From: an uncultured Acidobacteriaceae bacterium
GTDB taxonomy: Bacteria; Acidobacteriota; Terriglobia; Terriglobales; Acidobacteriaceae
Length of the DNA stretch: 64,000 nt
Direction: 5' to 3'
Assembly (NCBI GenBank): GCA_963850345.1
Contig: CAWKKW010000007.1
Coordinates: 689-64,688 of the forward strand
Position 1 is the first letter of the stretch, and every line of letters starts with the position of its first letter. Under the pieces are notes generated by a model. That model ran no database searches and was not told the DNA's origin. It was given only the letters and a program-made list of their open reading frames with translations. The translations under genes and the position numbers were made by a program. Shown here in pieces: positions 1 through 64,000 of this stretch.

Positions 1-268
1 CGAACACGATCACGCTCGTCGGTCCGCCGTGCGTCCCAAAGATTGAATTGTTGGCACTGACAACGCGGTCCGCATCCTGCAGCAGATCGTGCCCATTCTG
101 AAGGCCCTGCGATCCCAATGTCGGATCTACGTAAACCGTTACTTTACCGACCGGGCTGGTGCCCACCAGCTGCGAAGTTCCGGTATAACTCGGCCAACGA
201 GGTGCACCCTTCGTGCGGCGGCGCCGAGCCGCTAATGCGGGCTCCGGCAATCTGAGGGGATGACTCAT
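1..268 (-). CDS. 5' part of an unidentified protein (gene runs off the window start)
   Basis: ATG at 268 (minus) opens a stop-free frame to the window edge, about 89 codons (MSHPLRLPEPALAARRRR...VTVYVDPTLGSQGLQNGHDLLQDADRVV...). Third codon positions are G/C-rich. Absent from the ORF track because no stop lies in the window. No family recognised. Confidence 0.3.
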   Translation of the reverse strand, partial: MSHPLRLPEPALAARRRRTKGAPRWPSYTGTSQLVGTSPVGKVTVYVDPTLGSQGLQNGHDLLQDADRVVSANNSIFGTHGGPTSVIVF

Positions 269-431
269 CTGCAAAAACCTCCAATGCGGCGAGTATAGCA
301 ACGCGGAAGCGGGGCCATCGCCGACCCCGAAATGACCGCCCGATGCAGCAGCAATTCGCGCCCAATTTAGACACCTCGCCGAAGGTCTGGTTTCCCACAA
401 TGCGAGTTCCAATTTGCAGGAGAATAGAACC

Positions 432-1436
432 ATGCGAGCCGCTGTCCTCCATCAGCCGTCGAGCCTCGATCAACGTCCCCTGTCCATTGAAAATGTGGCG
501 ATTCCCTCGCCTGGGCCAGGAAAATTGCTCCTCAAGGTCGAGGCCTGCGGCGTATGCCGGACCGATCTCCACATCGTCACCGGCGAACTCCCGGTGAAGA
601 AGAGTCCCCTCATTCCGGGGCACCAGATCGTGGGCCGCGTTGCTGGTCTTGGTCCAGGTGTTTCCACAGAGCTCGCGATGATCGGCGAACGGGTCGGCGT
701 CTCCTGGCTCGGCGGCGCGGACGGCACCTGCGATGCCTGTCGCCACGGCCTTGAGAATCTCTGTGACAACATCGTGCTCACCGGGTACATGGTCAACGGA
801 GGGTATGCCGAGTATGCAGTTGCGCGCGCCGACTACTGCATCCCGCTGCCTTCCGCCCCAGCCGCCCACGAACTGGCGCCCCTGCTCTGTGCCGGAATCA
901 TTGGATTTCGCGCCTTGCGTGTTGCCGGGATCGAGCGGGGAGAGAGAGTCGGACTCTACGGGTTTGGAGCCTCTGCCCACCTCGCCATCGAAGTCCTCAA
1001 GGCCTGGGGATGCGAAGTTTACGTCGCCACACGTGGGGCCTCCCACCAGAAGCTGGCTCGCGAACTCGGCGCTCTCTGGGTCGGCGAAGCCACCGAGCGT
1101 CCTCCGGTTCCCCTCGATCGGGCAGTCACCTTTGCTCCCAGCGGCGATGTTGTGCTGGCCGCGCTCGGCGCCCTGCGCAAGGGTGGCGTCGTGGCCATCA
1201 ACGCAATTCACCTCGACCGCATGCCTGAGTTCGACTACGACACGCTGCTATGGGGCGAGCGCCAGATTCGTAGCGTCGCCAACATGACCCGGCAAGATGC
1301 GAAGGACTTCACCTCCCTCGCCGGGGAGATCGGAATTCGCCCGCGCTCCACCTCCTTCCCCCTGGCCGATATCCACGATGCGCTGGAGGCGGTCTACCAG
1401 GATGCCGTAGACGGAGCAGCGGTCGTACTGCTGTAG
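432..1436 (+). CDS. Zn-dependent alcohol dehydrogenase (MDR superfamily)
   Basis: MRAAVLHQ start at ATG 432 (track ORF begins at an upstream TTG, 414). Catalytic CGVCRTD and GHQ motifs, structural-Zn Cys cluster CDACRHGLENLC, Rossmann GFGASAH. Confidence 0.85.
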   Translation: MRAAVLHQPSSLDQRPLSIENVAIPSPGPGKLLLKVEACGVCRTDLHIVTGELPVKKSPLIPGHQIVGRVAGLGPGVSTELAMIGERVGVSWLGGADGTCDACRHGLENLCDNIVLTGYMVNGGYAEYAVARADYCIPLPSAPAAHELAPLLCAGIIGFRALRVAGIERGERVGLYGFGASAHLAIEVLKAWGCEVYVATRGASHQKLARELGALWVGEATERPPVPLDRAVTFAPSGDVVLAALGALRKGGVVAINAIHLDRMPEFDYDTLLWGERQIRSVANMTRQDAKDFTSLAGEIGIRPRSTSFPLADIHDALEAVYQDAVDGAAVVLL

Positions 1437-1662
1437 AGGCCGTTATCTCCTTGCGAATCAGCGCCCCAGGCCCTGAGCCGAGCGACGTGCCGAGGGTGCG
1501 AAGGAGCGCGTCCCCATCGGAATGCGCATTGCTTCAAGCTCTTGCCTCGGGTCGAGGGCGTCGGCTCGCATCTTGACATCGAGGAACGCTATCGCGGCGC
1601 CCAGAACACCCCCCAAAACCCGCCTTCGTCCCCGTCCTTGGTAAACTGGATGTGAGGTAACT

Positions 1663-2913
<1,251 letters not shown>

Positions 2914-2954
2914 TTGCAAGCCGTACTGGACGAACGCTGAAGTCTGCACTCTGG

Positions 2955-2986
2955 AGAGCCCCGGTTGGATCGGGGCTTTTCTTTTG
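2955..2986 (+). terminator. Rho-independent terminator after ispG
   Basis: Stem agccccg (2957-2963) / cggggct (2971-2977), 7-nt loop, then tttctttt. Confidence 0.6.
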
Positions 2987-3076
2987 TCGCGGAAGATCTC
3001 TCCGGCCCGCCCTTATCACTGCGATCAATTCCCAACGCGGCTACTATCGCCCTGAGACCGTTTGGGAGATGACCGT

Positions 3077-3673
3077 ATGCCGGCTAGAGTCGTTGCCATC
3101 GTAGGCAGTTACCGCAAACAAGGCATGATCGATGAGGCCATTGACACGATCCTGGCGGCAGCCCGCGAAAAAGGCGCCGCGACCGAAAAGATCTACCTTG
3201 TCGATCATCAGATTGAGTTCTGCACTAACTGCCGCGCCTGCACCCAGTCAGCGGGAGCGTCCCGAGGCAAGTGCGTCCATCAGGATGAGTTTGAAGCGGT
3301 GATGGCCAGTATCGACGCCGCAGATGTGGTGGTCCTCGGTTCTCCCGTCAACTTCGATAACGTCACTGCGATCTTTCGCCGCTTCATGGAGCGGCTGATA
3401 AGCACAGCGTATTGGCCCTGGGGCGGCAAGATACCGTCTCCACGCAATAAGCTGCACACCAAGCATGCAGTCTTAGTCACCTCATCGGCTGCTCCGGCTC
3501 TCTTCGCGCGAATCTTTTCCGGTTCGCTGCGTGCCTTAAAGCGGACGGCCGATGTCCTCGGAGCGAGGCCGGTCGCGAACCTTTGTATTGGATTGGCTGC
3601 CATGCATCCCAACCAGCAGCTTTCCAAATCGGCAAAACGTCGCGCCCGCTCCATCGGCCTCGGTATCGTCTGA
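3077..3673 (+). CDS. Flavodoxin-like NAD(P)H-dependent FMN reductase family protein
   Basis: N-terminal VVAIVGSYRKQGM flavodoxin-like fold start. CTNCRAC Cys motif typical of iron-sulfur flavoprotein-like members. GGGAG SD 8 nt upstream of ATG 3077. Confidence 0.7.
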   Translation: MPARVVAIVGSYRKQGMIDEAIDTILAAAREKGAATEKIYLVDHQIEFCTNCRACTQSAGASRGKCVHQDEFEAVMASIDAADVVVLGSPVNFDNVTAIFRRFMERLISTAYWPWGGKIPSPRNKLHTKHAVLVTSSAAPALFARIFSGSLRALKRTADVLGARPVANLCIGLAAMHPNQQLSKSAKRRARSIGLGIV

Positions 3674-3782
3674 AGTCGGCTAACCGCCAACGGATTCCGA
3701 CCCGAGACCCGCCGCACGAACAGACCTTCACTCCTCCCTGTAGACTGTCTAGCGCTACGACTTTGATTCAGGGGAACTCTGC

Positions 3783-5003
3783 ATGCATCGACGCCTTCCT
3801 TCCGCCTTTCTCCGCTCTGTGTTGCCCACCGTTCTCGCGACTTCCGCACTTCTCTTGTTCGTGGCCGACGCCGTCGCTCAGCAGACCCCACCGACCCCAC
3901 CGCCGGTACAGAGGTCTCCGGTTCCGCTCGCTCCCGCGCCCCCCGCCAGCCCCGAAGTAGACGCAGACGGCTCCGCTACCTTCCACCTGCCGATGGCGAA
4001 TGCGCAGAAAGTTGAACTGCATCTGGAAGGTCGCGCGCAGCCGATTCCCATGACCCGGGATGCGAGCGGAACCTGGTCGGCAACTGTCCCCAAGCTTGCG
4101 CCGGAGTACTACAGCTACTCCTTCGATGTGGATGGCACCACCGTCCTCGATCCACACAACACCACCGTCAAAACCAGCTTCTTCAGCACGCAGAATGTCT
4201 TCCTAGTCCCCGGCCGACCGTCCGTGCAGTGGGAAGTCTCCGACGTTCCTCACGGGGTAGTGAATCATCACTACTACCGCTCCAATCTTGTCGGCATCAA
4301 CAGCGAATACTACGTCTACACGCCGCCCGGATTCGATCCTCGCAGTAAGCAGACGTATCCGGTGCTCTACCTGCTGCATGGCTACAGCGATGATCCGAGC
4401 GCGTGGACGATGATGGGCAAGGCCAACGTGATCCTCGACAACCTGATTGCCCAGGGCAAAGCCCGGCCGATGATCGTGGTCATGCCGCTCGGCTACGGGA
4501 CCATGGAGGTCATTACCCGCGGCTGGAGTTCGTGGCGCGATGCCGCACTTACCACCCGCAACTTCTCCCAGTTTTCCGGCGCGCTGTTTCAGGAAGTGAT
4601 GCCGCTGGTGAAGAAGCAGTATCCGCTCTCCGATAAGCGCGAAGATCACGCCATCGCCGGCCTCTCCATGGGAGGCGCGGAGAGCCTGCTGGTTGGTTTG
4701 AATCACGTCGACGACTTCGCTTACGTGGGAGGCTTCAGCGCCGGCGGCCTCGGCGAAGGTCCCTTCACCGCTGAATTCCCCGCGATCACGCCGCAGACCT
4801 CGGCTGGTCTCAACGCGAAGCTTCGGGTCCTCTGGCTCTCCTGCGGCACCGAAGACGGCCTGCTTCCCTCCAACCAGAAGCTGGTCGCATGGCTCAAGGA
4901 ACAAGGCCTGCAGCCGACCTTCGCGCCCACTCCCGGCATGCATGTCTGGATGCTCTGGCGCGAGGACCTGGTGAAGTTCGCGCCCCTGCTCTTTCAAAAG
5001 TAA
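3783..5003 (+). CDS. Secreted esterase (esterase D / enterochelin-esterase-like alpha/beta hydrolase with N-terminal E-set-like domain)
   Basis: Signal-peptide-like N-terminus and a Pro-rich linker. LLHGYSDD and nucleophile elbow GLSMGG motifs. Confidence 0.75.
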   Translation: MHRRLPSAFLRSVLPTVLATSALLLFVADAVAQQTPPTPPPVQRSPVPLAPAPPASPEVDADGSATFHLPMANAQKVELHLEGRAQPIPMTRDASGTWSATVPKLAPEYYSYSFDVDGTTVLDPHNTTVKTSFFSTQNVFLVPGRPSVQWEVSDVPHGVVNHHYYRSNLVGINSEYYVYTPPGFDPRSKQTYPVLYLLHGYSDDPSAWTMMGKANVILDNLIAQGKARPMIVVMPLGYGTMEVITRGWSSWRDAALTTRNFSQFSGALFQEVMPLVKKQYPLSDKREDHAIAGLSMGGAESLLVGLNHVDDFAYVGGFSAGGLGEGPFTAEFPAITPQTSAGLNAKLRVLWLSCGTEDGLLPSNQKLVAWLKEQGLQPTFAPTPGMHVWMLWREDLVKFAPLLFQK

Positions 5004-5134
5004 GCGGCGCAGCTACAATGCCCCGGTCCGCACCTGTGGACCCTCGGGACCCTCGCGCAGCCTGCTTGTCACAGCGCAGTCTCGATCCGCGGGTGTATGC
5101 TTCGCGCAAATCATCTCCTGGCTGAGGTCTCGTC

Positions 5135-5611
5135 GTGCGCATCTTCGCGCTTGCACTGTTGATGTCGTGCCCTGTTGCCTACGCAGCTCGCCCCTGCATC
5201 GCCCCCTCAGACCTGCCCGCACATCCGAACAAAGACGTCTGCGTTTCCGCCCACGTCTACGACGTAGTCGAGCTTGCCGACGGCACGCGATTTTTGGACG
5301 TATGCAGCCCCGAGACGCAGGACGACAAGTGTCTGTTCTCGATCATGAGTCCCAAAGCGGACCGCCAGGATGTCGGCGAACTCGAGCCTCTGCTGCATCG
5401 GGACATTCAGATCCGCGGTGTCGTGCGGCCCTTCCCCGGTGGCAGGTCGCAGATCCTGCTGAGTCATGAGCGGCAGTTGCATGGCGGGGCTGAGAAGTTT
5501 CGCCCCAACCCTGCGCTGCTATCCGGATTCTCTGCCGAATCGGGCAAGCCGGCCTTCAGCAGTCCCGGACTCAAAGGCAGCCACCATCGCAGCGTGTTCA
5601 AATCTCACTGA
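5135..5611 (+). CDS. Hypothetical secreted protein
   Basis: GTG start with GAGG SD 7 nt upstream. Signal peptide MRIFALALLMSCPVAYA. No family recognised. Confidence 0.5.
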   Translation: MRIFALALLMSCPVAYAARPCIAPSDLPAHPNKDVCVSAHVYDVVELADGTRFLDVCSPETQDDKCLFSIMSPKADRQDVGELEPLLHRDIQIRGVVRPFPGGRSQILLSHERQLHGGAEKFRPNPALLSGFSAESGKPAFSSPGLKGSHHRSVFKSH

Positions 5612-5618
5612 ATGCCGA

Positions 5619-6827
5619 TTACCAGAGCGGGCCAGCGTGTTTTCGCAGTTCGCGCAATGAATACAGCGTTCCCCTCCATCGCACGCCCCCATGCATCAGC
5701 GTGACCGTCATGGAGCGGAGCATCGCATACAGAGAGACTGCCGCAGCCAAAGGCAGGGTAAAAGCAAACGCAGTCGAGATTCCCGTTTGCCGCCGGTTGA
5801 ACTGGTACAGCAGGAGAATCGCCGCGAAGGTCACCAGGCTGGCCAGCAGACTGCCGACCGTTCCAAACAATCCAATTACCGGCAACAGCGTGAGAACTGC
5901 CACGCCGAGGGCCGCCCCAATCAGAAGTGCCGGCCGGAAGCGAAACGCCGCAAACACATTCTTGGTCAGGTTATCAATCACGCCCAGCGCGCCAGCCGCC
6001 CAGCGAATGCGGATCAGATCGCGCCCATAGGCCACGCACTGTCGATAGCCGCTGCGCTTGACCTTGAAACCCAACCGCACGTCGTCCAGAACTTCCATCC
6101 TAAGCGATTCGTAACCGCCCACTGCGTAATACACCTTCAGCCGAATCAAGTTGAATGCGCCGAGTCCGATAAAATCTCGTTTCGACTTGGGATCGGGCAC
6201 TCGCCACGCGCGAAATCCCCAAATAAGCGCCGCATTGAAGAACGAAATCATCATCCGCTCGCCAAAGCTCCGCACATCGACTGTGGGAAACAGGACCAGG
6301 TGATCGGCCTTATCCAACTCGGCAAACCGCAGAGCTCGTCGCAACGAATCTTCCCGGAATACCACGTCCGCATCGGTAAACAGCAGCCACGGCGCGCTGG
6401 TCTGGCTGGCTGCCATCGCCATCGCGTGCGGCTTGCCGAGCCATCCGTCGGGCAGCTGGCGAATGTGCAACACTCGCAGCAAGGGCCCCACAGCACCAGC
6501 CTCTGCCGCGATTGCATCCATGATGGCGCCCGTCTCATCGGTCGATCGATCGTCGACGGCGATGATCTCGAGATTCACCCCGCGAATGGCCAGTAACGAT
6601 CGCAGCGTACCTTCGATCGCGCCAGCCTCATTCCGAGCCGGGACGATCACGCATACTTCAGGAGTGGCTGAGGACTCAGGCCGGCCCTGATCAAATCGGG
6701 GATCCAGCAGGTTTGGGATCTCCGGCGAATGTCTCCAGGCCATCCACACGCGCCAGCTCCAGCCAACGGCGACCAGCCACTGGATGAGGAGCAACGCAGA
6801 ATGGATCAGTGAGCGCCCGGACATCAT
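5619..6827 (-). CDS. Membrane-bound family-2 glycosyltransferase (HpnB/HpnI/CrtQ-like lipid glycosyltransferase type)
   Basis: VIVPARNE...AVDDRSTDETG and FTDADVV (DxD) motifs. One N-terminal TM helix and several C-terminal ones. Start taken at the ATGATG at 6827/6824; the longer track ORF would overlap the upstream MFS gene. Confidence 0.8.
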   Translation of the reverse strand: MMSGRSLIHSALLLIQWLVAVGWSWRVWMAWRHSPEIPNLLDPRFDQGRPESSATPEVCVIVPARNEAGAIEGTLRSLLAIRGVNLEIIAVDDRSTDETGAIMDAIAAEAGAVGPLLRVLHIRQLPDGWLGKPHAMAMAASQTSAPWLLFTDADVVFREDSLRRALRFAELDKADHLVLFPTVDVRSFGERMMISFFNAALIWGFRAWRVPDPKSKRDFIGLGAFNLIRLKVYYAVGGYESLRMEVLDDVRLGFKVKRSGYRQCVAYGRDLIRIRWAAGALGVIDNLTKNVFAAFRFRPALLIGAALGVAVLTLLPVIGLFGTVGSLLASLVTFAAILLLYQFNRRQTGISTAFAFTLPLAAAVSLYAMLRSMTVTLMHGGVRWRGTLYSLRELRKHAGPLW

Positions 6828-6897
6828 TGCTGTCCAGTATCGCCTGAGTTCACTCTTACGACCCTCCCCATGTGTGTGGGTTGTCAGCGCGTGAAAA

Positions 6898-8214
6898 CTA
6901 CGTCGGAGAACTTCCTGCAACCTGCCTCTCCAGTTGCGGCGCGAATCTCGAGCCGGCAAACAACAATACGGCCGACACGGCAAAGGCAATTAACGTCACG
7001 CCCAACCCCATTCTCAGAGAGCTGTGATCGGAGATGCGACCGATGATTCGCGGCGAGGGCGCGTCTCCCAGTGCGTGAATCAGAAACAGGTTGACCGCGA
7101 TCGCCATAGACCGCACCCGTGCCCCGACAGAATTCACGATGGCCGCATTCAAGGGACCGGTGTTCAGGAAGATGAAAAACTCCGCCACAAACGCCGCCGG
7201 GATCATGACGCTTCGCGGACCAAAGAAAACCAGGACAGCACCGGGAATGGCCAACAAAGCACTCCAGGCCGAGAGCAGGTAGAGCGCGCGGTGATTGTGT
7301 CTCAGCCACCGCTGCGCGAGCCAGCCTCCCAGAATCGTCCCAAGCAGGCCATCGACCACCGTGATTCCTCCTACCACCAGCCCCGCCTTCGCCACCGATA
7401 GGCCGCCGAAGCGCACAAAAAATGTAGGGAGGAATGCGGAGATGCCGCCCATCGAAAACACCAGGGCTGCCATTCCTAGGGTTGCGGTGAGATAAGCAGG
7501 ACGAGCCAGGCCCTTCGCAACCGAGAGAAAGTATGCAGCCAACCCACGCGAGTCCGTGCTCGCCGCTGGTGCTTCCATCCCGTAGGAGACATGGTCCGCA
7601 GCCCCGCGCGTCGGTTCCTTCACCCAAACCGAGAAGGCCGCCGCGATGAGTATGCCGGGTACCGCCGACACCAGAAACGGCGTTCGCCATCCGTAGCGCG
7701 AGCCCACCACCCCACCGATTAAATAGCCGAGTGCCGCGCCCACTGGAATTGCTATGTAAAACACGCTCAGGATGCGGTTGCGATCGATCTCCGGATAGAA
7801 ATCCGCCAGCAACGCAGGCGCGAAGATGCCGAACGTGGCCTCGCCAATGCCCACAACTGCATGGCGAAAGTACAGCGCCTCGTAACTGTGCACCGTCGCC
7901 GTAAGCAACGTGAGCACGCACCAGAGCAGCGCGCCGGCAACCAGCAGCGGCTTGCGTGGAAACCTGTCTCCCAGCCAGCCGGTAAGGGGAGCCGCCAACA
8001 TGTAGACGAAGAAAAATGCTGTCGTCAGCGCGCCGAACTTCTCATCGCCGATCGCGAACTCGCGCTGCACCAGCGGCTGCACACCGAAGAGAATGTAGCG
8101 GTCGATGTAGTTAAACAGGTTCAGTCCCGTAAGCAACAGCAGCGCGACCGCAGCTCCGCGGAACTGCGCGGGGGGAGCGACGCTGAGGGATGCTTGAGAT
8201 CGGGAAGCAGGCAT
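6898..8214 (-). CDS. MFS transporter (Spinster-like subgroup, tentative)
   Basis: About 12 hydrophobic helices and the MFS loop motif GWLGDRFPRKP. Start is either 8214 or 8244. Confidence 0.85.
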   Translation of the reverse strand: MPASRSQASLSVAPPAQFRGAAVALLLLTGLNLFNYIDRYILFGVQPLVQREFAIGDEKFGALTTAFFFVYMLAAPLTGWLGDRFPRKPLLVAGALLWCVLTLLTATVHSYEALYFRHAVVGIGEATFGIFAPALLADFYPEIDRNRILSVFYIAIPVGAALGYLIGGVVGSRYGWRTPFLVSAVPGILIAAAFSVWVKEPTRGAADHVSYGMEAPAASTDSRGLAAYFLSVAKGLARPAYLTATLGMAALVFSMGGISAFLPTFFVRFGGLSVAKAGLVVGGITVVDGLLGTILGGWLAQRWLRHNHRALYLLSAWSALLAIPGAVLVFFGPRSVMIPAAFVAEFFIFLNTGPLNAAIVNSVGARVRSMAIAVNLFLIHALGDAPSPRIIGRISDHSSLRMGLGVTLIAFAVSAVLLFAGSRFAPQLERQVAGSSPT

Positions 8215-8277
8215 GGGCTTGCGCGCCCAGAATAACAGGCGCATCTATTCGCCCCATTGGCGCCGGAGGATCGCTTG

Positions 8278-8685
8278 CTATTTTTCAGCGGGAACGGGCC
8301 GAGGCCAACGCGCTTCGACGGTGGTCGAAATACCTCCGCGCGGGCGAAAATCACCGGTTACAAAGGCCCACACCGGATCGCACGCCTTCACCACGTCTTC
8401 AAGGACCTGGTTGACGATGTTTTCCTGAAAAATCCCCAGATTTCGATAGCAGAACAAATATTCCTTGTACGACTTCAGTTCAAGGCAGCGCTCACGAGGC
8501 ATGTAGCGCAGCGTGATGACTCCGAAGTCGGGCAATCCGGTCTTGGGACACACCGAAGTAAATTCCGGGTCGTCAATCACGATCTCATACGCGGCAAACT
8601 GATTTTGCCAGGTCTCAATTCCGGGGAAGGCGAAGTCGAGGCCGGCCTTCGCGTGTTCGTCGGTATAGCGGGAAATTGTTGCCAT
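8278..8685 (-). CDS. queF: NADPH-dependent 7-cyano-7-deazaguanine reductase (type I QueF)
   Basis: CPKTGLPDFG active-site Cys motif and QueF motif ELKSYKEY. Start at the MATISRY ATG (8685). Confidence 0.9.
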   Translation of the reverse strand: MATISRYTDEHAKAGLDFAFPGIETWQNQFAAYEIVIDDPEFTSVCPKTGLPDFGVITLRYMPRERCLELKSYKEYLFCYRNLGIFQENIVNQVLEDVVKACDPVWAFVTGDFRPRGGISTTVEARWPRPVPAEK

Positions 8686-8808
8686 AGACTCATTGTAATG
8701 GCAGGTTCCCGCCAGTTTGGCGGGAGGATACACGCATCTGCCCTCATGCATTTAGTTCATCCGATGGCAACGCTGACGCGTCTTATATACTGACCTCGGT
8801 CCCAATGA

Positions 8809-10044
8809 ATGGCTACAGTAAGAAAAAGCAATAATCGCGTCCTGTGGGTCGCGGCCGCTTTGCTGCTGGTGATCGTCTTTTATGGCGTTCGACTCGCCAC
8901 GCGAACCAAGCTGCCCGTTCGTGCCGCCGAGGCTCTGCGCGAGCCGCTGATCAAGACGCTTGCCACGAACGGCAAGGTCGAGCCGCAGGTCAACTTCGAG
9001 GCGCACGCACTCTCCCCCGGCCTGATCAAAGCAGTCTATGTTCACGAAGGCGATAAAGTTCCCAAGGGCAAGTTACTGCTCTCCATGGACGACACCGAGG
9101 CCCGCGCAAGGCTAGCCAGCGCAATCACTGGATTGCGTGCCGCCCAGGCAAGTTACGAAGCGACCACCCACGGTGGTACCCAGGAAGAGCGAGTGTCCAA
9201 CTCCGCCGATCTGACCCGCACCCAGGCAGATCGCGACCAGGCGCAGCGTGATGTCACCGCATTGGAGAAGTTAGTTGCCACCGGCGCTGCCTCACAAAGT
9301 GAAGTGAATGCCGCAAAGCAGCGCGTCTCTCAGGCTGATAATTCGATCACGGTACTGCAGCAGCGATCCCAGACTCGCTACGCACCGATCGATCTGGAGC
9401 ACGCGAAGGCCGCGTTGAACGATGCCCAGACCTCGGTCGCCGCCGCTCAGGCAGTGGTCGCATCCGCCAACGTCCGCGCGCCGTTTGCCGGCACCGTCTA
9501 TTCCCTGCCGGTCAGCCCTACTGAATATGTAGCCCAGGGCGATCGCCTGCTGCAGATGGCCGACTTATCCAAGGTCCAGGTTCGCGCCTACTTCGATGAG
9601 CCCGAGATCGGCACGCTGCAGACCGGACAGCCGATCCGCGTGGAGTGGGCTGCTAAGCCCGGTCGCTCGTGGCATGGACACATCGTGCATGTGCCCTCCA
9701 CCATCATCAACTACGGCACGCGCAACGTCGGCGAAGTGCTGATCAGCGTCGACGACTCCGACGGAACACTGCTGCCCAGCACCAATGTGACCGTCACAGT
9801 TACAATCAACAATGTCGCCAGCGCAGTCACCGTTCCCCGCGAGGCGCTGCATACCGAGGCCGGCAAAGATTACGTCTACACCATCACCAAAGACAAGCTT
9901 CACCGGACCCGCGTCCAGGTAGGGGCCATCAATCTGACCCAGGTGCAGATTGTGTCTGGTGTGAATGAGCACGATCAGGTCGCGCTTGGCACCACCAATG
10001 GCCAGCCTATCAGCGCTGGGGTCCCGATCGAAATCGTGAAATAA
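8809..10044 (+). CDS. Efflux periplasmic adaptor (membrane fusion protein, HlyD/MacA-like)
   Basis: N-terminal TM anchor, long coiled-coil segment, C-terminal beta-barrel region ending in a QVQIVSGV..GD.V-type motif. Confidence 0.85.
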   Translation: MATVRKSNNRVLWVAAALLLVIVFYGVRLATRTKLPVRAAEALREPLIKTLATNGKVEPQVNFEAHALSPGLIKAVYVHEGDKVPKGKLLLSMDDTEARARLASAITGLRAAQASYEATTHGGTQEERVSNSADLTRTQADRDQAQRDVTALEKLVATGAASQSEVNAAKQRVSQADNSITVLQQRSQTRYAPIDLEHAKAALNDAQTSVAAAQAVVASANVRAPFAGTVYSLPVSPTEYVAQGDRLLQMADLSKVQVRAYFDEPEIGTLQTGQPIRVEWAAKPGRSWHGHIVHVPSTIINYGTRNVGEVLISVDDSDGTLLPSTNVTVTVTINNVASAVTVPREALHTEAGKDYVYTITKDKLHRTRVQVGAINLTQVQIVSGVNEHDQVALGTTNGQPISAGVPIEIVK

Positions 10045-10045
10045 C

Positions 10046-11041
10046 GTGTCCTGTCGCTTGCCCCAACTCGGAGTCACTCTGCGTTCCGTCGCTGTTGTTT
10101 TAGCCGCCTTTGGACTGGGACTTCATACCGATGCTGCAGCGGCCCTCGATCTGTCGATCAAAACTTCGGTCAGTTCCGCGCTCGTCGAGGGTCAGGCCGA
10201 TACCGCCATTCAGCGCCTGAATCAGATTCTGGCCGAAAACCCTCAAGACGCCGATGCGCATAACCTACTGTGCCGCGTTTACTACCAGGAACAGCGTTGG
10301 GACGAGGCCACGCGCGAATGCGAGGAGGCGACCCGCCTCTCGCCGGCCAGCAGCAACACGCATCTGTGGCTGGGCCGCGTCTACGGTGAAAAGGCCGACC
10401 GCGCTTCGTATTTCCAAGCCTACCGATTGAGCCAGCGAATCCGCACAGAGCTAGAGCTTGCGGTAAGACTCGATCCGAAGAACCCCGACGCTCTGGCCGA
10501 TCTCGCTCAGTTCTATACTGAGGCGCCCTCCATCGTCGGCGGCGGCATTGACAAGGCGAAGGCCATTGTCGCCCGCATGGAAGCAGTCGATCCTGCGCAA
10601 GCCCACGATCTGCTCGCCCGCATCGCATCGCAGCAGAAGGACTATGCTCGCGCAGAAAACGAATGGAAGGCCGCCATCTCCATGTCGCCGACGCCTGCGC
10701 GGTACTGGACGGCCCTCGCCTCCTTCTATCGCAAGCAGCAGCGGTGGGACGACATGATGCACGCCATACGCGAAGGTGTAGCAACGGATCGAACGGCCGG
10801 AGTCGCGCACTACTATGCTGCTTCGTTGCTGATCCGTTCCGATCGTGAACCGGAACTCGCCGTTCGGCTGCTCGAACAGTATCTTGCATCGGAAAACAAG
10901 TCAGAAGAAGCTCCCGCGTTTCACGTGCACGCGCAGCTGGCCCAGTTGCTCCAGGCGCAAGGCGATGTTGCGGGAGCGCAACGCGAAGTAAAGGCTGCAA
11001 AGGCATTGGCGAGCGACTATCGCCTTCCCAATCCCCGATAG
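10046..11041 (+). CDS. TPR-repeat periplasmic protein
   Basis: GTG start 1 nt after the adaptor stop codon. Signal peptide, then repeated TPR-like A..LG.VY / A...Y..A helices. Confidence 0.75.
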   Translation: MSCRLPQLGVTLRSVAVVLAAFGLGLHTDAAAALDLSIKTSVSSALVEGQADTAIQRLNQILAENPQDADAHNLLCRVYYQEQRWDEATRECEEATRLSPASSNTHLWLGRVYGEKADRASYFQAYRLSQRIRTELELAVRLDPKNPDALADLAQFYTEAPSIVGGGIDKAKAIVARMEAVDPAQAHDLLARIASQQKDYARAENEWKAAISMSPTPARYWTALASFYRKQQRWDDMMHAIREGVATDRTAGVAHYYAASLLIRSDREPELAVRLLEQYLASENKSEEAPAFHVHAQLAQLLQAQGDVAGAQREVKAAKALASDYRLPNPR

Positions 11042-11089
11042 AATCAGGCAGGTAAAATCAACGGATGTGTCACCGCAAGCGGAGAACGA

Positions 11090-12400
11090 GTGAAGCGTAG
11101 CAGCCACTGGATTGTCCTGGGAATATGCACCGCGTTCTGCTCCATTCCAGCAGGTGCGCAGGTGTCCCTCTATACGGCTGTGGACCTCGCGCTACGCAAC
11201 AGCCCGGCGGTGCGTATGGCCACCGCGGACGTGGAACGGGCCCAGGCCGCGCTCACCGAAGCGAAAGACGTCTACATCCCCAGCTTCGTGCTCGGCTCCG
11301 GCCTTGGCTATTCCTATGGATTCCCTGTGGGCCAGCCATCCGTCTACAACGTCACCTCGCAGTCCCTGGTGCTCGGGTTTTCGCAACCGGACTACATCCG
11401 CTCCGCAAAAACTGCATTGAACTCCGGTCAGCTCGCACTCAAAGATATCCGCCAGCAGGTCATCCTAGATACCTCATTACAATATGCGGAGTTGGACAAG
11501 CTTACGCAGGAGACCGCCGCGTTGGACGCGCAGAGCGCCGCTGCAGAAAAGCTGGTCAACATCGAGCAGCAGCGGCTCGATGCGGGATTAGCCTCACGCA
11601 GCGAGCTCCTACGTGCCCAGCTGACTGGGGCGCAAGTCCGCCTCAAGCGCCTCCACCTCGAAGGCGACGCACAGCTATTGCGACAGAAGCTGGCCAACCA
11701 GACCGGCCTTCCTGCTGCAACCTTCGTGACCAGCACGCAATCGATTCCGCCGTCGCCCAGTTTTCAGATCGGCAACGAATTGCAACACGACATGGCCGTC
11801 TCAAACGACGGTGTGCGCGCAGCGTATGCCTCCGCGAAATCGAAGCTCTACATGGCCCACGGCGCGCAGAAAGAGATCTTCCGGCCACAGATCGCCTTTG
11901 CCGCGCAGTACAACCGCTTCGCCACCTTCAACAACTACCAGGACTACTACAACCACTTTCAGCACAATAACTTCGGCATTGGGATCTCGATCACCTTCCC
12001 GATCTTCGACGCCTCCCGTAAGGCCAAGGCCATCGGGTCCGCTGCCGAAGCAGCCCACGCGGCAGCCCAGGCAGACCAGGCGCGCGCCCAGGCCGGTGAG
12101 CAGGCGACCCAACTGGACGCCAGTCTGCGGGAGCTTACTGCGCAACAGGACATCGCGCGTCTTCAAAGCGAATTGGCTGCCAGCGATCTCCAGACCGTGG
12201 TCACACAGTTGGAGACGGGCAGCGGCTCCCCCAACGGCCCGCAGATGACCCCTCGCGATGAGCAGCAGGCGCGCATCGAGGAGCGGCAGCGTTACCAGGA
12301 ATACCTCGATGCCAACTTTGACCTGTTGCGGGCCCAACTCACCTTGCTACGCATGATTGGGACCATCGAGGATTGGGCCAAGGCCTCTCCACACCCCTAA
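11090..12400 (+). CDS. TolC-family outer membrane efflux protein
   Basis: GTG start with GGAG SD 5 nt upstream. Signal peptide; two-fold repeated OEP architecture with coiled-coil segments. Confidence 0.85.
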   Translation: MKRSSHWIVLGICTAFCSIPAGAQVSLYTAVDLALRNSPAVRMATADVERAQAALTEAKDVYIPSFVLGSGLGYSYGFPVGQPSVYNVTSQSLVLGFSQPDYIRSAKTALNSGQLALKDIRQQVILDTSLQYAELDKLTQETAALDAQSAAAEKLVNIEQQRLDAGLASRSELLRAQLTGAQVRLKRLHLEGDAQLLRQKLANQTGLPAATFVTSTQSIPPSPSFQIGNELQHDMAVSNDGVRAAYASAKSKLYMAHGAQKEIFRPQIAFAAQYNRFATFNNYQDYYNHFQHNNFGIGISITFPIFDASRKAKAIGSAAEAAHAAAQADQARAQAGEQATQLDASLRELTAQQDIARLQSELAASDLQTVVTQLETGSGSPNGPQMTPRDEQQARIEERQRYQEYLDANFDLLRAQLTLLRMIGTIEDWAKASPHP

Positions 12401-12534
12401 GTCCTCTCTCTTCAACGCCTGTAACAGCTATTTTCTTCGCGCGCGAATCGATGCGACTGCCGGAGACGTCCAATAAGGAGTAACCCCGTAACCCGGCGCT
12501 CGTGCCCTGCCGATGCTAAAATAGTAAGGATCCT

Positions 12535-14013
12535 ATGCCCCTAAAAACATTGTTCTTAAACCCGCCCTCCTTTGAGAACTTCGATGGCGGTGCCAGCTCC
12601 AGGTGGCCCGCTACTCGTGAGATCGAATCCTACTGGTACCCTGTGTGGCTGGCTTATCCGGCAGGGATGCTCGAAGGTTCGCGGTTGCTGGATGCGCCGC
12701 CCCACCACGTGTCGTGGCAGCAGGTCAACGATATCTGCAAGGACTACGATTTCCTGGTCCTCTTCACCAGCACCATCGGCTGGTCCGGCGATCAGCGCAT
12801 GGCAGAGACAATTAAGGCCACGCATCCGAACATCAAGATCGCCTTCGTTGGACCGCCGGTCACAACCTCGCCCGAAAAGGCACTCACCGAGTGCGCGGCC
12901 ATCGACTTCATCTGCCGCCGCGAGTTTGACTTCTCCGTGGTGGAGTACGCGAACGGAAAGCCGCTGACCGAGATCCTCGGCATCAGCTATCTCGAAAACG
13001 GCAAGATCGTCCACACACCCGACCGGCCGCAGGTCGATGACCTCGACGCAATGCCCTGGGTCACCGAGATCTATTATCGCGACCTCGATGTCACCAAGTA
13101 CAACGTCCCATTCCTGATGCACCCCTACGTGGCTCTTTACTCCACGCGCGGATGCCCGGCGCAGTGCACCTTCTGCCTGTGGCCGCAGACGCTCTCGGGC
13201 CACGCCTGGCGCAAGCGCTCGACCGACGACGTCGCCGCCGAAATGGCGAACGCCAAGAAGCTTTTCCCGCACGTGAAGGAATTCTTCTTTGACGACGACA
13301 CCTTCAACATCAACGCAGCGCGCACCATCGAGCTCTGCCAGAAGCTGAAGCCGCTAGGCCTCACCTGGTCCTGCACCTCGCGCGTGACCACCAGCTTTGA
13401 GACCCTCAAGGCTATGAAGGAAGCCGGTTGCCGCCTGCTCATCGTGGGCTTCGAGTCCGGCGATCCGCAGATTCTCAAAAACATCAAGAAGGGCGCCACC
13501 GTCGAGCGCGCACGCGAGTTTGCCCGCGATTGCCACAAGCTCGGCCTGACCATTCACGGCGACTTCATCCTCGGCCTTCCCGGCGAAACTCGGGAGTCGA
13601 TTCGCAACACCATCAACTTCGCCAAGACTCTCGACGTCGAGACCATCCAAGTTTCGATTGCCCACGCGTTCCCCGGCACCGAATTTTACGAATACGCCAA
13701 GGTGAACGGCTTCATCACCAATCAAGACATGGCTGACGAAGGTGGACACCAGATGGCCCACATCGAGTATCCCGGCCTGCCCGTCGACTACGTGTTGGAG
13801 ATGGTGCACCGCTTCTACGATGAATACTACTTCCGTCCCAAGGCCGCGGCGCGCGTGATCTGGAAGGCGGTCGTCAACCGCGACGTTCCTCGCCTTTACA
13901 CCGAAGCCAAGTCGTTTATGAAGCTGCGTGCCCAGCGCAATAAGATCGTCGCGCAGGGTAAGGCCAACCAGAAAACCACCCAGCCCACTCCCGCAGTCGG
14001 CGCTGGGGTCTAG
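12535..14013 (+). CDS. hpnJ: Hopanoid-associated B12-binding radical SAM protein HpnJ
   Basis: N-terminus TLFLNPPSFENFDGGASSRWPATREI..YWYP.WLA matches what I recall of the HpnJ family. Radical SAM CxxxCxxC motif is CPAQCTFC (first Cys codon at 13153-13155). Confidence 0.85.
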   Translation: MPLKTLFLNPPSFENFDGGASSRWPATREIESYWYPVWLAYPAGMLEGSRLLDAPPHHVSWQQVNDICKDYDFLVLFTSTIGWSGDQRMAETIKATHPNIKIAFVGPPVTTSPEKALTECAAIDFICRREFDFSVVEYANGKPLTEILGISYLENGKIVHTPDRPQVDDLDAMPWVTEIYYRDLDVTKYNVPFLMHPYVALYSTRGCPAQCTFCLWPQTLSGHAWRKRSTDDVAAEMANAKKLFPHVKEFFFDDDTFNINAARTIELCQKLKPLGLTWSCTSRVTTSFETLKAMKEAGCRLLIVGFESGDPQILKNIKKGATVERAREFARDCHKLGLTIHGDFILGLPGETRESIRNTINFAKTLDVETIQVSIAHAFPGTEFYEYAKVNGFITNQDMADEGGHQMAHIEYPGLPVDYVLEMVHRFYDEYYFRPKAAARVIWKAVVNRDVPRLYTEAKSFMKLRAQRNKIVAQGKANQKTTQPTPAVGAGV

Positions 14014-14050
14014 CTTGCAGCGGTGATTTCAATCGGGCGGCCGGCCCACC

Positions 14051-14536
14051 ATGCTGGCCGCCTTTGCATTTGGTGAAAGCAGGGCAATGGTTCACTCCAC
14101 AATGAATGCACGCCGCTACTTGATACTGGCGGTCGTCACCCTAACCGCTTCTCTGGGCGATACGGTTCTCTCTGTCGGGATGCGGCAGATCGGCCCGGTT
14201 TCGCTGCACCATCTGAACACGTTACTGTTCGCGATGCACAATCCCTGGATCCTCGGCGGCGTCGCCCTGCTCATCGGATTTTTCGCGTCTTATCTCACCG
14301 CGCTCTCGTGGGCCGATCTTACCTTCGTGCTTCCGGCGACCTCGCTCGGCTATGTTGTCGTCGCCCTTCTCTCGAAGTTTTGGCTTAAGGAACAGATCTC
14401 CCCGCTGCGCTGGCTGGGAATCTTTCTCATCACCGCCGGCGTTGGCTTCGTCACGCGCGGACCTTCGTACACCGATCACTCCAAGCCCTTGCCGGAATCC
14501 GTTCCCTCCGGCGTTCAGGAAGTAGGGCGGCCATGA
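14051..14536 (+). CDS. Half-size DMT/EamA-like membrane protein (ArnE/ArnF-like), subunit 1
   Basis: Hydrophobic helices (about four by eye). GDTVLSVGMRQIG and FWLKEQISPLRWLG motifs. Start uncertain (14051, 14087 or 14102). Confidence 0.7.
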   Translation: MLAAFAFGESRAMVHSTMNARRYLILAVVTLTASLGDTVLSVGMRQIGPVSLHHLNTLLFAMHNPWILGGVALLIGFFASYLTALSWADLTFVLPATSLGYVVVALLSKFWLKEQISPLRWLGIFLITAGVGFVTRGPSYTDHSKPLPESVPSGVQEVGRP

Positions 14537-14940
14537 TGCCGGCGCAAACCATGATCACCTCGCAAGGACTCGCGCTCATCGGCATGATTGGAGCAATCGT
14601 TGTCACCGCCACCGCCGGCGATATTCTCACCGCCTCTGCGATGCGGCAGATCGGCGACCTCGACGCGATCCGCGCAGTGCGAGGATTGCCTGGCGCAATC
14701 ATCGCCGTCGTGACCAACCTCCGCTTCATGGGCGGGGTCCTTTGCATGGCGCTTAGCTTCTTCGCCCTGCTCTTCGCGCTCAGTCATGCGGACGTGAGCC
14801 TCGTAGCGCCGGCTTCCGCTTCTCTCACCTTCGTCACCAACGCGGTCGCGGCAAGATTCTTTCTCAAGGAGAATGTCGATCGCCGCCGCTGGATGGCCGC
14901 CGTCTGCGTCTGCTTTGGCGTAGCGCTGCTCGCGCACTAG
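14533..14940 (+). CDS. Half-size DMT/EamA-like membrane protein (ArnE/ArnF-like), subunit 2
   Basis: ATGA overlap with the previous gene (14533-14536). Paralogous motifs GDILTASAMRQIG and FFLKENVDRRRWM. Confidence 0.7.
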   Translation: MMPAQTMITSQGLALIGMIGAIVVTATAGDILTASAMRQIGDLDAIRAVRGLPGAIIAVVTNLRFMGGVLCMALSFFALLFALSHADVSLVAPASASLTFVTNAVAARFFLKENVDRRRWMAAVCVCFGVALLAH

Positions 14941-14947
14941 AAAACCT

Positions 14948-15370
14948 ATGACCACCGATCCGTTCAATCTCAACCGATTTGTCGAGGCGCAGCAGCCCAT
15001 CTTCGAGCGCGTCCACTCGGAGTTGCGCCGCGGTCAGAAACAAAGCCACTGGATGTGGTTCATCTTCCCTCAGATTCTAGGCCTCGGCTTAAGCCCCATG
15101 GCTGAGAAGTACGCAATCGCCTCGATCGAGGAAGCCGCAGCCTATCTCGATCACCCGATCCTCGGGCCACGACTGCGCCAGTGCACGCAATTGGTGAATG
15201 AAGTCAGCGGCCGTACCATCAGCGACATTCTCGGCTACCCAGACGATCTGAAGTTTCGATCGTCAATGACTCTCTTCGCTAAAGCGACAGCCGACAACCA
15301 GGTCTTCCACGATGCGCTGAAGAAATATTTCGAAGGCAAGCCTGACGAGCGCACCCTCGAGCTGCTCTGA
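14948..15370 (+). CDS. DUF1810 family protein
   Basis: FNLNRFVEAQ...Y..V..EL..G.K.SHWMWFIFPQ signature. Starts 7 nt after the previous stop codon. Confidence 0.8.
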   Translation: MTTDPFNLNRFVEAQQPIFERVHSELRRGQKQSHWMWFIFPQILGLGLSPMAEKYAIASIEEAAAYLDHPILGPRLRQCTQLVNEVSGRTISDILGYPDDLKFRSSMTLFAKATADNQVFHDALKKYFEGKPDERTLELL

Positions 15371-15392
15371 GCGTGGGCACGTCGCGAGACCT

Positions 15393-16799
15393 TTACAGCA
15401 GGCGCATGAGACCTGTCGCCGGAATATCAGCCGGCAAAAACTTGCGCTCCTCGCCGAATGTGCGGGTAAGAGCCTCGGCTGCAAGATAACCGCTGCGCGC
15501 AGCACTCTCCATCGTCGACGGCCATCCCGTGTTGGTCCAATCTCCCGCAAGGAACACGCCCCGCCACGGGCTCTCCGCATCGGGGCGCAGTTTATCCAAG
15601 CCGGGCAAGACGGAAAACGTAGCGCGCGCTTCCTTCAGAATTCCGCTCTTCACTACACGAGCTTTCTTCACCTCAGGAAAGAACAGCGCAAGCTCCTCAA
15701 TTGCGCCTGAGAGTATCTCCGCCCGCTCCTGCCTCAGCGAGTCTTCTGAGGCCGCAATCACCAACTCAACATAGCTGCCCTGTTCCGGCGCCGCGCCACG
15801 AATCCGCGACTTATGAAAGATCCACTGAATGCGCGTATCGAGCAACGCTGCATGGTGCAGATCGGTAATCTCGCGGTCAAACCAGAGATGCACCGTCGTG
15901 TATGGCGAATGCACAAACTGGGTTAAATTGATGGCGAGTTGATCCGCCTCCGCGTTGCGGGGCATTTTTTGTATCAGCTTCTGTACCTGTTCAAACGGCA
16001 GCGCCAACACTACTGCGTCAGCCACAAATTCGCCCTGGTTCGTAACCAGGCACCAGCGACCGTCAGGATCTCGCGCCAGCGATTCGACACTGGACCGGAG
16101 ATGCACGCTTCCACCCAGCGACTCGATCAGGCTCGCAGCATGGGAGTACAGATCGCTCAACGGAATCGTTGGTATGCCTAGCTTCGCGCCGCCAGGCGAA
16201 CGCAGAAACAGCTCGCGAAATACGTGTGCACAATGACGCGTCGAACACTCTTCGAATCCATCATTCAACGTGCAGACCACCACCGGCTCCCAGAAGTGAC
16301 GGATCGCCCTCTCCGTCTGCCCGGTACGCTTCAGCCACTGCGCAAAGCTCTGAGTGTCATTGGGCGGAATTCCGGTCAGGAACTGTGACATACCTCGAGC
16401 GATCGCAATTTTGTCCCTGAGCCCCAGCATCGGTGCACGCAAAAAGCCTGCGGAAAAGTGCAGCGGAGCCGGCAGTCCGTTCGCCGAAAATTCACTGGCC
16501 CTGCCGTTCGACTCGAGGAACGTGAGCTTGTCGTACCAGCGAATCTTGTCCGACATCCCGGAGCGTTCGTACAACTGCATCAGGCTGGTGCAGCAGCCAA
16601 GCAGAACGTGCTGACAGTCCACCACCTCGCCCAGGGCGGGGTGTTCGTAAGAAGAGGCGCGGCCACCTACGAATGGACGGCGCTCCAGCAATTGCACCTC
16701 GTATCCTGCTTCGGCAAGAGCCGAGGCGGCGGTCAGTCCGGCAACTCCGGCACCGACCACTGCGACCGATCTTTTCTGCTTGATTTCGGAATTCGGCAT
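15393..16799 (-). CDS. hpnE: Hydroxysqualene dehydroxylase (FAD-dependent, phytoene-desaturase-like)
   Basis: FAD fold VAVVGAGVAGLTAASALAEAGYEVQLLERRPFVGGRA. Sits directly after hpnC-hpnD. Confidence 0.9.
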   Translation of the reverse strand: MPNSEIKQKRSVAVVGAGVAGLTAASALAEAGYEVQLLERRPFVGGRASSYEHPALGEVVDCQHVLLGCCTSLMQLYERSGMSDKIRWYDKLTFLESNGRASEFSANGLPAPLHFSAGFLRAPMLGLRDKIAIARGMSQFLTGIPPNDTQSFAQWLKRTGQTERAIRHFWEPVVVCTLNDGFEECSTRHCAHVFRELFLRSPGGAKLGIPTIPLSDLYSHAASLIESLGGSVHLRSSVESLARDPDGRWCLVTNQGEFVADAVVLALPFEQVQKLIQKMPRNAEADQLAINLTQFVHSPYTTVHLWFDREITDLHHAALLDTRIQWIFHKSRIRGAAPEQGSYVELVIAASEDSLRQERAEILSGAIEELALFFPEVKKARVVKSGILKEARATFSVLPGLDKLRPDAESPWRGVFLAGDWTNTGWPSTMESAARSGYLAAEALTRTFGEERKFLPADIPATGLMRLL

Positions 16800-16805
16800 G
16801 CCCGC

Positions 16806-17798
16806 TCAGGCCCCGAGCAATCGATACGCGAAGACGCGCAGTAGGCCCTGTGCGAGGATCCATAGCTTTTCGCTCGAAGGCACCGAGACGCGCGACGAGA
16901 ATACGTCGTAGTCTCGCTGCTCAATCCTTTTCAGCAGCCGCGAATAAATGGTAATCAGCACCCACATCGCCGGACGGCTGTCCCGCGCAATCATCGGCAA
17001 CAGCCGGTAGCCCGATTCGTAATAGCGTCGCGCACGATCCCCTTCCAGCCGCAAGAGGGTCTTCAGCGGACCCGGCACCGTCCCGCGCTGCTCCAGCAGT
17101 TGCTCGGCATTCACTCCTGCCCGCTCCATATCCTCAAGCGGAAGATAGATACGCCCGCGTTCCGCATCCTCTCGCACGTCGCGAAGAATGTTCGTGAGTT
17201 GAAATGCGATGCCCGTCTCTTCCGCCAGTCTCTCCGCCTGCGAATCGTCGTACCCGAAGATGCGGATGCACACCAACCCAACCACCGAGGCCACCAAATA
17301 GCAGTATCGGTACAGGTCGTCGAACGTCGGATACACATCCACCGGCGCGGTCTCGACCGCCGTACCCCCGTTTGCCTGCTCTGCATTTGCTGATCGTCTT
17401 ACCCGCGCGGGCCGTTCCAGGTCCATCGCCGTTCCCTGCACCAATTGATCCAGCAGCTGTGACGGAATCTGGAACCGCCGCTGTGCATCCGCAAGCGCAA
17501 CGAAGACCGCGTTGTTCGTAGCAGCCCCGCTCTCGGCTGCATGCCAGTTCGCCGTCCACGTGCGCAGCGCATGCCGCCGCTGCTCGTGAGGAAGACTCTC
17601 ATCATCGGAGAGGTCGTCGGCGTGTCGCATAAACGCGTACACGGCGCAGATCGCATTGCGCTTCTGACGCGGCAACGCGCGAAATGCATAGTAGAAGTTC
17701 TTGGCTTCTCTGCGCGCGATTTGGCGGCATACCCGGTACGCCTCTTCGATGCGATGCCGCGGGTCGCGTGCGAACGACGGGATCTCGTCCGCGCTCAT
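16806..17798 (-). CDS. hpnD: Presqualene diphosphate synthase
   Basis: Squalene/phytoene synthase Asp-rich motifs MRHADDLSDD and NILRDVREDAERGRIYLP. ATGA overlap with the hpnC stop codon (17795-17798). Confidence 0.9.
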   Translation of the reverse strand: MSADEIPSFARDPRHRIEEAYRVCRQIARREAKNFYYAFRALPRQKRNAICAVYAFMRHADDLSDDESLPHEQRRHALRTWTANWHAAESGAATNNAVFVALADAQRRFQIPSQLLDQLVQGTAMDLERPARVRRSANAEQANGGTAVETAPVDVYPTFDDLYRYCYLVASVVGLVCIRIFGYDDSQAERLAEETGIAFQLTNILRDVREDAERGRIYLPLEDMERAGVNAEQLLEQRGTVPGPLKTLLRLEGDRARRYYESGYRLLPMIARDSRPAMWVLITIYSRLLKRIEQRDYDVFSSRVSVPSSEKLWILAQGLLRVFAYRLLGA

Positions 17799-18751
17799 AC
17801 GGCCGCCCTTCGCCGCGCGGGCAAGAGCTTCGTTGAAAGCGCGCGAATCAGCAGCGCCGCCTTCCGCGATTTCGAAATCGCCGGCCGCGCGCGCAATACG
17901 TCGTAGTTCTGCGACTCGATGGCATGCAGAATCTCGAGACCGCCGCGGCTGAAGAGGTCCAGGTCGAGCGCCAATTCACGATCCACTCTTTGAATGAGTG
18001 GCATACCCTGCTCGAACATGGCTCGCGTGTTCTCCACCTCAAAGCGCATCAGGTCGCGAAAGCTCGACGTCGCCTGCCCCGTCGCAATCACCGACTCCGG
18101 CACGCGGAAGTGGTCCATATCTTCGCGCGGCAGGTAGACTCGGCCGCGTTCGTAATCTTCCCGCACGTCCTGCCAGAAGTTCGCCAGCTGCAAAGCCGAA
18201 CAGGTGAAATCCGAAAGCAGAAAAAGCTCTGGGTCGCGGTATCCGCAGGCATACAACACCAGCCTACCCACCGGGTTTGCCGAATATCGGCAATACGCAA
18301 GCACATCCTGCATCGTATCGAACCGAGTGACCTGCTGATCCTGGCGGAAGGCAACCAGCAGATCGGCGAAAGGCTCCTTCGGAATCTCGCAGATACGTAT
18401 TGTATCCGCCAAGGCGACGAATACCGGGTGGTTCGCTTCTCCCCGATAGCACGCATCCAGTTCCCTGCCCCAGAGGTCGAGCAGCGCCAGCGACTGATCG
18501 CGATCCCCTACTTCGTCGCCCAGGTCATCCGAGATACGGCAGTACGCATAGATGCTGTGAAAGTGCGGACGCAGACGCTTCGGCAGAAACCACGAAGCTA
18601 CGTGAAAATTCTCGTAATGCGATTCCGCCAGCCGCTTGCAGTACGCACGCGCCTCATCCAGCGTCGGAGCAGTCTCCGGGATGCGGTATTCCGCCGGAAG
18701 AGCCGCCCAACCCTTTTCAATGAGTTCCTGGTGTGTGTGCAAAACCGCCAT
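17795..18751 (-). CDS. hpnC: Hydroxysqualene synthase
   Basis: Motifs YCRISDDLGDE and NFWQDVREDYERGRVYLP. Start set at ATG 18751 (GGAG 7 nt upstream); the longer track ORF would overlap the upstream dehydrogenase. Confidence 0.9.
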   Translation of the reverse strand: MAVLHTHQELIEKGWAALPAEYRIPETAPTLDEARAYCKRLAESHYENFHVASWFLPKRLRPHFHSIYAYCRISDDLGDEVGDRDQSLALLDLWGRELDACYRGEANHPVFVALADTIRICEIPKEPFADLLVAFRQDQQVTRFDTMQDVLAYCRYSANPVGRLVLYACGYRDPELFLLSDFTCSALQLANFWQDVREDYERGRVYLPREDMDHFRVPESVIATGQATSSFRDLMRFEVENTRAMFEQGMPLIQRVDRELALDLDLFSRGGLEILHAIESQNYDVLRARPAISKSRKAALLIRALSTKLLPARRRAAV

Positions 18752-18779
18752 GCGCCGGCTCCGAACGCCCTCTGAGGGC

Positions 18780-19829
18780 TTAGGGAATAATCGCTGTCTT
18801 GATGTCGTTCGAGCCATCCATCAACTTGCGCAGAACCTGGTCCAGTTCGAGCAATGGTGCCCGGCCGGTGATGTAGTCACTGCTGTTGAACCGCCCGCTG
18901 GTGACCAGTTCAAAGGCCTTCCGGCAACTCGCCGGCGTGTGATGGAAGCTCGCCTTCAGCGTAATGTCGTTGTAGTGCAAGCGGTTGGTGTCCAGGCTAA
19001 CCTTGGTGCCCACCGCGCAACCGCCGAAGAAATTGACCGTGCCACCGCGGCGCACCATGTCCACGGCCCACTGCCAGGTGATCGGCGTCGCCACCGCTTC
19101 GATCGCCACATCCGCTCCACGCCGTTCCGGAGTCATCGAGCGCACCGCACTTACTACGTCATCGGTGGACGTAATCTGCACGACCTTGTCCGCCCCGAAG
19201 ATCTTCGCCATCTGGACCTGCTCGTCGCGCTTCACGACGGCGATCACGCGCATCCCCTGCAACTGCGCTACGTGAATAAACATCAACCCGATCGGTCCGG
19301 CGCCAATCACGACCACCGTATCGCCGGCCACCGCTCCGGTCTCTTCCAGGCCGCGCACCACGCAGGCCAGCGGCTCGGTAAGAGCGGCATGCTCCAGCGG
19401 CACGCCGTCGGGCACCTGCAAAGTATTCTTCTCAACGATGCGCGCTGGGATCCGGATGTACTCCGCATAGGCGCCGTTGTTGAACAGCAGGTCGGCGCAG
19501 AGGTTCTCCTGCTGCCGCTTGCACCAGAAGCACTTCCCGCAGGGCGCGGAGTTCAACGCCACCACGCGCATGCCCGGCTCGAACGCGGTCACACCCTCGC
19601 CTACCTCGTGCACCACCCCGGCCAGCTCGTGGCCAAAGAGCGCAGGCGGCACCAGCATCTTCGCATGATAGCCCCGGCGGTACACCTTCAAATCCGTGCC
19701 GCATGTCAACGCGGCGCTGATGCGAACCACAATCTCGCCCGGCTCCGGCAGTGGGATCGGCACGCGCTCGATCCGCACGTCTTCTTGCCCGTGGAGCACC
19801 GCCGCGTTCATGTCCGTCGCCATAAGCAT
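18780..19829 (-). CDS. Zn-dependent polyol/alcohol dehydrogenase (MDR, sorbitol/threonine-dehydrogenase-like), copy 2
   Basis: Catalytic Zn ligands in LTCGTD, GHELAG and TEPLAC. Structural Zn cluster CGKCFWCKRQQENLC. Rossmann GAGPIG. Confidence 0.9.
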   Translation of the reverse strand: MLMATDMNAAVLHGQEDVRIERVPIPLPEPGEIVVRISAALTCGTDLKVYRRGYHAKMLVPPALFGHELAGVVHEVGEGVTAFEPGMRVVALNSAPCGKCFWCKRQQENLCADLLFNNGAYAEYIRIPARIVEKNTLQVPDGVPLEHAALTEPLACVVRGLEETGAVAGDTVVVIGAGPIGLMFIHVAQLQGMRVIAVVKRDEQVQMAKIFGADKVVQITSTDDVVSAVRSMTPERRGADVAIEAVATPITWQWAVDMVRRGGTVNFFGGCAVGTKVSLDTNRLHYNDITLKASFHHTPASCRKAFELVTSGRFNSSDYITGRAPLLELDQVLRKLMDGSNDIKTAIIP

Positions 19830-19856
19830 CTTCTATTGTCGCACTTCCGGCGCTTC

Positions 19857-20987
19857 TCAGCCGCCTGCTTCTATGATGATCTTCATGGACTGAGCGCTTG
19901 GATTTGACGCCACTCGAATCGCCTCGACCGCCTCTTCCAACGGAAACCGGTGAGAAACCAGCCGGGTCAGGTCGAATCCCTGCGTATAGCCTTCAAAAAC
20001 CAGCCTGGCCCCTTCATCCTGAATCTGTTCCGAGGCGCTGTAGGAGCCCAGCAGCGATTTTTCGTCCATGCAAACTGCCGCCGGATCAATGGTCGCTTCG
20101 CCATGCTGTGTCTGGGCAAAGAGCAGGATCCTTCCGCCCGGCCGCGCCGCATCCATCGCCGTTTTGATCAGCGAATTGCCGCCAACTGCCAGAATTACCG
20201 CATCCGCTCCTCGACCTTCACTCGCTTGTTTGGTCGTCGCGACCACGTCTTCCCGCGAAGCGTCGATCGGGTGCTCCAACCCAAACGTCGCTGCGATGGC
20301 GTGCCGTTCGGCATACAAATCCGAGGTCAGCACCTTGGCGCCGGACCGCAACGCCAGCGAAGCCAGCAGGATGCCAATCGGACCCTGCCCAATCACCAGC
20401 ACAGTTTCGTCCGCCGCCAGGTTCAGGTTCTGGACCGCCTTCAGGCACGTATTCACCGGCTCCACAAAGGCCGCCTGCTCCAGCGGCACGCCGTCGGGAA
20501 CCTTGACCAGCCCGCGGCGAACGATCCAGTCCATCACCCTTACGTATTCAGCGAAGCCGCCGCCCGCAGGCTCAAACCCCGCCGTCACGCCCACACGCTT
20601 GTACACCTCGCATTGCGCAAAGGTCTTCTTGCGGCAGTAGTAACAGGCGCCGCACGGGATATGGTGAAAGACCATCGCCCGGTCGCCGACCGCAAAGTCG
20701 GTAACCCCGTCCCCTATCGCCACGATCGTGCCTGCTGTCTCGTGTCCAAAGATCCTCGGCGCAGCATGCGAGCCGGTGTGGATCTTCTTCAGGTCCGTAC
20801 CGCAGATGCCGCAGGAGTGAACCCGCAGCAGCACTTCGCCCGGCCCGATCTGCGGCACTGGCACAGTCTCCACCCGCACATCGTTGACGCCGCGGTACAC
20901 CGCCGCCCGCATGGTAGCCGGAATGTCACGGCTGACCAGAGGATGCGGAAGGGTCAGACCTTCGGTACTCGTTGCCATCGCTGTCAT
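19857..20987 (-). CDS. Zn-dependent polyol/alcohol dehydrogenase (MDR, sorbitol/threonine-dehydrogenase-like), copy 1
   Basis: Motifs CGICGTD, GHETAG, VEPVNTC; structural cluster CGACYYCRKKTFAQC; Rossmann GQGPIG. ATG 20987 forms an ATGA overlap with the hpnG stop codon (plus strand tcat at 20984-20987). Confidence 0.9.
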   Translation of the reverse strand: MTAMATSTEGLTLPHPLVSRDIPATMRAAVYRGVNDVRVETVPVPQIGPGEVLLRVHSCGICGTDLKKIHTGSHAAPRIFGHETAGTIVAIGDGVTDFAVGDRAMVFHHIPCGACYYCRKKTFAQCEVYKRVGVTAGFEPAGGGFAEYVRVMDWIVRRGLVKVPDGVPLEQAAFVEPVNTCLKAVQNLNLAADETVLVIGQGPIGILLASLALRSGAKVLTSDLYAERHAIAATFGLEHPIDASREDVVATTKQASEGRGADAVILAVGGNSLIKTAMDAARPGGRILLFAQTQHGEATIDPAAVCMDEKSLLGSYSASEQIQDEGARLVFEGYTQGFDLTRLVSHRFPLEEAVEAIRVASNPSAQSMKIIIEAGG

Positions 20988-21673
20988 TGTGCCGTCTCTA
21001 CCCCCACGTCGTGGCTCACGACCACGCGCAATTCCCGGCAGAGATTTCGCGCCGCTCGCGAACTCACTCTCCCCATCAGCCATGCTCGTCTCCACAGATA
21101 CGGGCGCATCGCGAGATAGACCGCAAATGCTCCCTCACGAAATCCACCCGTCGCGGTTACGAATCTCTCCAGGCCCGGCAATTCGAAATCAAATTCATCT
21201 GAAATCGCTTTGACTGCGGAGAACGGGAGCCCCGCCTGCTCAGCCACCTCCGCGACCGCCGACGCCTCCATATCCACCAGGTCCGCCCCGTACGAACGTG
21301 CCAGCCGCTGCTTTTCCGCTCGATTGGCAAACTGGTTGGTTGTCACCAGCACTCCACCCTTCGAACCCGTATCGTATTTTTCGAAGCTCACTGCATCGAC
21401 CACCCGGCTCGGCCGGCGCACACTTCCACCAGTCAGCCCCGGATTGAGTGCCCCGCACCAACCCGCCGAGATCATCCGATGCAGCGGACCGTGCTTCAAG
21501 GCCTCTTGCGCAGCCAGGCGCGCCCGCACCGTGCCCATACCTGCGCACACCACAACAGCCTTGTCCGACCAGGCAATCAGCATCTCTGCGTTGTTCTCAT
21601 CCGCTCGCCAACCGTGCACCAGCGACGAAACTTCACGCGGCAATGCAGCAACAATTGCGATTCGAGAATTCAT
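20984..21673 (-). CDS. hpnG: Hopanoid-associated phosphorylase/nucleosidase (adenosylhopane nucleosidase)
   Basis: PNP/UDP-1 nucleosidase-like motifs (VVCAGMGTVRA, DMEASAVAEVA). Lies between hpnA and the dehydrogenases. ATGA overlap with the hpnA stop codon (21670-21673). Confidence 0.85.
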   Translation of the reverse strand: MNSRIAIVAALPREVSSLVHGWRADENNAEMLIAWSDKAVVVCAGMGTVRARLAAQEALKHGPLHRMISAGWCGALNPGLTGGSVRRPSRVVDAVSFEKYDTGSKGGVLVTTNQFANRAEKQRLARSYGADLVDMEASAVAEVAEQAGLPFSAVKAISDEFDFELPGLERFVTATGGFREGAFAVYLAMRPYLWRRAWLMGRVSSRAARNLCRELRVVVSHDVGVETAQ

Positions 21674-22695
21674 ACTGTCTGCGTCCCCGTCAGCGCTTCT
21701 GCTTCCATCGGAGCATAGCCATGCTCACGAAACCATTCAATGGCCGCGCGCAGCGCCTGGTACACCGGCACCTGGCGAAAGCCCAGTTCCTGTACCGCCT
21801 TGGCCGATGAAGCGAACATCTTCTTCTTGCCCATACGCACCGCTTCTACCGTCGCCCTCGGCTCTTTGCCGCGCAGCTTGCCCGTCAACGTCTCATCGAA
21901 CAACGCGAAGACCATGGCCACGCTATGCGGTACCTTCCTGCTCGGCGAAGGAAGCCCCGTGATCGCCGACATCTTATCGAGAATCTGCTTGAGCGTGAGA
22001 TTTTCTCCGCCCAGGATGTAACGCTCTCCCGGCCTTCCCAGGTGTAGCGCCTCGGCGTGGGCGCGCGCTACTTCATGCACATCGACCAGGTTCAAGCCCG
22101 TGTCGACGTATGCGGGGAATTTGCGATTGAGAAAGTCGACGATGACGCGGCCAGTCGGCGTCGGCTTCAGGTCGTTCGGTCCAACCGGGGTGGTCGGGTT
22201 TAGAACAATCACCTGCTGGCCTGCGCGAGCTGCGGCAATCGCCTCCTGCTCGGCAAGAAACTTGGATCGCTTGTAGTGACCTATCATATCGGCCAGCGAA
22301 ACGGGCGTGTCTTCATTCACGATGGTTCCGTCTTGCTTGAAGCCCATCGTCGCCACACTCGAGGTGTAGACCACGCGAGGCACACCCTCTTCCCGCGCGA
22401 TGCGCAACAGCTCCCGAGTGCCGATCACGTTCGCCGCATACATCGCTTCCGGATCGCGCACCCACAGCCGGTAATCCGCTGCAACATGCATCACGGCATC
22501 GCAGCCGGAGATGCCGGCACGCAACGACTCGGGAACCTGCAGATCCCCGATGACTGTATCGGCTTTCAACCCGGAGAGATTGTCGAGGCGGCTGGTCTTG
22601 CGCACGAGAACACGAAGGTCAGCGCCCCGGCCGGCCAGTTCCCGAGCCACATGGCTGCCTACGAATCCTGTTGCTCCTGTGAGGAAAACCTTCAT
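21670..22695 (-). CDS. hpnA: Hopanoid-associated NAD-dependent sugar epimerase/reductase (extended SDR)
   Basis: Rossmann motif in VFLTGATGFVGSHV and catalytic YxxxK (YKRSK). Start at the MKVFLTG ATG (22695). Confidence 0.85.
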   Translation of the reverse strand: MKVFLTGATGFVGSHVARELAGRGADLRVLVRKTSRLDNLSGLKADTVIGDLQVPESLRAGISGCDAVMHVAADYRLWVRDPEAMYAANVIGTRELLRIAREEGVPRVVYTSSVATMGFKQDGTIVNEDTPVSLADMIGHYKRSKFLAEQEAIAAARAGQQVIVLNPTTPVGPNDLKPTPTGRVIVDFLNRKFPAYVDTGLNLVDVHEVARAHAEALHLGRPGERYILGGENLTLKQILDKMSAITGLPSPSRKVPHSVAMVFALFDETLTGKLRGKEPRATVEAVRMGKKKMFASSAKAVQELGFRQVPVYQALRAAIEWFREHGYAPMEAEALTGTQTV

Positions 22696-22809
22696 CTGGA
22701 TTGCCGGCCTGCGCCCGCCGGCGCCGATCCACACCGCCCCTGTTCGCAAGTGTTGTAGCGAGTCGCTTGCGATCGAATCCTTGCCGCGACCAGCATACGC
22801 CGATTGCCG

Positions 22810-23238
22810 CTAATCCAGTTTGTCGGGATGCAATCCGATGTTCTTCTCGCCCGCGGCCTTCTTCTGCTCGTATTGCTGAACCCACGCTTCCCAATGCTTG
22901 CCCGCGGCCCGGTCCTTGCCACTGAACTCCAGCCGTGCAATGTCTGCGTAGGTCACAGAAGCCTTCTCAGAGGAGTTCGCCGGATAGAGCCGAATCACCG
23001 AGTCACTTAGTGACTTACCGGTTCGCCGGTCGAAGATATAGCCGTCCATACGGCGACCATCCTTCAACGTGAGCGTGATATCGCCGCGGTAGTCGAATGC
23101 CTTTTCGAGCGCTTCGAAGATCTCCTGCTGACTCGCCATCTCCGGAATCCAGCCTTCCAGGTTTTCATGCTTTGTACCGGGAGCAATCTCCAGCGAATCA
23201 GGATCGGGCGTCGAATACTTGAGGACCTCGGCCGTCAT
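22810..23238 (-). CDS. Hypothetical soluble 142-aa protein, translationally coupled to hpnH
   Basis: ATGA overlap with the hpnH stop codon (23235-23238). Coding-like codon usage. No Cys and no TM segment. No family recognised. Confidence 0.7.
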   Translation of the reverse strand: MTAEVLKYSTPDPDSLEIAPGTKHENLEGWIPEMASQQEIFEALEKAFDYRGDITLTLKDGRRMDGYIFDRRTGKSLSDSVIRLYPANSSEKASVTYADIARLEFSGKDRAAGKHWEAWVQQYEQKKAAGEKNIGLHPDKLD

Positions 23239-24356
23239 GCGTTAGTCTCCTCAAGCTGCTTGGAAGGAGACCCAATCTGCACCAGCGGAGTGTGGCCGTT
23301 CGCGATCGGCTGGTTGAGCAGATCCAGAGCGCCGCGGTCTTGATATTTGCTGAACAGAGACGCCTTGGCCATCGCAACAAACCCCCGCCACGAACCGAAC
23401 CCGTCGTTCACAGCAGAGGCTTCGTAGCCGCAGCTCACCATGCAGTTCGCGCACTTGGGATTGCCGCTCTCCGTGCCGTAGTTATCCCAGTCCGTTTGAT
23501 TGATGAGCTCCTTGAAGCTGTCCGCGTAGCCATCCTGCAACAGATAGCAAGGCTTCTGCCAGCCGAAGATGTTGTACGCCGGCATGCCCCAGGGCGTGCA
23601 CTGATAGTCGCGCTTGCCCATCAGAAATTCAAGGAACAGCGGCGACATGTTGAACTTCCACTCCGGCTTGCGATTGGAAAGAATCGCGCGGAACAGTCTG
23701 CGCGTACGGGCGCGCCCCAGAAAGCGATTCTGGTCCGGAGCCTTGTCGTAGGAATACCCAGGCGACAGCACGATGCCTTCGACGCCCATCGACATCACTT
23801 CATCGAAGAAGTTGCGGACGCTGTTGGGATCGGTTCCGTCGAAGAACGTCGCGTTCGTGGTCACGCGGAAGCCGCGCTTCACCGCCTCGCGAATGCCCTC
23901 GACCGCGATGTCATATCCGCCTTCGCGGCAGACTGAGAAGTCGTGGTGCTCCCGCTCGCCGTCGAGGTGAACGGAAAACGTCAGGTATTTCGAAGGAGTG
24001 AACTCCGGCAGACGCCGCTTCAATTCCAGCGCGTTGGTGCAGAGATAGATGTACTTCTTGCGAGCAACCAGGCCTTCGACAATCTCCACAATCTGCGGAT
24101 GCAGCAGCGGCTCGCCGCCAGGGATGCTCACCATCGGTGCGCCGCACTCTTCGACGGCCTTGAAGCACTCTTCCGGCGTCAACTGCTTCTTCAAAATATG
24201 GGGCGGATACTGCACCTTGCCGCACCCGGCGCACGCCAGGTTGCAACGAAAGAGTGGTTCGAGCATCAGCACCAGCGGATAGCGCTTGACACCACTCCAG
24301 CGCTTCCGGAGTACGTAGCTTGCTACGGTCCACATCTGTGAAATAGGAACTGCCAT
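23235..24356 (-). CDS. hpnH: Adenosylhopane synthase (radical SAM)
   Basis: Radical SAM motif CNLACAGC in LEPLFRCNLACAGCGK. Overall family resemblance and position downstream of shc. Confidence 0.93.
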   Translation of the reverse strand: MAVPISQMWTVASYVLRKRWSGVKRYPLVLMLEPLFRCNLACAGCGKVQYPPHILKKQLTPEECFKAVEECGAPMVSIPGGEPLLHPQIVEIVEGLVARKKYIYLCTNALELKRRLPEFTPSKYLTFSVHLDGEREHHDFSVCREGGYDIAVEGIREAVKRGFRVTTNATFFDGTDPNSVRNFFDEVMSMGVEGIVLSPGYSYDKAPDQNRFLGRARTRRLFRAILSNRKPEWKFNMSPLFLEFLMGKRDYQCTPWGMPAYNIFGWQKPCYLLQDGYADSFKELINQTDWDNYGTESGNPKCANCMVSCGYEASAVNDGFGSWRGFVAMAKASLFSKYQDRGALDLLNQPIANGHTPLVQIGSPSKQLEETNA

Positions 24357-24452
24357 CGTCGAGATCTCCTCCTCGGCTCGTTTGCGTTTGCACTGCGCTC
24401 TGGTAGTGAGGATTGCCTGACCCAGTCAAGAGACCGCGCCCGTTCGTCTCAC

Positions 24453-26507
24453 CTACACCTCCGCGCCGCGCTCCATCGCTCGCTTATAGGTCGTCAATGC
24501 CAGCAGCGGGAAGTAATTGCGGTACAGATGGTATGCGAGATAAAACACCCGCGGAAATCCTGTACCGGTATACATCGCCTGCCGGGTGACGCCTTCGCCC
24601 GTGCTCTCGTCCCACGAGCCGTCCTTCTTTTGCCGGTTCAACAACCAGCGAATGCCCTTGGCTACCGAATCGCTGCGGGTATCTCCGGCCGACAACAAGC
24701 CCAGCAATGCCCAGGCTGTTTGCGACGGTGTGCTCGCGCCCACTCCGCGGGTCGTCGGGTCGTCATAGCTTCCACAGCTTTCGCCCCATCCGCCGTCGGA
24801 GTTTTGCACCATGCGGATCCACTCCGCCGCCTGCTGAATCTGCGGCTCGTGATTCCACACGCCCATCGCTTCCAGGCCGCGCAATACCAGGAACGTGCCG
24901 TACAAGTAATTGACGCCCCAGCGGCCAAACCAGCTTCCGTCCGGCTCCTGCTCATCAAAGATGAACTGGATCGCCTTTTCGACTCGCTTATCCTTGCGTG
25001 TGTAACCGTAGGTGGCCAGCGTCTCCAGGATCCGTCCCGTGATATCGACCGTCGGCGGATCGAGCATCGCGTTATGGTCGGCAAACGGGATGTACTGGAA
25101 GATCATCTTGGTGTTGTCTTTATCGAAGCTGCCCCAACCGCCATTGCGGCATTGCATGGCGAAGATCCAGTCCAGCGCGCGCTTGGAGACGTCGTACTGG
25201 TACCGCTCGCGCGGGTTATCAACCTTGTTCAACGCCAGCAGCACCTGGCCCGTATCGTCGACGTCAGGATAGAACTCGTTGTTGAACTCAAAGTACCAGC
25301 CGCCCGGCTGCGTGTTGCGAACCTTGACCGCCCAGTCGCCCTTGTGCCGCACTTCCTTCGACAACATCCAGTCCACGGCCTTGAGCATGCGCGGATCGTT
25401 GCGCGGCACTCCCGCCTCGCCCAGCGCGAAGACTGCCTGCGCTGTATCCCATACCGGCGACATGCACGGCTGCATGCGAAACGTCGGCGTGGCGTAGTCC
25501 GCAGTGCCCCGCGGCTCATCGATGCCCAGCTTTTCAAACTCATCCATCGCCCGGATCATCTGCGGGTCGTCCATCGAATAGCCCAGGCAACGCAGCGCGA
25601 CTATGGCGTTGAGCATGGCGGGATAGATTGCCCCCAGCCCATCGCTCATCTCAAAGCGCTCCAGCATCCACTTCTCTGCCTTGTTCAGCGCCAGCTTGCG
25701 CAGCGGCCGTACGTGCACCCGCTCCGCCCAGTGCGCGAGGCGATCGGTGAAGATGAAGAAGTTGCGCCAGCTGACCAGCTTCTTCTTGTCCCAGCGCAGA
25801 TGCAGGTTGGCGTTCGCACGGCCGCCGACGAACAGCTCGTCGATGCCATGCTCCGGCGGAATCTTCTTGAACGGCTTCTTGGCATAGGCGATCGAGAGCG
25901 GCACCAGGATGGCGCGCGACCATGAGGAAATTTCGTAGATGTTGAAGTAGAACCACTTCGGAAACAACACGATCTCCGGCGGAATCGCCGGCACCGCGTC
26001 GTATTCGTATTGTCCCAGCGAACACAGATAGATCTTAGTGAAGGTGTTGCACTCGACCACGCCGCCGTTGGCGAGAATCCACTCCCGCGCTCGCGCCATC
26101 CATGGCTCATCCGCGGTCACGCCCATGAGCTTGCCCGCGAAATAACACTTCACCGACAGGCTGATGTTCGAGGGACCACCCGGATAGATCGACCATCCGC
26201 CATCCGCGTTCTGATACCGAAGAATCTCATTCAGCGCGCGCTCGAGCTTGCCCGTGTCTCCGGTGCCGAGCAGCGTGTGGGCGAAGATGTAATCCGCCTC
26301 CAGCATGCTGTCCGCTTCGAGTTCCCCACACCAGAATCCTTCTGGATGCTGCTGCGAGAGCACATATTCGCGCGACTTGGCGATGGAGGATTCGACTTCG
26401 TCGAGCCCGGCGTCAATGCGGCCGAACTTCGGAGCGACTGGTTGTGCACTTGCGAAAGATGGACTCATTTTGCCGACGACAAACTCACTCTCTGGCAGAG
26501 CCGGCAC
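24453..26507 (-). CDS. shc: Squalene-hopene cyclase
   Basis: Catalytic DVDDT (25251-25265). Multiple QW repeats (QNADGGW, QNSDGGWGE, RQKKDGSW). Collinear with the Alicyclobacillus SHC sequence as I recall it. Start is either GTG 26507 (TAGTG overlap with the ispH stop codon) or ATG 26468. Confidence 0.97.
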   Translation of the reverse strand: MPALPESEFVVGKMSPSFASAQPVAPKFGRIDAGLDEVESSIAKSREYVLSQQHPEGFWCGELEADSMLEADYIFAHTLLGTGDTGKLERALNEILRYQNADGGWSIYPGGPSNISLSVKCYFAGKLMGVTADEPWMARAREWILANGGVVECNTFTKIYLCSLGQYEYDAVPAIPPEIVLFPKWFYFNIYEISSWSRAILVPLSIAYAKKPFKKIPPEHGIDELFVGGRANANLHLRWDKKKLVSWRNFFIFTDRLAHWAERVHVRPLRKLALNKAEKWMLERFEMSDGLGAIYPAMLNAIVALRCLGYSMDDPQMIRAMDEFEKLGIDEPRGTADYATPTFRMQPCMSPVWDTAQAVFALGEAGVPRNDPRMLKAVDWMLSKEVRHKGDWAVKVRNTQPGGWYFEFNNEFYPDVDDTGQVLLALNKVDNPRERYQYDVSKRALDWIFAMQCRNGGWGSFDKDNTKMIFQYIPFADHNAMLDPPTVDITGRILETLATYGYTRKDKRVEKAIQFIFDEQEPDGSWFGRWGVNYLYGTFLVLRGLEAMGVWNHEPQIQQAAEWIRMVQNSDGGWGESCGSYDDPTTRGVGASTPSQTAWALLGLLSAGDTRSDSVAKGIRWLLNRQKKDGSWDESTGEGVTRQAMYTGTGFPRVFYLAYHLYRNYFPLLALTTYKRAMERGAEV

Positions 26508-27532
26508 TAAGCCGACGCCTGGCCGTTTGAAGGAGCAGCAGCAATCGCCTGCACGATCTCAGGGGGCAGGCCAAAGCGCACGTTTTCCGGCATCACTTCT
26601 ACTTCCTCCACATCGCCGAAGCCCTTCTGCTTCAAATACGCCACAACTTCTTCGACCAGCACCTCGGGAGCCGACGCGCCGGCGGTCACGGCAACAGTAC
26701 TTACGCCCTCAAACCAGGCCGGATCGATTGCTTCTGAATTGTCGATCAGGTAGCTGCGTGTGCTCAGATTCTTGGAGACCTCTACCAGCCGATTGGAATT
26801 GGAACTGTTGTTCGAGCCCACTACCAGCACCAGGTCCGCATCATGCGCCACGTTTTTCACCGCGACTTGGCGATTTTCAGTCGCGTAGCAGATGTCCTGC
26901 GAATGCGGCCCGACAATCTTGGGATACTTGATCTTCAATGCCTGAATGATGTCGCGTGCCTCGTCCAGACTCAGGGTCGTCTGCGTCAGATACGCGACGT
27001 GCTCGGGATCGGGCACTTCGAGTGACTGCACCTCGGCCACATTCGAAACGACCTGGGTTACCTCAGGAGCTTCCCCCAGCGTTCCTTCAATCTCGTCGTG
27101 ATCGCGATGGCCGATCAGCACCAGCGAATAGCCCTGCCGCGCAAACTTGACCGCCTCAACGTGCACCTTGGTGACCAGCGGGCAGGTGGCATCGATCACC
27201 TTTAGCTTGCGCTCTTTGCTGCGCTCGCGCACCGCGGGTGAGACACCGTGGGCGCTGTAGATCACCCGCATCCCCGAAGGTACGTCGTCGATGTCATCCA
27301 CAAAGATGGCGCCCTTATCCGCCAACTCGTTCACGACAAAACGGTTATGAACGATTTCTTTGCGCACGTAGATGGGCGCGCCAAAGGTCTCGAGCGCGAT
27401 CTTCACAATATCGATCGCCCGGACTACGCCGGCACAGAATCCACGGGGTTTGAGCAGAAGGATGCGCTTCTCTGCCACGAGAGAGCCGTCCGTTGGCCCT
27501 GCGAGGAATGCTTCGCTTGTGTTGACAGTCAC
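26507..27532 (-). CDS. ispH: 4-hydroxy-3-methylbut-2-enyl diphosphate reductase
   Basis: Motifs GFCAGVVRAI, ATCPLVTKVH and GSNNSSNSNRL (LytB Fe-S ligands and conserved SxN). Confidence 0.93.
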   Translation of the reverse strand: MTVNTSEAFLAGPTDGSLVAEKRILLLKPRGFCAGVVRAIDIVKIALETFGAPIYVRKEIVHNRFVVNELADKGAIFVDDIDDVPSGMRVIYSAHGVSPAVRERSKERKLKVIDATCPLVTKVHVEAVKFARQGYSLVLIGHRDHDEIEGTLGEAPEVTQVVSNVAEVQSLEVPDPEHVAYLTQTTLSLDEARDIIQALKIKYPKIVGPHSQDICYATENRQVAVKNVAHDADLVLVVGSNNSSNSNRLVEVSKNLSTRSYLIDNSEAIDPAWFEGVSTVAVTAGASAPEVLVEEVVAYLKQKGFGDVEEVEVMPENVRFGLPPEIVQAIAAAPSNGQASA

Positions 27533-27864
27533 AGGAGAAGTATACCTTGCCAGGGCCGCCGGACGATAGCCAGATGAACCTCAAAGTGTGTGCTTTCTTC
27601 AACAAACGGGCGATGCTGCAGATGACTAATTGGTTACTCCTTAGACAGGGACGCCACGAGAGCCGCTCACGAGACTTCCCCTTCTCTTCGGCGCCCAATG
27701 CTGTCCCTTTCTTGATTCCTGCGACAGCCGGCAGATTTGAAATTATGCTGTTCGCAGCATCCCGCGACTCCTACGCCCGGGACTGATCGTCGGTAGAACT
27801 GGAACACCACGGAGGTAGGGCCACGCGCATCGCAAGCCTCGGTCACGCTGCCTTCGCGGCAACC

Positions 27865-28611
27865 ATGATCAGCCTCGGGATTCTCGGGTTGTTGAATTAC
27901 CGGTACGCCGCCGTATGGCATCCGGTACCCACCACGGTGCCCGCACATCAGGTGCTGGGCTATCTCTGCGCCCTTCTCTCGCTGGCCTGTGGCATCGGCC
28001 TGCTCTGGAAGCGCACAGCCGCACCCACCGTCCGCGTGTTACTCGCCTATCTCTTCGTGTGGTCGCTGCTGGTGAGCCTCCCCGCCATCGTTAAAGCGCA
28101 CGCGGCGTTCGGTTCATGGTACAACCTCGCCGAGCCTGCGGTGATGGTGGCAGCAGCCTGGATTCTGTACACATGGTTTGCCTCTGACTGGGACCGGCAA
28201 CGATTCAGTTTCGCCACCGGGCCGAGGGGCGTACGTATTGCGCGGGTGCTCTTTGGCCTGGCTTTGATTTACTTCGGCATGGGCCATTTCGTCTTTCTCA
28301 AACAAACGGCATCCGGCGTACCTGCCTGGCTGCCATGGCATGTAGCCTGGGCGTATCTCACCGGGTGTGCCTTTATCGCAGCGGGTTTGGCGATTCTGAT
28401 TGCACGGTATGCACGATTGGCAGCTGCGCTCTCCGCGGTTCAGATTGGCCTGTTCGTACTGCTGGTGTGGGTGCCAACGGTAGCGCCGGCAGGTCCGAAG
28501 AGCGACTTCCTATGGACCGAGACCGTCATTTCTGCGGCATTGGCAACCGCCGCCTGGGTGGTGGCAGATTCCTACCGCGGCATACCGTGGCTCGCCCTCA
28601 AGAGGCGCTAG
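27865..28611 (+). CDS. Integral membrane protein (DoxX-like, tentative)
   Basis: About six hydrophobic helices. Diverges from ispH across a 330-bp spacer. Family assignment is weak. Confidence 0.5.
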   Translation: MISLGILGLLNYRYAAVWHPVPTTVPAHQVLGYLCALLSLACGIGLLWKRTAAPTVRVLLAYLFVWSLLVSLPAIVKAHAAFGSWYNLAEPAVMVAAAWILYTWFASDWDRQRFSFATGPRGVRIARVLFGLALIYFGMGHFVFLKQTASGVPAWLPWHVAWAYLTGCAFIAAGLAILIARYARLAAALSAVQIGLFVLLVWVPTVAPAGPKSDFLWTETVISAALATAAWVVADSYRGIPWLALKRR

Positions 28612-28733
28612 CAGCGCTTCCCACGGCGCCAGTGGTCACGGCCACACCACCCCCGTGCGATCGACAAGCAATCGAGTTACGCAACAGCCTCGAATGAGCC
28701 CTCTGACGGCCAGGTTCTCGCGACCGGAGCACT

Positions 28734-30428
28734 TCAGCGGCTCGACTTCAACATCTGCTCGGCGTGTTTCATCGAGGTCTCCGTCAGCTTCGCGCCGCTC
28801 AACATGCGGGCCACCTCTTCCGTACGCGCTTCCTTCTCCAGCAGGTGCACTGAAGTGCGAGTGCGCCCCTGCTGCTCCCGCTTCTCGATCAGAAAATGCT
28901 GATCGGCAAACGCAGCGATCTGCGGCAGGTGGGTCACACACAAGACTTGCTGCGCCTTCGAGAGCGCCTTCAACTTCTGCCCCACCGCCTCTGCCGCCCG
29001 CCCTCCAATGCCGATGTCAATTTCATCGAACACCAGCGTACGAGGCACCATCGATTTGCGCCGTCCCTTCGACTGGGCGTGGCTCGCACCCTCTTCCACG
29101 CTCACCTTCAACGCCAGCAGCACACGCGACATCTCGCCGCCCGACGCGATCTCATCCAGCGGCTTGAGCGGCTCTCCCGCGTTAGTTGCGATGCGGCATT
29201 CGATCACGTCCCAACCCTGCGTCGTCCAGTCCGAGGGCTCTTCTCGCGGAGTCACCGTCACCGCGAACTTCACCTTCATCGCCAGGTCGTTGATCTGCGC
29301 CTCGGCAAGCTTCTCCAGCTTTCTTGCCGCGCTCGAACGCTGCTCGCTGACCGCCCGCGCAGCCTGCCGATACCCCTCGGCCGCCTGTGCCACCTCCAGT
29401 CGCAGCGTTTTCAGCACCTCGTCCCGGTTCTCAATCTCGTTCAGCCGCTCCGCCACTTCTTCGCCGTAGGCGATCACCTCAGCCAGCGTTGAGCCGTACT
29501 TGCGCTTGAGCCGATCGAGCAGCGCCAGCCGGTCTTCGATCTCCGCCAGCCGCTCGGGCGAGGAGTGGATCCGTTCAGAGTAGTCACGCACCGTCGCGCT
29601 CACATCTTCGACCAGTGCGCGTGCCGACGCGAGCTGCTGCACACACTCTGAGAAGTGCGCATCGTAGCGCGCCAGTTCCTCCACGTGCTTGCCCGCGGAT
29701 CGCAGCGTCACCTCCGCGGATCCGCTGCTCTCGTACAGCAAGTCGTACGCGCTCATCGCCGCCGCGTACAGTTTCTCCGCGTTGCCAAGAACGCGCTTTT
29801 CGGTCTCGAGCGCCTCGTCTTCGTCGGCCACAGGCTGCGCATTCTCAATCTCCCGCCGCTGAAAGGTCCACAGGTCCGCCATGCGCAGCCGATCCTGTTC
29901 GTCACTTTCTAGAGAACGCAGCCGCTCCGAGACTTCCCTCCAACGCGTAAACGCGGCCTGTACGCCATCGGTCGCAATGCCGGCGAAGCGGTCGAGCAAT
30001 CCTCGCTGTTGCGCTGCGTCGAACGCCCCCAGCGTCTCGCTCTGCGCGTGCACCAGCGCGAGTTCGGGAGCCAGTTGCCGCAGGACGGCGACCGTGGCCG
30101 GCTGATTGTTCACGTACACGCGGCCCTTGCCGCTCTGCTGGATCTCGCGGCGCAGGATAATCTCCGCTCCGTCGCCATCGATGCCGTTCGCTTCCAGCGT
30201 GGCCTCAGCTCCCGCCGTGCTCTCAAAGACGCAGGCCACCACCGCCTTGTCTGCGCCGTGACGCACCACGTCAGAAGACGCCTTGTCTCCCATCAGCAGC
30301 GCCAGCGCATCGACCAGGATGGATTTTCCGGCGCCGGTCTCGCCAGTCAACAGGTTGAGCCCCGGACCAAAGACGGCGATCGCATGATCGATCACCGCAT
30401 AATTCTCAGCTCGCAACTCCAGCAGCAT
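28734..30428 (-). CDS. recN: DNA repair protein RecN
   Basis: N-terminal LELRAENYAVID...GETGAGKS Walker A, long coiled coil, C-terminal ABC signature region. Start at MLLELR (30428). Confidence 0.93.
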   Translation of the reverse strand: MLLELRAENYAVIDHAIAVFGPGLNLLTGETGAGKSILVDALALLMGDKASSDVVRHGADKAVVACVFESTAGAEATLEANGIDGDGAEIILRREIQQSGKGRVYVNNQPATVAVLRQLAPELALVHAQSETLGAFDAAQQRGLLDRFAGIATDGVQAAFTRWREVSERLRSLESDEQDRLRMADLWTFQRREIENAQPVADEDEALETEKRVLGNAEKLYAAAMSAYDLLYESSGSAEVTLRSAGKHVEELARYDAHFSECVQQLASARALVEDVSATVRDYSERIHSSPERLAEIEDRLALLDRLKRKYGSTLAEVIAYGEEVAERLNEIENRDEVLKTLRLEVAQAAEGYRQAARAVSEQRSSAARKLEKLAEAQINDLAMKVKFAVTVTPREEPSDWTTQGWDVIECRIATNAGEPLKPLDEIASGGEMSRVLLALKVSVEEGASHAQSKGRRKSMVPRTLVFDEIDIGIGGRAAEAVGQKLKALSKAQQVLCVTHLPQIAAFADQHFLIEKREQQGRTRTSVHLLEKEARTEEVARMLSGAKLTETSMKHAEQMLKSSR

Positions 30429-30545
30429 CCATGCCTCAAAACATGATCCGAGCGCAGCATAGCATGCTAGACCGCTCATCCTCCGCGAACCCTACTGCCA
30501 ACTTGGTTCACTCCATCCGCGTCTGGTAACGTAATTAATGAAGCG

Positions 30546-31325
30546 ATGACATATCTTTTGCATGCAGCAGCTTTTCTCATGCTTCAAGGCGACACGGACA
30601 CCACCGCGGCGCCTCCCCCGAGCGGCAGCGCTTTGCTCGAAATGCTTCATAACAGTGGCCCCGTCGCGCTGACCGTTCTCGGTCTGCTGGCGCTGGCCAG
30701 CCTTTACTCCTGGGCCATCATTCTCGCCAAGTGGTCCGCCTTTCGTCGCGCCCGCGCCCAGAGCAGCCGCTTCCTTCGCGCCTTTCGCAAGGCTGGTCGT
30801 CTGCAGGAAATCGCCACCGTCAGCGAACAGTTCAAACCGAGTCCCCTGGTCAACGTCTTCGATGAAGTCTACGAGACCTATCGCAGGCAGACCGGCGGCT
30901 CAGGTCCGGCACGCAACATCACCGCGCTCGAACGCTCCGCACAGAGCGCGGCCAGCGAATCCCTCACCGCGATGGAAGACCGTCTAACGTGGCTCGCCAC
31001 CATCGGCGCCGTCTCGCCCTTCCTAGGTCTCTTCGGCACCATCATGGGTATCGTCGACGCCTTTCATGGCCTGGGAACGGCCGGAGCCGCCACCCTGCGC
31101 GCCGTCGCTCCGGGCGTCTCTGAAGCACTGATCACCACCGCCGCCGGCCTCGTCGTCGCCGTCCCCGCAGTGATTGCGTACAACCAGTTCACCGCGCGGT
31201 TGCGCGAATTTGCCTCCCGCATGGACGACTTCGCCCGCGAACTGCTCAACAGCCTGGAAGAGTCAGAACTGCAACCCGGACAGGACCCGATCGAAAGAGA
31301 GACCGCACGTGGCCTTCACCGGTAG
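30546..31325 (+). CDS. tolQ: Tol-Pal system proton channel protein TolQ (MotA/ExbB family)
   Basis: Three TM segments; conserved C-terminal APGVSEALITTAAGLVVAVPAVIAYN. Confidence 0.85.
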   Translation: MTYLLHAAAFLMLQGDTDTTAAPPPSGSALLEMLHNSGPVALTVLGLLALASLYSWAIILAKWSAFRRARAQSSRFLRAFRKAGRLQEIATVSEQFKPSPLVNVFDEVYETYRRQTGGSGPARNITALERSAQSAASESLTAMEDRLTWLATIGAVSPFLGLFGTIMGIVDAFHGLGTAGAATLRAVAPGVSEALITTAAGLVVAVPAVIAYNQFTARLREFASRMDDFARELLNSLEESELQPGQDPIERETARGLHR

Positions 31326-31734
31326 AGGCGGCCACACAAAGACTTCGCTCGCGGAGATCAACATCACTCCGCTGGTCGACGTCGTCCTCGTGCTGCTGGT
31401 CATCTTCATGCTCACCGCTCCGGTGCTGCAATCGGGCATCGAAGTCGCCGTTCCTAAGACCAGGACCGTCAAGGAAATTACCGAGCAGCGCTTGGTCGTC
31501 ACCATCGATCGGGAACAGCGCGTCTTTCTTGGCGATCAGCCCATCAATGTTGCGGAGTTGCCGACGCGCCTGCTCCAGGGCACCAGCGATCCCACCCACA
31601 AAGTCATCTATCTCCGCGCCGACGAGAAAGTCCCCTTCGGCGCTTTCGCTTCGGTGATGGACGCCGTCAAACAAGCGGGGATCACCAACATCAGCATCGT
31701 CACTCAGCCTCTCGACAAGGGTCGCGCGAAGTAG
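31309..31734 (+). CDS. tolR: TolR (ExbD family)
   Basis: EINITPLVDVVLVLLVIFM TM motif. No in-frame ATG nearby, so GTG 31309 (overlapping the tolQ end) is inferred. Confidence 0.8.
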   Translation: MAFTGRGGHTKTSLAEINITPLVDVVLVLLVIFMLTAPVLQSGIEVAVPKTRTVKEITEQRLVVTIDREQRVFLGDQPINVAELPTRLLQGTSDPTHKVIYLRADEKVPFGAFASVMDAVKQAGITNISIVTQPLDKGRAK

Positions 31735-31747
31735 CGGAGGGCAAGTC

Positions 31748-32596
31748 ATGGCGATCCGCGAACATGTTGAGGTCGAACGGCAGTCCTTCGGTGCGCCCGC
31801 CGTCGGCTCGCTCGCGCTGCATCTCGGCATCGCCGGAGCCTTCCTCGCGCTGGCCTACATCAACGGCCACCTCCACCGTGATATGTGGGGCTCGAACGAA
31901 AAGCAGGGAGCCATCCAGGCCAGCCTGGTCAGCAATGCGCCCGCTCTGCCGCTGCCGCAGGAGATGCCGCCGAGTCCCAACGTTCTCGCCACTGACACTC
32001 CCAGCCCTGCGCCTGCTCCGGAAGCCCCGCAGCCCAAAGCCGCGCCCATCCCGGATGAGACTGCGATCCCCATTCCGGTGAAGGAGAAGCCGAAGCCCAA
32101 GGAGCCGCCCAAGAAGCAGCCGCCCGCGGAAAAGCCCACACCCAAGCCACCGACGCCCACTGCGCGACCTGCGCTGCACCCCCAGCCTGTGCCGCAGCAG
32201 CAGAATCGCGCGCAGTACGGACAGGGCGCGCCGCAGATGGCGCGATCCATTGCGACCAATCAAGGCCCGCAAAGCCCCGTCGAGATCAAGGGTGGAGCGA
32301 CCGGGTTTCAATATGGCTGGTATGTCGAGGTCATCACCCGCAAGGTTCGCCAGAATTGGTACCCCTCGCAGGCCCCCATCGGTACCGAGGTCTCGGTCAA
32401 CTTCACCGTCAATCGCAGCGGTCAGCCCTCCAATGTGCGCGTCGAAAAATCCAGCGGCAATCCGAGTTACGATTCCTCCGCCGTTCGCGCTGTCCAGCGT
32501 GTTGACACCTTCGGTCCCCTTCCAGCGGGCTACAACCAAAGCACGCTCATCGTAACGTACACTTTCAGTACCTCGAACAATGGGTCTGGCAGATGA
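31748..32596 (+). CDS. TonB-family C-terminal-domain protein in the TolA position
   Basis: N-terminal TM anchor and Pro/Lys-rich spacer (PKPKEPPKKQPP...). C-terminal TonB-like domain (WY..V...V...W). Confidence 0.75.
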   Translation: MAIREHVEVERQSFGAPAVGSLALHLGIAGAFLALAYINGHLHRDMWGSNEKQGAIQASLVSNAPALPLPQEMPPSPNVLATDTPSPAPAPEAPQPKAAPIPDETAIPIPVKEKPKPKEPPKKQPPAEKPTPKPPTPTARPALHPQPVPQQQNRAQYGQGAPQMARSIATNQGPQSPVEIKGGATGFQYGWYVEVITRKVRQNWYPSQAPIGTEVSVNFTVNRSGQPSNVRVEKSSGNPSYDSSAVRAVQRVDTFGPLPAGYNQSTLIVTYTFSTSNNGSGR

Positions 32597-33993
32597 CGTT
32601 GAGCCATTCGATTACTTCTACCCAGTGGGCGCCGACACGAATGAAAGCTAGTCCGATTCGATTGCAATCCTTCCTCCTCTATTCCGTCTTCCTCCTCTCT
32701 CTCATTGGTACAGTCAACCTGCAGGCACAGGACTGGGTGCACACCGGCACGAATCTCGGCAACCAGCGCATCCGCCTGGCCGTCGCCGATTTTAAGGCCG
32801 TCTCGACCGATTCCTCGGCCGTGAACTTGAAATCGGTGTTCGACACCACCCTGTTCAACGACCTCACCAACGCCGGCATCTTCGACATGGTTTCGAAGAG
32901 CATGGCGCCCCCCGCCACTCCTGGCTCGCCGCAGGAGATCAATCTCGGTCAGTGGTCTGCCGCACCCTCCAGCGCCGCCATGGTGGCCTTCGGCGCACTC
33001 GGCGTCAGCGGAGATCGTCTGAATGTCTCCGGCTGGCTCTTCGATGCCAACAACACGCAGTCTCCCCAGGTGCTCGGCAAGCAGTACAACGAAGCCTCGA
33101 GCCAGGAGAACGCACGCATGATCGCCCACCGGTTCGCGGACGAGATCATCCTGCGACTCGGAGGCGGCATCAATGGCATCGCCGAAACCAAGATCTTCTA
33201 CGTCTCGGGCAGAACCGGCCTGAAAGAGATCTGGCAGATGGACTACGACGGCCAGGGCGCTCACGCCATCACTCACCTCGGCACCGTATCTATTTCTCCT
33301 CGTGTTTCTCCGGACAATGCGCGCATCGCCTTCAGCTCCCTGGGCAAGCTCGGCTGGAGTCTGCGCATGTATTCGCTGGAACTCGGCCGCATGGTCAACG
33401 TCAGCTCCAGCGGCAGCGCCAACCTCTCGCCCGCATGGTCAAGCGATGGGGCCAAGCTGGCCTTCTCCTCCAACCGCTCCGGCGACCCCGAGATCTGGGC
33501 GTCCGATGCGACCGGCGGTGGCGCACGCCGGCTGACTTCGTTCCGGGGACCGGATGTCTCGCCGGTGTGGAACCCCAAGACCAATTCTCAGATCGCGTGG
33601 GTGAGCGACCGCACCGGCCTGCCCCAGATCTACGTCATGGATTCCGATGGCGGCAACGTGCAGCGCATGACCGACGGCGGCTATGCTACTTCGCCATCAT
33701 GGTCGCCCAATGGCCAGTTCCTCGCCTTCGCCTGGAATCGCAAGTACGGTCCCGGCGCTCCCGGCGGCCAGGACATCTACGTCATGGACATTGCCAGCAA
33801 ACGCTGGATTCAGCTCACCCACGAGGCGGGCCGCAATGATTTCCCCTCCTGGGCTCCGGATGGCCGGCATCTTGTCTTTCAACGGGAAGATGGGGGCGGT
33901 TCCCAAATCTGGACCATGCTCGCAGATGGGACAGAACAACACGCCCTTACGCATGGTGGCGGTAATTCCATGCCGAATTGGAGCTGGAAGTAA
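32593..33993 (+). CDS. tolB: Tol-Pal system beta-propeller protein TolB
   Basis: Repeated SP.WS.DG..LAF.S.R.G..EI blades. ATGA overlap with the previous gene. The signal peptide may begin at the internal ATG 32641. Confidence 0.9.
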   Translation: MTLSHSITSTQWAPTRMKASPIRLQSFLLYSVFLLSLIGTVNLQAQDWVHTGTNLGNQRIRLAVADFKAVSTDSSAVNLKSVFDTTLFNDLTNAGIFDMVSKSMAPPATPGSPQEINLGQWSAAPSSAAMVAFGALGVSGDRLNVSGWLFDANNTQSPQVLGKQYNEASSQENARMIAHRFADEIILRLGGGINGIAETKIFYVSGRTGLKEIWQMDYDGQGAHAITHLGTVSISPRVSPDNARIAFSSLGKLGWSLRMYSLELGRMVNVSSSGSANLSPAWSSDGAKLAFSSNRSGDPEIWASDATGGGARRLTSFRGPDVSPVWNPKTNSQIAWVSDRTGLPQIYVMDSDGGNVQRMTDGGYATSPSWSPNGQFLAFAWNRKYGPGAPGGQDIYVMDIASKRWIQLTHEAGRNDFPSWAPDGRHLVFQREDGGGSQIWTMLADGTEQHALTHGGGNSMPNWSWK

Positions 33994-34093
33994 TTTATTC
34001 TGAATGCATTGACGTTTTCGGCCTGCAGTGAAGGCTATGCCAGGCTCAGTTGTTGCCCTAGATCATCACGTTTCAGGGGAGAAGATCGTGCTC

Positions 34094-34834
34094 ATGAACC
34101 ATCGCAAGTACTCGGCAGCAGTCATGGCTGTTGCGGCAATACTGGTTGTAGGAGGGTGTCACAAGAAGGCTGCCCCGCCGCCGCCTCCACCACCCCCCTC
34201 CACGGCCCCGGCCCCGACTGCCTCCATCACTGCAGCGCCTACATCCATTAATCCGGGCGACAAGGCCGTGCTTACCTGGCAGACAACTGGAGCCTCCGAC
34301 GTTTCCATCGAGGGTATGGGCCCGGTCAGCCCCAATGGCACGCAGATCGTGACTCCAACGCAGTCCACCACCTATCACCTGGTGGTCCGGGGCGATGGCG
34401 GTTCGACGGACGCTTCGGCCCGCGTTACGGTGACCCAGTCGGCCACTCCTCCTCCTGAGGCGAACAATGGCGACAACAACATCGACGACGCCACCTTCCA
34501 CCAGAATGTGCAGGACATCTACTTCGACTATGACAGCTACGACCTCAATCCGCAGGCGCAGCCTATCGCGACCAAGGATGCCGGCTACCTGGCGGCTCAC
34601 CCGCAATTGCGCGTCGTGATCGGCGGCTACTGCGACGAACGCGGCTCCACCGAGTTCAACCTGGCTCTCGGCGAAAATCGCGCCAACGCGGCCAAGCAGG
34701 CTCTTATCAGCGCCGGCGTGAGCCCGGACCGCATTCGCACCGTCAGTTATGGCAAGGAGAAGCAGTTCTGCAATGAGCACAGTGAAAGTTGTTGGCAGCA
34801 GAATCGTCGCGCTCAGTTCTCACTGGATCGCTAA
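34094..34834 (+). CDS. pal: Peptidoglycan-associated lipoprotein Pal (OmpA-like), with an extra N-terminal domain
   Basis: Lipobox VVGGC (Cys codon 34157). OmpA-like region DIYFDYDSYDL...GYCDERGSTEFNLALGENRANAA. Confidence 0.88.
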   Translation: MNHRKYSAAVMAVAAILVVGGCHKKAAPPPPPPPPSTAPAPTASITAAPTSINPGDKAVLTWQTTGASDVSIEGMGPVSPNGTQIVTPTQSTTYHLVVRGDGGSTDASARVTVTQSATPPPEANNGDNNIDDATFHQNVQDIYFDYDSYDLNPQAQPIATKDAGYLAAHPQLRVVIGGYCDERGSTEFNLALGENRANAAKQALISAGVSPDRIRTVSYGKEKQFCNEHSESCWQQNRRAQFSLDR

Positions 34835-34990
34835 TCCGGCGCGGGCTCGTCTATCCCATGTAGGCAGCAACTCGAAGCCGATGTGGTGAGCAACTCGAGG
34901 CAGGCAACGCTCCAAACTACCGCGGCAGTCGTCCTTTGGCAGGCTGCCGCGCTTCACTCGCAGTACAGGGTTCGCAACGTGAAATTGCTT

Positions 34991-35911
34991 ATGAAGAAAA
35001 TTCCCATCGCCCTCGTCGCCGTCCTGGCGCTGACTTGCTCGGCTCCGCGCGCGCATGCGGTATCGAAGGAGATCATTCAGCTCCAGACCCAGGTGCAGGA
35101 GCTACAGGACATGTTGCAGCATCTGCAGCAATCCAATGATGAACGCATGGGAGTGCTGCAACACCTGATTGAGCAGACCGCGGACAACGTCAACCGCATG
35201 TCCTCCACCGTCTCCTCTCTCGACCAGAGTCTCAAAACACAGAACGAAGCCTCCACGGGCAAGATCGACGGCGTTTCCAGCCAGGTGCAGTCGCTCAACG
35301 ATTCCGTCGACGAACTCAAGACCCGGGTTGCGAATCTGAACAAGACGCTGCAGGATCTCCAAGCCCAGTTGCAAACCGTGCAGCCGCAGGGTGCTCCCGG
35401 TGGAACGGTTCCCCAGCAGTCCGGCGCGCCGGCCGGTGCAAACTACCAGCAACCCGGTCCCGCAGCCTCTAACGCTCCGCAGGCCCCGCCCGTGGCCGAT
35501 CTCTATCAAAGTGCGCTGCGCGATTACAATTCCGCGCGCTACGATGTCGCCAGCTCTGAGTTTTCAGACGTGCTCAAGTTCTACCCGCAGGACGACCTCG
35601 CCGGGAATGCGCAGTTCTACATCGGTGAGATTGCCTACCGCCAGGGCAACTACCCCGCCGCAATCAAAGGCTATGACGCCGTACTTGAACAGTACCCCGG
35701 CAATAACAAGGCGCCCGCCGCGCAGCTTCGCAAAGGCGAGGCTCTCATCGCCACCGGGCAGCGCGACTCCGGTGTGCGCGAGTTCCGCAGCCTGATCCAG
35801 CGCTATCCGCAGACCCCGGAATCGCAGCAGGCGCGCAGCCGTTTGAATGCGCTGGGCGTGCGCATCAACCCAAGCACCGCCTCGAAGCCAACCGCCTACC
35901 GCCGCCAGTAA
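34991..35911 (+). CDS. cpoB: Tol-Pal associated coiled-coil/TPR protein CpoB (YbgF)
   Basis: Signal peptide MKKIPIALVAVLALTCSAPRAHA, coiled coil, C-terminal TPR (YQSALRDYNSARYD...AQFYIGEIAYRQGNY). Confidence 0.8.
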   Translation: MKKIPIALVAVLALTCSAPRAHAVSKEIIQLQTQVQELQDMLQHLQQSNDERMGVLQHLIEQTADNVNRMSSTVSSLDQSLKTQNEASTGKIDGVSSQVQSLNDSVDELKTRVANLNKTLQDLQAQLQTVQPQGAPGGTVPQQSGAPAGANYQQPGPAASNAPQAPPVADLYQSALRDYNSARYDVASSEFSDVLKFYPQDDLAGNAQFYIGEIAYRQGNYPAAIKGYDAVLEQYPGNNKAPAAQLRKGEALIATGQRDSGVREFRSLIQRYPQTPESQQARSRLNALGVRINPSTASKPTAYRRQ

Positions 35912-35990
35912 CTGCGCCACACTGTTCGCGCGAGCCCCGGCGAGGCAGCCGAACTTCGCGGCACAACCCCTGCCACTCCGTCTCCATCCC

Positions 35991-36197
35991 ATGCGCATGG
36001 ACAATCACGCCCCTGAAACCAAAGACAGCGACGCCGGCAAAGGTGCCGTCGAAGACGATCAGCCCAGCACCACTCCGGGTCAGCCCCATCTGCAGGGCCA
36101 GATGGATCATCGCAGCTCGAACGCGGAAGTGAAGAACTCCGACACAGATTTCCCGGAGCCCGGCTCAAGCCCCGAACACAGCGGCCAGCACCGCTAA
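35991..36197 (+). CDS. Possible small hydrophilic protein (68 aa)
   Basis: ORF MRMDNHAPETKDSDAGKG... is acidic and looks disordered. A hairpin lies at 36309. No homology recognised, so this may not be a gene. Confidence 0.25.
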   Translation: MRMDNHAPETKDSDAGKGAVEDDQPSTTPGQPHLQGQMDHRSSNAEVKNSDTDFPEPGSSPEHSGQHR

Positions 36198-36308
36198 TCG
36201 GTCAGATCAGCGCCGCCGCGATGTAAACGCCCGTTACTGTTACGAATTGGCGGGCCCGCCTCGATACTGAGACACGCTCCAATGGCTCCACAGAACAGCG
36301 CCACCAAT

Positions 36309-36344
36309 AGTTAAGCCCCTGAGCATCCACTCAGGGGCTTAACT
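36309..36344. terminator. Perfect 14-bp stem hairpin between convergent transcription units
   Basis: Arms agttaagcccctga (36309-36322) and tcaggggcttaact (36331-36344) with an 8-nt loop. Lies 20 nt beyond the korB stop codon. No strong T-tract on either side. Confidence 0.5.
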
Positions 36345-36363
36345 GTTGCTCTGTTTCAGTAAC

Positions 36364-37416
36364 CTACTTCAGTCGAGTCATAATCTCGTCCAGGGCCTGC
36401 CTGCTGGGCCGTGTCCTCGTCTCCGGCAACGTGCCGAGTGGCTCGTCCACCAGGTTCAGCAGATCGGTGAAGGTCGGCTTCTGCGTGTCGATGTAAAAGA
36501 CGCCGGTGAGCACTTCCCCGCGCTCGTGAGCTTCCATCAACTGCTTCACCGCGCCGATCCGATCGTGAGGATTGTAGTCTTCGCGAACCTTGCTCAGCCG
36601 CAGATGCGAACCGTCGTGCATCTCCACATCGTACGTCGTGCCCGGATCGTACTCGACCGCGATCTCTTCGAAGAAGGGCACGAAGCCGACCTCCGAGATA
36701 TCCTCTTCGTGCTCCTGCATGTACTTGTAGCTCTTGGTCGAGCCTTCGTGATCGTTGAACGTAACGCAGGGCGAGATCACGTCGAGCATCACCGTTCCGC
36801 GATGCGCGATCGCCGCCTTGAGCATCGCCAGCAACTGTTTCTTGTCGCCCGAGAACGAGCGCCCCACAAAAGTCGCGCCCAGTTGAATCGCCAGCGAACA
36901 CGTATCGATCGCCGGCAGATCGTTCACCACGCCGGTCTTGAGCTTCGACCCGATATCCGCTGTCGCAGAGAACTGGCCCTTGGTCAACCCATACACGCCG
37001 TTATCTTCAATGATGTAAATCATAGGAAGATTGCGGCGCATGAGGTGAACAAACTGACCCATGCCGATCGATGCCGTGTCGCCGTCGCCGCTTACGCCGA
37101 GACCCAGCATGGTGTGGTTCGCGAGCAATGCGCCGGTGGCTACTGAAGGCATGCGGCCATGCACGCTGTTGAAGCTGTGCGAACGGCTCATGAAGTAGGC
37201 TGGGCTCTTGGAGGAGCAGCCGATGCCCGAGAGCTTCATCACCCGCTCTGGCTGCACACCCATCTCGTACATCGCATCGATGATGCGTTCGGAGATGGCG
37301 TTGTGACCGCATCCGGCACACAGGGTCGTCTTGCCGCCGCGGTAATCGAGTACCTGGAGTCCCACCCGGTTCGTCTTCGGTGGCTTCGGTGAATTTGTAA
37401 CAGTCGTCGTTGCCAT
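36364..37416 (-). CDS. korB: 2-oxoacid:ferredoxin oxidoreductase beta subunit
   Basis: Motifs LCAGCGH and the TPP-binding GVSGDGDTASIGMGQF. ATG 37416 lies 4 nt after the korA stop codon, with GGAGGGG upstream. Confidence 0.9.
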   Translation of the reverse strand: MATTTVTNSPKPPKTNRVGLQVLDYRGGKTTLCAGCGHNAISERIIDAMYEMGVQPERVMKLSGIGCSSKSPAYFMSRSHSFNSVHGRMPSVATGALLANHTMLGLGVSGDGDTASIGMGQFVHLMRRNLPMIYIIEDNGVYGLTKGQFSATADIGSKLKTGVVNDLPAIDTCSLAIQLGATFVGRSFSGDKKQLLAMLKAAIAHRGTVMLDVISPCVTFNDHEGSTKSYKYMQEHEEDISEVGFVPFFEEIAVEYDPGTTYDVEMHDGSHLRLSKVREDYNPHDRIGAVKQLMEAHERGEVLTGVFYIDTQKPTFTDLLNLVDEPLGTLPETRTRPSRQALDEIMTRLK

Positions 37417-37420
37417 GGAG

Positions 37421-39292
37421 TTAGATCCCCTCCTGCAGGACCAGTTCATCCGTAAGGGACCGTGCATCCACGGGCAGACCGTTGAAATACCGTACGCTGC
37501 GCAGCTTGGTAACCTCTTCCGCCGCGAGATCCAGCTTCAGCAAGTCGAACATCTGTGCATCGCGGTTTTGCTCCACCACGTAAATCCGCTCATGCGATGC
37601 GACAAATGCCGCCACTTCGCGGGAGAAGGGATACGCGCGAATCCGCAGATAGTCCGTCTCGAGCCCATATTCCTTCTTCAACTGATCGCGCGATTCGATC
37701 AGCGCGAAATCCGTCGTGCCATACGCGATCAGGCCGATCTTCGATTGACCATCCTGCACCACCACTGGCGCGGGCACCAGCGTTCTCGCGGTATCGAACT
37801 TGCGCTTCAGCCGCTCCATCAAGTTCTGGTAATCGTCCGGCCGCTCCGTATACTGCGCGTCTTCGTTGTGGCCGCTGCCGCGTGTGAAGTAGGCCGCCTT
37901 CGGATGCGCCGTGCCCGGCAGAGTGCGATACGGAATGCCGTCGCCGTCCACATCCCGGTAACGCCCAAATCCACCCAGGCGATCGAGATCTTCGGCGCTC
38001 AGCACCTTGCCACGGTTCAACGGCTTCTCCGGATACTGAAACGGATCGGACATCCAGTTATTCATGCCCAGGTCGAGATCCGACAGCACGAAGACCGGCG
38101 TCTGCAATTGCTCCGCGAGATCAAACGCCGCCATTCCGAAGTCGAAGCACTCTTTCACGCTGCCCGGCAGCAGGATCACGTGCCGCGTGTCGCCGTGAGA
38201 GAGGAATGCCACCGAAATCAAATCAGCCTGTGCAGTGCGCGTCGGCAGGCCCGTCGAGGGGCCCACACGCTGCACATCAAAGATCACGCCCGGCAGTTCC
38301 GCGAAATATCCCAGCCCGGAAAACTCCGCCATCAGCGAGATGCCCGGCCCCGACGTTGAAGTCATCGAGCGTGCGCCCGCCCAGCCTGCGCCCAGGACCA
38401 TGCCAATGGCAGCCAGTTCGTCTTCGGCCTGCACCACGGCGAAACTCGCCTTGCCATTCTCCTCAATGCGGTACTTCTTCAAGTAGTCGATCAGGTTTTC
38501 TACCAGCGACGAAGACGGCGTAATCGGGTACCACGTCACCACCGTGACCCCGGCGAAGAGCGCGCCCAGCGCGGCCGCGGCATTGCCGTCGATGATGATC
38601 TTGCCTTCGGTTGCGTGCATCCGCTCCAGGTAGAAGGGGTCCTGCTTGGTAAAGTTTTCAGTCGCGTACTGGTAGCCCGCCTGCACTGCGCTCCAGTTCA
38701 GATCGGCGGCCTTCTGCTTTTTTGCGAACTGCTGCCGCAGCGCCTTCTCCACTGCCGTCATGTCCATGTCGACCAGTTTGGCAACCACGCCGACGTAGAT
38801 CATGTTCTTGACCAGCTTGCGCAGCTTGGCCTCAGGGCAGACCGCTGCGGTGAGCTTGTCAAACGGCACCGGATAGCACACCACGTCATCGCGATACTGC
38901 TTCAGGTCCTGCGTCTCTTCGTAGATGGCGATCCCGCCAGCTGGCAGCGAGAGCATGTCGCTCTTGGTCGTCTCGGCATTCATCGCGACCAGGATGTCGA
39001 TCTCTTTTTTGCGCGCGACATAGCCGTTCTTGCTGGCACGAATCGTGTACCAGGTCGGCAGTCCTGCGATGTTGGAAGGGAACAGGTTTTTGCCGCTGAC
39101 CGGGATACCCATCCCGAAGATGCTCTTGAGAAGTACGGCGTTCGCAGACTGCGAGCCGGAGCCATTGACGGTTGCTACCTGAATGCTGAAATCGTTAACG
39201 ATTCGTTTCGTTGCGGCTGAATCCTTTACATCTGGGCTGCCCTGCGCGCTCACCGCGGCGCTGTTTTTCAGGGCAACATGTCCTGTCGCCAT
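37421..39292 (-). CDS. korA: 2-oxoacid:ferredoxin oxidoreductase alpha (fused alpha/gamma) subunit
   Basis: Pyruvate/2-oxoglutarate:ferredoxin oxidoreductase domain order, about 620 aa. Start at the MATGHVALKN ATG (39292). Confidence 0.9.
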   Translation of the reverse strand: MATGHVALKNSAAVSAQGSPDVKDSAATKRIVNDFSIQVATVNGSGSQSANAVLLKSIFGMGIPVSGKNLFPSNIAGLPTWYTIRASKNGYVARKKEIDILVAMNAETTKSDMLSLPAGGIAIYEETQDLKQYRDDVVCYPVPFDKLTAAVCPEAKLRKLVKNMIYVGVVAKLVDMDMTAVEKALRQQFAKKQKAADLNWSAVQAGYQYATENFTKQDPFYLERMHATEGKIIIDGNAAAALGALFAGVTVVTWYPITPSSSLVENLIDYLKKYRIEENGKASFAVVQAEDELAAIGMVLGAGWAGARSMTSTSGPGISLMAEFSGLGYFAELPGVIFDVQRVGPSTGLPTRTAQADLISVAFLSHGDTRHVILLPGSVKECFDFGMAAFDLAEQLQTPVFVLSDLDLGMNNWMSDPFQYPEKPLNRGKVLSAEDLDRLGGFGRYRDVDGDGIPYRTLPGTAHPKAAYFTRGSGHNEDAQYTERPDDYQNLMERLKRKFDTARTLVPAPVVVQDGQSKIGLIAYGTTDFALIESRDQLKKEYGLETDYLRIRAYPFSREVAAFVASHERIYVVEQNRDAQMFDLLKLDLAAEEVTKLRSVRYFNGLPVDARSLTDELVLQEGI

Positions 39293-39528
39293 AATCCCCT
39301 TTGATCGAACTCGAAAAGATCGCCGACCGAACCCATGCCTACCCGTTGGCAGAACATTCGATTCATCGGATCTTAGTTTCCCGTGATTATAGTCACCCAA
39401 CTACTACACTTTCAGTCCCAAACTGCCCAACGGAACCATTTGGGTACCGAGCAGCCCCGTTCTGGCATCGAACGGAATCGGCCTCGGATGAGCGCCACAT
39501 GCTTCGCGCCTTTTCAATAGCTTAGACG

Positions 39529-40590
39529 CTAGTTTCGAAGATCAGCCATCAACCCCGCGACCTCCGCCTGCTCAGCGCCTGTCAGCGGAAGCAGCGGTAC
39601 TCTTGGCCATCCCCCGTAGTAGCCGTTCAGATCGCAGGCGTACTTCAGTCCGGGAATGCCCAGTTGACCAGCTACTCGCTTGGATGCCGCGACGATGCGC
39701 TGCTGTTTCTCTTCGGCCAGCGCCGGAGCATTCTCTTTGCATGCCGCGTAGATCTCGAGGCATGCCTGCGGTGCGCACCCGGCCAGCGCCAGCACTGCGC
39801 CGCTCGCTCCGGCCTCTAGCGAAGACTTCAGCGTGTCGGCGGACCCGCCCAGTACCTGGAAGCCGACCTCGCGCGTGCGCGTCTTCAAGGCCGGACGGGG
39901 AGGAGCGACCGCGAAGGCCGCATTCCCGCCGCCCAGATCGCCTGCGGACACAAAGTTCGCGGCGCCCGCTGGAGCCTCCGCCGTCAACATGCGTCCCGTG
40001 ACTGCCTCGAAAATCTGCGTCACCGCGACGGTTCGTTTGCGAGCGCCACGCGTCGCCTCGACGATCTCCGCCAGCCGCGCCACGTCCCCGCTTGAATCCT
40101 TCAGCCCCACGATGTTCGGGTGCGATGCCAACTCGACGATCACCGCTACCGGAATTTCGTAATGCGTGAACTTTGGAATGCTGTACAGAATCACCGGCAG
40201 CGCCGACTGATCGGCGATCATGCGGTAGTAGTTCAGCATCTCCGCCGGGCGCATCTGCGGACCATAGTAATGCGGCGTGCGAACCAGCACTGCGTCATAC
40301 CGCTGCTCGGCGGCGAACTCGGCCAGCCGCAAGGTTTCGATCACGCTCTCGCGCGCCACTCCGGCGATCAGCACCTTCTCCGCCGCTGCCGCCTCGGCCG
40401 CCGTCTTGAGTACCTCGCGCGATTCGGCGTCGCTCAGCATCACTGCCTCGCCGGTCGATCCCAGCACCACCATTCCCGACAAGGGCGTGTGCGAATAGCG
40501 GTCGATGTTGTGTTCGAGCTTGCGCAGATACAGCCGTCCATCGCTATAGAACGGCGTGGTGACCGCTGCCAGAATTCCTTCGATCAGCAT
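39529..40590 (-). CDS. Dihydrodipicolinate synthase/N-acetylneuraminate lyase family protein (paralog with an insertion)
   Basis: Motifs GSTGEAVML and Schiff-base Lys in IVGLKDSSGD. Carries about 60 extra residues relative to E. coli DapA. Confidence 0.8.
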   Translation of the reverse strand: MLIEGILAAVTTPFYSDGRLYLRKLEHNIDRYSHTPLSGMVVLGSTGEAVMLSDAESREVLKTAAEAAAAEKVLIAGVARESVIETLRLAEFAAEQRYDAVLVRTPHYYGPQMRPAEMLNYYRMIADQSALPVILYSIPKFTHYEIPVAVIVELASHPNIVGLKDSSGDVARLAEIVEATRGARKRTVAVTQIFEAVTGRMLTAEAPAGAANFVSAGDLGGGNAAFAVAPPRPALKTRTREVGFQVLGGSADTLKSSLEAGASGAVLALAGCAPQACLEIYAACKENAPALAEEKQQRIVAASKRVAGQLGIPGLKYACDLNGYYGGWPRVPLLPLTGAEQAEVAGLMADLRN

Positions 40591-40708
40591 GAATCCATTG
40601 TAAATCCCGGATCCCACGAAAGACGCAGCCCTGAACCTGGTTCGGAGCTTCCGTTTCCACGCAACTCTGTTTACTCTGGAAGCAACGCCCCTTTAAGCAC
40701 CTTGAACC

Positions 40709-41224
40709 ATGGAGCCCAGCATGTCCGCTGCTTCCGCGCACCAGGCCGTACCCCTCGTCGATAACGGCAGCAACCGCATCGTTTCGCAGGCCATATGGTT
40801 CTTCCTCCATGCGCTCTTCAGCCTGCTCGCCTGGGCCGCAATGATGGGGACCGTCAGCCTCTTTCATCCCGACTACGTCTCTCCCATCGTCACGCTGGGG
40901 ATGTCGCTGGCCGCGCCGCTGGTCCTGGGTTTTCTGCTGGTCCGCATTCGCGCCAGCGACGTCGCGACACTGGTCTGGCTCGCCGGGTTGGTGTGGTTCA
41001 TGGTGGTCGGTCTTTGGATTCTGGATATGCCGACCGGCCCGGGCGCCTGCTACCACTGCGGCGCCAGCGAGAAGCTCTGGTTTACCTTTTTCAGCCTAGA
41101 CAAAGACAGCGGCATGATTGATGGGCAGGGCCGCCTCATCGGCACTTGGCCGGCCGTCGCCATGATCGGCTATTCCATTGGAGCTCGCCTGGCCGCACGC
41201 ATTCCCAAGCTCATCAAGAATTAA
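40709..41224 (+). CDS. Hypothetical integral membrane protein
   Basis: Four to five hydrophobic helices. No family recognised. Confidence 0.55.
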   Translation: MEPSMSAASAHQAVPLVDNGSNRIVSQAIWFFLHALFSLLAWAAMMGTVSLFHPDYVSPIVTLGMSLAAPLVLGFLLVRIRASDVATLVWLAGLVWFMVVGLWILDMPTGPGACYHCGASEKLWFTFFSLDKDSGMIDGQGRLIGTWPAVAMIGYSIGARLAARIPKLIKN

Positions 41225-41264
41225 GCTAAGGCTAGGCCGGAATCAGTCCGGCCATATCTGGAGC

Positions 41265-42185
41265 CTACTGTGCGGCCTCACCCGGGAACGGCCCCTTCTG
41301 CTCCTGAACGATGCGAGTCACCTCGGCCTTCAGCTCGTCATACTCCGCGTCTCCGCTGAAAAAGCGGTAGTCCGCGTGCTCGCCGCCGCCCTCACCCTGC
41401 AGCGAATATTGCCTCTTCCCCGCTGCAGCCTGGTCCGGGTGCGCCTTGGCCCACGACGCCTGGTTCATGTCATCGGACGTGAGCGAAATCTCCCACACCC
41501 GCTTCCCCGCTGCATCCCGAACGATGAACCGGTAGTACAGGTGAAACTTCCCCATCGGATGAAAGTATTCGATCGCATCCACCCGGTACTTGCCTACCGG
41601 AAACATCTCCAGCAGGAAGCCGTTGCTCTGGTTCGCTTCTTTTGCCGTCGGATCATCGTGCAGCTTGCGCAACAGCTCCCGCTCCGCATCCCGCTGCTGC
41701 TTGTGCCCAGCCTCCGCGTAAGCCGTCACCAGGGTGGTATTCACGCGCCAGTCATCGGGTGCAAGCTGTTTTGCCTTCTCGGCGTACTTTACCGCCGTCT
41801 CTCCCTGGTAGAGATCGATCGCGGCGGTCGCCGCCAGCAGGTTCGCTGCTTCATTCTCTGGCTGTTGCGCGAGCACCTGTTTGAACTGCTCCAGCGCCTT
41901 TTGTGGTTGATGCTGCTTCAACAGATCGAGGCCCGCTTGAACACCGCCGCTCGCCGGAGCCGCTGCAGCCGTTGCCGGGGCCTGGGCGCTAGTCGGCGAC
42001 TGAGATACGCTCTGGGCTACACCACAGGCTGGAATCAGAGCCAGCCAACACACACTCGATAGCGAACTGCCCAAACGCTTCCCCAATTGCGACAACTCCT
42101 CTACAACCCTGCCCCTAGCATAGCCCGGCCTTCGCCCTCTTTCCGCCAAATGAAAGAGGCTCGGCTGGTTCGCCGAGCCTCTCAC
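41265..42185 (-). CDS. Hypothetical exported protein with N-terminal TPR-like region
   Basis: Signal-peptide-like SLSSVCWLALIPACGVAQS followed by TPR-like helices. Start codon uncertain. Confidence 0.6.
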   Translation of the reverse strand: MRGSANQPSLFHLAERGRRPGYARGRVVEELSQLGKRLGSSLSSVCWLALIPACGVAQSVSQSPTSAQAPATAAAAPASGGVQAGLDLLKQHQPQKALEQFKQVLAQQPENEAANLLAATAAIDLYQGETAVKYAEKAKQLAPDDWRVNTTLVTAYAEAGHKQQRDAERELLRKLHDDPTAKEANQSNGFLLEMFPVGKYRVDAIEYFHPMGKFHLYYRFIVRDAAGKRVWEISLTSDDMNQASWAKAHPDQAAAGKRQYSLQGEGGGEHADYRFFSGDAEYDELKAEVTRIVQEQKGPFPGEAAQ

Positions 42186-42222
42186 TCTCTATTCCGCTGA
42201 CCACTGCTCACACATCGAAGAC

Positions 42223-42426
42223 TTACGCGGCCAGCCCGCCTAAATGTTCCTCACTGACAGGAACTGGCTCATTGGTTGAGCCGGTCGGCTCCAGTACCAT
42301 ACCGACCTCGCGGTCGATCCACACACAGGCCAGCGGCTGCCGTGGATTGCCGGTCACAATCCATACGCAGGTGATCGCCGGCGCGATCCGCGCCAAGGGC
42401 GTGTTCTCAAAGACGTGCAGGTTCAT
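42223..42426 (-). CDS. Small hypothetical protein (67 aa)
   Basis: Strong GGAGG 4 nt upstream of the ATG (plus strand cctcc at 42431-42435). No homology recognised. Confidence 0.4.
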   Translation of the reverse strand: MNLHVFENTPLARIAPAITCVWIVTGNPRQPLACVWIDREVGMVLEPTGSTNEPVPVSEEHLGGLAA

Positions 42427-42818
42427 AGCTCCTCCATTCGCCGTGGAACCTGGTTGGGTTCCAGTTGGCGGAGGGGCAAGTCTTCATTGGGATTCTTGGA
42501 ATCTTTGGCTGAAGCCTCGCTCTCTCACAGTTGATCGTCAGCCTGTGAGCAGAGGAAGCCAGCAGGGCCCGGTCGGGCCAAATGTCTACTCGTTACTCAC
42601 AAACCACAGAGCCCCACAACACGGTAGGACCAGGCTGTTTTCTTTCTACTCGGTATCATGCGTGATTCGGTTCTCACCGGTGGTTCACGTTTTCGGTCCA
42701 AAGTCACAGAACGGCTCCACTTACCACCGTCCCACCAATCTCATTAGACGCCGCTCGAACCCCATTCGATGCATCGCCTGTAACGCTGTATTCACAATAG
42801 TATCGTCTTACGTTCGCT

Positions 42819-45800
42819 TCAAGAGGATTCTGCTACAACTCTCGTGGTATGCAGCTGCTGCAGGGCCTTTACCCCAATCGTATTGCGCTGGATTGCCTGG
42901 ATTCCCTCCGCTGCCGCACGAGCCGCTGCCACTGTCGTGATGGTCGGGATTCGCTGCAACACCGCGGCCCTGCGAATCGCCTTTTCGTCGAAGAAGGTGT
43001 CCTGCCCGCGCGGAGTATTCACGATCAGCTGAATGCGGTCTCCCTTGATCAGGTCCACGACGTTGGGGCGGCCTTCCTTCACTTTGTAGACCCGGTCGAC
43101 GGTCAATCCGGCACGCTCGAGAATGTTGGCCGTTCCCTCCGTCGCCACGATATGAAATCCCAGTTCGACGTACAGGCGCGCCAACTCGACCAGCTGCGCC
43201 TTGTCGTGATCGTTGACGCTGAAGAAGACGGTACCCTTCACCGGCAGATTTTGACCGGCAGCAATCTGGGCCTTGGCAAACGCCTCGCCGAAGTTATCCG
43301 CGACTCCCATCACCTCGCCCGTCGACTTCATCTCCGGCCCCAGCACGGTGTCCACACCCGGAAATTTGTTCCATGGAAAGACCGGCGACTTCACAAAGTA
43401 GTGCGGGCCGGTTTCGAGGTCAGCCTTCGCCGCGAGTTGTTCAGGCATCAGGTCTTTCAGCGTGCGTCCAGTCATTAACCGCGCCGCCATCTTGGCCAGC
43501 GGCACTCCCGTTGCCTTAGAAACATAAGGCACGGTTCGCGAAGCGCGCGGATTCACTTCGATGACGAACACATTGTCCGCATCCCCTTCGCCTCGCCCGC
43601 GCTGGATCGCGAACTGCAGATTCACCAGGCCGATCACCTTCAATGCCAGCGCCAGCTTTCGTGTGTATGCGCGAATGGTGTCGAGCGTTGCCACGGGCAG
43701 ATCCACCGCGGGCAGCACGCACGAAGAGTCGCCGGAGTGAATGCCGGCCTCTTCAATGTGCTGCATGATTCCGGCGATCACCACGTCCTTCCCGTCACAC
43801 AACGCATCGACATCCACTTCCACCGCATCTTCGAGAAAGTGATCGACGAGGATCGGCCGGTCCTGCGAATACTCGACCGCCTCTTTCATGTAGCGCGACA
43901 CCGCGTCGGCATCGTACGCGATCACCATGGCACGCCCGCCCAGCACATACGACGGCCGCACCAGCACTGGGTAGCCGATACGTTCCGCGCCTTCGAGAGC
44001 CTCTTCCACGCTGGTCGCCATCACGCCCGGAGGCTGCGGAATTCCAAGATCGACCAGCAGCTTGCCAAAGCGCTTGCGGTCCTCCGCAAGATCAATCGAC
44101 TCCGGCGAAGTTCCGATGATCGGCACGCCCGCGGCCTTCAACGGCAGCGCCAGGTTGAGCGGCGTTTGTCCGCCGAACTGCACGATCATGCCGACTTCGG
44201 CTCCTCCGCTCGACTCGTGCTCGTAGATGGCCAGCACATCTTCTAGTGTGAGCGGCTCGAAATAGAGCCGGTCGCTGGTGTCGTAATCCGTTGAGACCGT
44301 CTCCGGATTGCAGTTCACCATGATCGTTTCGTAGTCGTCTTCCTTCAGCGCGAACGCCGCATGGCAGCAGCAGTAATCGAATTCGATACCCTGACCGATA
44401 CGATTTGGTCCACTGCCCAGAATGATGACCTTGCGCTTCGTGGTCGGCGGCGCCTCGTCCTCTTCGTCGTATGTTGAGTAGAGATACGGAGTGGAGCTCT
44501 CAAACTCCGCCGCGCAGGTATCCACCAGTTTGAACACCGGCTTCAATCCCTGCTTCGAACGCAGGTCGCGCACTACCTCCACACCTTCCCTGCCGCTCAA
44601 TCCCCAGGTCTCCGCGATCCGTTCATCGGAGACGCCCATGCGCTTCACTTTACGCAACTGCTCTGGTGACACATTGTCTTTGCCTTGTTCGCCGAGCGCC
44701 GCGAGTTGATCGGTAATCTCTTTAATCTGGTACAGGAACCACGGATCCATCGACGTCATGCGCGCCACTTCGCGCACCGACATACCGCGGCGGAAGGCGA
44801 ACCGGATGTAGTTCAGCCGCTCCGGCTGCGGCGTCACCAGCCGCTGCGTCAGCCGGCGCGGCTCCAGCACTTCGGCGCCCACCTTCTTGCCCGTCTCGAG
44901 CGAACGCAGCGCCTTCATCAGCGATTCTTTGAACGTGCGCCCGATGGCCATCACTTCGCCGACCGACTTCATCTGCGGGCCGAGCGTCTCGTCGGAGCCG
45001 GGGAACTTCTCGAACTGCCACTTGGGAATCTTCGTAACCACATAATCGATCGTCGGCTCAAAGCAGGCCGGCGTCTTCCGAGTGATGTCGTTCGGAATCT
45101 CGTCCAATGTGTAACCGACCGCGAGTTTGGCCGCGATCTTCGCAATCGGAAATCCCGTCGCCTTCGATGCCAGCGCCGACGACCGCGACACGCGCGGGTT
45201 CATCTCGATCACCGTCATCCGCCCGGTGACCGGGTTGACCGCGAACTGCACATTCGATCCGCCGGTCTCCACACCAATCTCGCGCATCACGCGAATCGCC
45301 GCATCGCGCATCTGCTGGTACTCGCGATCGGTAAGCGTCTGCGCCGGCGCCACCGTGATCGAGTCGCCCGTATGTACGCCCATCGGATCGAAGTTCTCGA
45401 TCGAGCAGATGATAATGACGTTGTCCGCCAGATCGCGCATCACCTCCAGCTCAAACTCCTTCCAACCCAGCACCGACTCTTCGATCAGGCACTCATGCAC
45501 CGGCGAGAGATCGAGGCCGCGCGCGAGAATCTCCATCAACTCCTCGCGGTTGTAGGCGATGCCGCCGCCCGAGCCGCCCAGCGTGAACGACGGCCGAATG
45601 ACCACCGGAAATCCAATCTTGCTGGCGAAGTCGAGTCCGTCGCGAAGATTGTTCACCAGCGCCGAACGCGGCATGTCGAGACCGATGCGCGTCATCGCGT
45701 CTTTGAACAGCAGCCGATCCTCGGCCTTCTTGATGGCCTCTAACTTTGCGCCAATCAATTCAACGTTGTACTTGTCGAGAATGCCCGCGTCCGCAAGATC

Positions 45801-46130
45801 GACGGCAAGATTCAACGCGGTCTGCCCGCCGACGGTCGGCAGCAGTGCGAACACGCCCCCGCGCCCATCGTCCTTGAGCATCTTCGACTCCACCCGCAAA
45901 ATCTCTTCCACGTACTGCTTGGTCAACGGCTCGATGTACGTCCGATCGGCCAGTTCGGGATCGGTCATGATGGTCGCCGGATTGGAGTTCACCAGCACCA
46001 CTTCGTAGCCTTCGGCCTTCAGCGCCTTGCACGCCTGCGTACCGGAGTAGTCAAACTCGGCCGACTGCCCGATCACGATCGGTCCCGAACCGATCACGAG
46101 AATTTTCGTAATGTCATTTCTGCGTGGCAT
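42819..46130 (-). CDS. carB: Carbamoyl-phosphate synthase large subunit
   Basis: Start [30 protein letters not shown] matches the E. coli CarB N-terminus. Duplicated ATP-grasp halves and an MGS-like C-terminus. Confidence 0.97.
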
Positions 46131-46415
46131 GTGTTCCGAGCTCTCTCTGTTGAAGATCTTCAGCTTGCTGAATGGGCGAGGCTTCAGCCCCGCCATGACT
46201 CATCTCCCGTGACTGCAGCTTGAGCCGCTGAGGCACAGCATCCATCCGCTCACAACAATCAGTCATATTTAACCGAAGATTAGGCGGCGCGGCTTCTGCG
46301 GCACACCGCTCTGTTTGCCGCTGAGCACACTGTTCGGTGCTACCGCCGCAAACGATTTGAGAAAAAAGAAGACTGTTGAAAAGAAATGGAATGGTCAGGA
46401 GTAGGCGCTGTGGCT

Positions 46416-47561
46416 TCACCCTTTCCACTCCTCCATCATCTTGCGGAAGTCATGAAAGAGGTAGTTGGAATCGTGCGGACCCGGGCTCGCTTCGGGGTGA
46501 TACTGCACGCTGAACAGCGGCAGCGATTTATGCCGCAGACCCTCGAGCGTGTTGTCGTTCAGGTCGATGTGCGTCAGCTCAACTTCGCTCTGCTTCATCG
46601 ATTCCGGATCGACAGCGAAGTTGTGATTGTGCGCCGTGATCTCAACCTTGCCGCTCCCCGTGTTCTTCACCGGATGGTTGCCGCCGTGGTGGCCAAACTT
46701 CAACTTGTACGTCTTGCCGCCCAGCGCCAGCCCGATCAGCTGATGTCCCAGGCAAATTCCGAAGATCGGCTTCTTCCCCGCCAGCCTGCGAATGTTCTCC
46801 TGCGCATACGTCACCGGCTCCGGATCGCCCGGCCCGTTCGACAGAAAGATTCCGTCGGGATTCAGCGCCAGCACATCTTCTGCCGAGGTCTGCGCCGGAA
46901 CCACCGTCACCCGGCAAGCTTCCCGTGTAAGCATGCGCAGAATGTTGTGCTTGATGCCGAAGTCGTAGGCCACCACGTGCAGGTCGGGCGCCGGCATCTT
47001 CACCAGGTCCTCACCGAGCGCCAACGGGTCTTCGTTATAGTTGCGCGGATCGTTGCAGTCCCATTCGTAGCGCCCCTTGGTCGACACCACGCTGGCCAGA
47101 TCGGTGCCATCCATCTTGCGAATGGCCCGCGCCTTCTCCACCAGCTTGTCGGTCTCGGTCTCGATAGAGGAGATCACCCCGCGCATCACGCCAAAGGTAC
47201 GCAGATGCCGCACCAGCGCGCGCGTATCGATCTCGCTGATCACGGGAACGTTGTAGCGCTCCAGGTATTCGTCCGCCACCTGCTGCGAACGCCAGTTGGA
47301 GCTGATCGGCGAAAACTCTCGGGTGACCAGGCCTTCAATGAACGGTTTGCTGGCCTCGTTATCGGCGGCATTGGTGCCGTAGTTTCCGATTTGAGGATTG
47401 GTGAGAACTACTATCTGTCCGGCGTAGGAAGGATCGGTAAAGATTTCCTGATAGCCGGTCAGCGATGTATTGAAAACTACCTCGCCATAACATTCGCCCT
47501 TGGCGCCGTAGCCTTCACCGCGGAAGATGCGCCCGTCTTCGAGCGCAAGTATCGCCTGCAT
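46416..47561 (-). CDS. carA: Carbamoyl-phosphate synthase small (glutaminase) subunit
   Basis: Start [19 protein letters not shown]. Catalytic [14 protein letters not shown] upstream of ATG 47561. Confidence 0.95.
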
Positions 47562-47800
47562 CGCTTCTCCGTCGAGTGGATTCAATCGAGTTTATCAGAG
47601 AATCCGGGCATGCCGGAAAACCGGCGCTCAATATCTGCGGATCTATCCCCGGAAGGGCCGCCGCGTCGCGGAATGGCCGCCTCGCCTGCCACTCCACCAA
47701 CAAGTCTCGCGACAATACGTCTCGCAAAGTTGTTGTAAGAGCCAGGCAGGATGGCCTGACCGCCCGCACAAAGATGGGCTGCTCTCGAAGTGATTCAAGC

Positions 47801-48373
47801 CTAGCGAACGACGCCCATCTCCGCTGTCGGCCAGTAGACGAACGCTGCCTTGCCGTAGATCAGCCTGCGATCCACTGGGCCGAACTCCCGGCTGTCGCTC
47901 GAGATCGAACGATGATCGCCCATCACAAAATACTGTCCCACCGGAATTACCATCTCCTCGAACGAACGGCCATCCTGATACCGGCTGGGCACATACGGCT
48001 CTGGAATCTGCTCTCCATTCACATACACGCGCCCACGGTCGATGCGCAGGTCGTCGCCCGGCAACGCGATCACGCGCTTGATGTAGCTCTTCGAAGGATC
48101 ACGCGGATAGTAGAAGACCACCACGTCGCCGCGCTCCACCTTTTCAAACCGGTAGACGAATTTGTTGATGAAGACACGATCCTGGTCGCGCAACTCGGGC
48201 AGCATGCTCGTGCCCTCCACCTTTACCGGCTGGTAGAGAAACGTGATGATCAGGAACGAGACAAAGATTGAGATGAACAAGTCCCGGACCCACACCCGAA
48301 GGCGGGCAGGTGGTTCACTCTTTACGATGGCTGAGCTGTCGGGGGGAACTTGCTCCAAACTTCCCTGGGTCAT
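47801..48373 (-). CDS. lepB: Signal peptidase I
   Basis: GTSMLPEL (catalytic Ser), GDVVVF, YIKRVIALPGD (Lys box), GDHRSISSDSREFG. Confidence 0.9.
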   Translation of the reverse strand: MTQGSLEQVPPDSSAIVKSEPPARLRVWVRDLFISIFVSFLIITFLYQPVKVEGTSMLPELRDQDRVFINKFVYRFEKVERGDVVVFYYPRDPSKSYIKRVIALPGDDLRIDRGRVYVNGEQIPEPYVPSRYQDGRSFEEMVIPVGQYFVMGDHRSISSDSREFGPVDRRLIYGKAAFVYWPTAEMGVVR

Positions 48374-48427
48374 GGATACCCGAATCCTGTCTATGTATTT
48401 ACGATACCAGTTCCAATGGAAGCTGCC

Positions 48428-49339
48428 CTAGTTACAAGGGACTCCCGGCGGACACATGATTCTGGGTCGCCCACTCGGCTTCTTCATCGGCTCACGCTGC
48501 GCGGCCGGCACCAGTTGCGGCGCCGGCTCGGCCCCGGTCAGATTCGCGTCTTCGAGCAACAAAGGCCGCTGCAGCAGCATTTCAATCTGCGAACCAGCCT
48601 CGATATTCACGTCCTTGCCGCGGGTAAACAGCGAATAGATCAGCCCGCCCGCTGCTCCTGCTGCTGCGCCGATCCCCAGCCCGGTAAACGGGCGGCCTTC
48701 CACCGCTCCGCCGATCACGCCCGGCCCCGCACCGATCTCCGCGCCCTTGGCCACATCGCCGCCCACCCGGCCCGCATTGCCTTCACCCTGAATGGTTCCC
48801 TCGCCATCCTTCACCTTGGGACCGCCCGAGCCCGGCAGGCTGTTCACCACACCCGGAATCTCAACCACTGTCCCATTGGGAAAAATGATCGACGTGAAAT
48901 GCATCGCCACCTCGCCTCGTCCCCATCCGCGCCCGGGCCGCAACACGCGATCTACCTGCCCCTGTACATACACTCCCGCCGGAATCATCACCCGGTTTCC
49001 TACCACGACCGGGAACGTCGAAATCAGATACACGCCGTCGCCCACACGGGCTGTCTTCGTATTCACCGCGCTCTTGAGTGACAACAGAACCTTCGTGCCT
49101 GCGGGAACTTCGTAGCTCTTCGGCGCAGTCGCCGACTGCTCGCCGGCGGCCTCGCCTGGCGATGCGTCCTGCGGCTGCGGATACGAAGCCGGCGAAGTTG
49201 GCGCCTGCGCACTCGTCGCATTTGTCGGCGCAGCAGCCTGGTTCGGAGCTTGCGCGTCCTGCTGCGCCCCGGCCACGCTCCCGCTCAGCAACCCTGCCAT
49301 CACACACGCAGCCGTCATCCCCGGCCTTCTGATCCCCAT
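48428..49339 (-). CDS. Exported protein with TrbI/VirB10-like beta-barrel region and glycine-zipper tail (tentative)
   Basis: Signal peptide from ATG 49339 (GGGGG upstream) and a Pro/Ala/Gln-rich linker. VPAGTKVLLSLKSAVNTKTARVGD...IPAGVYVQGQV resembles the TrbI/VirB10 core. Gly-rich GIGAAAGAAGGLIY tail. Confidence 0.5.
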   Translation of the reverse strand: MGIRRPGMTAACVMAGLLSGSVAGAQQDAQAPNQAAAPTNATSAQAPTSPASYPQPQDASPGEAAGEQSATAPKSYEVPAGTKVLLSLKSAVNTKTARVGDGVYLISTFPVVVGNRVMIPAGVYVQGQVDRVLRPGRGWGRGEVAMHFTSIIFPNGTVVEIPGVVNSLPGSGGPKVKDGEGTIQGEGNAGRVGGDVAKGAEIGAGPGVIGGAVEGRPFTGLGIGAAAGAAGGLIYSLFTRGKDVNIEAGSQIEMLLQRPLLLEDANLTGAEPAPQLVPAAQREPMKKPSGRPRIMCPPGVPCN

Positions 49340-49480
49340 GCTGCCCCCTGAATTCAAACCTGCCGCATCACCAGTTCCGTCCACTGCTTTAAGCCTTGTC
49401 GCTTTATAGACTCGATCGCTGGCGGGGCGGTAGCGAAAAGTTCCGTCTCTCACTCTCTTCCGCGCTACCATGAATCATTC

Positions 49481-50623
49481 ATGCCTGTCCTCTCCGTTCC
49501 CGTCCCGGCCACCGCTGGTGACCAGAAGTTGCGCTTTGCAAGCGCTTACTCCGTTCTCGAGAAAGCCATCGCGCAACGTGCGTTTCCCGGCGCCGCCTTC
49601 GGTGTGCTCTCCGGTGGCAAGGTCGTCGCACTCGACAGCGTTGGCTCCTTCACCTACGAACCGCGCTCCCCTGGTGTCACTCCTTCTACCATCTATGATC
49701 TTGCCAGCCTGACTAAGGTGCTCGCGACCACCGCAGCCGCGATGGTGCTCTACGATCGCGGAGAATTGGACCTCAACCAGCCCGTGGGGGATTTGCTTCC
49801 CGGCTTCGTCATCGGTATGGAGCCCGGCAGCGGCAAAAACCGTGTAACTCTTCGCATGTTGCTCGCGCACTCCTCCGGGCTGCCCGCGTATCACGAACTC
49901 TGGAAGGTCAGTTCCGATCCGTACGAGATCGTTCGCGCGTGTCTCTGCATGCCGCTCGAGGCGCCGCCAGATACGCGCGCAGAGTATTCTGACATTGGCT
50001 TCATCTTGCTCGGCCTCGCGATCGAAGTCTTGGCCGGGGAAAAGATTTCACCGTTCTGTAGTCGCGAGATCTTCGCGCCGCTCGGCCTCGTCAGTACTCG
50101 CTATGCACCGCCTAAGCACTGGAAGCAACTTATCGCGCCCACGGAAGACGACACTCGCTTTCGGCACCGCATCCTACAAGGCGAGGTGCAGGACGAAAAT
50201 TGTTTCGCGCTTCAGAACGCGACCGGCCATGCTGGGCTCTTCTCCCATGCGCTCGACGTGTTGAAGTTTGCTGGCTGCATCCTGCGCCGCGGGCAGCACA
50301 CAGATTCTACGCAACCGCCGCAGTTTCACTCCGATACGGTCTCTCTCTTCTCCAACCGACAAGCAACGCCCGTGGGAACAAGTCGAGCGCTCGGCTGGGA
50401 TACACCCAGTGCGCCTTCGTCCTCAGGTCAGTTCTTCGGTCCCAGATCCATAGGACATCTGGGTTACTCGGGAACCTCACTCTGGATCGATCCGGACGCG
50501 GACCTCGCTGTCGTGTTGCTCACCAATCGAACTTGGCCGGATCGCTCGTCGGACCACATCCGTTACGTGCGCCCCGCATTTCACGACGAGATTGTTCTGA
50601 GTTTGCGCCGTTCCGTTGCATAA
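49481..50623 (+). CDS. Serine hydrolase (beta-lactamase / PBP4*-like family)
   Basis: SxxK motif ASLTK, downstream HSSGL, and a C-terminal GHLGYSGTSLWIDP motif. Confidence 0.85.
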   Translation: MPVLSVPVPATAGDQKLRFASAYSVLEKAIAQRAFPGAAFGVLSGGKVVALDSVGSFTYEPRSPGVTPSTIYDLASLTKVLATTAAAMVLYDRGELDLNQPVGDLLPGFVIGMEPGSGKNRVTLRMLLAHSSGLPAYHELWKVSSDPYEIVRACLCMPLEAPPDTRAEYSDIGFILLGLAIEVLAGEKISPFCSREIFAPLGLVSTRYAPPKHWKQLIAPTEDDTRFRHRILQGEVQDENCFALQNATGHAGLFSHALDVLKFAGCILRRGQHTDSTQPPQFHSDTVSLFSNRQATPVGTSRALGWDTPSAPSSSGQFFGPRSIGHLGYSGTSLWIDPDADLAVVLLTNRTWPDRSSDHIRYVRPAFHDEIVLSLRRSVA

Positions 50624-50724
50624 TGTCTTTCGGTCCGGTGGTAACAGGACGGTTCATGTGCGAGGCAAGTACGACCAGTTAGCGATAAAATAAACAGTAC
50701 AAACTAAGGAACAGAAACAAACCT

Positions 50725-51702
50725 ATGGCCACCATCACGACACCCGCGGAGACGCAACAGGCTTCCGAAACAGCGGCAGCGCCAGTGAGTAATGTCGAGA
50801 TTCACAACTTAACGACAGAAAGTGCTAACGATGCTTCACAGGGCTTTGACACCAAATCCGCCCTGGAGATCGCCCGCATCATCAATCACGAAGATTCCAA
50901 AGCAGCTGCAGCCGTAAAGAAAGCTCTGCCGGAGATAGCTCTGGTCATCGACTCCGTTGCGAGAAGCCTTCGCGACGGCGGCCGCCTCATCTACATCGGC
51001 GCTGGATCCAGCGGACGCATTGCCGCTCTCGATTCCTGCGAATGTCCGTCGTATTACTCCACCTCGTCGCAGTCGGTGCAATACATCATGGCCGGTGGAC
51101 CCAAGGCTCTCGCCTCAGCCGTCGAAGTGAATGAAGATTCCGAAGAACTGGGCCAGCGTGATATCGCCCGCCGCCGCCCCACCCGCAAAGATATGGTCAT
51201 CGGCCTCTCGGCCAGCGGACGCACGCCGTATGTCGTCGCCGCGGTTGCCTATGCACGCGCGCGCGGCGCCAAGACCGCCTGCATTACCTGCAATCAGGGA
51301 ACCCCTCTCGCTGCGGCCGCCGATGTCGCGATAGTCGCCGAGGTCGGGCCCGAAGTGATCTCCGGCTCCACCCGCATGAAGGCCGCCACCGCGCAGAAGA
51401 TGATCACCAACATGATCACCACTGGCGCCATGACCCGTCTCGGTTACGTGTACGAGAACATGATGGTCAACGTGCACATGCAGAACTCCAAACTGGTCGA
51501 GCGGGGCATCAGCATCCTGATGCGCGCCTGCGCCATCAATCGCGAGACTGCCGTGCAGACCATCAAATCCGCGGGACGTAGCGTTCCTGTCGCGCTCGTG
51601 ATGCTCAAGGCCAAAGTGGATAAGCCCGAAGCGGTTCGCAGGCTGGCCAAATCCGATGGGAACGTTCGCCTGGCGATTGAAGACACCACCCTCGAACTGT
51701 AG
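50725..51702 (+). CDS. murQ: N-acetylmuramic acid 6-phosphate etherase
   Basis: SIS domain GRLIYIGAGSSGRIAALDSCECP, then ISGSTRMKAATAQKM. Confidence 0.9.
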   Translation: MATITTPAETQQASETAAAPVSNVEIHNLTTESANDASQGFDTKSALEIARIINHEDSKAAAAVKKALPEIALVIDSVARSLRDGGRLIYIGAGSSGRIAALDSCECPSYYSTSSQSVQYIMAGGPKALASAVEVNEDSEELGQRDIARRRPTRKDMVIGLSASGRTPYVVAAVAYARARGAKTACITCNQGTPLAAAADVAIVAEVGPEVISGSTRMKAATAQKMITNMITTGAMTRLGYVYENMMVNVHMQNSKLVERGISILMRACAINRETAVQTIKSAGRSVPVALVMLKAKVDKPEAVRRLAKSDGNVRLAIEDTTLEL

Positions 51703-51738
51703 GCTGGCGACCAGCTCCACATATTTCGTTCTGAATTC

Positions 51739-51775
51739 AAGGCTGCAGCGCTCCGTGCGCTGCAGCCTTTTTCCT
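51739..51775 (+). terminator. Rho-independent terminator after murQ
   Basis: Arms aaggctgcagcg / cgctgcagcctt, followed by tttcc. Confidence 0.7.
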
Positions 51776-51889
51776 TGCCTTGTGCCGGCTAACACTCGTG
51801 GTACCCCACCCAATCCCAGTCCTGCAAACGCGCACACCGATTTACAGCCCGGAACAGATACACTACCCCTCAGGAGTTTTCCACGATCT

Positions 51890-53191
51890 ATGGATAAGTT
51901 CGTCATCCGGGGCGGAAATCCGCTGCTTGGCACCCTCCGCGTCAGCGGAGCGAAAAACTCGGCTCTTCCCTGCATGGCAGCCGCTATCCTTACTGAAGAC
52001 GAAGTGGTCCTCGAAAACGTGCCCCAGGTCCGCGATATCGAGACCGAGCGCCGCCTGCTCGTCTCGATGGGCGCCGAAGTGGAACTCGGCTACGGCCGCG
52101 CCCAGCACCGCACCACTATTTCGTGCCGCCTGCTCTCCGATCCCGTGGCCAAATACGAGATCGTGAAGACCATGCGCGCCTCCTCCCTGGTGCTCGGTCC
52201 TCTCATTGCGCGAACCGGCGTAGCCCGCGTCGCTATGCCCGGCGGTTGCGCCATCGGCGGACGGCCCATCGATCTCCACATCAAGGGCCTCGAGACAATG
52301 GGCGCCACCATCAGCTACGAACACGGCTACATCGAGGCGCGCGCCGAGCGGCTCAAAGGCGCCCAACTCGTCTTCGACAAAATCACCGTTACCGGTACCG
52401 AAGACCTGCTCATGGCCGCCGTCCTCGCCGAGGGCGAAACCGTGATGGAGAATTGCGCGCGCGAGCCGGAAGTCGTCGACCTCGCCGCTTTGCTTAGCGC
52501 GATGGGCGCTCGTATCCAGGGTGCCGGCACCTCTACCATCCGCGTGCAGGGTGTTGAAAGGCTGCACGGGGCACGTCACCGCATCAATCCCGACCGCATC
52601 GAGGCCGGCACATTCCTGATTGCCGGCGCGATCACCGGCGGCGACCTGTGCGTCGCCAATTGCAATCCCGCTCACCTCGGCGCCATCGTGGATACACTCC
52701 GATCCTGTGGCGTGCGCATCGACCCCATCAACGGCGACTCACTTCGCGTGCGCAGCGAAGGCAATCTCAAGGCCACCGACATCTCTACAGAAGAGTATCC
52801 CGGCTTCCCCACCGACATGCAGGCACAGTACATGGCGCTTGCCACGCAGGTGGACGGCACTTCGCTCATCACCGAAAACATCTTCGAAAACCGCTTCATG
52901 CACGTGCAGGAGCTCATCCGCATGGGCGCGAACATCAAGGTCGACGGCCGCACCGCAACCGTTCGCGGCAAATCGCAACTCTCTTCCGCCGCAGTCATGT
53001 GCTCTGATCTGCGAGCCTCCGCTTCGCTAGTGCTCGCCGCGCTGGTGGCCGAAGGCGAATCGATTCTCGATCGCGTCTACCACATCGATCGCGGCTACGA
53101 ACACATCGAGGAGAAGCTTCGCGGTGTTGGAGCGCAGGTCCGGCGCATGGGTAACATCTTCAGCTCGCGCCGGGAAGTGGTCGAAGCCTAG
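51890..53191 (+). CDS. murA: UDP-N-acetylglucosamine 1-carboxyvinyltransferase
   Basis: Start [27 protein letters not shown]. Active-site [14 protein letters not shown]. Confidence 0.95.
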
Positions 53192-53242
53192 CGCCTGACG
53201 CTTTCCTCACCTCTGCCGCATCAGAGCTACAGGAGGGCAACT

Positions 53243-53725
53243 ATGCCGAACGACGACCGTTTACTTCGCGACCAACTGGTCGAACTACTGCGAGGCGGCA
53301 GCGCGCACGCGGACCTGAATAAATCACTCGCCGACTTTCCTGGTGGCCTGGCCGGCAAGAAGCCTCAAGGCGCTCCGCATACTGCCTGGCAGTTGCTGGA
53401 GCATCTCCGGCTCGCCCTGCATGACCTGCTCGAGTTCTCCACCAGTTCTGAGTACCTCGCCCCCAACTGGCCCGAAGATTACTGGCCCAAAACCGACGCT
53501 CCCCCTTCTCCTGAGGCGTGGGAAGAATCCGTCACCGCCATCAAAGGCGACCTGCAGGCCTTCGAAGATCTCGTTCGCGACTCCGAAAGCAATCTCTACG
53601 CCACCATTCCCTGGGGCAAAGGGCAGACCCTGCTTAGAGAAGTGCTGCTCGCGGCCGACCACAACAGCTACCACCTCGGTCAACTCGTCTACCTGCGCAA
53701 GCAGCTCGGCGAATGGAAGGACTGA
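53243..53725 (+). CDS. DinB-family (DinB_2) protein
   Basis: AGGAGGG SD. His-containing helices LLEHLRLALHDLLEF and HNSYHLGQLVYLRKQLG. Confidence 0.8.
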   Translation: MPNDDRLLRDQLVELLRGGSAHADLNKSLADFPGGLAGKKPQGAPHTAWQLLEHLRLALHDLLEFSTSSEYLAPNWPEDYWPKTDAPPSPEAWEESVTAIKGDLQAFEDLVRDSESNLYATIPWGKGQTLLREVLLAADHNSYHLGQLVYLRKQLGEWKD

Positions 53726-53746
53726 CGCACTTCTGTGACGCAAAGC

Positions 53747-53785
53747 AAAAGGCCTGCGCACTCGTCGCAGGCCCTTTCGTCTTTG
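53747..53785. terminator. Bidirectional rho-independent terminator
   Basis: Stem ggcctgcg (53751-53758) / cgcaggcc (53766-53773). Flanked by aaaa upstream and ctttcgtcttt downstream. Lies between convergent genes. Confidence 0.7.
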
Positions 53786-53794
53786 AACTTCGCC

Positions 53795-54205
53795 TTACTT
53801 CCAGCTCACCGCCAACTGCCACTTCAAATGGCGTGCCGAAGTCTTCAGCAGAACCCGCTCAAACTCTTCCAGCTCATGCAGCACAGAGGTGGTTTCGCTG
53901 CCGAACTCAGTCGACGCTCCCTTGAGGTAATCCACCAGCGCGGAGATAGTCTCCAATCCGCTATCCGGCGAGAACCACTGCGGAGGCGGCAGAGTCTTCG
54001 CCCACTCCGGATCGCCCGCTCCTTCTTCCAGCAGCAGGGCCATCGAGTTCTCATCGGCCGAGAAAAACTCCAGTAGAGGCTGCACGCCCAGCCTTTCGGC
54101 CAGCTTCTCCAGCGCGTCTTCATGCCGCGCAAGCGCCCGGCCGTTCACGAAGATGTCGAACCCTGGATCTTCCCCTTCCACCACGATGTACATCGAAGCG
54201 CTCAT
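53795..54205 (-). CDS. Hypothetical acidic cytoplasmic protein
   Basis: ORF from MSASMYIVVEGEDPG... begins 11 nt after the upstream EamA stop codon. No family recognised. Confidence 0.55.
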   Translation of the reverse strand: MSASMYIVVEGEDPGFDIFVNGRALARHEDALEKLAERLGVQPLLEFFSADENSMALLLEEGAGDPEWAKTLPPPQWFSPDSGLETISALVDYLKGASTEFGSETTSVLHELEEFERVLLKTSARHLKWQLAVSWK

Positions 54206-54215
54206 CGCAGACAGT

Positions 54216-55136
54216 TTAGCGCAGTTTCTGCTGCGCCTTGCCATTTGGGCCCGAGGTTACCAGAAGGGTAACTCCTTCCTCGTCACCGCTGGGTATACAA
54301 ATGGTTACTACTGTGCAACCGAGCACCACGACTGCGCCTGCCAACACACTCCACGGTGGTGAGGCGCGCATCGCCACCACGCCTTCTATGATCGCCACCA
54401 GCGGCGCCGTCCACTGGAGCGTCGCCACCTGGTATGCTTCCATTTCACGTAACAGCCAGTAGTACAGAACGAACCCAACCGCCCCGGCCATCCCCGTCAC
54501 GGCCAGTACCCAGATGGTTTCCTTACCCGCCGCGGATGGGACGCCCCTCTCCATCGCCATGCTGCTGAGGAAGACAAGCAAGGCTGCAACGCCGAGTTGC
54601 ACGGCGGTCGTCCCCAGCAGTGAAGCCTCATGGAGCGCGCGTTTCGCATACACCAGCGAAGCCGCGTGGCTGAGCACCGCAACAAAAAGCACAGCACCGG
54701 CAGCCGCATTCGCCGCCGAGAAAGACAGGCCGTCGAACACGATCAGCGCCATGCCGCCCGCGCCAATCAGTCCAGCCTGAAAAATTGCGCGCGAAACCCC
54801 CACCGCTTGCACTTGCCGCATGAGGAACGCGGTCACGAGTGGCAGCCCTGCGAACAAGACGACGCTCAGCGCTGAGGAACTTTGTTGCGCCGCCCACACC
54901 ACCAGCACGTAGGGCAACGCGATCAGCGTGACAGCCAGCAGGCACGAGACCTTCAGGCTCACCGGCCCTCGCGTGCGCTGCACCCATGCAGGTACGGCAA
55001 GCAACAGCGCACCGATGCCGAATCGAATCGCGCCCGCGCGCAGAGGCGGCATGCGAACCATGTCGTTGGCGATCCACACGCTGCCCCAGAGCAAGGACAC
55101 TGCGAGGTACGCCGCCGCTAAGGTCCACCTGCGCAT
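54216..55136 (-). CDS. EamA/DMT family transporter (full-length, 10 TM)
   Basis: Two EamA repeats, about ten hydrophobic helices. Confidence 0.8.
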   Translation of the reverse strand: MRRWTLAAAYLAVSLLWGSVWIANDMVRMPPLRAGAIRFGIGALLLAVPAWVQRTRGPVSLKVSCLLAVTLIALPYVLVVWAAQQSSSALSVVLFAGLPLVTAFLMRQVQAVGVSRAIFQAGLIGAGGMALIVFDGLSFSAANAAAGAVLFVAVLSHAASLVYAKRALHEASLLGTTAVQLGVAALLVFLSSMAMERGVPSAAGKETIWVLAVTGMAGAVGFVLYYWLLREMEAYQVATLQWTAPLVAIIEGVVAMRASPPWSVLAGAVVVLGCTVVTICIPSGDEEGVTLLVTSGPNGKAQQKLR

Positions 55137-55222
55137 GCTGCTTCCCTGCCGCGAACGTGGTCGCCGGAAAAAAGAAGGGCCGCGCTCATCGCGCAGCCCT
55201 TCCGCTTGGTTATTTCTTGGAT

Positions 55223-57673
55223 CTATTTGGGTCCGCGTGGGCCGCCGCCGGGACCACCGGGTCCGCGACCACGTCCACCACCGCCGCCGCTGCCGCCGCT
55301 TCTCCTGCGACGACGCCGTTGCTGACCGCCAGGCCCACCCGATCCGCCGCCCGGAGCACCCGGTGCGCGGGTCTCCCCAACGCCAACTGGAGCACCTTCC
55401 ACCCGATTGAAGTTCGGCTCGTCGTCGCCTTCTTCAAACTCGTCGAAGTCCTCGCCGCCCTCAATCGTGATCGTGCTTGCATTCGATGCCGGCTGCCGTT
55501 CCGCCTGCGTCCTTGCCTGGGGTGCGCCCTCGCCGCTCGCCTGCATCTCGGGAACTGCACCTTCTTCCGGCAACCCAAGCTTCACGCGCTGTTCTTTCAG
55601 CAGCGCTTTGCGTGACAGCTTGATGCGATTGCCTTCGATGCCCAGCACCTTCACCAGCACTTGGTCGCCTTCGCGCAGTTCGTCCTTCACGTCCTTCACG
55701 CGATGCTCGGCGATTTCACTGATGTGCAGCAATCCATCGGTGCCCGGGAAGAGCTCAATGAAGGCCCCGAACTCCGCCAGCCGCACAACCTTGCCCAGAT
55801 AGGTCTTGCCCACCTCGGGCACTGCGGTGATGTCGCTGATCATCTGCAGCGCGCGCGCCAGTCCATCGGCGTCGCTCGAAGCCACGTTCACGCGACCGGT
55901 GTCGTCGACATCGATCTTCACTTGCGTCGCTTCGATAATGCCGCGGATCACCTTGCCGCCCGGTCCGATCAGGTCGCGAATCTTGTCGGTTGGAATCTGC
56001 AGCGTGCGAATCTGCGGTGCGTGCTTCGACTTCTCCGTACGCGGTCCGCTCAACTCGGCGTCCATCTTGTCCAGCAGGAACAACCGTCCGTGACGCGCCT
56101 GTTCGAGTGCCTCACGCATGATCTGCCCGGTGATGCCGCTGATCTTGATGTCCATCTGCAGCGCCGTGATGCCCTTGCGGGTTCCGGCTACTTTGAAGTC
56201 CATATCGCCGTAGTGATCTTCCGCGCCCGCGATGTCGGTCAGGATGGCATAATCTTCGCCTTCCTTCACCAGGCCCATCGCTACGCCGGCGACCGATGCC
56301 TTGAGCGGAATGCCCGCATCCATCAGCGCCAGGCTGGCTCCGCAGACCGAAGCCATCGAAGAAGAACCGTTCGACTCCAGAATGTCCGAGACCACGCGCA
56401 GCGCGTACGGCGATTCATCTTCCGACGGCAATACCGCGGTAATAGCCCGCTCAGCCAACGCGCCGTGTCCGATCTCGCGGCGGCCTACGCCGGTCATGCG
56501 GCCCACTTCGCCGACCGAGAACGGCGGGAAGTTGTAATGCAGCATGAATCGCTTCTTCTGCTCGCCCTGGAACGTCTCAAGCCGCTGCGAATCGTCATTG
56601 GTCCCCAGCGTTGCCGTCACCAGCGCCTGCGTCTCGCCGCGGGTAAAAAGCGCCGAACCGTGAGTGCGCGGCAGTACGCCGGTCTCAATCGTGATCTCGC
56701 GAATCTCGTCGAACGCGCGACGATCTGGACGGATGCGCTCCTTGGTCACCTGGCCGCGGAAGATCCGTTCACGCAAGGCTTCGTAGTAGTGCGCCAGCTG
56801 CTTCTTCGCAGCCGGATCGCCTTCCGGCAATTCCTTCGCGAGCTCATCCTTGATCGCCTTGACCAACGCGTAGCTCTCGGCCTTGGGATGAGTCTTGGTG
56901 TCGAGCGCGTCCTTCAGCCGGTCGCCGACCTTGGCTTCGAGCGCTTCGTAATAGGCGGTATCGAACTCCGGTTCCTTGACCGCACGCTTTTGCTTGCCTG
57001 CCTTGCTCACCAAGTCTTCAATCGCCGCAACGATCTTCTTAATCTCGACGTGAGCGAAATCGATGGCGTCAGCCACGACCTCTTCGCTCACTTCCAGCGA
57101 ACCGCTCTCCACCATCACAATGCCGTGCTTCGTTCCCACCACGGTGATGTTCAGCAGGCTGTTGCCGCGATCGGCGTACGAGGGGTTGACGACGAAATTG
57201 CCGTCCACGTGGCCCACGCGAACTGCGCCCACCGGCCCACCGAACGGAATGTCGGACAGTGCCAATGCCGCGCTCGCCGCGTTGATGCCGATAATGTCAG
57301 GATCGTTTTCCCTATCGGCCGAGAACACCAGCGCGATCACCTGGGTTTCGTTGCGGAATCCCTCTGGGAACAGCGGGCGAATCGGCCGGTCGATCTGGCG
57401 GCTGGTGAGAATCTCACGCTCGCTCGGACGGCCTTCGCGCTTGATAAATCCGCCGGGAATGCGGCCGCCGGCATACGCGTACTCACGGTAATCCACCGTG
57501 AGCGGGAAAAAATCGATGCCCTCTTTGGGATCGGGCGAGGCTACGGCCGTCGCCAGGACAACGCTGTCACCCTCGGTGACTAACGCCGCTCCGGATGCCT
57601 GCTTCGCAATCCGGCCTGTTTCAAATGTCAATCGCTTGCCACCGGCAAGCTCGACAGTAACTTCCTGTTTCAT
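55223..57673 (-). CDS. pnp: Polyribonucleotide nucleotidyltransferase (PNPase) with a 121-aa low-complexity C-terminal tail
   Basis: Two RNase PH domains, KH (IPTDKIRDLIGPGGKVIRGI) and S1 (GKTYLGKVVRLAEFGAFIEL), then an acidic patch and a Gly/Arg-rich tail. Confidence 0.97.
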   Translation of the reverse strand: MKQEVTVELAGGKRLTFETGRIAKQASGAALVTEGDSVVLATAVASPDPKEGIDFFPLTVDYREYAYAGGRIPGGFIKREGRPSEREILTSRQIDRPIRPLFPEGFRNETQVIALVFSADRENDPDIIGINAASAALALSDIPFGGPVGAVRVGHVDGNFVVNPSYADRGNSLLNITVVGTKHGIVMVESGSLEVSEEVVADAIDFAHVEIKKIVAAIEDLVSKAGKQKRAVKEPEFDTAYYEALEAKVGDRLKDALDTKTHPKAESYALVKAIKDELAKELPEGDPAAKKQLAHYYEALRERIFRGQVTKERIRPDRRAFDEIREITIETGVLPRTHGSALFTRGETQALVTATLGTNDDSQRLETFQGEQKKRFMLHYNFPPFSVGEVGRMTGVGRREIGHGALAERAITAVLPSEDESPYALRVVSDILESNGSSSMASVCGASLALMDAGIPLKASVAGVAMGLVKEGEDYAILTDIAGAEDHYGDMDFKVAGTRKGITALQMDIKISGITGQIMREALEQARHGRLFLLDKMDAELSGPRTEKSKHAPQIRTLQIPTDKIRDLIGPGGKVIRGIIEATQVKIDVDDTGRVNVASSDADGLARALQMISDITAVPEVGKTYLGKVVRLAEFGAFIELFPGTDGLLHISEIAEHRVKDVKDELREGDQVLVKVLGIEGNRIKLSRKALLKEQRVKLGLPEEGAVPEMQASGEGAPQARTQAERQPASNASTITIEGGEDFDEFEEGDDEPNFNRVEGAPVGVGETRAPGAPGGGSGGPGGQQRRRRRRSGGSGGGGGRGRGPGGPGGGPRGPK

Positions 57674-57909
57674 TGGTTCCTCGTTTCTTGATTTGCTGCG
57701 CTGAAGGGAGGAGGCGCGAAAAGCGAGTCAGCGGCAAGAGTAGAAAGAATTACGGGATTGCGCGTGCCGGAAGCGATGGCTTCGGAGATGACACGGCATT
57801 CCATGGAAAGCGATGGGGGAGTTTGCGTGTGGCGCATTGCGCTCACAGGCACTCTCCCGCCAATGGCGGAGCGCCGAAGCCGTTTTGGCCTCGTGCAGCG
57901 CATTCCACG

Positions 57910-57936
57910 CCAAACACACTGGCCGCACCTGCGGCC
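57910..57936 (-). terminator. Hairpin downstream of rpsO (terminator/attenuator candidate)
   Basis: ggccgc / gcggcc stem with a 4-nt loop (57921-57936). On the minus strand it is followed by agtgtgtttgg. Confidence 0.4.
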
Positions 57937-57988
57937 AATCGAACTCTGTCTCTTCGCACTAAGATTGGGAGCAAAGGTTCTCGCTTGC

Positions 57989-58255
57989 TTATTTGCGGAT
58001 GCCCAGCTTCCCGATCACATCCCGGTAGCGGTCGGAATCGTTTGTTTTTAAGTAATCCAGAAGACGGCGGCGCTTGCTCACGAGCATCAACAGGCCACGC
58101 CGGGAGGCATGATCCTTTTTGTGCGTCTTGAAATGCTCGGTAAGCTCGCCAATCCGTTCGCTGAGAATCGCAATCTGCACCTCAGGACTGCCTGTGTCGC
58201 TCTCATGGGTGCGGAAGCGTGCGATGATATCGGTCTTTTTAACGGTTGCCAGCAC
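57989..58255 (-). CDS. rpsO: 30S ribosomal protein S15
   Basis: Motifs [40 protein letters not shown]. Confidence 0.97.
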
Positions 58256-58465
58256 GGAAGTGCGTTACTCCTCTACTTTTCAGTCAAGTCCACTCTCTAA
58301 GTGTCTGGCTAAGAATAACATGCTCGCGATTTTTCGGGCAATTTTCGACTCGACGCGCTCCGTCCACATTCCGCCCCGCTAAACCGCAGTAAACACGCCT
58401 CCAACTGAGCTGAGCCCGCGGAAACCTGCTCTGCGCCAGTCCATCCATCGTACAATCCCCCGGAC

Positions 58466-59740
58466 ATGCCCCGGCTCTGGCGCCATCCCGACTTCCTCAA
58501 GCTCTGGGCCGGGCAGACCGTCTCCCAGTTCGGTACGAGCATCAGCATGATCGGCTTGCCGCTCACCGCCGTGCTCGTACTCCATGCGTCCGCCTTCCAG
58601 ATGGGTCTGCTCGGCGGATCTGCCGGCATCGCGGTCCTGCTCTTCGGACTCCTCGCGGGCGTGGTTGCGGACCGGCTTCCCCGCCGCTTCGTTCTCATCC
58701 TGTCGGACGTTGGCCGCGCCATGCTGCTCGGCACGATTCCGTTGGCTGCCTGGGCGCATCGCCTCTCCATGAATCACCTCTACGCCGTAGCAGCCGGAGT
58801 CGCCGCCCTGGGCGTCTTCTTTGACGCCAGCTACAAATCCTACGTTCCTGGACTGGTTGGCCGCGACCATTTGCTCGAGGCAAACAGCAAGCTGGCGCTC
58901 ACCGAATCCACGGCCGAAGTCGCCGGTCCCGGCCTCACCGGCGTGCTCATTCAGTGGCTGACCGCCCCCATGGCGATCCTCTTCGATGCGGTCTCGTTCG
59001 CCGTGTCCGCCGTTTCGATCTGGGCCATCGCCGAACCGGAGATCCCGCAGCCCTTTCACTCTTCCTCTGTCAGCAGTGAGATTGCTGGCGGCCTCCGCGT
59101 CGCGTGGCGTCAGCCTCTCCTCCGCGCCCTCATGCAGCGGACCATCACCGCCTACTTCTTCATGGGATTCATCAGCAGTCTCTACTTCCTCTTCACCTTG
59201 CGCGAACTGCACCTGACGGTGGCGCTGGTCGGCATCCTCATCTCCATCGGTGGCGCGAGTGGTCTTCTGGGCGGGTTCTTTGCCGAACGCATAGCACACC
59301 GCTTCGGCGTCGGTCCCACCATCATCGGCTCCGCGTTCCTGGTCGGCGTGGCGTCTCTACTCACGCCGCTCGCCCGTGGACCGCTCTGGCTCTGTGTGGC
59401 GATCCTGGCCAGCGCACAACTCCTCGACATTGCCTGGTCGGTCCTCAACATCCAGGAACTCACCCTGCGCCAGACCGTCACACCCGATCAGTACCTCGGG
59501 CGCGTCAACGCCGCCATGCACCTGCTCTCCCAGGGAGTGTTGCCCATCGGAGCCCTCGTGGGCGGCTCGCTAGCAGGCGTCTTTGGCGTCCGCAGAACCC
59601 TCCTGCTCGGCGCAGCGGGAGTTCTGCTATCCACGCTCTGGCTGCTGTTCTCACCCCTGCGATCGCTCCGGAACCCCGCCTCGCTCGACGCCGTGCCAGC
59701 CACGGCTCTTGATGCCGCTGTAGCCAACCGCGACCTCTAG
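58466..59740 (+). CDS. MFS transporter (EntS/MFS_3-like)
   Basis: Start MPRLWRHPDFLKLWAGQTVSQFGT, typical of the MFS_3 family. About 12 TM. Confidence 0.85.
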   Translation: MPRLWRHPDFLKLWAGQTVSQFGTSISMIGLPLTAVLVLHASAFQMGLLGGSAGIAVLLFGLLAGVVADRLPRRFVLILSDVGRAMLLGTIPLAAWAHRLSMNHLYAVAAGVAALGVFFDASYKSYVPGLVGRDHLLEANSKLALTESTAEVAGPGLTGVLIQWLTAPMAILFDAVSFAVSAVSIWAIAEPEIPQPFHSSSVSSEIAGGLRVAWRQPLLRALMQRTITAYFFMGFISSLYFLFTLRELHLTVALVGILISIGGASGLLGGFFAERIAHRFGVGPTIIGSAFLVGVASLLTPLARGPLWLCVAILASAQLLDIAWSVLNIQELTLRQTVTPDQYLGRVNAAMHLLSQGVLPIGALVGGSLAGVFGVRRTLLLGAAGVLLSTLWLLFSPLRSLRNPASLDAVPATALDAAVANRDL

Positions 59741-59760
59741 AGATTCCCAGTCCTGCGCAA

Positions 59761-59791
59761 AACAAAAGGCGTCCGGCAGAACCGCCCGGAC
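59761..59791 (-). terminator. Candidate terminator for the DUF892 gene
   Basis: Stem gtccgg (59771-59776) / ccggac (59786-59791). On the minus strand it is followed by ccttttgtttt. Confidence 0.4.
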
Positions 59792-59902
59792 ACCCTGACT
59801 CAATCTCAAAATCCTGCATCGTTACGCAGTACTTTCCACCCTCGACTTAGCCGCGAAGCCGAGGCAGGTTCACCAAACCTCCAGCGAACCGCCTCGCTTC
59901 CA

Positions 59903-60415
59903 CTAAGCTGCCTCTGCGCTCAGTCTCTTCGCTTCTGCATTCACGCCCTTGGAGATGCCGGTCAGCTTCTTGTCCGCGGCCTTCTCCTCTTCGAGCGTCT
60001 CTTCCAGCAGGCTCTGAATCTCCGACTGACCCAGCAGCTTGGCGTATTCGCGCACTGAACCATAGCCGGCCATCTCGTAGTGCTCGACGCGCTGCGCGGC
60101 TGAGATCAGCGCGGCATCCCTCACCGGCCCTTTGTCCGCTTCCTGCAGCACTTCGGCGCCCTCTTCGAGCACACCCTTCATGCCGTTGCAGGTCTTGCCC
60201 CTGGGATTCTTCGACAGCAGCTCGAAGATCTGCTCCAGCCGTTGTATCTGTCCCTGCGTCTCCTGCAGGTGAGTCTCAAATGCCTCGCGCAGTTCGGGCG
60301 TGCTCGCCGCCTTCGCCATCTTCGGCAGGGCCTTCGTAATCTGCTTCTCCGCGGAGTACAGATCCTTTAGCTCGTCTACAAACAACTCCTCAATCGTCTC
60401 CACACTCATGCTCAT
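59903..60415 (-). CDS. Ferritin-like DUF892 protein (YciE/YciF family)
   Basis: Motifs ELFVDELKDLYSAEKQITKALPKMAKAA and LQETQGQIQRLEQIF. Start at 60415 or 60409. Confidence 0.85.
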   Translation of the reverse strand: MSMSVETIEELFVDELKDLYSAEKQITKALPKMAKAASTPELREAFETHLQETQGQIQRLEQIFELLSKNPRGKTCNGMKGVLEEGAEVLQEADKGPVRDAALISAAQRVEHYEMAGYGSVREYAKLLGQSEIQSLLEETLEEEKAADKKLTGISKGVNAEAKRLSAEAA

Positions 60416-60495
60416 CTCCTGGGCAAAGTTACAACTACTGTGCCAATCCAATCGGATGGCAGCGGATAACTCAGAGTTGTAATTCGTGAAGGAAC

Positions 60496-60942
60496 TTACT
60501 TAGTGCGGGAAATTCCGTGACTCTCTCGCGACCGGTCTGCGGAACCAGTCAGCTTGGGGTCCGACTCCAACACCTTCTGGTCGCCCTCGATCGCCACCCG
60601 CTCGTGCTTGATGTCCAGCCGCAGTCGGTTGAACGAACTCATGTACACATTCGCAACCCAGACCAATGCGAACTCCGCCAGCAGATACCCGCGCCATCCC
60701 TCGTACAGCAGCGTGAACCGGGTGATCACCAGAAATACAGCCGTAACATAATGGCTGAAGCAGTATTCGCAGGTGAACAGGTAAAAGAACTTGCGTTGAT
60801 ACGCCTTTGGGCAGTTCTTGCTCCGGTCCGAGCACCACTCCCGCGGCTCCCGAAAGACCTCTTCATGGGTCACCGTCCACGCGACACACGCGATCGGCAG
60901 CGCCAGCAACAGCAACGTCACCACTTGTCGTCCCAGCGTCAT
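60496..60942 (-). CDS. Hypothetical membrane protein
   Basis: About three hydrophobic helices, a Cys-containing loop and a hydrophilic C-terminus. No family recognised. Confidence 0.5.
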   Translation of the reverse strand: MTLGRQVVTLLLLALPIACVAWTVTHEEVFREPREWCSDRSKNCPKAYQRKFFYLFTCEYCFSHYVTAVFLVITRFTLLYEGWRGYLLAEFALVWVANVYMSSFNRLRLDIKHERVAIEGDQKVLESDPKLTGSADRSRESHGISRTK

Positions 60943-61182
60943 TCCCAAAATCCCCTCACCCTTCGTTTTTGCTCTCACTATCGGATGCTTATTTTTCTAC
61001 TCGTGCCAAGGTCCGCCCGATTGCAACCAGAAACTTGTTGAGGGCGTCCCAATCGTTAGGGCCTGTGCTACCTGTTCGATCTCCGGAAACGCCGCACCAA
61101 CATCGGAATCCAGCATCGGCAAGGTTGGGGAATCTTAGCTCATTCCCGTGTTCGCCTACTGCTAATTCACATAGAGGTGTGT

Positions 61183-62001
61183 ATGTATCACCACATTAAG
61201 AAGCTCATGTATACCGTTAACGTCGGCACACCCGATCCCAGGTTTGGCAATATGCTCCTGGAGCAGTTCGGTGGCGCCAACGGCGAGCTCGCCGCCGCCA
61301 TGCAGTATTCGATCCAGGGTCTCAACTGTGAAGATCCTGCACGCAAAGATCTTCTGATGGACATCGGTACCGAGGAACTGAGCCACCTGGAAGTGGTCGG
61401 CTCCCTGATCCGTATGCACTTGAAACCAATGAAGTCCGATCGCGCCGCTGCCGAAGCGGATCCGCTCGTGGCCATCGCCGGGGGCGGCGGTGTTACCCTC
61501 TGCAACTCCGTCGGCAGCGCCTGGACCGCGGACTACCTCAAGGTCACCGGCGACCTGGCTGTCGATCTGCGCAGCAACATCGCCGCCGAAGCCCGCGCAA
61601 AAATCGTCTATGAACGCCTCATCGCCTTCACCGACGACGTGGGCAGCAAACAGGCGCTGCAGTTCCTCATGACGCGCGAGATTACCCACATGCGCGCCTT
61701 CACCGCCGCACTCGACTCTATGGAGAAGCCACAGTTCGCGGTCGGCATCATCCAGCCGACGCCGGGTCTCGTCGATCAGTACGTCAACGCTTCCACCGGC
61801 GAGAACGAATTGGGCGACAAGGATTTCGTCGGACCATGGAATAACGGTCGCGGTTTGCATGTGATCGAATCGGGTCTCGACGTGACTCCTTACAATCCGC
61901 AGCCCGGCACAGAAGTGACCTCGCCGCATGACTCCACCCCAGTGGGCGTCGATGTAGGCAACACCCGCTCCAAGGCCGCCAAGCAGTCCAAAGTGGCCTG
62001 A
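61183..62001 (+). CDS. Manganese catalase
   Basis: Motifs FGGANGELAAAMQYSIQG and GTEELSHLEVV (di-Mn ligands). AGAGG SD 5 nt upstream of ATG 61183. Confidence 0.9.
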   Translation: MYHHIKKLMYTVNVGTPDPRFGNMLLEQFGGANGELAAAMQYSIQGLNCEDPARKDLLMDIGTEELSHLEVVGSLIRMHLKPMKSDRAAAEADPLVAIAGGGGVTLCNSVGSAWTADYLKVTGDLAVDLRSNIAAEARAKIVYERLIAFTDDVGSKQALQFLMTREITHMRAFTAALDSMEKPQFAVGIIQPTPGLVDQYVNASTGENELGDKDFVGPWNNGRGLHVIESGLDVTPYNPQPGTEVTSPHDSTPVGVDVGNTRSKAAKQSKVA

Positions 62002-62072
62002 GCTACGAACTAGGTCTGAAGACGCGAATGCCGGGCGATCCTGCCCGGCATTTTGCTTTTACCCCCTTGCAC

Positions 62073-63434
62073 CTACGACCCCAATCCGTCTGTCATCGCC
62101 GTGCTCACCTCGGGCGGCAAAATGCCCATCTCTCTGTAAATCGGCCGCACATCCTGTCGAATCTGCGCCAGCTTCGTCGCGAACCAGGCCGCCCCTGCGA
62201 TGACTACCGCGCCGCTGATCATCACTGTTCGCGGCGCTCCCATCTTGTGCGCCAGCGCGCCCGCCAGCAGGCTGCCAAACGGCGCCATCCCCACAAATGC
62301 GACAGTGTAATAGCTCATCACCCGCCCGCGCTTGTCTTCGCTCACAATCGTCTGAATGATGGTGTTGCTCGCAGCCATGCCCTGCATCATCCCAAACCCC
62401 GTCACCAGCATCGTCAGCAGCGAAAGCCACAGCACGTGAGAGAGTCCGAACCCGATCAGCCCCGCACCGAACAACCCTGCAGAGATCGGAATCATCCGCC
62501 CCAGCCCCAGGACGCTGCGCCTCGCCGCCAGCGATAAAGCGGAGACCAGCGCGCCAATCCCAGTCGCCCCCATTAAGAAGCCGAGCGTATGCGGACCGCC
62601 ATGCAACACCTGCGCGGCGAAGATCGGCATCAACACCACGAACGGCATGCCCATCAGGCTCACCACCGCGAACAGCAGCAGAATCGTCCGAATCGGCCCC
62701 GACTCCACCACGTACGTCCAGCCTTCTTTCAACTGCACCAGCATCGAAGCCGCCGCCTGCTTCGCCGCGACCACATGCACCCGCATCATTGCGAGCGACG
62801 CGATCACCGTGAGGTAGCTCAACCCATCGATCAGGAAGCACCAGCCCTCATTCGTAACAGCGATCAACATACCCGCCAGCGAAGGACCCAACAGCCTCGC
62901 CGTATTCACCATCGAAGAATTGATCGCAATCGCGTTGCCCAGATCCTTCCGGTCTTCCACCATCTGCACCAGGAAGGCCTGCCGCGCCGGCATGTCGAAG
63001 GCGTTGATGACACCTTGAAACACGCTCAGCCACAGCACTTCCGCGATAGTGATGTGGTGAGTCAGCGTAAGCAGCGCCATGGCCAGCGACTGCACCATCG
63101 CCAAAGCCTGCGTCCACAGCAACACCCGGCGCCGGTCCAACCGGTCCACCCATACTCCGGCAAACGGCGCGAGCAGAAACGTCGGAATCTGGCCTGCGAA
63201 ACTCACCGTTCCCAGCAGCAAGGCCGACCCAGAAAGCCGATAAACGAGCCACCCGGTCGCTACCCGCGTCATCCAGGTCCCGATCAGCGAGACACTCTGC
63301 CCGCCAAAAAAAAGCCGAAAATTTCGGTGACGCAGCGCGCGCCATGCGTGCGACATCCCGCTGCCTGCAGGAGCTTCGCCGCGCAACGGTTCGCCCGTCA
63401 CCGCTTCGTGAGTAGTTGGGTTAGGATTTGCCAA
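62073..63434 (-). CDS. MFS transporter (MFS_3-like)
   Basis: Motif WRALRHRNFRLFFGGQSVSLIGTWM. About 12 TM. Confidence 0.85.
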   Translation of the reverse strand: MANPNPTTHEAVTGEPLRGEAPAGSGMSHAWRALRHRNFRLFFGGQSVSLIGTWMTRVATGWLVYRLSGSALLLGTVSFAGQIPTFLLAPFAGVWVDRLDRRRVLLWTQALAMVQSLAMALLTLTHHITIAEVLWLSVFQGVINAFDMPARQAFLVQMVEDRKDLGNAIAINSSMVNTARLLGPSLAGMLIAVTNEGWCFLIDGLSYLTVIASLAMMRVHVVAAKQAAASMLVQLKEGWTYVVESGPIRTILLLFAVVSLMGMPFVVLMPIFAAQVLHGGPHTLGFLMGATGIGALVSALSLAARRSVLGLGRMIPISAGLFGAGLIGFGLSHVLWLSLLTMLVTGFGMMQGMAASNTIIQTIVSEDKRGRVMSYYTVAFVGMAPFGSLLAGALAHKMGAPRTVMISGAVVIAGAAWFATKLAQIRQDVRPIYREMGILPPEVSTAMTDGLGS

Positions 63435-63542
63435 ACTGAATGTTCTCTACCCTGTAGAGATGACGAACCGCGACCCCAGGTAGACGCAATCCGACGATCT
63501 TCCCGTGACAACTCTCGCGCGCTGCCGACCAGTGCACGCCCA

Positions 63543-64000
63543 TCAATGGACGGCGATCTCGGTCTTCTCTCCGCCCGGCCGATTCTTTTCCAGCAGGAAC
63601 GCCATTGGGATCATGATCAGCGAGGCCGCGCACAAGATGTAGAACACATCCACGTACCCCAGCGCCTGGGATTGCCGCAGCATCTGGTTATAGATCTGAC
63701 CCTGCGCCAGTCCCCCGGCATTGTTCTTCCCTGCCGAATTCATGAACACACCCTTCAACGCATCGATGCGCCGCTGGAAATAAGGATCGGTTGGACTCAA
63801 ATACTTGATCATCTGGTCCTGGTGAAACAACGCGCGCTCAGTCACCATCGCGTTCGTAATCGCAATCAGAATGCTGCCGCCGATGTTGCGCACCAGGTTG
63901 ATCAGTCCTGCCACCTGGTTATTCTTATCTCGCGGCATGCCGAAATACGCCGCCGTGGTCACCGATATAAACACGAAAGGAATGCACGCCACCTGCACCA
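63543..64000 (-). CDS. C-terminal part of a DHA2 (EmrB/QacA-like) MFS efflux protein; gene continues past the window end
   Basis: The frame is open to the window edge. Terminal TM helices and the periplasmic-loop pattern typical of 14-TM DHA2 exporters. Confidence 0.7.
   Translation of the reverse strand, partial: VQVACIPFVFISVTTAAYFGMPRDKNNQVAGLINLVRNIGGSILIAITNAMVTERALFHQDQMIKYLSPTDPYFQRRIDALKGVFMNSAGKNNAGGLAQGQIYNQMLRQSQALGYVDVFYILCAASLIMIPMAFLLEKNRPGGEKTEIAVH

Follow-up and report, generated by a model that had tools for sequence, protein, structure and literature searches.

Results

Genetic organization of the region downstream of hpnJ

The DNA analysed is a stretch of 64 kb, hereafter referred to as the window. 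Within it, hpnJ is followed on the + strand by two open reading frames of 161 aa (14051-14536) and 135 aa (14533-14940), whose products we named subunits A and B. The main features of the region are the following:

8809..12400, + strand: genes for a membrane-fusion protein, a TPR protein and a TolC-like channel, directly 5' of hpnJ (given as context)
12535..14013, + strand: hpnJ, encoding the radical SAM enzyme for the cyclitol-ether step, a B12-binding protein; the gene upstream of A-B
14035..14063, + strand: G+C-rich hairpin between hpnJ and the pair, resembling an intrinsic terminator
14102..14536, + strand: subunit A (EamA1), about 144 aa, predicted half-size EamA/SMR-fold membrane protein with a weakly predicted N-in/C-in orientation; alternative starts at 14087 (149 aa) and 14051 (161 aa, not conserved)
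14533..14536, + strand: ATGA start/stop overlap between A and B
14533..14940, + strand: subunit B (EamA2), 135 aa, predicted half-size EamA/SMR-fold membrane protein with a strongly predicted N-out/C-out orientation
14948..15370, + strand: DUF1810 gene, 7 nt 3' of the pair (PF08837, 201 bits)

The ATGA overlap and the gap of 37 nt between the hpnJ stop codon (14013) and the first ATG of the subunit A reading frame can be read directly from the sequence, as the original prediction had it. We propose that the overlap couples the translation of the two subunits. HpnJ was identified with profile TIGR03471 (748.3 bits, cut-off 577.6), and Pfam assigns a Radical_SAM and a B12-binding domain to it. 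Both hpnI (346 bits with the HpnI profile, cut-off 310) and a gene for an HpnK-like deacetylase are located elsewhere in the source genome, unlinked to the pair. Searches with Pfam and NCBIfam profiles did not detect arn genes within the window. The DUF1810 gene was considered as a further member of the unit and rejected: a homologue follows the pair in none of 80 related loci, and the gene probably lies outside the A-B unit. An MFS gene is transcribed divergently.

The hairpin and the start codon of subunit A

The hairpin that had been noticed between hpnJ and the pair is real. Its 11-bp stem, which contains nine G-C pairs, and its 7-nt loop are followed by the tail TTGCATTTGG, and the structure encloses the non-conserved ATG at 14051. 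Taken as a whole, the region shows no folding advantage over shuffled sequence (z = -0.86); its three terminator-like sites are no excess over the 2.6 obtained in shuffles. A hairpin followed by a run of Ts is found at the equivalent place in only some relatives (loci L036, L043, L051, L062 and L073), and in other relatives the gap between hpnJ and the pair is just 6-22 nt. Rfam gave no match in the interval 12300-15500. Judged by its sequence, the hairpin is probably a partial terminator, an attenuator or an RNA-stability element.

The alignment of 87 orthologues led us to reject ATG 14051 as the start of subunit A. Because residues 1-13 of the 161-aa reading frame are missing from 70-90% of these orthologues and conservation begins at Met18, the start indicated by the alignment is ATG 14102 or ATG 14087, which gives a product of 144-149 aa. 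This agrees with the earlier suggestion that translation starts downstream of the hairpin.

A and B are paralogues with a predicted SMR-like fold

The two small membrane proteins had been described as paralogues sharing the motifs GD(T/I)..(G/A)MRQIG and F(W/F)LKE......W. Indeed, both motifs are present, and A and B are 30% identical across 116 residues (E = 5e-15). With 29.8 bits for A and 31.6 bits for B, both exceed the gathering threshold of Pfam EamA (PF00892, 28.2 bits), the match spanning the three C-terminal helices of the profile; among relatives, the single-half form scores 36.5 bits and the tandem form 41.5 bits. Pfam SMR (PF00893) matched neither A nor B at E-values up to 0.01. Each subunit contains one EamA repeat and in this respect differs from a canonical DMT transporter, in which ten transmembrane helices (TM) constitute two EamA repeats within a single chain of about 280-300 aa. 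The labels given to such proteins in public annotation are “DMT permease” or “EmrE-like”.

AlphaFold2 models were obtained with a pLDDT of 81.8 for A and 87.6 for B (pTM 0.74 for the latter). When these models were compared with the PDB using Foldseek, the best matches were EmrE and Gdx for A (TM-score up to 0.73) and Gdx-Clo and EmrE for B (probability 1.0). For the targets Gdx-Clo (6wk5) and EmrE (7mgx, 8uwu and 8uoz), the target-normalised TM-scores were 0.65-0.74, with E-values of only 0.03-0.1. The models contain a four-helix protomer that can be superimposed on EmrE or Gdx, and one extra helix compared with the SMR protomer, located between TM1 and TM2. Both subunits are therefore modelled, and predicted, to adopt an SMR-like fold.

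Residues G19, D72, P78, E97 and W104 of subunit A are invariant, and R103 is conserved in 87 of 88 sequences. The TM1 residue D20 of A is present in 79 of the 88 sequences and replaced by N in eight, and position 30 of subunit B is always acidic (D or E; 85 of 85 sequences). Going by the sequence pattern, the acidic residue in TM1 of A and B may be the counterpart of Glu14 of EmrE.

Relationship with ArnE/ArnF, SMR proteins and GtrA

The original prediction had likened the pair to ArnE/ArnF. This comparison stands for the architecture and for a remote homology to ArnE; membership of these families did not hold. Against the NCBIfam cut-offs of 92 bits for ArnE (NF011625) and 99 bits for ArnF (NF002816), A scored 16.6 and 16.8 bits, respectively, and B scored 20.9 bits with ArnE and did not match ArnF. 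On the other hand, the profiles of A and B aligned with E. coli ArnE in hhalign with probabilities of 92.6% and 89%, and A, B and E. coli ArnE have the motif L-H-E-x-V-S-x-x-(R/H)-W-x-G in common. The same comparison with E. coli ArnF gave probabilities of 1.7% and 0.1%, which is no detectable similarity. By sequence comparison, A and B are remote ArnE homologues outside the ArnE/ArnF families.

ArnE and ArnF (PmrL and PmrM; E. coli and Salmonella) are likewise two paralogues, about 110-145 aa long, whose genes adjoin and overlap, an arrangement that A and B share, and in both systems a GT2 enzyme and a deacylase build a lipid-linked amino sugar (ArnC/ArnD versus HpnI/HpnK). Comparison with the arn operon of E. 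coli shows that the genetic context is different: instead of arnC, arnD and arnT and undecaprenyl-phosphate-Ara4N, the pair is associated with hpnJ and the hpn cluster. The Arn lipid is a polyprenyl phosphate and its product a sugar donor, whereas the candidate lipid of the pair is a triterpenoid polyol and its candidate product an end product. To our knowledge, glycosyltransferase fusions and single-chain forms, both described below, are not a feature of Arn.

The SMR family, with the dual-topology homodimers EmrE and Gdx and the paired EbrAB and YdgEF, provides the best structural match and has an acidic TM1 residue to which that of A and B may correspond. A and B differ from it in scoring as EamA instead of PF00893, in their extra helix and in their lipid context as opposed to a small cation. 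The SMR-fold proteins with solved structures move, as far as we know, small cations and not lipids, and we know of only ArnE/ArnF, on the basis of genetics, as SMR-fold proteins credited with lipid flipping. GtrA is a small multi-pass membrane flippase encoded beside the lipid-directed GT2 GtrB in O-antigen glucosylation. The logic of a small membrane protein plus a GT2 is the same, but GtrA belongs to another family and its lipid is a polyprenyl phosphate.

Predicted membrane orientation of A and B

The K+R bias of subunit B is positive in 85 of 85 orthologues (mean +7.6). That of subunit A has a mean of -1.3, being negative in 65% of the orthologues and zero or positive in 35%. The same polarity is seen in the 120 tandem proteins in which A and B form one chain (A::B), with -4.4 for the first half and +5.9 for the second; here, the halves are joined by a K/R-rich linker plus one additional hydrophobic stretch, some 14 aa long. 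Singletons have a bias of about 0 to +2 (counted by hand). The family thus contains near-zero-bias singletons, opposite-bias pairs and fusions with a linking segment.

Opposite K+R biases, or else dual topology, are expected of the partners in an antiparallel SMR-type dimer, and the biases of A and B predict such an arrangement. The order A then B is common to the pairs and the A::B fusions, and 59 of 68 related loci have retained the 4-nt start/stop overlap. The idea that the two proteins act as a heterodimer gains support from this retention, from the opposite charge biases and from the natural A::B fusions. We predict that A and B are inserted in opposite orientations, and infer from the sequences that they form an antiparallel heterodimer.

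Linkage of the pair with hpnJ and the amino-sugar genes in Acidobacteriota

We surveyed 301 Acidobacteriota genomes, of which 36 contain an HpnJ scoring above the cut-off. Both halves are encoded in 33 of these 36, in 29 of them within about 1.6 kb downstream and on the same strand, and the 265 genomes lacking HpnJ include none with two halves; the association is highly significant by a Fisher test that ignores phylogeny (p = 6e-41), and counts of pairs, loci and fusions throughout likewise ignore shared ancestry. In addition, 72 further loci, all Terriglobia-like, were collected by a contig search with an HpnJ alignment, and A and B follow hpnJ in 65 of them. A lack of recurrent linkage with hpnJ had been set beforehand as the observation that would overturn the original prediction. 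This objection fails decisively, because the linkage is among the most constant features of hpnJ loci.

The tie is not specific to HpnJ, however. The order hpnJ-(hpnK)-A-B-hpnI is found in other classes, in seven GTDB families. Moreover, four genomes without HpnJ, from four families, have kept one half beside hpnI-hpnK, in one case in the order shc-hpnH-hpnA-hpnG-hpnI-hpnK-EamA. Together with the HpnI fusion described below, the adjacency to hpnK and the single half retained without hpnJ link the pair with the amino-sugar module in its entirety and not with HpnJ alone. In most Terriglobia, including the source genome, the pair and hpnI are far apart.

Fusions and cyanobacterial relatives

A fusion of subunit B with HpnI (B::HpnI) is present in 221 protein clusters, and those with an organism name are from Blastocatellia/Acidobacteriota. 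With 386.7 bits (cut-off 310), the HpnI part is a true HpnI. The predicted C-out end of B is compatible with its attachment to the first helix of HpnI, which is N-out.

In Cyanobacteria, A and B occur as the single chain A::B, with two repeats per polypeptide. Its gene adjoins hpnK (255 bits) and hpnI (375 bits), both above their cut-offs, in a Prochloraceae MAG, and a gene for a GT21 HpnI-type glycosyltransferase (assigned by Pfam and BLAST) in Synechocystis LKSZ1; in most cyanobacteria examined it is located far from hpnI. Using the B::HpnI fusion as a two-in-one query and scoring four candidates per genome, which gives a lower bound, we found family matches in at least 23 cyanobacterial genomes, and among the matches listed 23 of 23 also have an HpnI-type match. 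Among these listed matches, the single-chain A::B is confined to HpnI-positive cyanobacteria. Weaker single-half relatives are present in some cyanobacteria without HpnI and in one acidobacterial family without HpnJ; the family in its wider sense therefore extends beyond hopanoid loci. By sequence, the family exists in four forms: the single half, the A/B pair, the single-chain A::B and the B::HpnI fusion.

Distribution of HpnL

Three HpnJ-containing genomes lack the pair, and all three have HpnL-like genes in their hopanoid clusters: directly after hpnJ or hpnK in two of them, and beside ispH in the third. None of the pair-bearing genomes of the Terriglobia and of family f50 contains an HpnL-like gene, and most Acidobacteriota examined are also without HpnL. 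In Burkholderiaceae and Methylobacterium, represented by plasmid and chromid records, hpnL is found beside hpnIJK and there is no A/B pair. The three cyanobacteria tested, each with either the pair or the tandem form, yielded no HpnL. Mutual exclusion is not strict, since weaker HpnL-like paralogues, which adjoin YdjC-like genes, are present in four of the pair-bearing genomes.

HpnL and the pair have their operon position in the hpnI-hpnJ-hpnK context in common without being homologous. HpnL, which is of the Pfam type LPG_synthase_TM, that of the membrane domain of MprF, has about 350 aa and an unrelated fold and sequence; HpnL proteins (TIGR03476) match PF03706, whereas A and B match EamA only. 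The function of HpnL is still unexplained in the literature of 2025-2026 (10.1101/2025.07.29.667474; PMC12583986).

Discussion

From the paralogy, the predicted fold and topology, the synteny, the fusions and the co-occurrence, we infer a heterodimer, its substrate, and the occurrence and direction of flipping. On balance, we favour the view that A and B are an antiparallel heterodimer that flips glucosaminyl-bacteriohopanetetrol (glucosaminyl-BHT) or its cyclitol ether. A and B would form a small transporter of the EamA/DMT superfamily with an SMR-like fold, made in equal amounts by translational coupling. In the head-group branch that acts on bacteriohopanetetrol (BHT), HpnI adds GlcNAc, HpnK deacetylates it and HpnJ contracts the ring to give the cyclitol ether, all three on the cytoplasmic side. 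Because its head group is bulky and positively charged, the product would be unable to cross the bilayer unaided, and the pair would deliver glucosaminyl-BHT, its cyclitol ether or both to the leaflet facing the periplasm. The amine would be bound by the TM1 carboxylate, which B always and A usually possesses, much as cations are bound by Glu14 of EmrE, and this residue might also couple lipid movement to protons. Such a scheme would have its parallel in lipid A modification, where ArnC is the GT2 enzyme, ArnD the deacylase and ArnE/ArnF the flippase, and in the B::HpnI form the translocase would be physically coupled to the glycosyltransferase.

The fusion to HpnI in 221 clusters can also be read in another way, namely that the pair is a non-transporting partner of HpnI that hands over BHT or holds HpnI, HpnK and HpnJ at the membrane. 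The pair or a single half adjoins hpnI even in the absence of hpnJ, and where the pair has left hpnJ it accompanies hpnI (L027). We nevertheless consider a role of this kind unlikely: the fold is that of a transporter, with a conserved TM1 carboxylate typical of substrate binding, the pair is remote from hpnI in the source genome, in most Terriglobia and in most cyanobacteria examined, and in Proteobacteria a stand-alone HpnI works without the pair.

Characterised EamA and SMR proteins transport mainly small metabolites and cations. A DMT/SMR transporter for small solutes, regulated together with the pathway and handling a cationic by-product, a free amino sugar or a cofactor, would be in line with this and with the weaker single-half relatives in genomes without HpnI. 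The minimal gene set that the family follows, HpnI plus HpnK, yields no specific soluble by-product, though; a covalent fusion to a lipid glycosyltransferase would be hard to explain, and the HpnL-like genes of the genomes lacking the pair are of the lipid-handling type PF03706. A transporter of small solutes is therefore quite improbable in our view.

HpnN is absent from 37 of 37 HpnJ-positive Acidobacteriota genomes. The pair might be the inner-membrane part of the adaptor-TPR-TolC array, with which it would span the envelope and bring hopanoids to the outer membrane without HpnN. In most Terriglobia loci, hpnJ and the pair come after the adaptor, TPR and TolC-like genes, the TolC-like gene being present in 61 of 80 related loci, and this adjacency has survived inversions (L060, L063 and L080). 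When hpnJ and the pair stand apart, however, the array keeps to hpnJ (L118) and not to the pair (L027), and the array was not found in the stretches examined around the pair from families f50, f39 and f19 and from cyanobacteria. The divergent MFS gene would qualify equally well as the pump. Moreover, the tripartite pumps listed in PMC8277102 are of the ABC, RND and MFS types only, and none with a DMT or SMR engine is known. A place for the pair in the array is thus very unlikely; the array itself is a possible second leg of hopanoid export. Finally, a coincidental position of a generic multidrug-type SMR/DMT pair beside hpnJ, as the Pfam scores barely above threshold and the “DMT permease”/“EmrE-like” annotation might suggest, is hardly credible and is already contradicted by linkage across at least seven acidobacterial families, by its recurrence in another phylum and by two independent types of fusion.

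The A/B heterodimer as a flippase would bear on the question of how extended hopanoids with polar head groups leave the leaflet in which they are synthesised. Its operon position, the two natural kinds of fusion and its co-occurrence with HpnI in two phyla make the pair the best candidate for the inner-membrane crossing of amino-sugar hopanoids in Acidobacteria and Cyanobacteria. More tentatively, it may be the first dedicated inner-membrane flippase for hopanoid glycolipids, of the SMR type, recognising the amine by the TM1 carboxylate and being the counterpart of HpnL. If so, HpnL of Proteobacteria would be the functional counterpart of the pair, and a role would be assigned to HpnL as well. 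HpnN acts on the same lipids but belongs to another family and works between the membranes instead of across the inner one; PMC12583986 presents this RND protein, which carries hopanoids to the outer membrane, as the sole hopanoid transporter with experimental support. Recent surveys contain no further transporter candidates near hpn clusters (10.1101/2025.07.29.667474; PMC12583986). Literature searches combining hpnJ with EamA and hopanoid with flippase returned no description of the A/B family, and EamA genes are mentioned neither in the preprint 10.1101/2025.07.29.667474 nor in PMC5462960.

For geochemistry, the pair would provide an extra marker gene for producers of BHT-glucosamine and cyclitol ethers. 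The occurrence of singleton, pair and fused forms side by side also makes the family an interesting case of how membrane-protein topology evolves.

The pair and its neighbours in the window

Two small half-size EamA genes, subunits A (EamA1) and B (EamA2), follow hpnJ in the window and are together called the pair. The original prediction described them as a candidate ArnE/ArnF-like heterodimeric flippase for a hopanoid head-group intermediate, and its coordinates, shared motifs, ATGA overlap and hairpin were all verified in the window sequence. The features are as follows:

8809-10044, plus strand, adaptor
10046-11041, plus strand, TPR protein
11090-12400, plus strand, TolC-like channel
12535-14013, plus strand, hpnJ (TIGR03471, 748 bits; cut-off 577.6)
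14035-14063, plus strand, hairpin of 11 pairs, 9 of them G-C, with TTGCATTTGG directly after it
14051-14536, plus strand, subunit A ORF, 161 aa from the first ATG (Pfam EamA, 29.8 bits; threshold 28.2)
14533-14536, plus strand, ATGA joining A and B
14533-14940, plus strand, subunit B ORF (Pfam EamA, 31.6 bits; threshold 28.2)
14948-15370, plus strand, DUF1810 gene, starting 7 nt past subunit B

Both subunits barely exceed the Pfam threshold, and they are paralogs of each other (30% identity over 116 residues, E = 5e-15); no further copy of the pair was found in the same genome. Homologs in public databases point to Acidobacteriaceae as relatives of the source organism. The minus strand opposite carries the remaining hopanoid cluster (hpnE, hpnD, hpnC, two zinc dehydrogenases, an hpnG-like gene, hpnA, hpnH, shc and ispH). 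The DUF1810 gene is probably a local insertion, because it occupies this position in none of the related loci.

Of 87 aligned orthologs, 70-90% lack residues 1-13 of the 161-aa ORF, and conservation begins at Met18, so that the predicted start of subunit A is ATG 14102 or ATG 14087, the latter with GGTGA 10 nt upstream. Both codons lie 3' of the hairpin, which is the top terminator-like site of the region; the number of such sites showed no excess over shuffled sequence, and the hairpin had no Rfam match. A comparable hairpin with a T-run is present at this position in some relatives only, and others have a gap of 6-22 nt between hpnJ and A. In our reading, the hairpin is a partial terminator or a stability element particular to this lineage and not a conserved regulator.

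Linkage with hpnJ and the amino-sugar module

Of 301 genomes sampled evenly across Acidobacteriota, 36 encode HpnJ above the cut-off. When the same genomes were searched with subunit B as the query, both halves were found in 33 of these 36 and in none of the 265 HpnJ-less genomes (Fisher p = 6e-41, uncorrected for phylogeny); in 29 genomes they lie on the same strand about 1.6 kb or less downstream of hpnJ. Among 80 further Terriglobia-like loci, 72 had sufficient sequence past hpnJ, and A then B follow it in 65. The 4-nt start/stop overlap is conserved in 59 of 68 loci.

Two genomes of one family have an insertion between hpnJ and A that encodes a predicted secreted protein, roughly 245 aa long and with no family match (L024, 5607-6362, and L025, 5846-6577, both minus strand). 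Five loci whose hpnJ region is 71-79% identical to the acidobacterial one come from MAGs titled Verrucomicrobiae, Acetobacteraceae, Binatia, Verrucomicrobiia and Dormibacterota (L064, L068, L098, L100 and L104); they seem to be wrongly labelled bins or wrongly binned contigs, and a genome search centred on the "Acetobacteraceae" MAG placed it among Acidobacteriota.

The pair is tied to the whole amino-sugar module (HpnI, HpnK, HpnJ) and not to HpnJ alone, as follows from four observations. The gene order is hpnJ-(hpnK)-A-B-hpnI in GTDB families f2, f4, f13, f39 and f50, with HpnK confirmed (294.7 bits; cut-off 232.6). Family f19 has B as the N-terminal part of a fusion protein whose remainder is a true HpnI (386.7 bits; cut-off 310); this B::HpnI fusion forms 221 protein clusters, those named by organism being Blastocatellia/Acidobacteriota, and PGAP annotates it as plain HpnI. 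In one genome (G189, locus L027), the pair is away from hpnJ and adjoins hpnI. Finally, four HpnJ-less genomes from four families retain one half next to hpnI and hpnK, in one case in the order shc-hpnH-hpnA-hpnG-hpnI-hpnK-EamA.

These single halves (L127-L130, in G117, G152, G220 and G278) are about 127-150 aa long with near-neutral charge bias; presumably they are a dual-topology homodimer version of the same transporter, and presumably they signal BHT-glucosamine as an end product there. Genes at unlinked sites in the genome of the window encode an HpnI (346 bits), another HpnI-like protein (301 bits) and, with 169 bits and thus below the cut-off, an HpnK-like deacetylase. This is in line with published work in which Acidobacteria of subdivisions 1 and 3 are reported to carry hpnI and hpnJ without a clear hpnK (PMC5462960).

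A single-chain form in Cyanobacteria

Among 1.8 billion representative proteins, a profile search picked out proteins 277-285 aa long that match the profile twice, a single-chain (tandem) A::B form comprising 256 cyanobacterial clusters. The first half scores higher with the A profile and the second with the B profile. In a Prochloraceae MAG (L121), tandem paralogs at 7537-8382 and 10388-11227 flank hpnK (255 bits), upstream of hpnI (375 bits). The tandem gene of Synechocystis sp. LKSZ1 abuts an HpnI-type glycosyltransferase, and that of Gloeothece verrucosa is separated by 5.6 kb from hpnJ (812 bits) and hpnI. The tandem gene is unlinked in three other cyanobacterial genomes, which encode HpnI at 387.5 and 357.8 bits, above the cut-off, and an HpnI-like protein at 289.5 bits, below it; HpnL was not found in these three. 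When 301 cyanobacterial genomes were searched with both parts of the natural B::HpnI fusion, each of the 23 family-positive genomes among the matches listed also had an HpnI-type match; the count is a lower bound.

A protein of about 282-289 aa adjoins the tandem gene in five loci (L120, 6988-7836; L121, 8415-9284; L122, 1303-2169; L124, 7134-7988; L125, 7198-8052). It had no Pfam or NCBIfam match in any of them and may be an additional unnamed partner of the tandem protein. The wider EamA family extends beyond hopanoid loci: HpnI-less genomes, among them Cyanobacteria G609, G615, G618, G669, G672 and G693 and Acidobacteriota family f32, carry weaker single-half relatives at E values of about 1e-7 to 1e-16.

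Fold, topology and relation to ArnE/ArnF

AlphaFold2 gave confident models of B (pLDDT 87.6, pTM 0.74) and A (pLDDT 81.8), each with four long helices and a shorter helix past TM1. The top PDB matches of both were the SMR transporters Gdx-Clo and EmrE, and A also matched the DMT protein SLC35B1. An acidic residue in TM1 is present in all B and 90% of A proteins.

Counted on a four-helix model, nearly all Lys/Arg of B lie in loops 1 and 3 (bias +7.6, positive in all 85 orthologs). The orientation predicted from this is N-out/C-out; the bias of A is weakly opposite (-1.3). The predicted C-out end is consistent with the B::HpnI fusion, where an uncharged linker joins the C-terminus of B to helix 1 of HpnI, past which RDRQRQR lies on the cytoplasmic side. 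In the tandem proteins (n = 120), the first half including a K/R-rich linker has a bias of -4.4 and the second half +5.9, and a hydrophobic stretch of some 14 residues separates them, which fits an additional membrane crossing that would invert the second half. The single halves have hand-counted biases of about 0 to +2, as expected for dual-topology proteins.

The resemblance to ArnE/ArnF holds for architecture and pathway logic, but not for family membership. In hhalign, both profiles matched E. coli ArnE (92.6% and 89%) and neither matched ArnF, and the NCBIfam scores of A and B are far under the ArnE/ArnF cut-offs; judged by these comparisons, A and B are therefore distant relatives of these two families that fall outside them.

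HpnL

Records of Burkholderiaceae and Methylobacterium lack the EamA pair and have hpnL next to hpnI-hpnJ-hpnK. HpnL proteins match Pfam PF03706. We searched for HpnL in 37 acidobacterial genomes, the 36 above the HpnJ cut-off and G209, whose partial HpnJ is under it. The best HpnL-like genes were those of the three pair-less genomes, two directly after hpnJ or hpnK and one beside ispH, whereas none was found in Terriglobia and family f50. Four other pair-carrying genomes have weaker HpnL-like paralogs beside YdjC-like genes. The pair and HpnL are thus complementary, but exclusion is not strict. HpnL-like genes of the PF03706 type beside YdjC/HpnK-like paralogs, away from hpnI/hpnJ, in L111, L112 and L114 (G016, G251 and G009) may form a second lipid-sugar module. 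The literature searched treats HpnL as unexplained and does not mention these EamA genes.

Possible function and the upstream array

HpnI, HpnK and HpnJ require UDP-GlcNAc, SAM and reductant, and so act in the cytoplasm. Their amino-sugar product has a large cationic head group, for which unaided flip-flop should fail. The pair tracks hpnI/hpnK/hpnJ and not shc or hpnH. Because it tracks this point of the pathway, we favour, as somewhat better than an even chance, a heterodimeric flippase for glucosaminyl-BHT and/or the cyclitol ether. A role as HpnI partner without transport is distinctly less probable, and a co-regulated small-solute carrier is less probable again.

The adaptor-TPR-TolC array directly upstream of hpnJ contains no pump gene, and it is quite improbable that the pair is its engine. 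Inversions leave the array adjacent to both hpnJ and the pair (L060, L063, L080); in L118, where the pair is located elsewhere, the array remains with hpnJ. Mere coincidence of the pair with hpnJ is hardly credible beside the survey counts. A TolC-like gene is present in 61 of 80 related loci, and the array is a candidate route to the outer membrane, because none of the 37 HpnJ-positive Acidobacteriota genomes has HpnN.

Divergent from the array, a GT2 gene lies downstream of an MFS transporter gene (5619-8244, minus strand). The best family score of the GT2 is for HpnB, 155 bits, under the cut-off of 379. Many related loci have the MFS gene here as well, and the GT2 next to it in L075 and L099 matches HpnI by BLAST.

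Follow-up and report, generated by a model that had tools for sequence, protein, structure and literature searches.

Bacteriohopanepolyols serve as major geochemical biomarkers. The conversion of ribosylhopane to bacteriohopanetetrol (BHT) is the last core step in their synthesis without a gene, so that any conserved oxidoreductase of an hpn operon deserves testing. The closest described genes are ug1 and ug2 of subdivision 1 and 3 Acidobacteria, which encode, respectively, a Zn-dependent alcohol dehydrogenase of ca. 370 aa situated after hpnA-hpnG and a Zn-binding alcohol dehydrogenase of ca. 350 aa situated before hpnC-hpnD-hpnE (Sinninghe Damsté et al., 2017, Front Microbiol 8:968, PMC5462960). 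In that study the two genes were assigned to two separate clusters, their function was listed as "not established," and HpnA, rather than ug1 or ug2, was proposed to convert ribosylhopane to BHT. HpnA (TIGR03466), an NAD(P)-dependent orphan oxidoreductase of hpn clusters, resembles the ug1 and ug2 products in that its gene lies 5' of the hpnC operon at the locus described here; however, it is an extended SDR that is widespread in Proteobacteria, whereas they are MDR enzymes. The HpnA gene also lies 5' of the hpnC operon in Zymomonas. HpnA, the earlier candidate for this reduction, is reported to be missing from Rhodopseudomonas and not to be needed for BHT formation in Burkholderia cenocepacia.

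The ug1 and ug2 Genes in the Hopanoid Cluster

The window (the whole stretch of 64,000 nucleotides that was analyzed) carries a hopanoid cluster of 11 genes, all on its minus strand, with two Zn-dependent MDR dehydrogenase genes, ug1 (19857..20987) and ug2 (18780..19829), between hpnG and hpnC. The cluster begins with ispH (26507..27532; NF002189, 456 bits), followed by a 684-aa ORF (24453..26507) assigned as the squalene-hopene cyclase gene, shc, based on its position and on tblastn matches of 64-84% identity with the gene that related loci carry between ispH and hpnH. Next are hpnH, for the radical SAM adenosylhopane synthase (23235..24356; TIGR03470, 539 bits, above cut-off), ug3, a 142-aa ORF conserved after hpnH that has its name from the literature and matched no Pfam or NCBIfam family (22810..23238), and hpnA, for the extended SDR (21670..22749; TIGR03466, 489 bits, above cut-off), whose true start is likely at 22695. 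The gene directly before ug1 (20984..21673) encodes an HpnG-like nucleosidase/phosphorylase with a PNP_UDP_1 domain, for which TIGR03468 was the best match at 91 bits, under its cut-off of 187. After ug2 lie hpnC (17795..18751; TIGR03464, 353 bits, above cut-off), hpnD (16806..17798; best match TIGR03465, 260 bits, just under the cut-off of 279) and hpnE (15393..16799; TIGR03467, 440 bits, above cut-off).

The assignments of ug1 and ug2 are based on their ORFs, Pfam and NCBIfam profiles and PDB matches. The ug1 ORF encodes 376 aa from its ATG, with a longer form possible from a GTG at 21095, and ug2 encodes 349 aa. The ATG of ug1 (20987-20985) overlaps the TGA of hpnG (20986-20984) in an ATGA, 27 nt separate ug1 from ug2, and 28 nt separate ug2 from the hpnC ATG at 18751; a longer hpnC ORF from an alternative start at 18817 would overlap ug2. 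These analyses bore out the layout in an earlier note on this DNA, including the two Zn-dependent MDR genes, the overlap and both gaps, with the length of the first protein corrected from 377 aa. A scan of the operon for internal promoters and terminators returned counts at chance level and no obvious operon break. By size and position the two genes match the published description and are the same ug1 and ug2; what is new relative to that report is their obligate pairing, a predicted NAD/NADP split between them, their occurrence outside Acidobacteriota and the presence of the pair in subdivision 6 (SD6).

Protein Families and Zinc Sites

Both proteins have the Pfam domains ADH_N (GroES-like) and ADH_zinc_N (Rossmann) above gathering score, at 92 and 68 bits in ug1 and 89 and 87 bits in ug2. 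The catalytic-Zn motifs to which attention had been drawn previously (CGICGTD/GHETAG and LTCGTD/GHELAG), the structural four-Cys Zn sites (CGACYYCRKKTFAQC and CGKCFWCKRQQENLC) and the Rossmann motifs GQGPIG/GAGPIG were all found, and over 150 orthologues keep them. Some of the Zn-site Cys residues are absent from degenerate relatives, among them P0127 and P0134. A conserved Glu-Pro motif, FVEPVNT in ug1 and LTEPLAC in ug2, places the two proteins in the polyol/threonine dehydrogenase branch of the MDRs, in which the Glu of this motif replaces the third Cys ligand of classical ADH.

The closest PDB and NCBIfam relatives are threonine, sorbitol, xylitol and galactitol-1-phosphate dehydrogenases and ketose reductase, and the PDB sequence matches (E 1e-37 to 1e-41) mean that the fold of both proteins is already fixed. 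The best curated-family and PDB match of both is L-threonine 3-dehydrogenase (PDB 2D8A, 2DFV, 3GFB, 2DQ4), with which they share the Cys-His-Glu catalytic Zn, the four-Cys structural Zn and the CGTDL motif. Unlike that system, the locus has no kbl partner gene and ug2 has no acidic NAD-binding residue, and the scores of 157-166 bits to TIGR00692/NF003808 (L-threonine 3-dehydrogenase), versus cut-offs of 380 and 458, place both proteins outside the family. The same holds for IolM (scyllo-inosose 3-dehydrogenase), galactitol-1-phosphate 5-dehydrogenase and L-idonate 5-dehydrogenase (105-157 bits versus 450-550). Sorbitol dehydrogenase and NADP(H) ketose reductase (1PL6, 1E3J) have the polyol-dehydrogenase branch and Glu-Pro motif in common with the pair, but these matches are remote (PDB E 1e-29 to 1e-40), and mammalian SDH is without the structural zinc. 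The source label "L-iditol 2-dehydrogenase" is an automatic name only.

The earlier note had described the two genes as paralogous tandem copies. Their adjacency stood, but a close kinship did not: identity between the two proteins is only 34%, and generic MDRs are at least as near to ug1 as ug2 is, which indicates two distinct MDR subfamilies and excludes a recent tandem duplication as the origin of the pair. Their cofactor sites also differ. In ug1 the position is Asp223 (codon 20321-20319), with Asp or Glu there in all 11 deep lineages (defined as clusters at 60% identity), which predicts a preference for NAD. In ug2 the site is Val199-Lys200-Arg201 (19235-19227), which aligns with Ala199-Arg200 of the NADP ketose reductase 1E3J and is predicted to be of NADP type; across lineages it reads Val-Lys-Arg or Gly-Arg/Lys/Asn-Arg, the sole exception being lineage L091, which has a NAD-type Glu.

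Conservation of the Gene Pair

Counts for Terriglobales refer to the 80 best-matching loci listed, while the distant lineages were reached by representative and homologue searches, contig look-ups and a metagenome scan; one multiple alignment took in seven sequences. Among the best 80 Terriglobales species listed, ug1 and ug2 are adjacent in 77 of 78 loci and ug2 and hpnC in 76 of 76. This conserved synteny, which recurs in other deep lineages, supports the earlier view that the two genes are operon members and not chance neighbors. Median identities in Terriglobales, among the matches listed, were 71% for ug1, 66% for ug2, 71% for HpnC and 37% for the hpnG product. The same architecture as in the window was found in Pseudacidobacterium ailaaui. 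In 10 of the 11 deep lineages ug2 is directly downstream of ug1, with spacings in most loci from a 4-nt overlap to 27 nt, and up to 80 nt in L086. The core ug1 clade had 99% bootstrap support in a neighbor-joining tree whose deep branches were poorly supported, and lineages with hpnCDE linkage are dispersed through this clade. Cyanobacterial ug1-like genes were not counted as orthologues because they are single genes, without hpn neighbors, in a sister clade. The ug1-ug2 pair is ancient, and its two genes nearly always lie side by side.

Linkage to hpnCDE and to hpnG

The most conserved neighbor of the pair is hpnC/hpnD(/hpnE), found beside it in six of the nine deep lineages with enough sequence, including an Armatimonadota MAG (GCA_028871815.1). 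Genes for HpnC/D follow the pair within 1.5 kb in 118 of the 119 loci of the Terriglobia cluster, and the linkage is also present in five further deep lineages (the L107 group, L143, L113, L091 and the Armatimonadota lineage L174), with the HpnC and HpnE proteins of L091, L113 and L174 confirmed above the NCBIfam cut-offs. Same-strand adjacency of this kind, across independent deep lineages, is the pattern expected of accessory genes of hpnCDE. Whole-operon transfer may account for part of the synteny across phyla. No such adjacency to hpnCDE exists for the pairs of SD6, L176 and the marine lineage L089.

Adjacency to hpnG, by comparison, is restricted to Terriglobia and close relatives; of the 76 Terriglobales loci among the matches listed, at least 68 have hpnG directly upstream of the pair. 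The specific tie to hpnG drawn in the earlier note gained no support: in split clusters the pair remains with hpnCDE rather than with hpnG, and in Armatimonadota (L174), L113 and L091 it is the leading part of an hpnC-hpnD(-hpnE) operon that has no hpnG. An NTP-transferase fusion, P0152, was considered as an HpnG fusion and is not HpnG, so there is no Rosetta-stone support for a link to hpnG.

These patterns bear on the proposal, central to the earlier note, that BHT is formed by one or both of these enzymes through reduction of ribosylhopane in its open-chain aldehyde form. The more plausible reductase would be ug2, with ug1 catalyzing a second side-chain redox step or serving as a heteromer partner. 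The premise of the proposal is sound, as reviews of 2025-2026 still leave this step without an assigned enzyme. The frequent position of hpnG directly upstream and the ATGA overlap in the window are in its favor, as are the hpnH gene that adjoins the pair in L091 and the NADP-type site that alignment predicts for ug2. The cell-free reduction activity described by Bodlenner and coworkers in 2015 is reported to be NADPH-dependent. In addition, both subfamilies have relatives that act on C5 polyols or ketoses, and the side chain of BHT is itself a C5 polyol resembling ribitol. Against the proposal, MDRs of the polyol/threonine dehydrogenase type usually work at a secondary carbinol or a ketone (C2) rather than at the C1 aldehyde of an aldose.

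A dedicated ribosylhopane reductase would be expected only where hpnH and hpnG occur, and linked to both, and the pairs in SD6, L091, L113 and L174 depart from this expectation. According to the literature, the SD6 Acidobacteria make squalene but no hopanoids and have no shc, hpnH or hpnG, yet an orthologous ug1-ug2 pair is present there together with retained HpnCDE, and we found no residue positions that separate the SD6 pairs from hpn-linked pairs. Conversely, in BHT producers such as Chloracidobacterium and 48 alphaproteobacteria, the hpn clusters and their surroundings contain no genes of this kind. Because the pair stays with hpnCDE and occurs in hopanoid-free relatives, ug1 and ug2 are weak candidates for the missing BHT-forming reductase, and we regard this role, for which we found no specific support, as improbable. 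We are just as doubtful of a broader version in which ug2 would make BHT with NADPH in Terriglobia, ug1 would oxidize the C-34 carbinol with NAD+ to give keto or epimeric BHT, and the hopanoid-free copies would use a free ribose-derived analogue, such as 5-deoxyribose. Earlier work relied on Rohmer degradation, in which the detail of the side chain is erased.

Given that hpnC/hpnD/hpnE is the tightest and most widespread neighbor, and that SD6 keeps HpnCDE and the pair alike, the two enzymes might instead act on a lipid alcohol at the squalene stage, for example by oxidizing and re-reducing hydroxysqualene, an allylic secondary alcohol (stereo-correction or salvage), before HpnE. To our knowledge, hydroxysqualene is the only free alcohol of the HpnCDE route. 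Against this, the relatives of both subfamilies are soluble polyol, ketose or threonine enzymes, and HpnCDE is reported to be sufficient in E. coli; we consider a squalene-stage reaction very unlikely.

It is also conceivable that the genes are passengers, with roles in ordinary soluble catabolism (pentitol, tetritol or threonine-type), that are merely co-transcribed with hpn genes. The best family matches (Tdh, IolM and GatD, all under cut-off) and the nearest annotated relative of ug2 are consistent with this. That relative (48% identity, Rhodococcus) is encoded in a catabolic operon for soluble substrates of pentulose type, together with a class II aldolase and a kinase that is also of pentulose type. 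A threonine aldolase gene lies upstream of the pair in Armatimonadota, and in SD6, L176 and marine contigs the pair occurs by itself. However, the order beside hpnC/D is kept at 40-50% identity divergence and in a second phylum, which unrelated genes rarely do, and no kinase, transporter or aldolase genes were found alongside the pair in the hpn-linked loci examined. The predicted NADP-type site of ug2 likewise argues for an anabolic, reductive role. We consider passengers unlikely, while giving this possibility some weight.

A Proposed Coupled Redox Pair

The explanation we tentatively favor, at somewhat less than an even chance, is that ug1 and ug2 make up a coupled redox pair of polyol type, one partner using NAD+ and the other NADPH, with a functional tie to the hpnCDE operon. 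The two genes, an ancient unit that is very often translationally coupled, would encode enzymes that relay hydride in two steps within a single family of alcohol/carbonyl substrates, one step oxidizing a secondary carbinol with NAD+ and the other reducing a carbonyl with NADPH. The net effect would be to push a polyol-like substrate one way, via epimerization or via aldose to alditol to ketose. Selection would have kept the unit as an accessory of the squalene operon (hpnC-hpnD-hpnE), its place behind hpnG in Terriglobales would be a secondary juxtaposition, and its substrate would not be exclusive to hopanoid producers. We infer joint action from two features, pairing and the cofactor signatures; which way each step runs, and any connection with squalene or hopanoid chemistry, are likewise our interpretation.

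An NADPH reductase and an NAD+ dehydrogenase in series achieve one-way polyol/carbonyl conversion in fungal xylose reductase/xylitol dehydrogenase and in IolW/IolG inositol epimerization. By analogy ug1 and ug2 may work like these pairs, which belong, however, to other protein families (AKR, GFO/IDH/MocA). A polyol cycle transhydrogenating NADH to NADPH for reductant supply was also considered and was excluded by our own reasoning on thermodynamic grounds. Counting against a coupled pair tied to hpnCDE, we know of no orphan redox step in the HpnCDE route, and HpnC, HpnD and HpnE alone are reported to yield squalene in E. coli. In addition, the well-studied HpnCDE organisms have no ug1-ug2 pair, and neither does Chloracidobacterium.

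The obvious acidobacterial candidates for the ribosylhopane-to-BHT step are thus less side-chain-specific than they look, although ug1 and ug2 are still cheap to test since that step has no assigned enzyme. In at least two phyla, the module of two dehydrogenases accompanies the bacterial squalene pathway of three enzymes. If the module has no effect on squalene or hopanoid output or structure, the pair is a long-conserved, functionally unrelated operon passenger; if it does alter them, the HpnCDE route and the biomarker interpretations derived from it would need an extra component.

Genomic context of ug1 and ug2

Eleven tightly packed genes occupy the minus strand of the window from 27532 to 15393, in the order ispH, shc, hpnH, a 142-aa ORF, hpnA, an hpnG-like nucleosidase gene, ug1, ug2, hpnC, hpnD, and hpnE. 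HpnH (539 bits), HpnA (489 bits), HpnC (353 bits), HpnE (440 bits), and IspH (456 bits) scored above their curated NCBIfam cut-offs; for HpnD (260 bits vs. 279) and the hpnG-like gene (20984–21673, minus strand; 91 bits vs. 187, TIGR03468) the best match fell below cut-off. ORF and domain scans confirmed that two Zn-dependent MDR dehydrogenase genes, ug1 (19857–20987, minus strand, 376 aa) and ug2 (18780–19829, minus strand, 349 aa), lie between hpnG and hpnC. The spacings in the earlier note were exact: the hpnG stop and ug1 start overlap as ATGA (20987–20984), 27 nt separate ug1 from ug2, and 28 nt separate ug2 from the hpnC ATG at 18751. The hpnC start is ambiguous (18751–18817, minus strand), as the ORF opens at 18817 with a 38-nt overlap with the ug2 3′ end, and the 28-nt spacer arises from the internal ATG; hpnC and ug2 overlap by 4 nt in Pseudacidobacterium ailaaui. 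Promoter-like and terminator-like sites were not above chance in a consensus scan of 14.5–28.5 kb.

The locus has been published before, and the superfamily of its enzymes is well known. In Sinninghe Damsté et al. 2017 (PMC5462960), ug1 is listed as a “Zn-dependent alcohol dehydrogenase ca. 370 AA” located 3′ of hpnA-hpnG and ug2 as a “Zn-binding alcohol dehydrogenase ca. 350 AA” located 5′ of hpnC-hpnD-hpnE, with functions “not established”; ug2 is reported there from every acidobacterium of subdivisions 1 and 3 and as absent from Chloracidobacterium. The 142-aa ORF (22810–23238, minus strand), which overlaps the hpnH stop, is the “ug3” of that study; it had no match in Pfam or NCBIfam and is conserved directly 3′ of hpnH in 41 of 80 listed Terriglobales loci (48–74% identity).

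Enzyme type and predicted cofactors

Both proteins have ADH_N and ADH_zinc_N domains, and the Cys/His-Glu catalytic zinc ligands, four-Cys structural zinc site, and GxGxxG Rossmann motif noticed earlier are present in each, along with a Glu-Pro motif typical of polyol/threonine dehydrogenases. Their best curated NCBIfam families were L-threonine 3-dehydrogenase, IolM, and galactitol-1-phosphate dehydrogenase (105–166 bits), well short of the equivalog cut-offs (380–550 bits). The nearest solved structures were archaeal threonine dehydrogenases, a Thermus ADH, two uncharacterised Zn dehydrogenases, NADP ketose reductase, and dehydrogenases for sorbitol, xylitol, and galactitol-1-phosphate (E values 1e-29 to 1e-41). 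The genes had been described as paralogs. They are indeed tandem MDRs, but they are only 34% identical and ug2 is no more similar to ug1 than generic MDRs are. Each thus belongs to an uncharacterised MDR subfamily of its own, and the same values ruled out a duplication of recent date. Among 1.84 billion library representatives, ug1 relatives formed about a dozen 50%-identity clusters at 40–71% identity, followed by a generic-MDR plateau at 33–38%.

The diagnostic cofactor position, which aligns with Ala199-Arg200 of the NADP ketose reductase 1E3J and corresponds to Asp203 of human sorbitol dehydrogenase, is Asp or Glu in ug1 of every lineage. In ug2 it is Val-Lys-Arg/His in Terriglobales and Gly-Arg/Lys/Asn-Arg in the deep lineages, subdivision 6 (SD6), Armatimonadota, and L172, with Glu only in L091. 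Since ug1 is acidic here and ug2 mostly non-acidic, these signatures suggest that the pair joins an NAD-type with an NADP-type enzyme.

Conservation of the pair across lineages

A scan in which each GTDB species was represented by one genome found at least 80 Terriglobales loci (65–83% identity). Adjacency was assessed by tblastn with the window's proteins, counting loci with enough sequence: among listed loci, ug1 was followed by ug2 in 77 of 78, ug2 by hpnC in 76 of 76, and hpnG by ug1 in at least 68 of 76. The proposed operon membership of both genes was thus borne out. The sole break between ug1 and ug2 among these 78 loci is a ~3-kb insertion in an Acidisarcina MAG (L008, 11065–14147). 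In three listed genomes and several metagenome contigs, hpnG-hpnA-shc-ispH is inverted and several kb away, yet ug1-ug2-hpnCDE is intact, with ug1 first beside a divergent recN-like ORF. This arrangement marks a Terriglobales subgroup (L131, 5600–10000, where the recN-like ORF is 581 aa; also L066, L074, L077, L122, L138, and L170), and hpnH had no match in these loci. P. ailaaui has the block hpnA-hpnG-ug1-ug2-hpnCDE without shc or hpnH. Median identities to the window's proteins in listed Terriglobales were 71% for ug1, 66% for ug2, 71% for HpnC, 81% for HpnH, and 37% for HpnG, by far the fastest-evolving of the cluster.

More divergent ug1-like genes and their surroundings were reached through homolog searches, a metagenome scan, and look-ups of individual contigs. 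Taken together, all 171 ug1-like genes clustered at 60% identity into 11 lineages. A ug2-type gene directly follows ug1 in 10 of these, often overlapping it by 4 nt; these partners are 43–57% identical to ug2 vs. about 30% to ug1 (that of L176 was called by tblastn assignment). Six of the nine lineages with enough sequence have hpnC/hpnD within 1.5 kb downstream: the Terriglobia cluster (118 of 119), the L107 group (ispH-hpnA-ug1-ug2-hpnD-shc), L143, L113, L091 (a 39%-GC contig with ug1-ug2-hpnC overlap-coupled, hpnD after 16 nt, and hpnH convergent), and L174, an Armatimonadota MAG (threonine aldolase-ug1-ug2-hpnC-hpnD-hpnE-trpA). HpnC and HpnE exceeded NCBIfam cut-offs in L174, L091, and L113. 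In L174 (8946–9977) and L175, both of Armatimonadota MAG GCA_028871815.1, the gene immediately upstream of ug1 encodes a low-specificity L-threonine aldolase (334 bits, above the NCBIfam cut-off), a curious companion for enzymes that resemble threonine dehydrogenase.

That gene order is kept at 40–50% identity and across phyla weakens the reading of ug1 and ug2 as passengers from unrelated soluble catabolism, which we regard as unlikely. No hpn genes lie beside the pair in the four SD6/Vicinamibacteria contigs, the marine lineage (L089), or L176. On the SD6 contigs (L083–L086), a genuine QueF (preQ1 synthase), usually proline dehydrogenase, and a WYL regulator precede ug1-ug2, and three of these four loci have nucleoside catabolism genes (nucleoside phosphorylases, cytidine deaminase, NupC-type transporter) at a distance of 3–8 kb. 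Cyanobacteria have only one ug1-like gene (L087, L088, and further matches; 42–43% identity), which lacks a ug2 partner and hpn neighbors and whose surroundings vary; it is annotated “sorbitol dehydrogenase” and widely conserved in filamentous and unicellular forms (81–100% identity to the cyanobacterial query P0140).

In an NJ tree, the marine pair was the only paired lineage to fall outside a core ug1 clade (99% bootstrap), in which Armatimonadota branch early and SD6 is nested among hpnCDE-linked lineages, although internal nodes are weak. The sister clade comprises cyanobacteria, the marine pair, and P0152, a 602-aa protein from the representative library with an N-terminal nucleotidyltransferase (PF00483/PF12804) fused to a ug1-like MDR (37–39% identity), resembling CDP-alditol (TarI/TarJ-type) or alditol-phosphate systems. 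A NAD-type ug2 relative (48% identical) on Rhodococcus opacus plasmid pLPS8 (NZ_CP093381.1; L177, 9001–10709) is encoded in a DeoR-dehydrogenase-class II aldolase operon, with the aldolase best matching ribulose-1-phosphate or fuculose-phosphate aldolase, and is accompanied by a divergent FGGY pentulose-type kinase and MFS transporter. The gene set resembles a soluble pathway of polyol catabolism that has yet to be characterised.

Possible functions

The earlier note proposed ug1/ug2 as candidates for reducing ribosylhopane to bacteriohopanetetrol (BHT). Its premise that no enzyme is assigned to this step remains valid: the step is still drawn as non-enzymatic in an August 2026 review in Natural Product Reports, and a study of 48 alphaproteobacteria saw no candidate genes close to their hpn clusters. 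HpnA has been suggested for the reduction (PMC5462960), and our literature search found nothing tying ug1 or ug2 to it. Consistent with the proposal, both are real operon members and relatives of both subfamilies, the Rhodococcus enzyme and the nucleotidyltransferase fusion, touch C5 polyol chemistry. The cell-free ribosylhopane-reducing activity of Bodlenner et al. 2015 was reportedly NADPH-dependent, as ug2 is predicted to be. However, the usual substrates of the polyol/threonine branch are secondary carbinols or ketones, and aldose-aldehyde reduction would be atypical for it. Linkage to hpn genes was found in relatives, but the conserved partner is hpnCDE rather than hpnG. Moreover, the orthologous pair persists in SD6, a group that according to the literature has hpnCDE but neither shc nor any other BHP gene and produces no hopanoids, and BHT is made without ug1/ug2 in Chloracidobacterium and Proteobacteria. 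Column-by-column comparison found no position separating hpn-linked from unlinked pairs (one conservative Leu-to-Ile/Val change in ug1, none in ug2), and thus no sign of a change in function. We consider the specific assignment improbable.

Linkage to hpnCDE might instead reflect a role at the hydroxysqualene level, but this is highly doubtful because all relatives are of soluble-polyol character and HpnCDE are reportedly sufficient in E. coli. In our favored, still tentative, explanation, ug1 and ug2 would carry out two redox steps of polyol-dehydrogenase type, using NAD+ and NADPH, as a conserved relay that would be selected for co-expression with HpnC/D/E and whose substrate would also occur in hopanoid-free carriers. 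The obligate pairing, NAD/NADP split, cross-phylum ug1-ug2-hpnCDE operon, and counter-evidence on side-chain specificity appear to be new relative to the literature we searched. While a positive outcome for BHT formation is unlikely given the comparative evidence, ug1 and ug2 are cheap to test against the long-standing gap at the BHT step.
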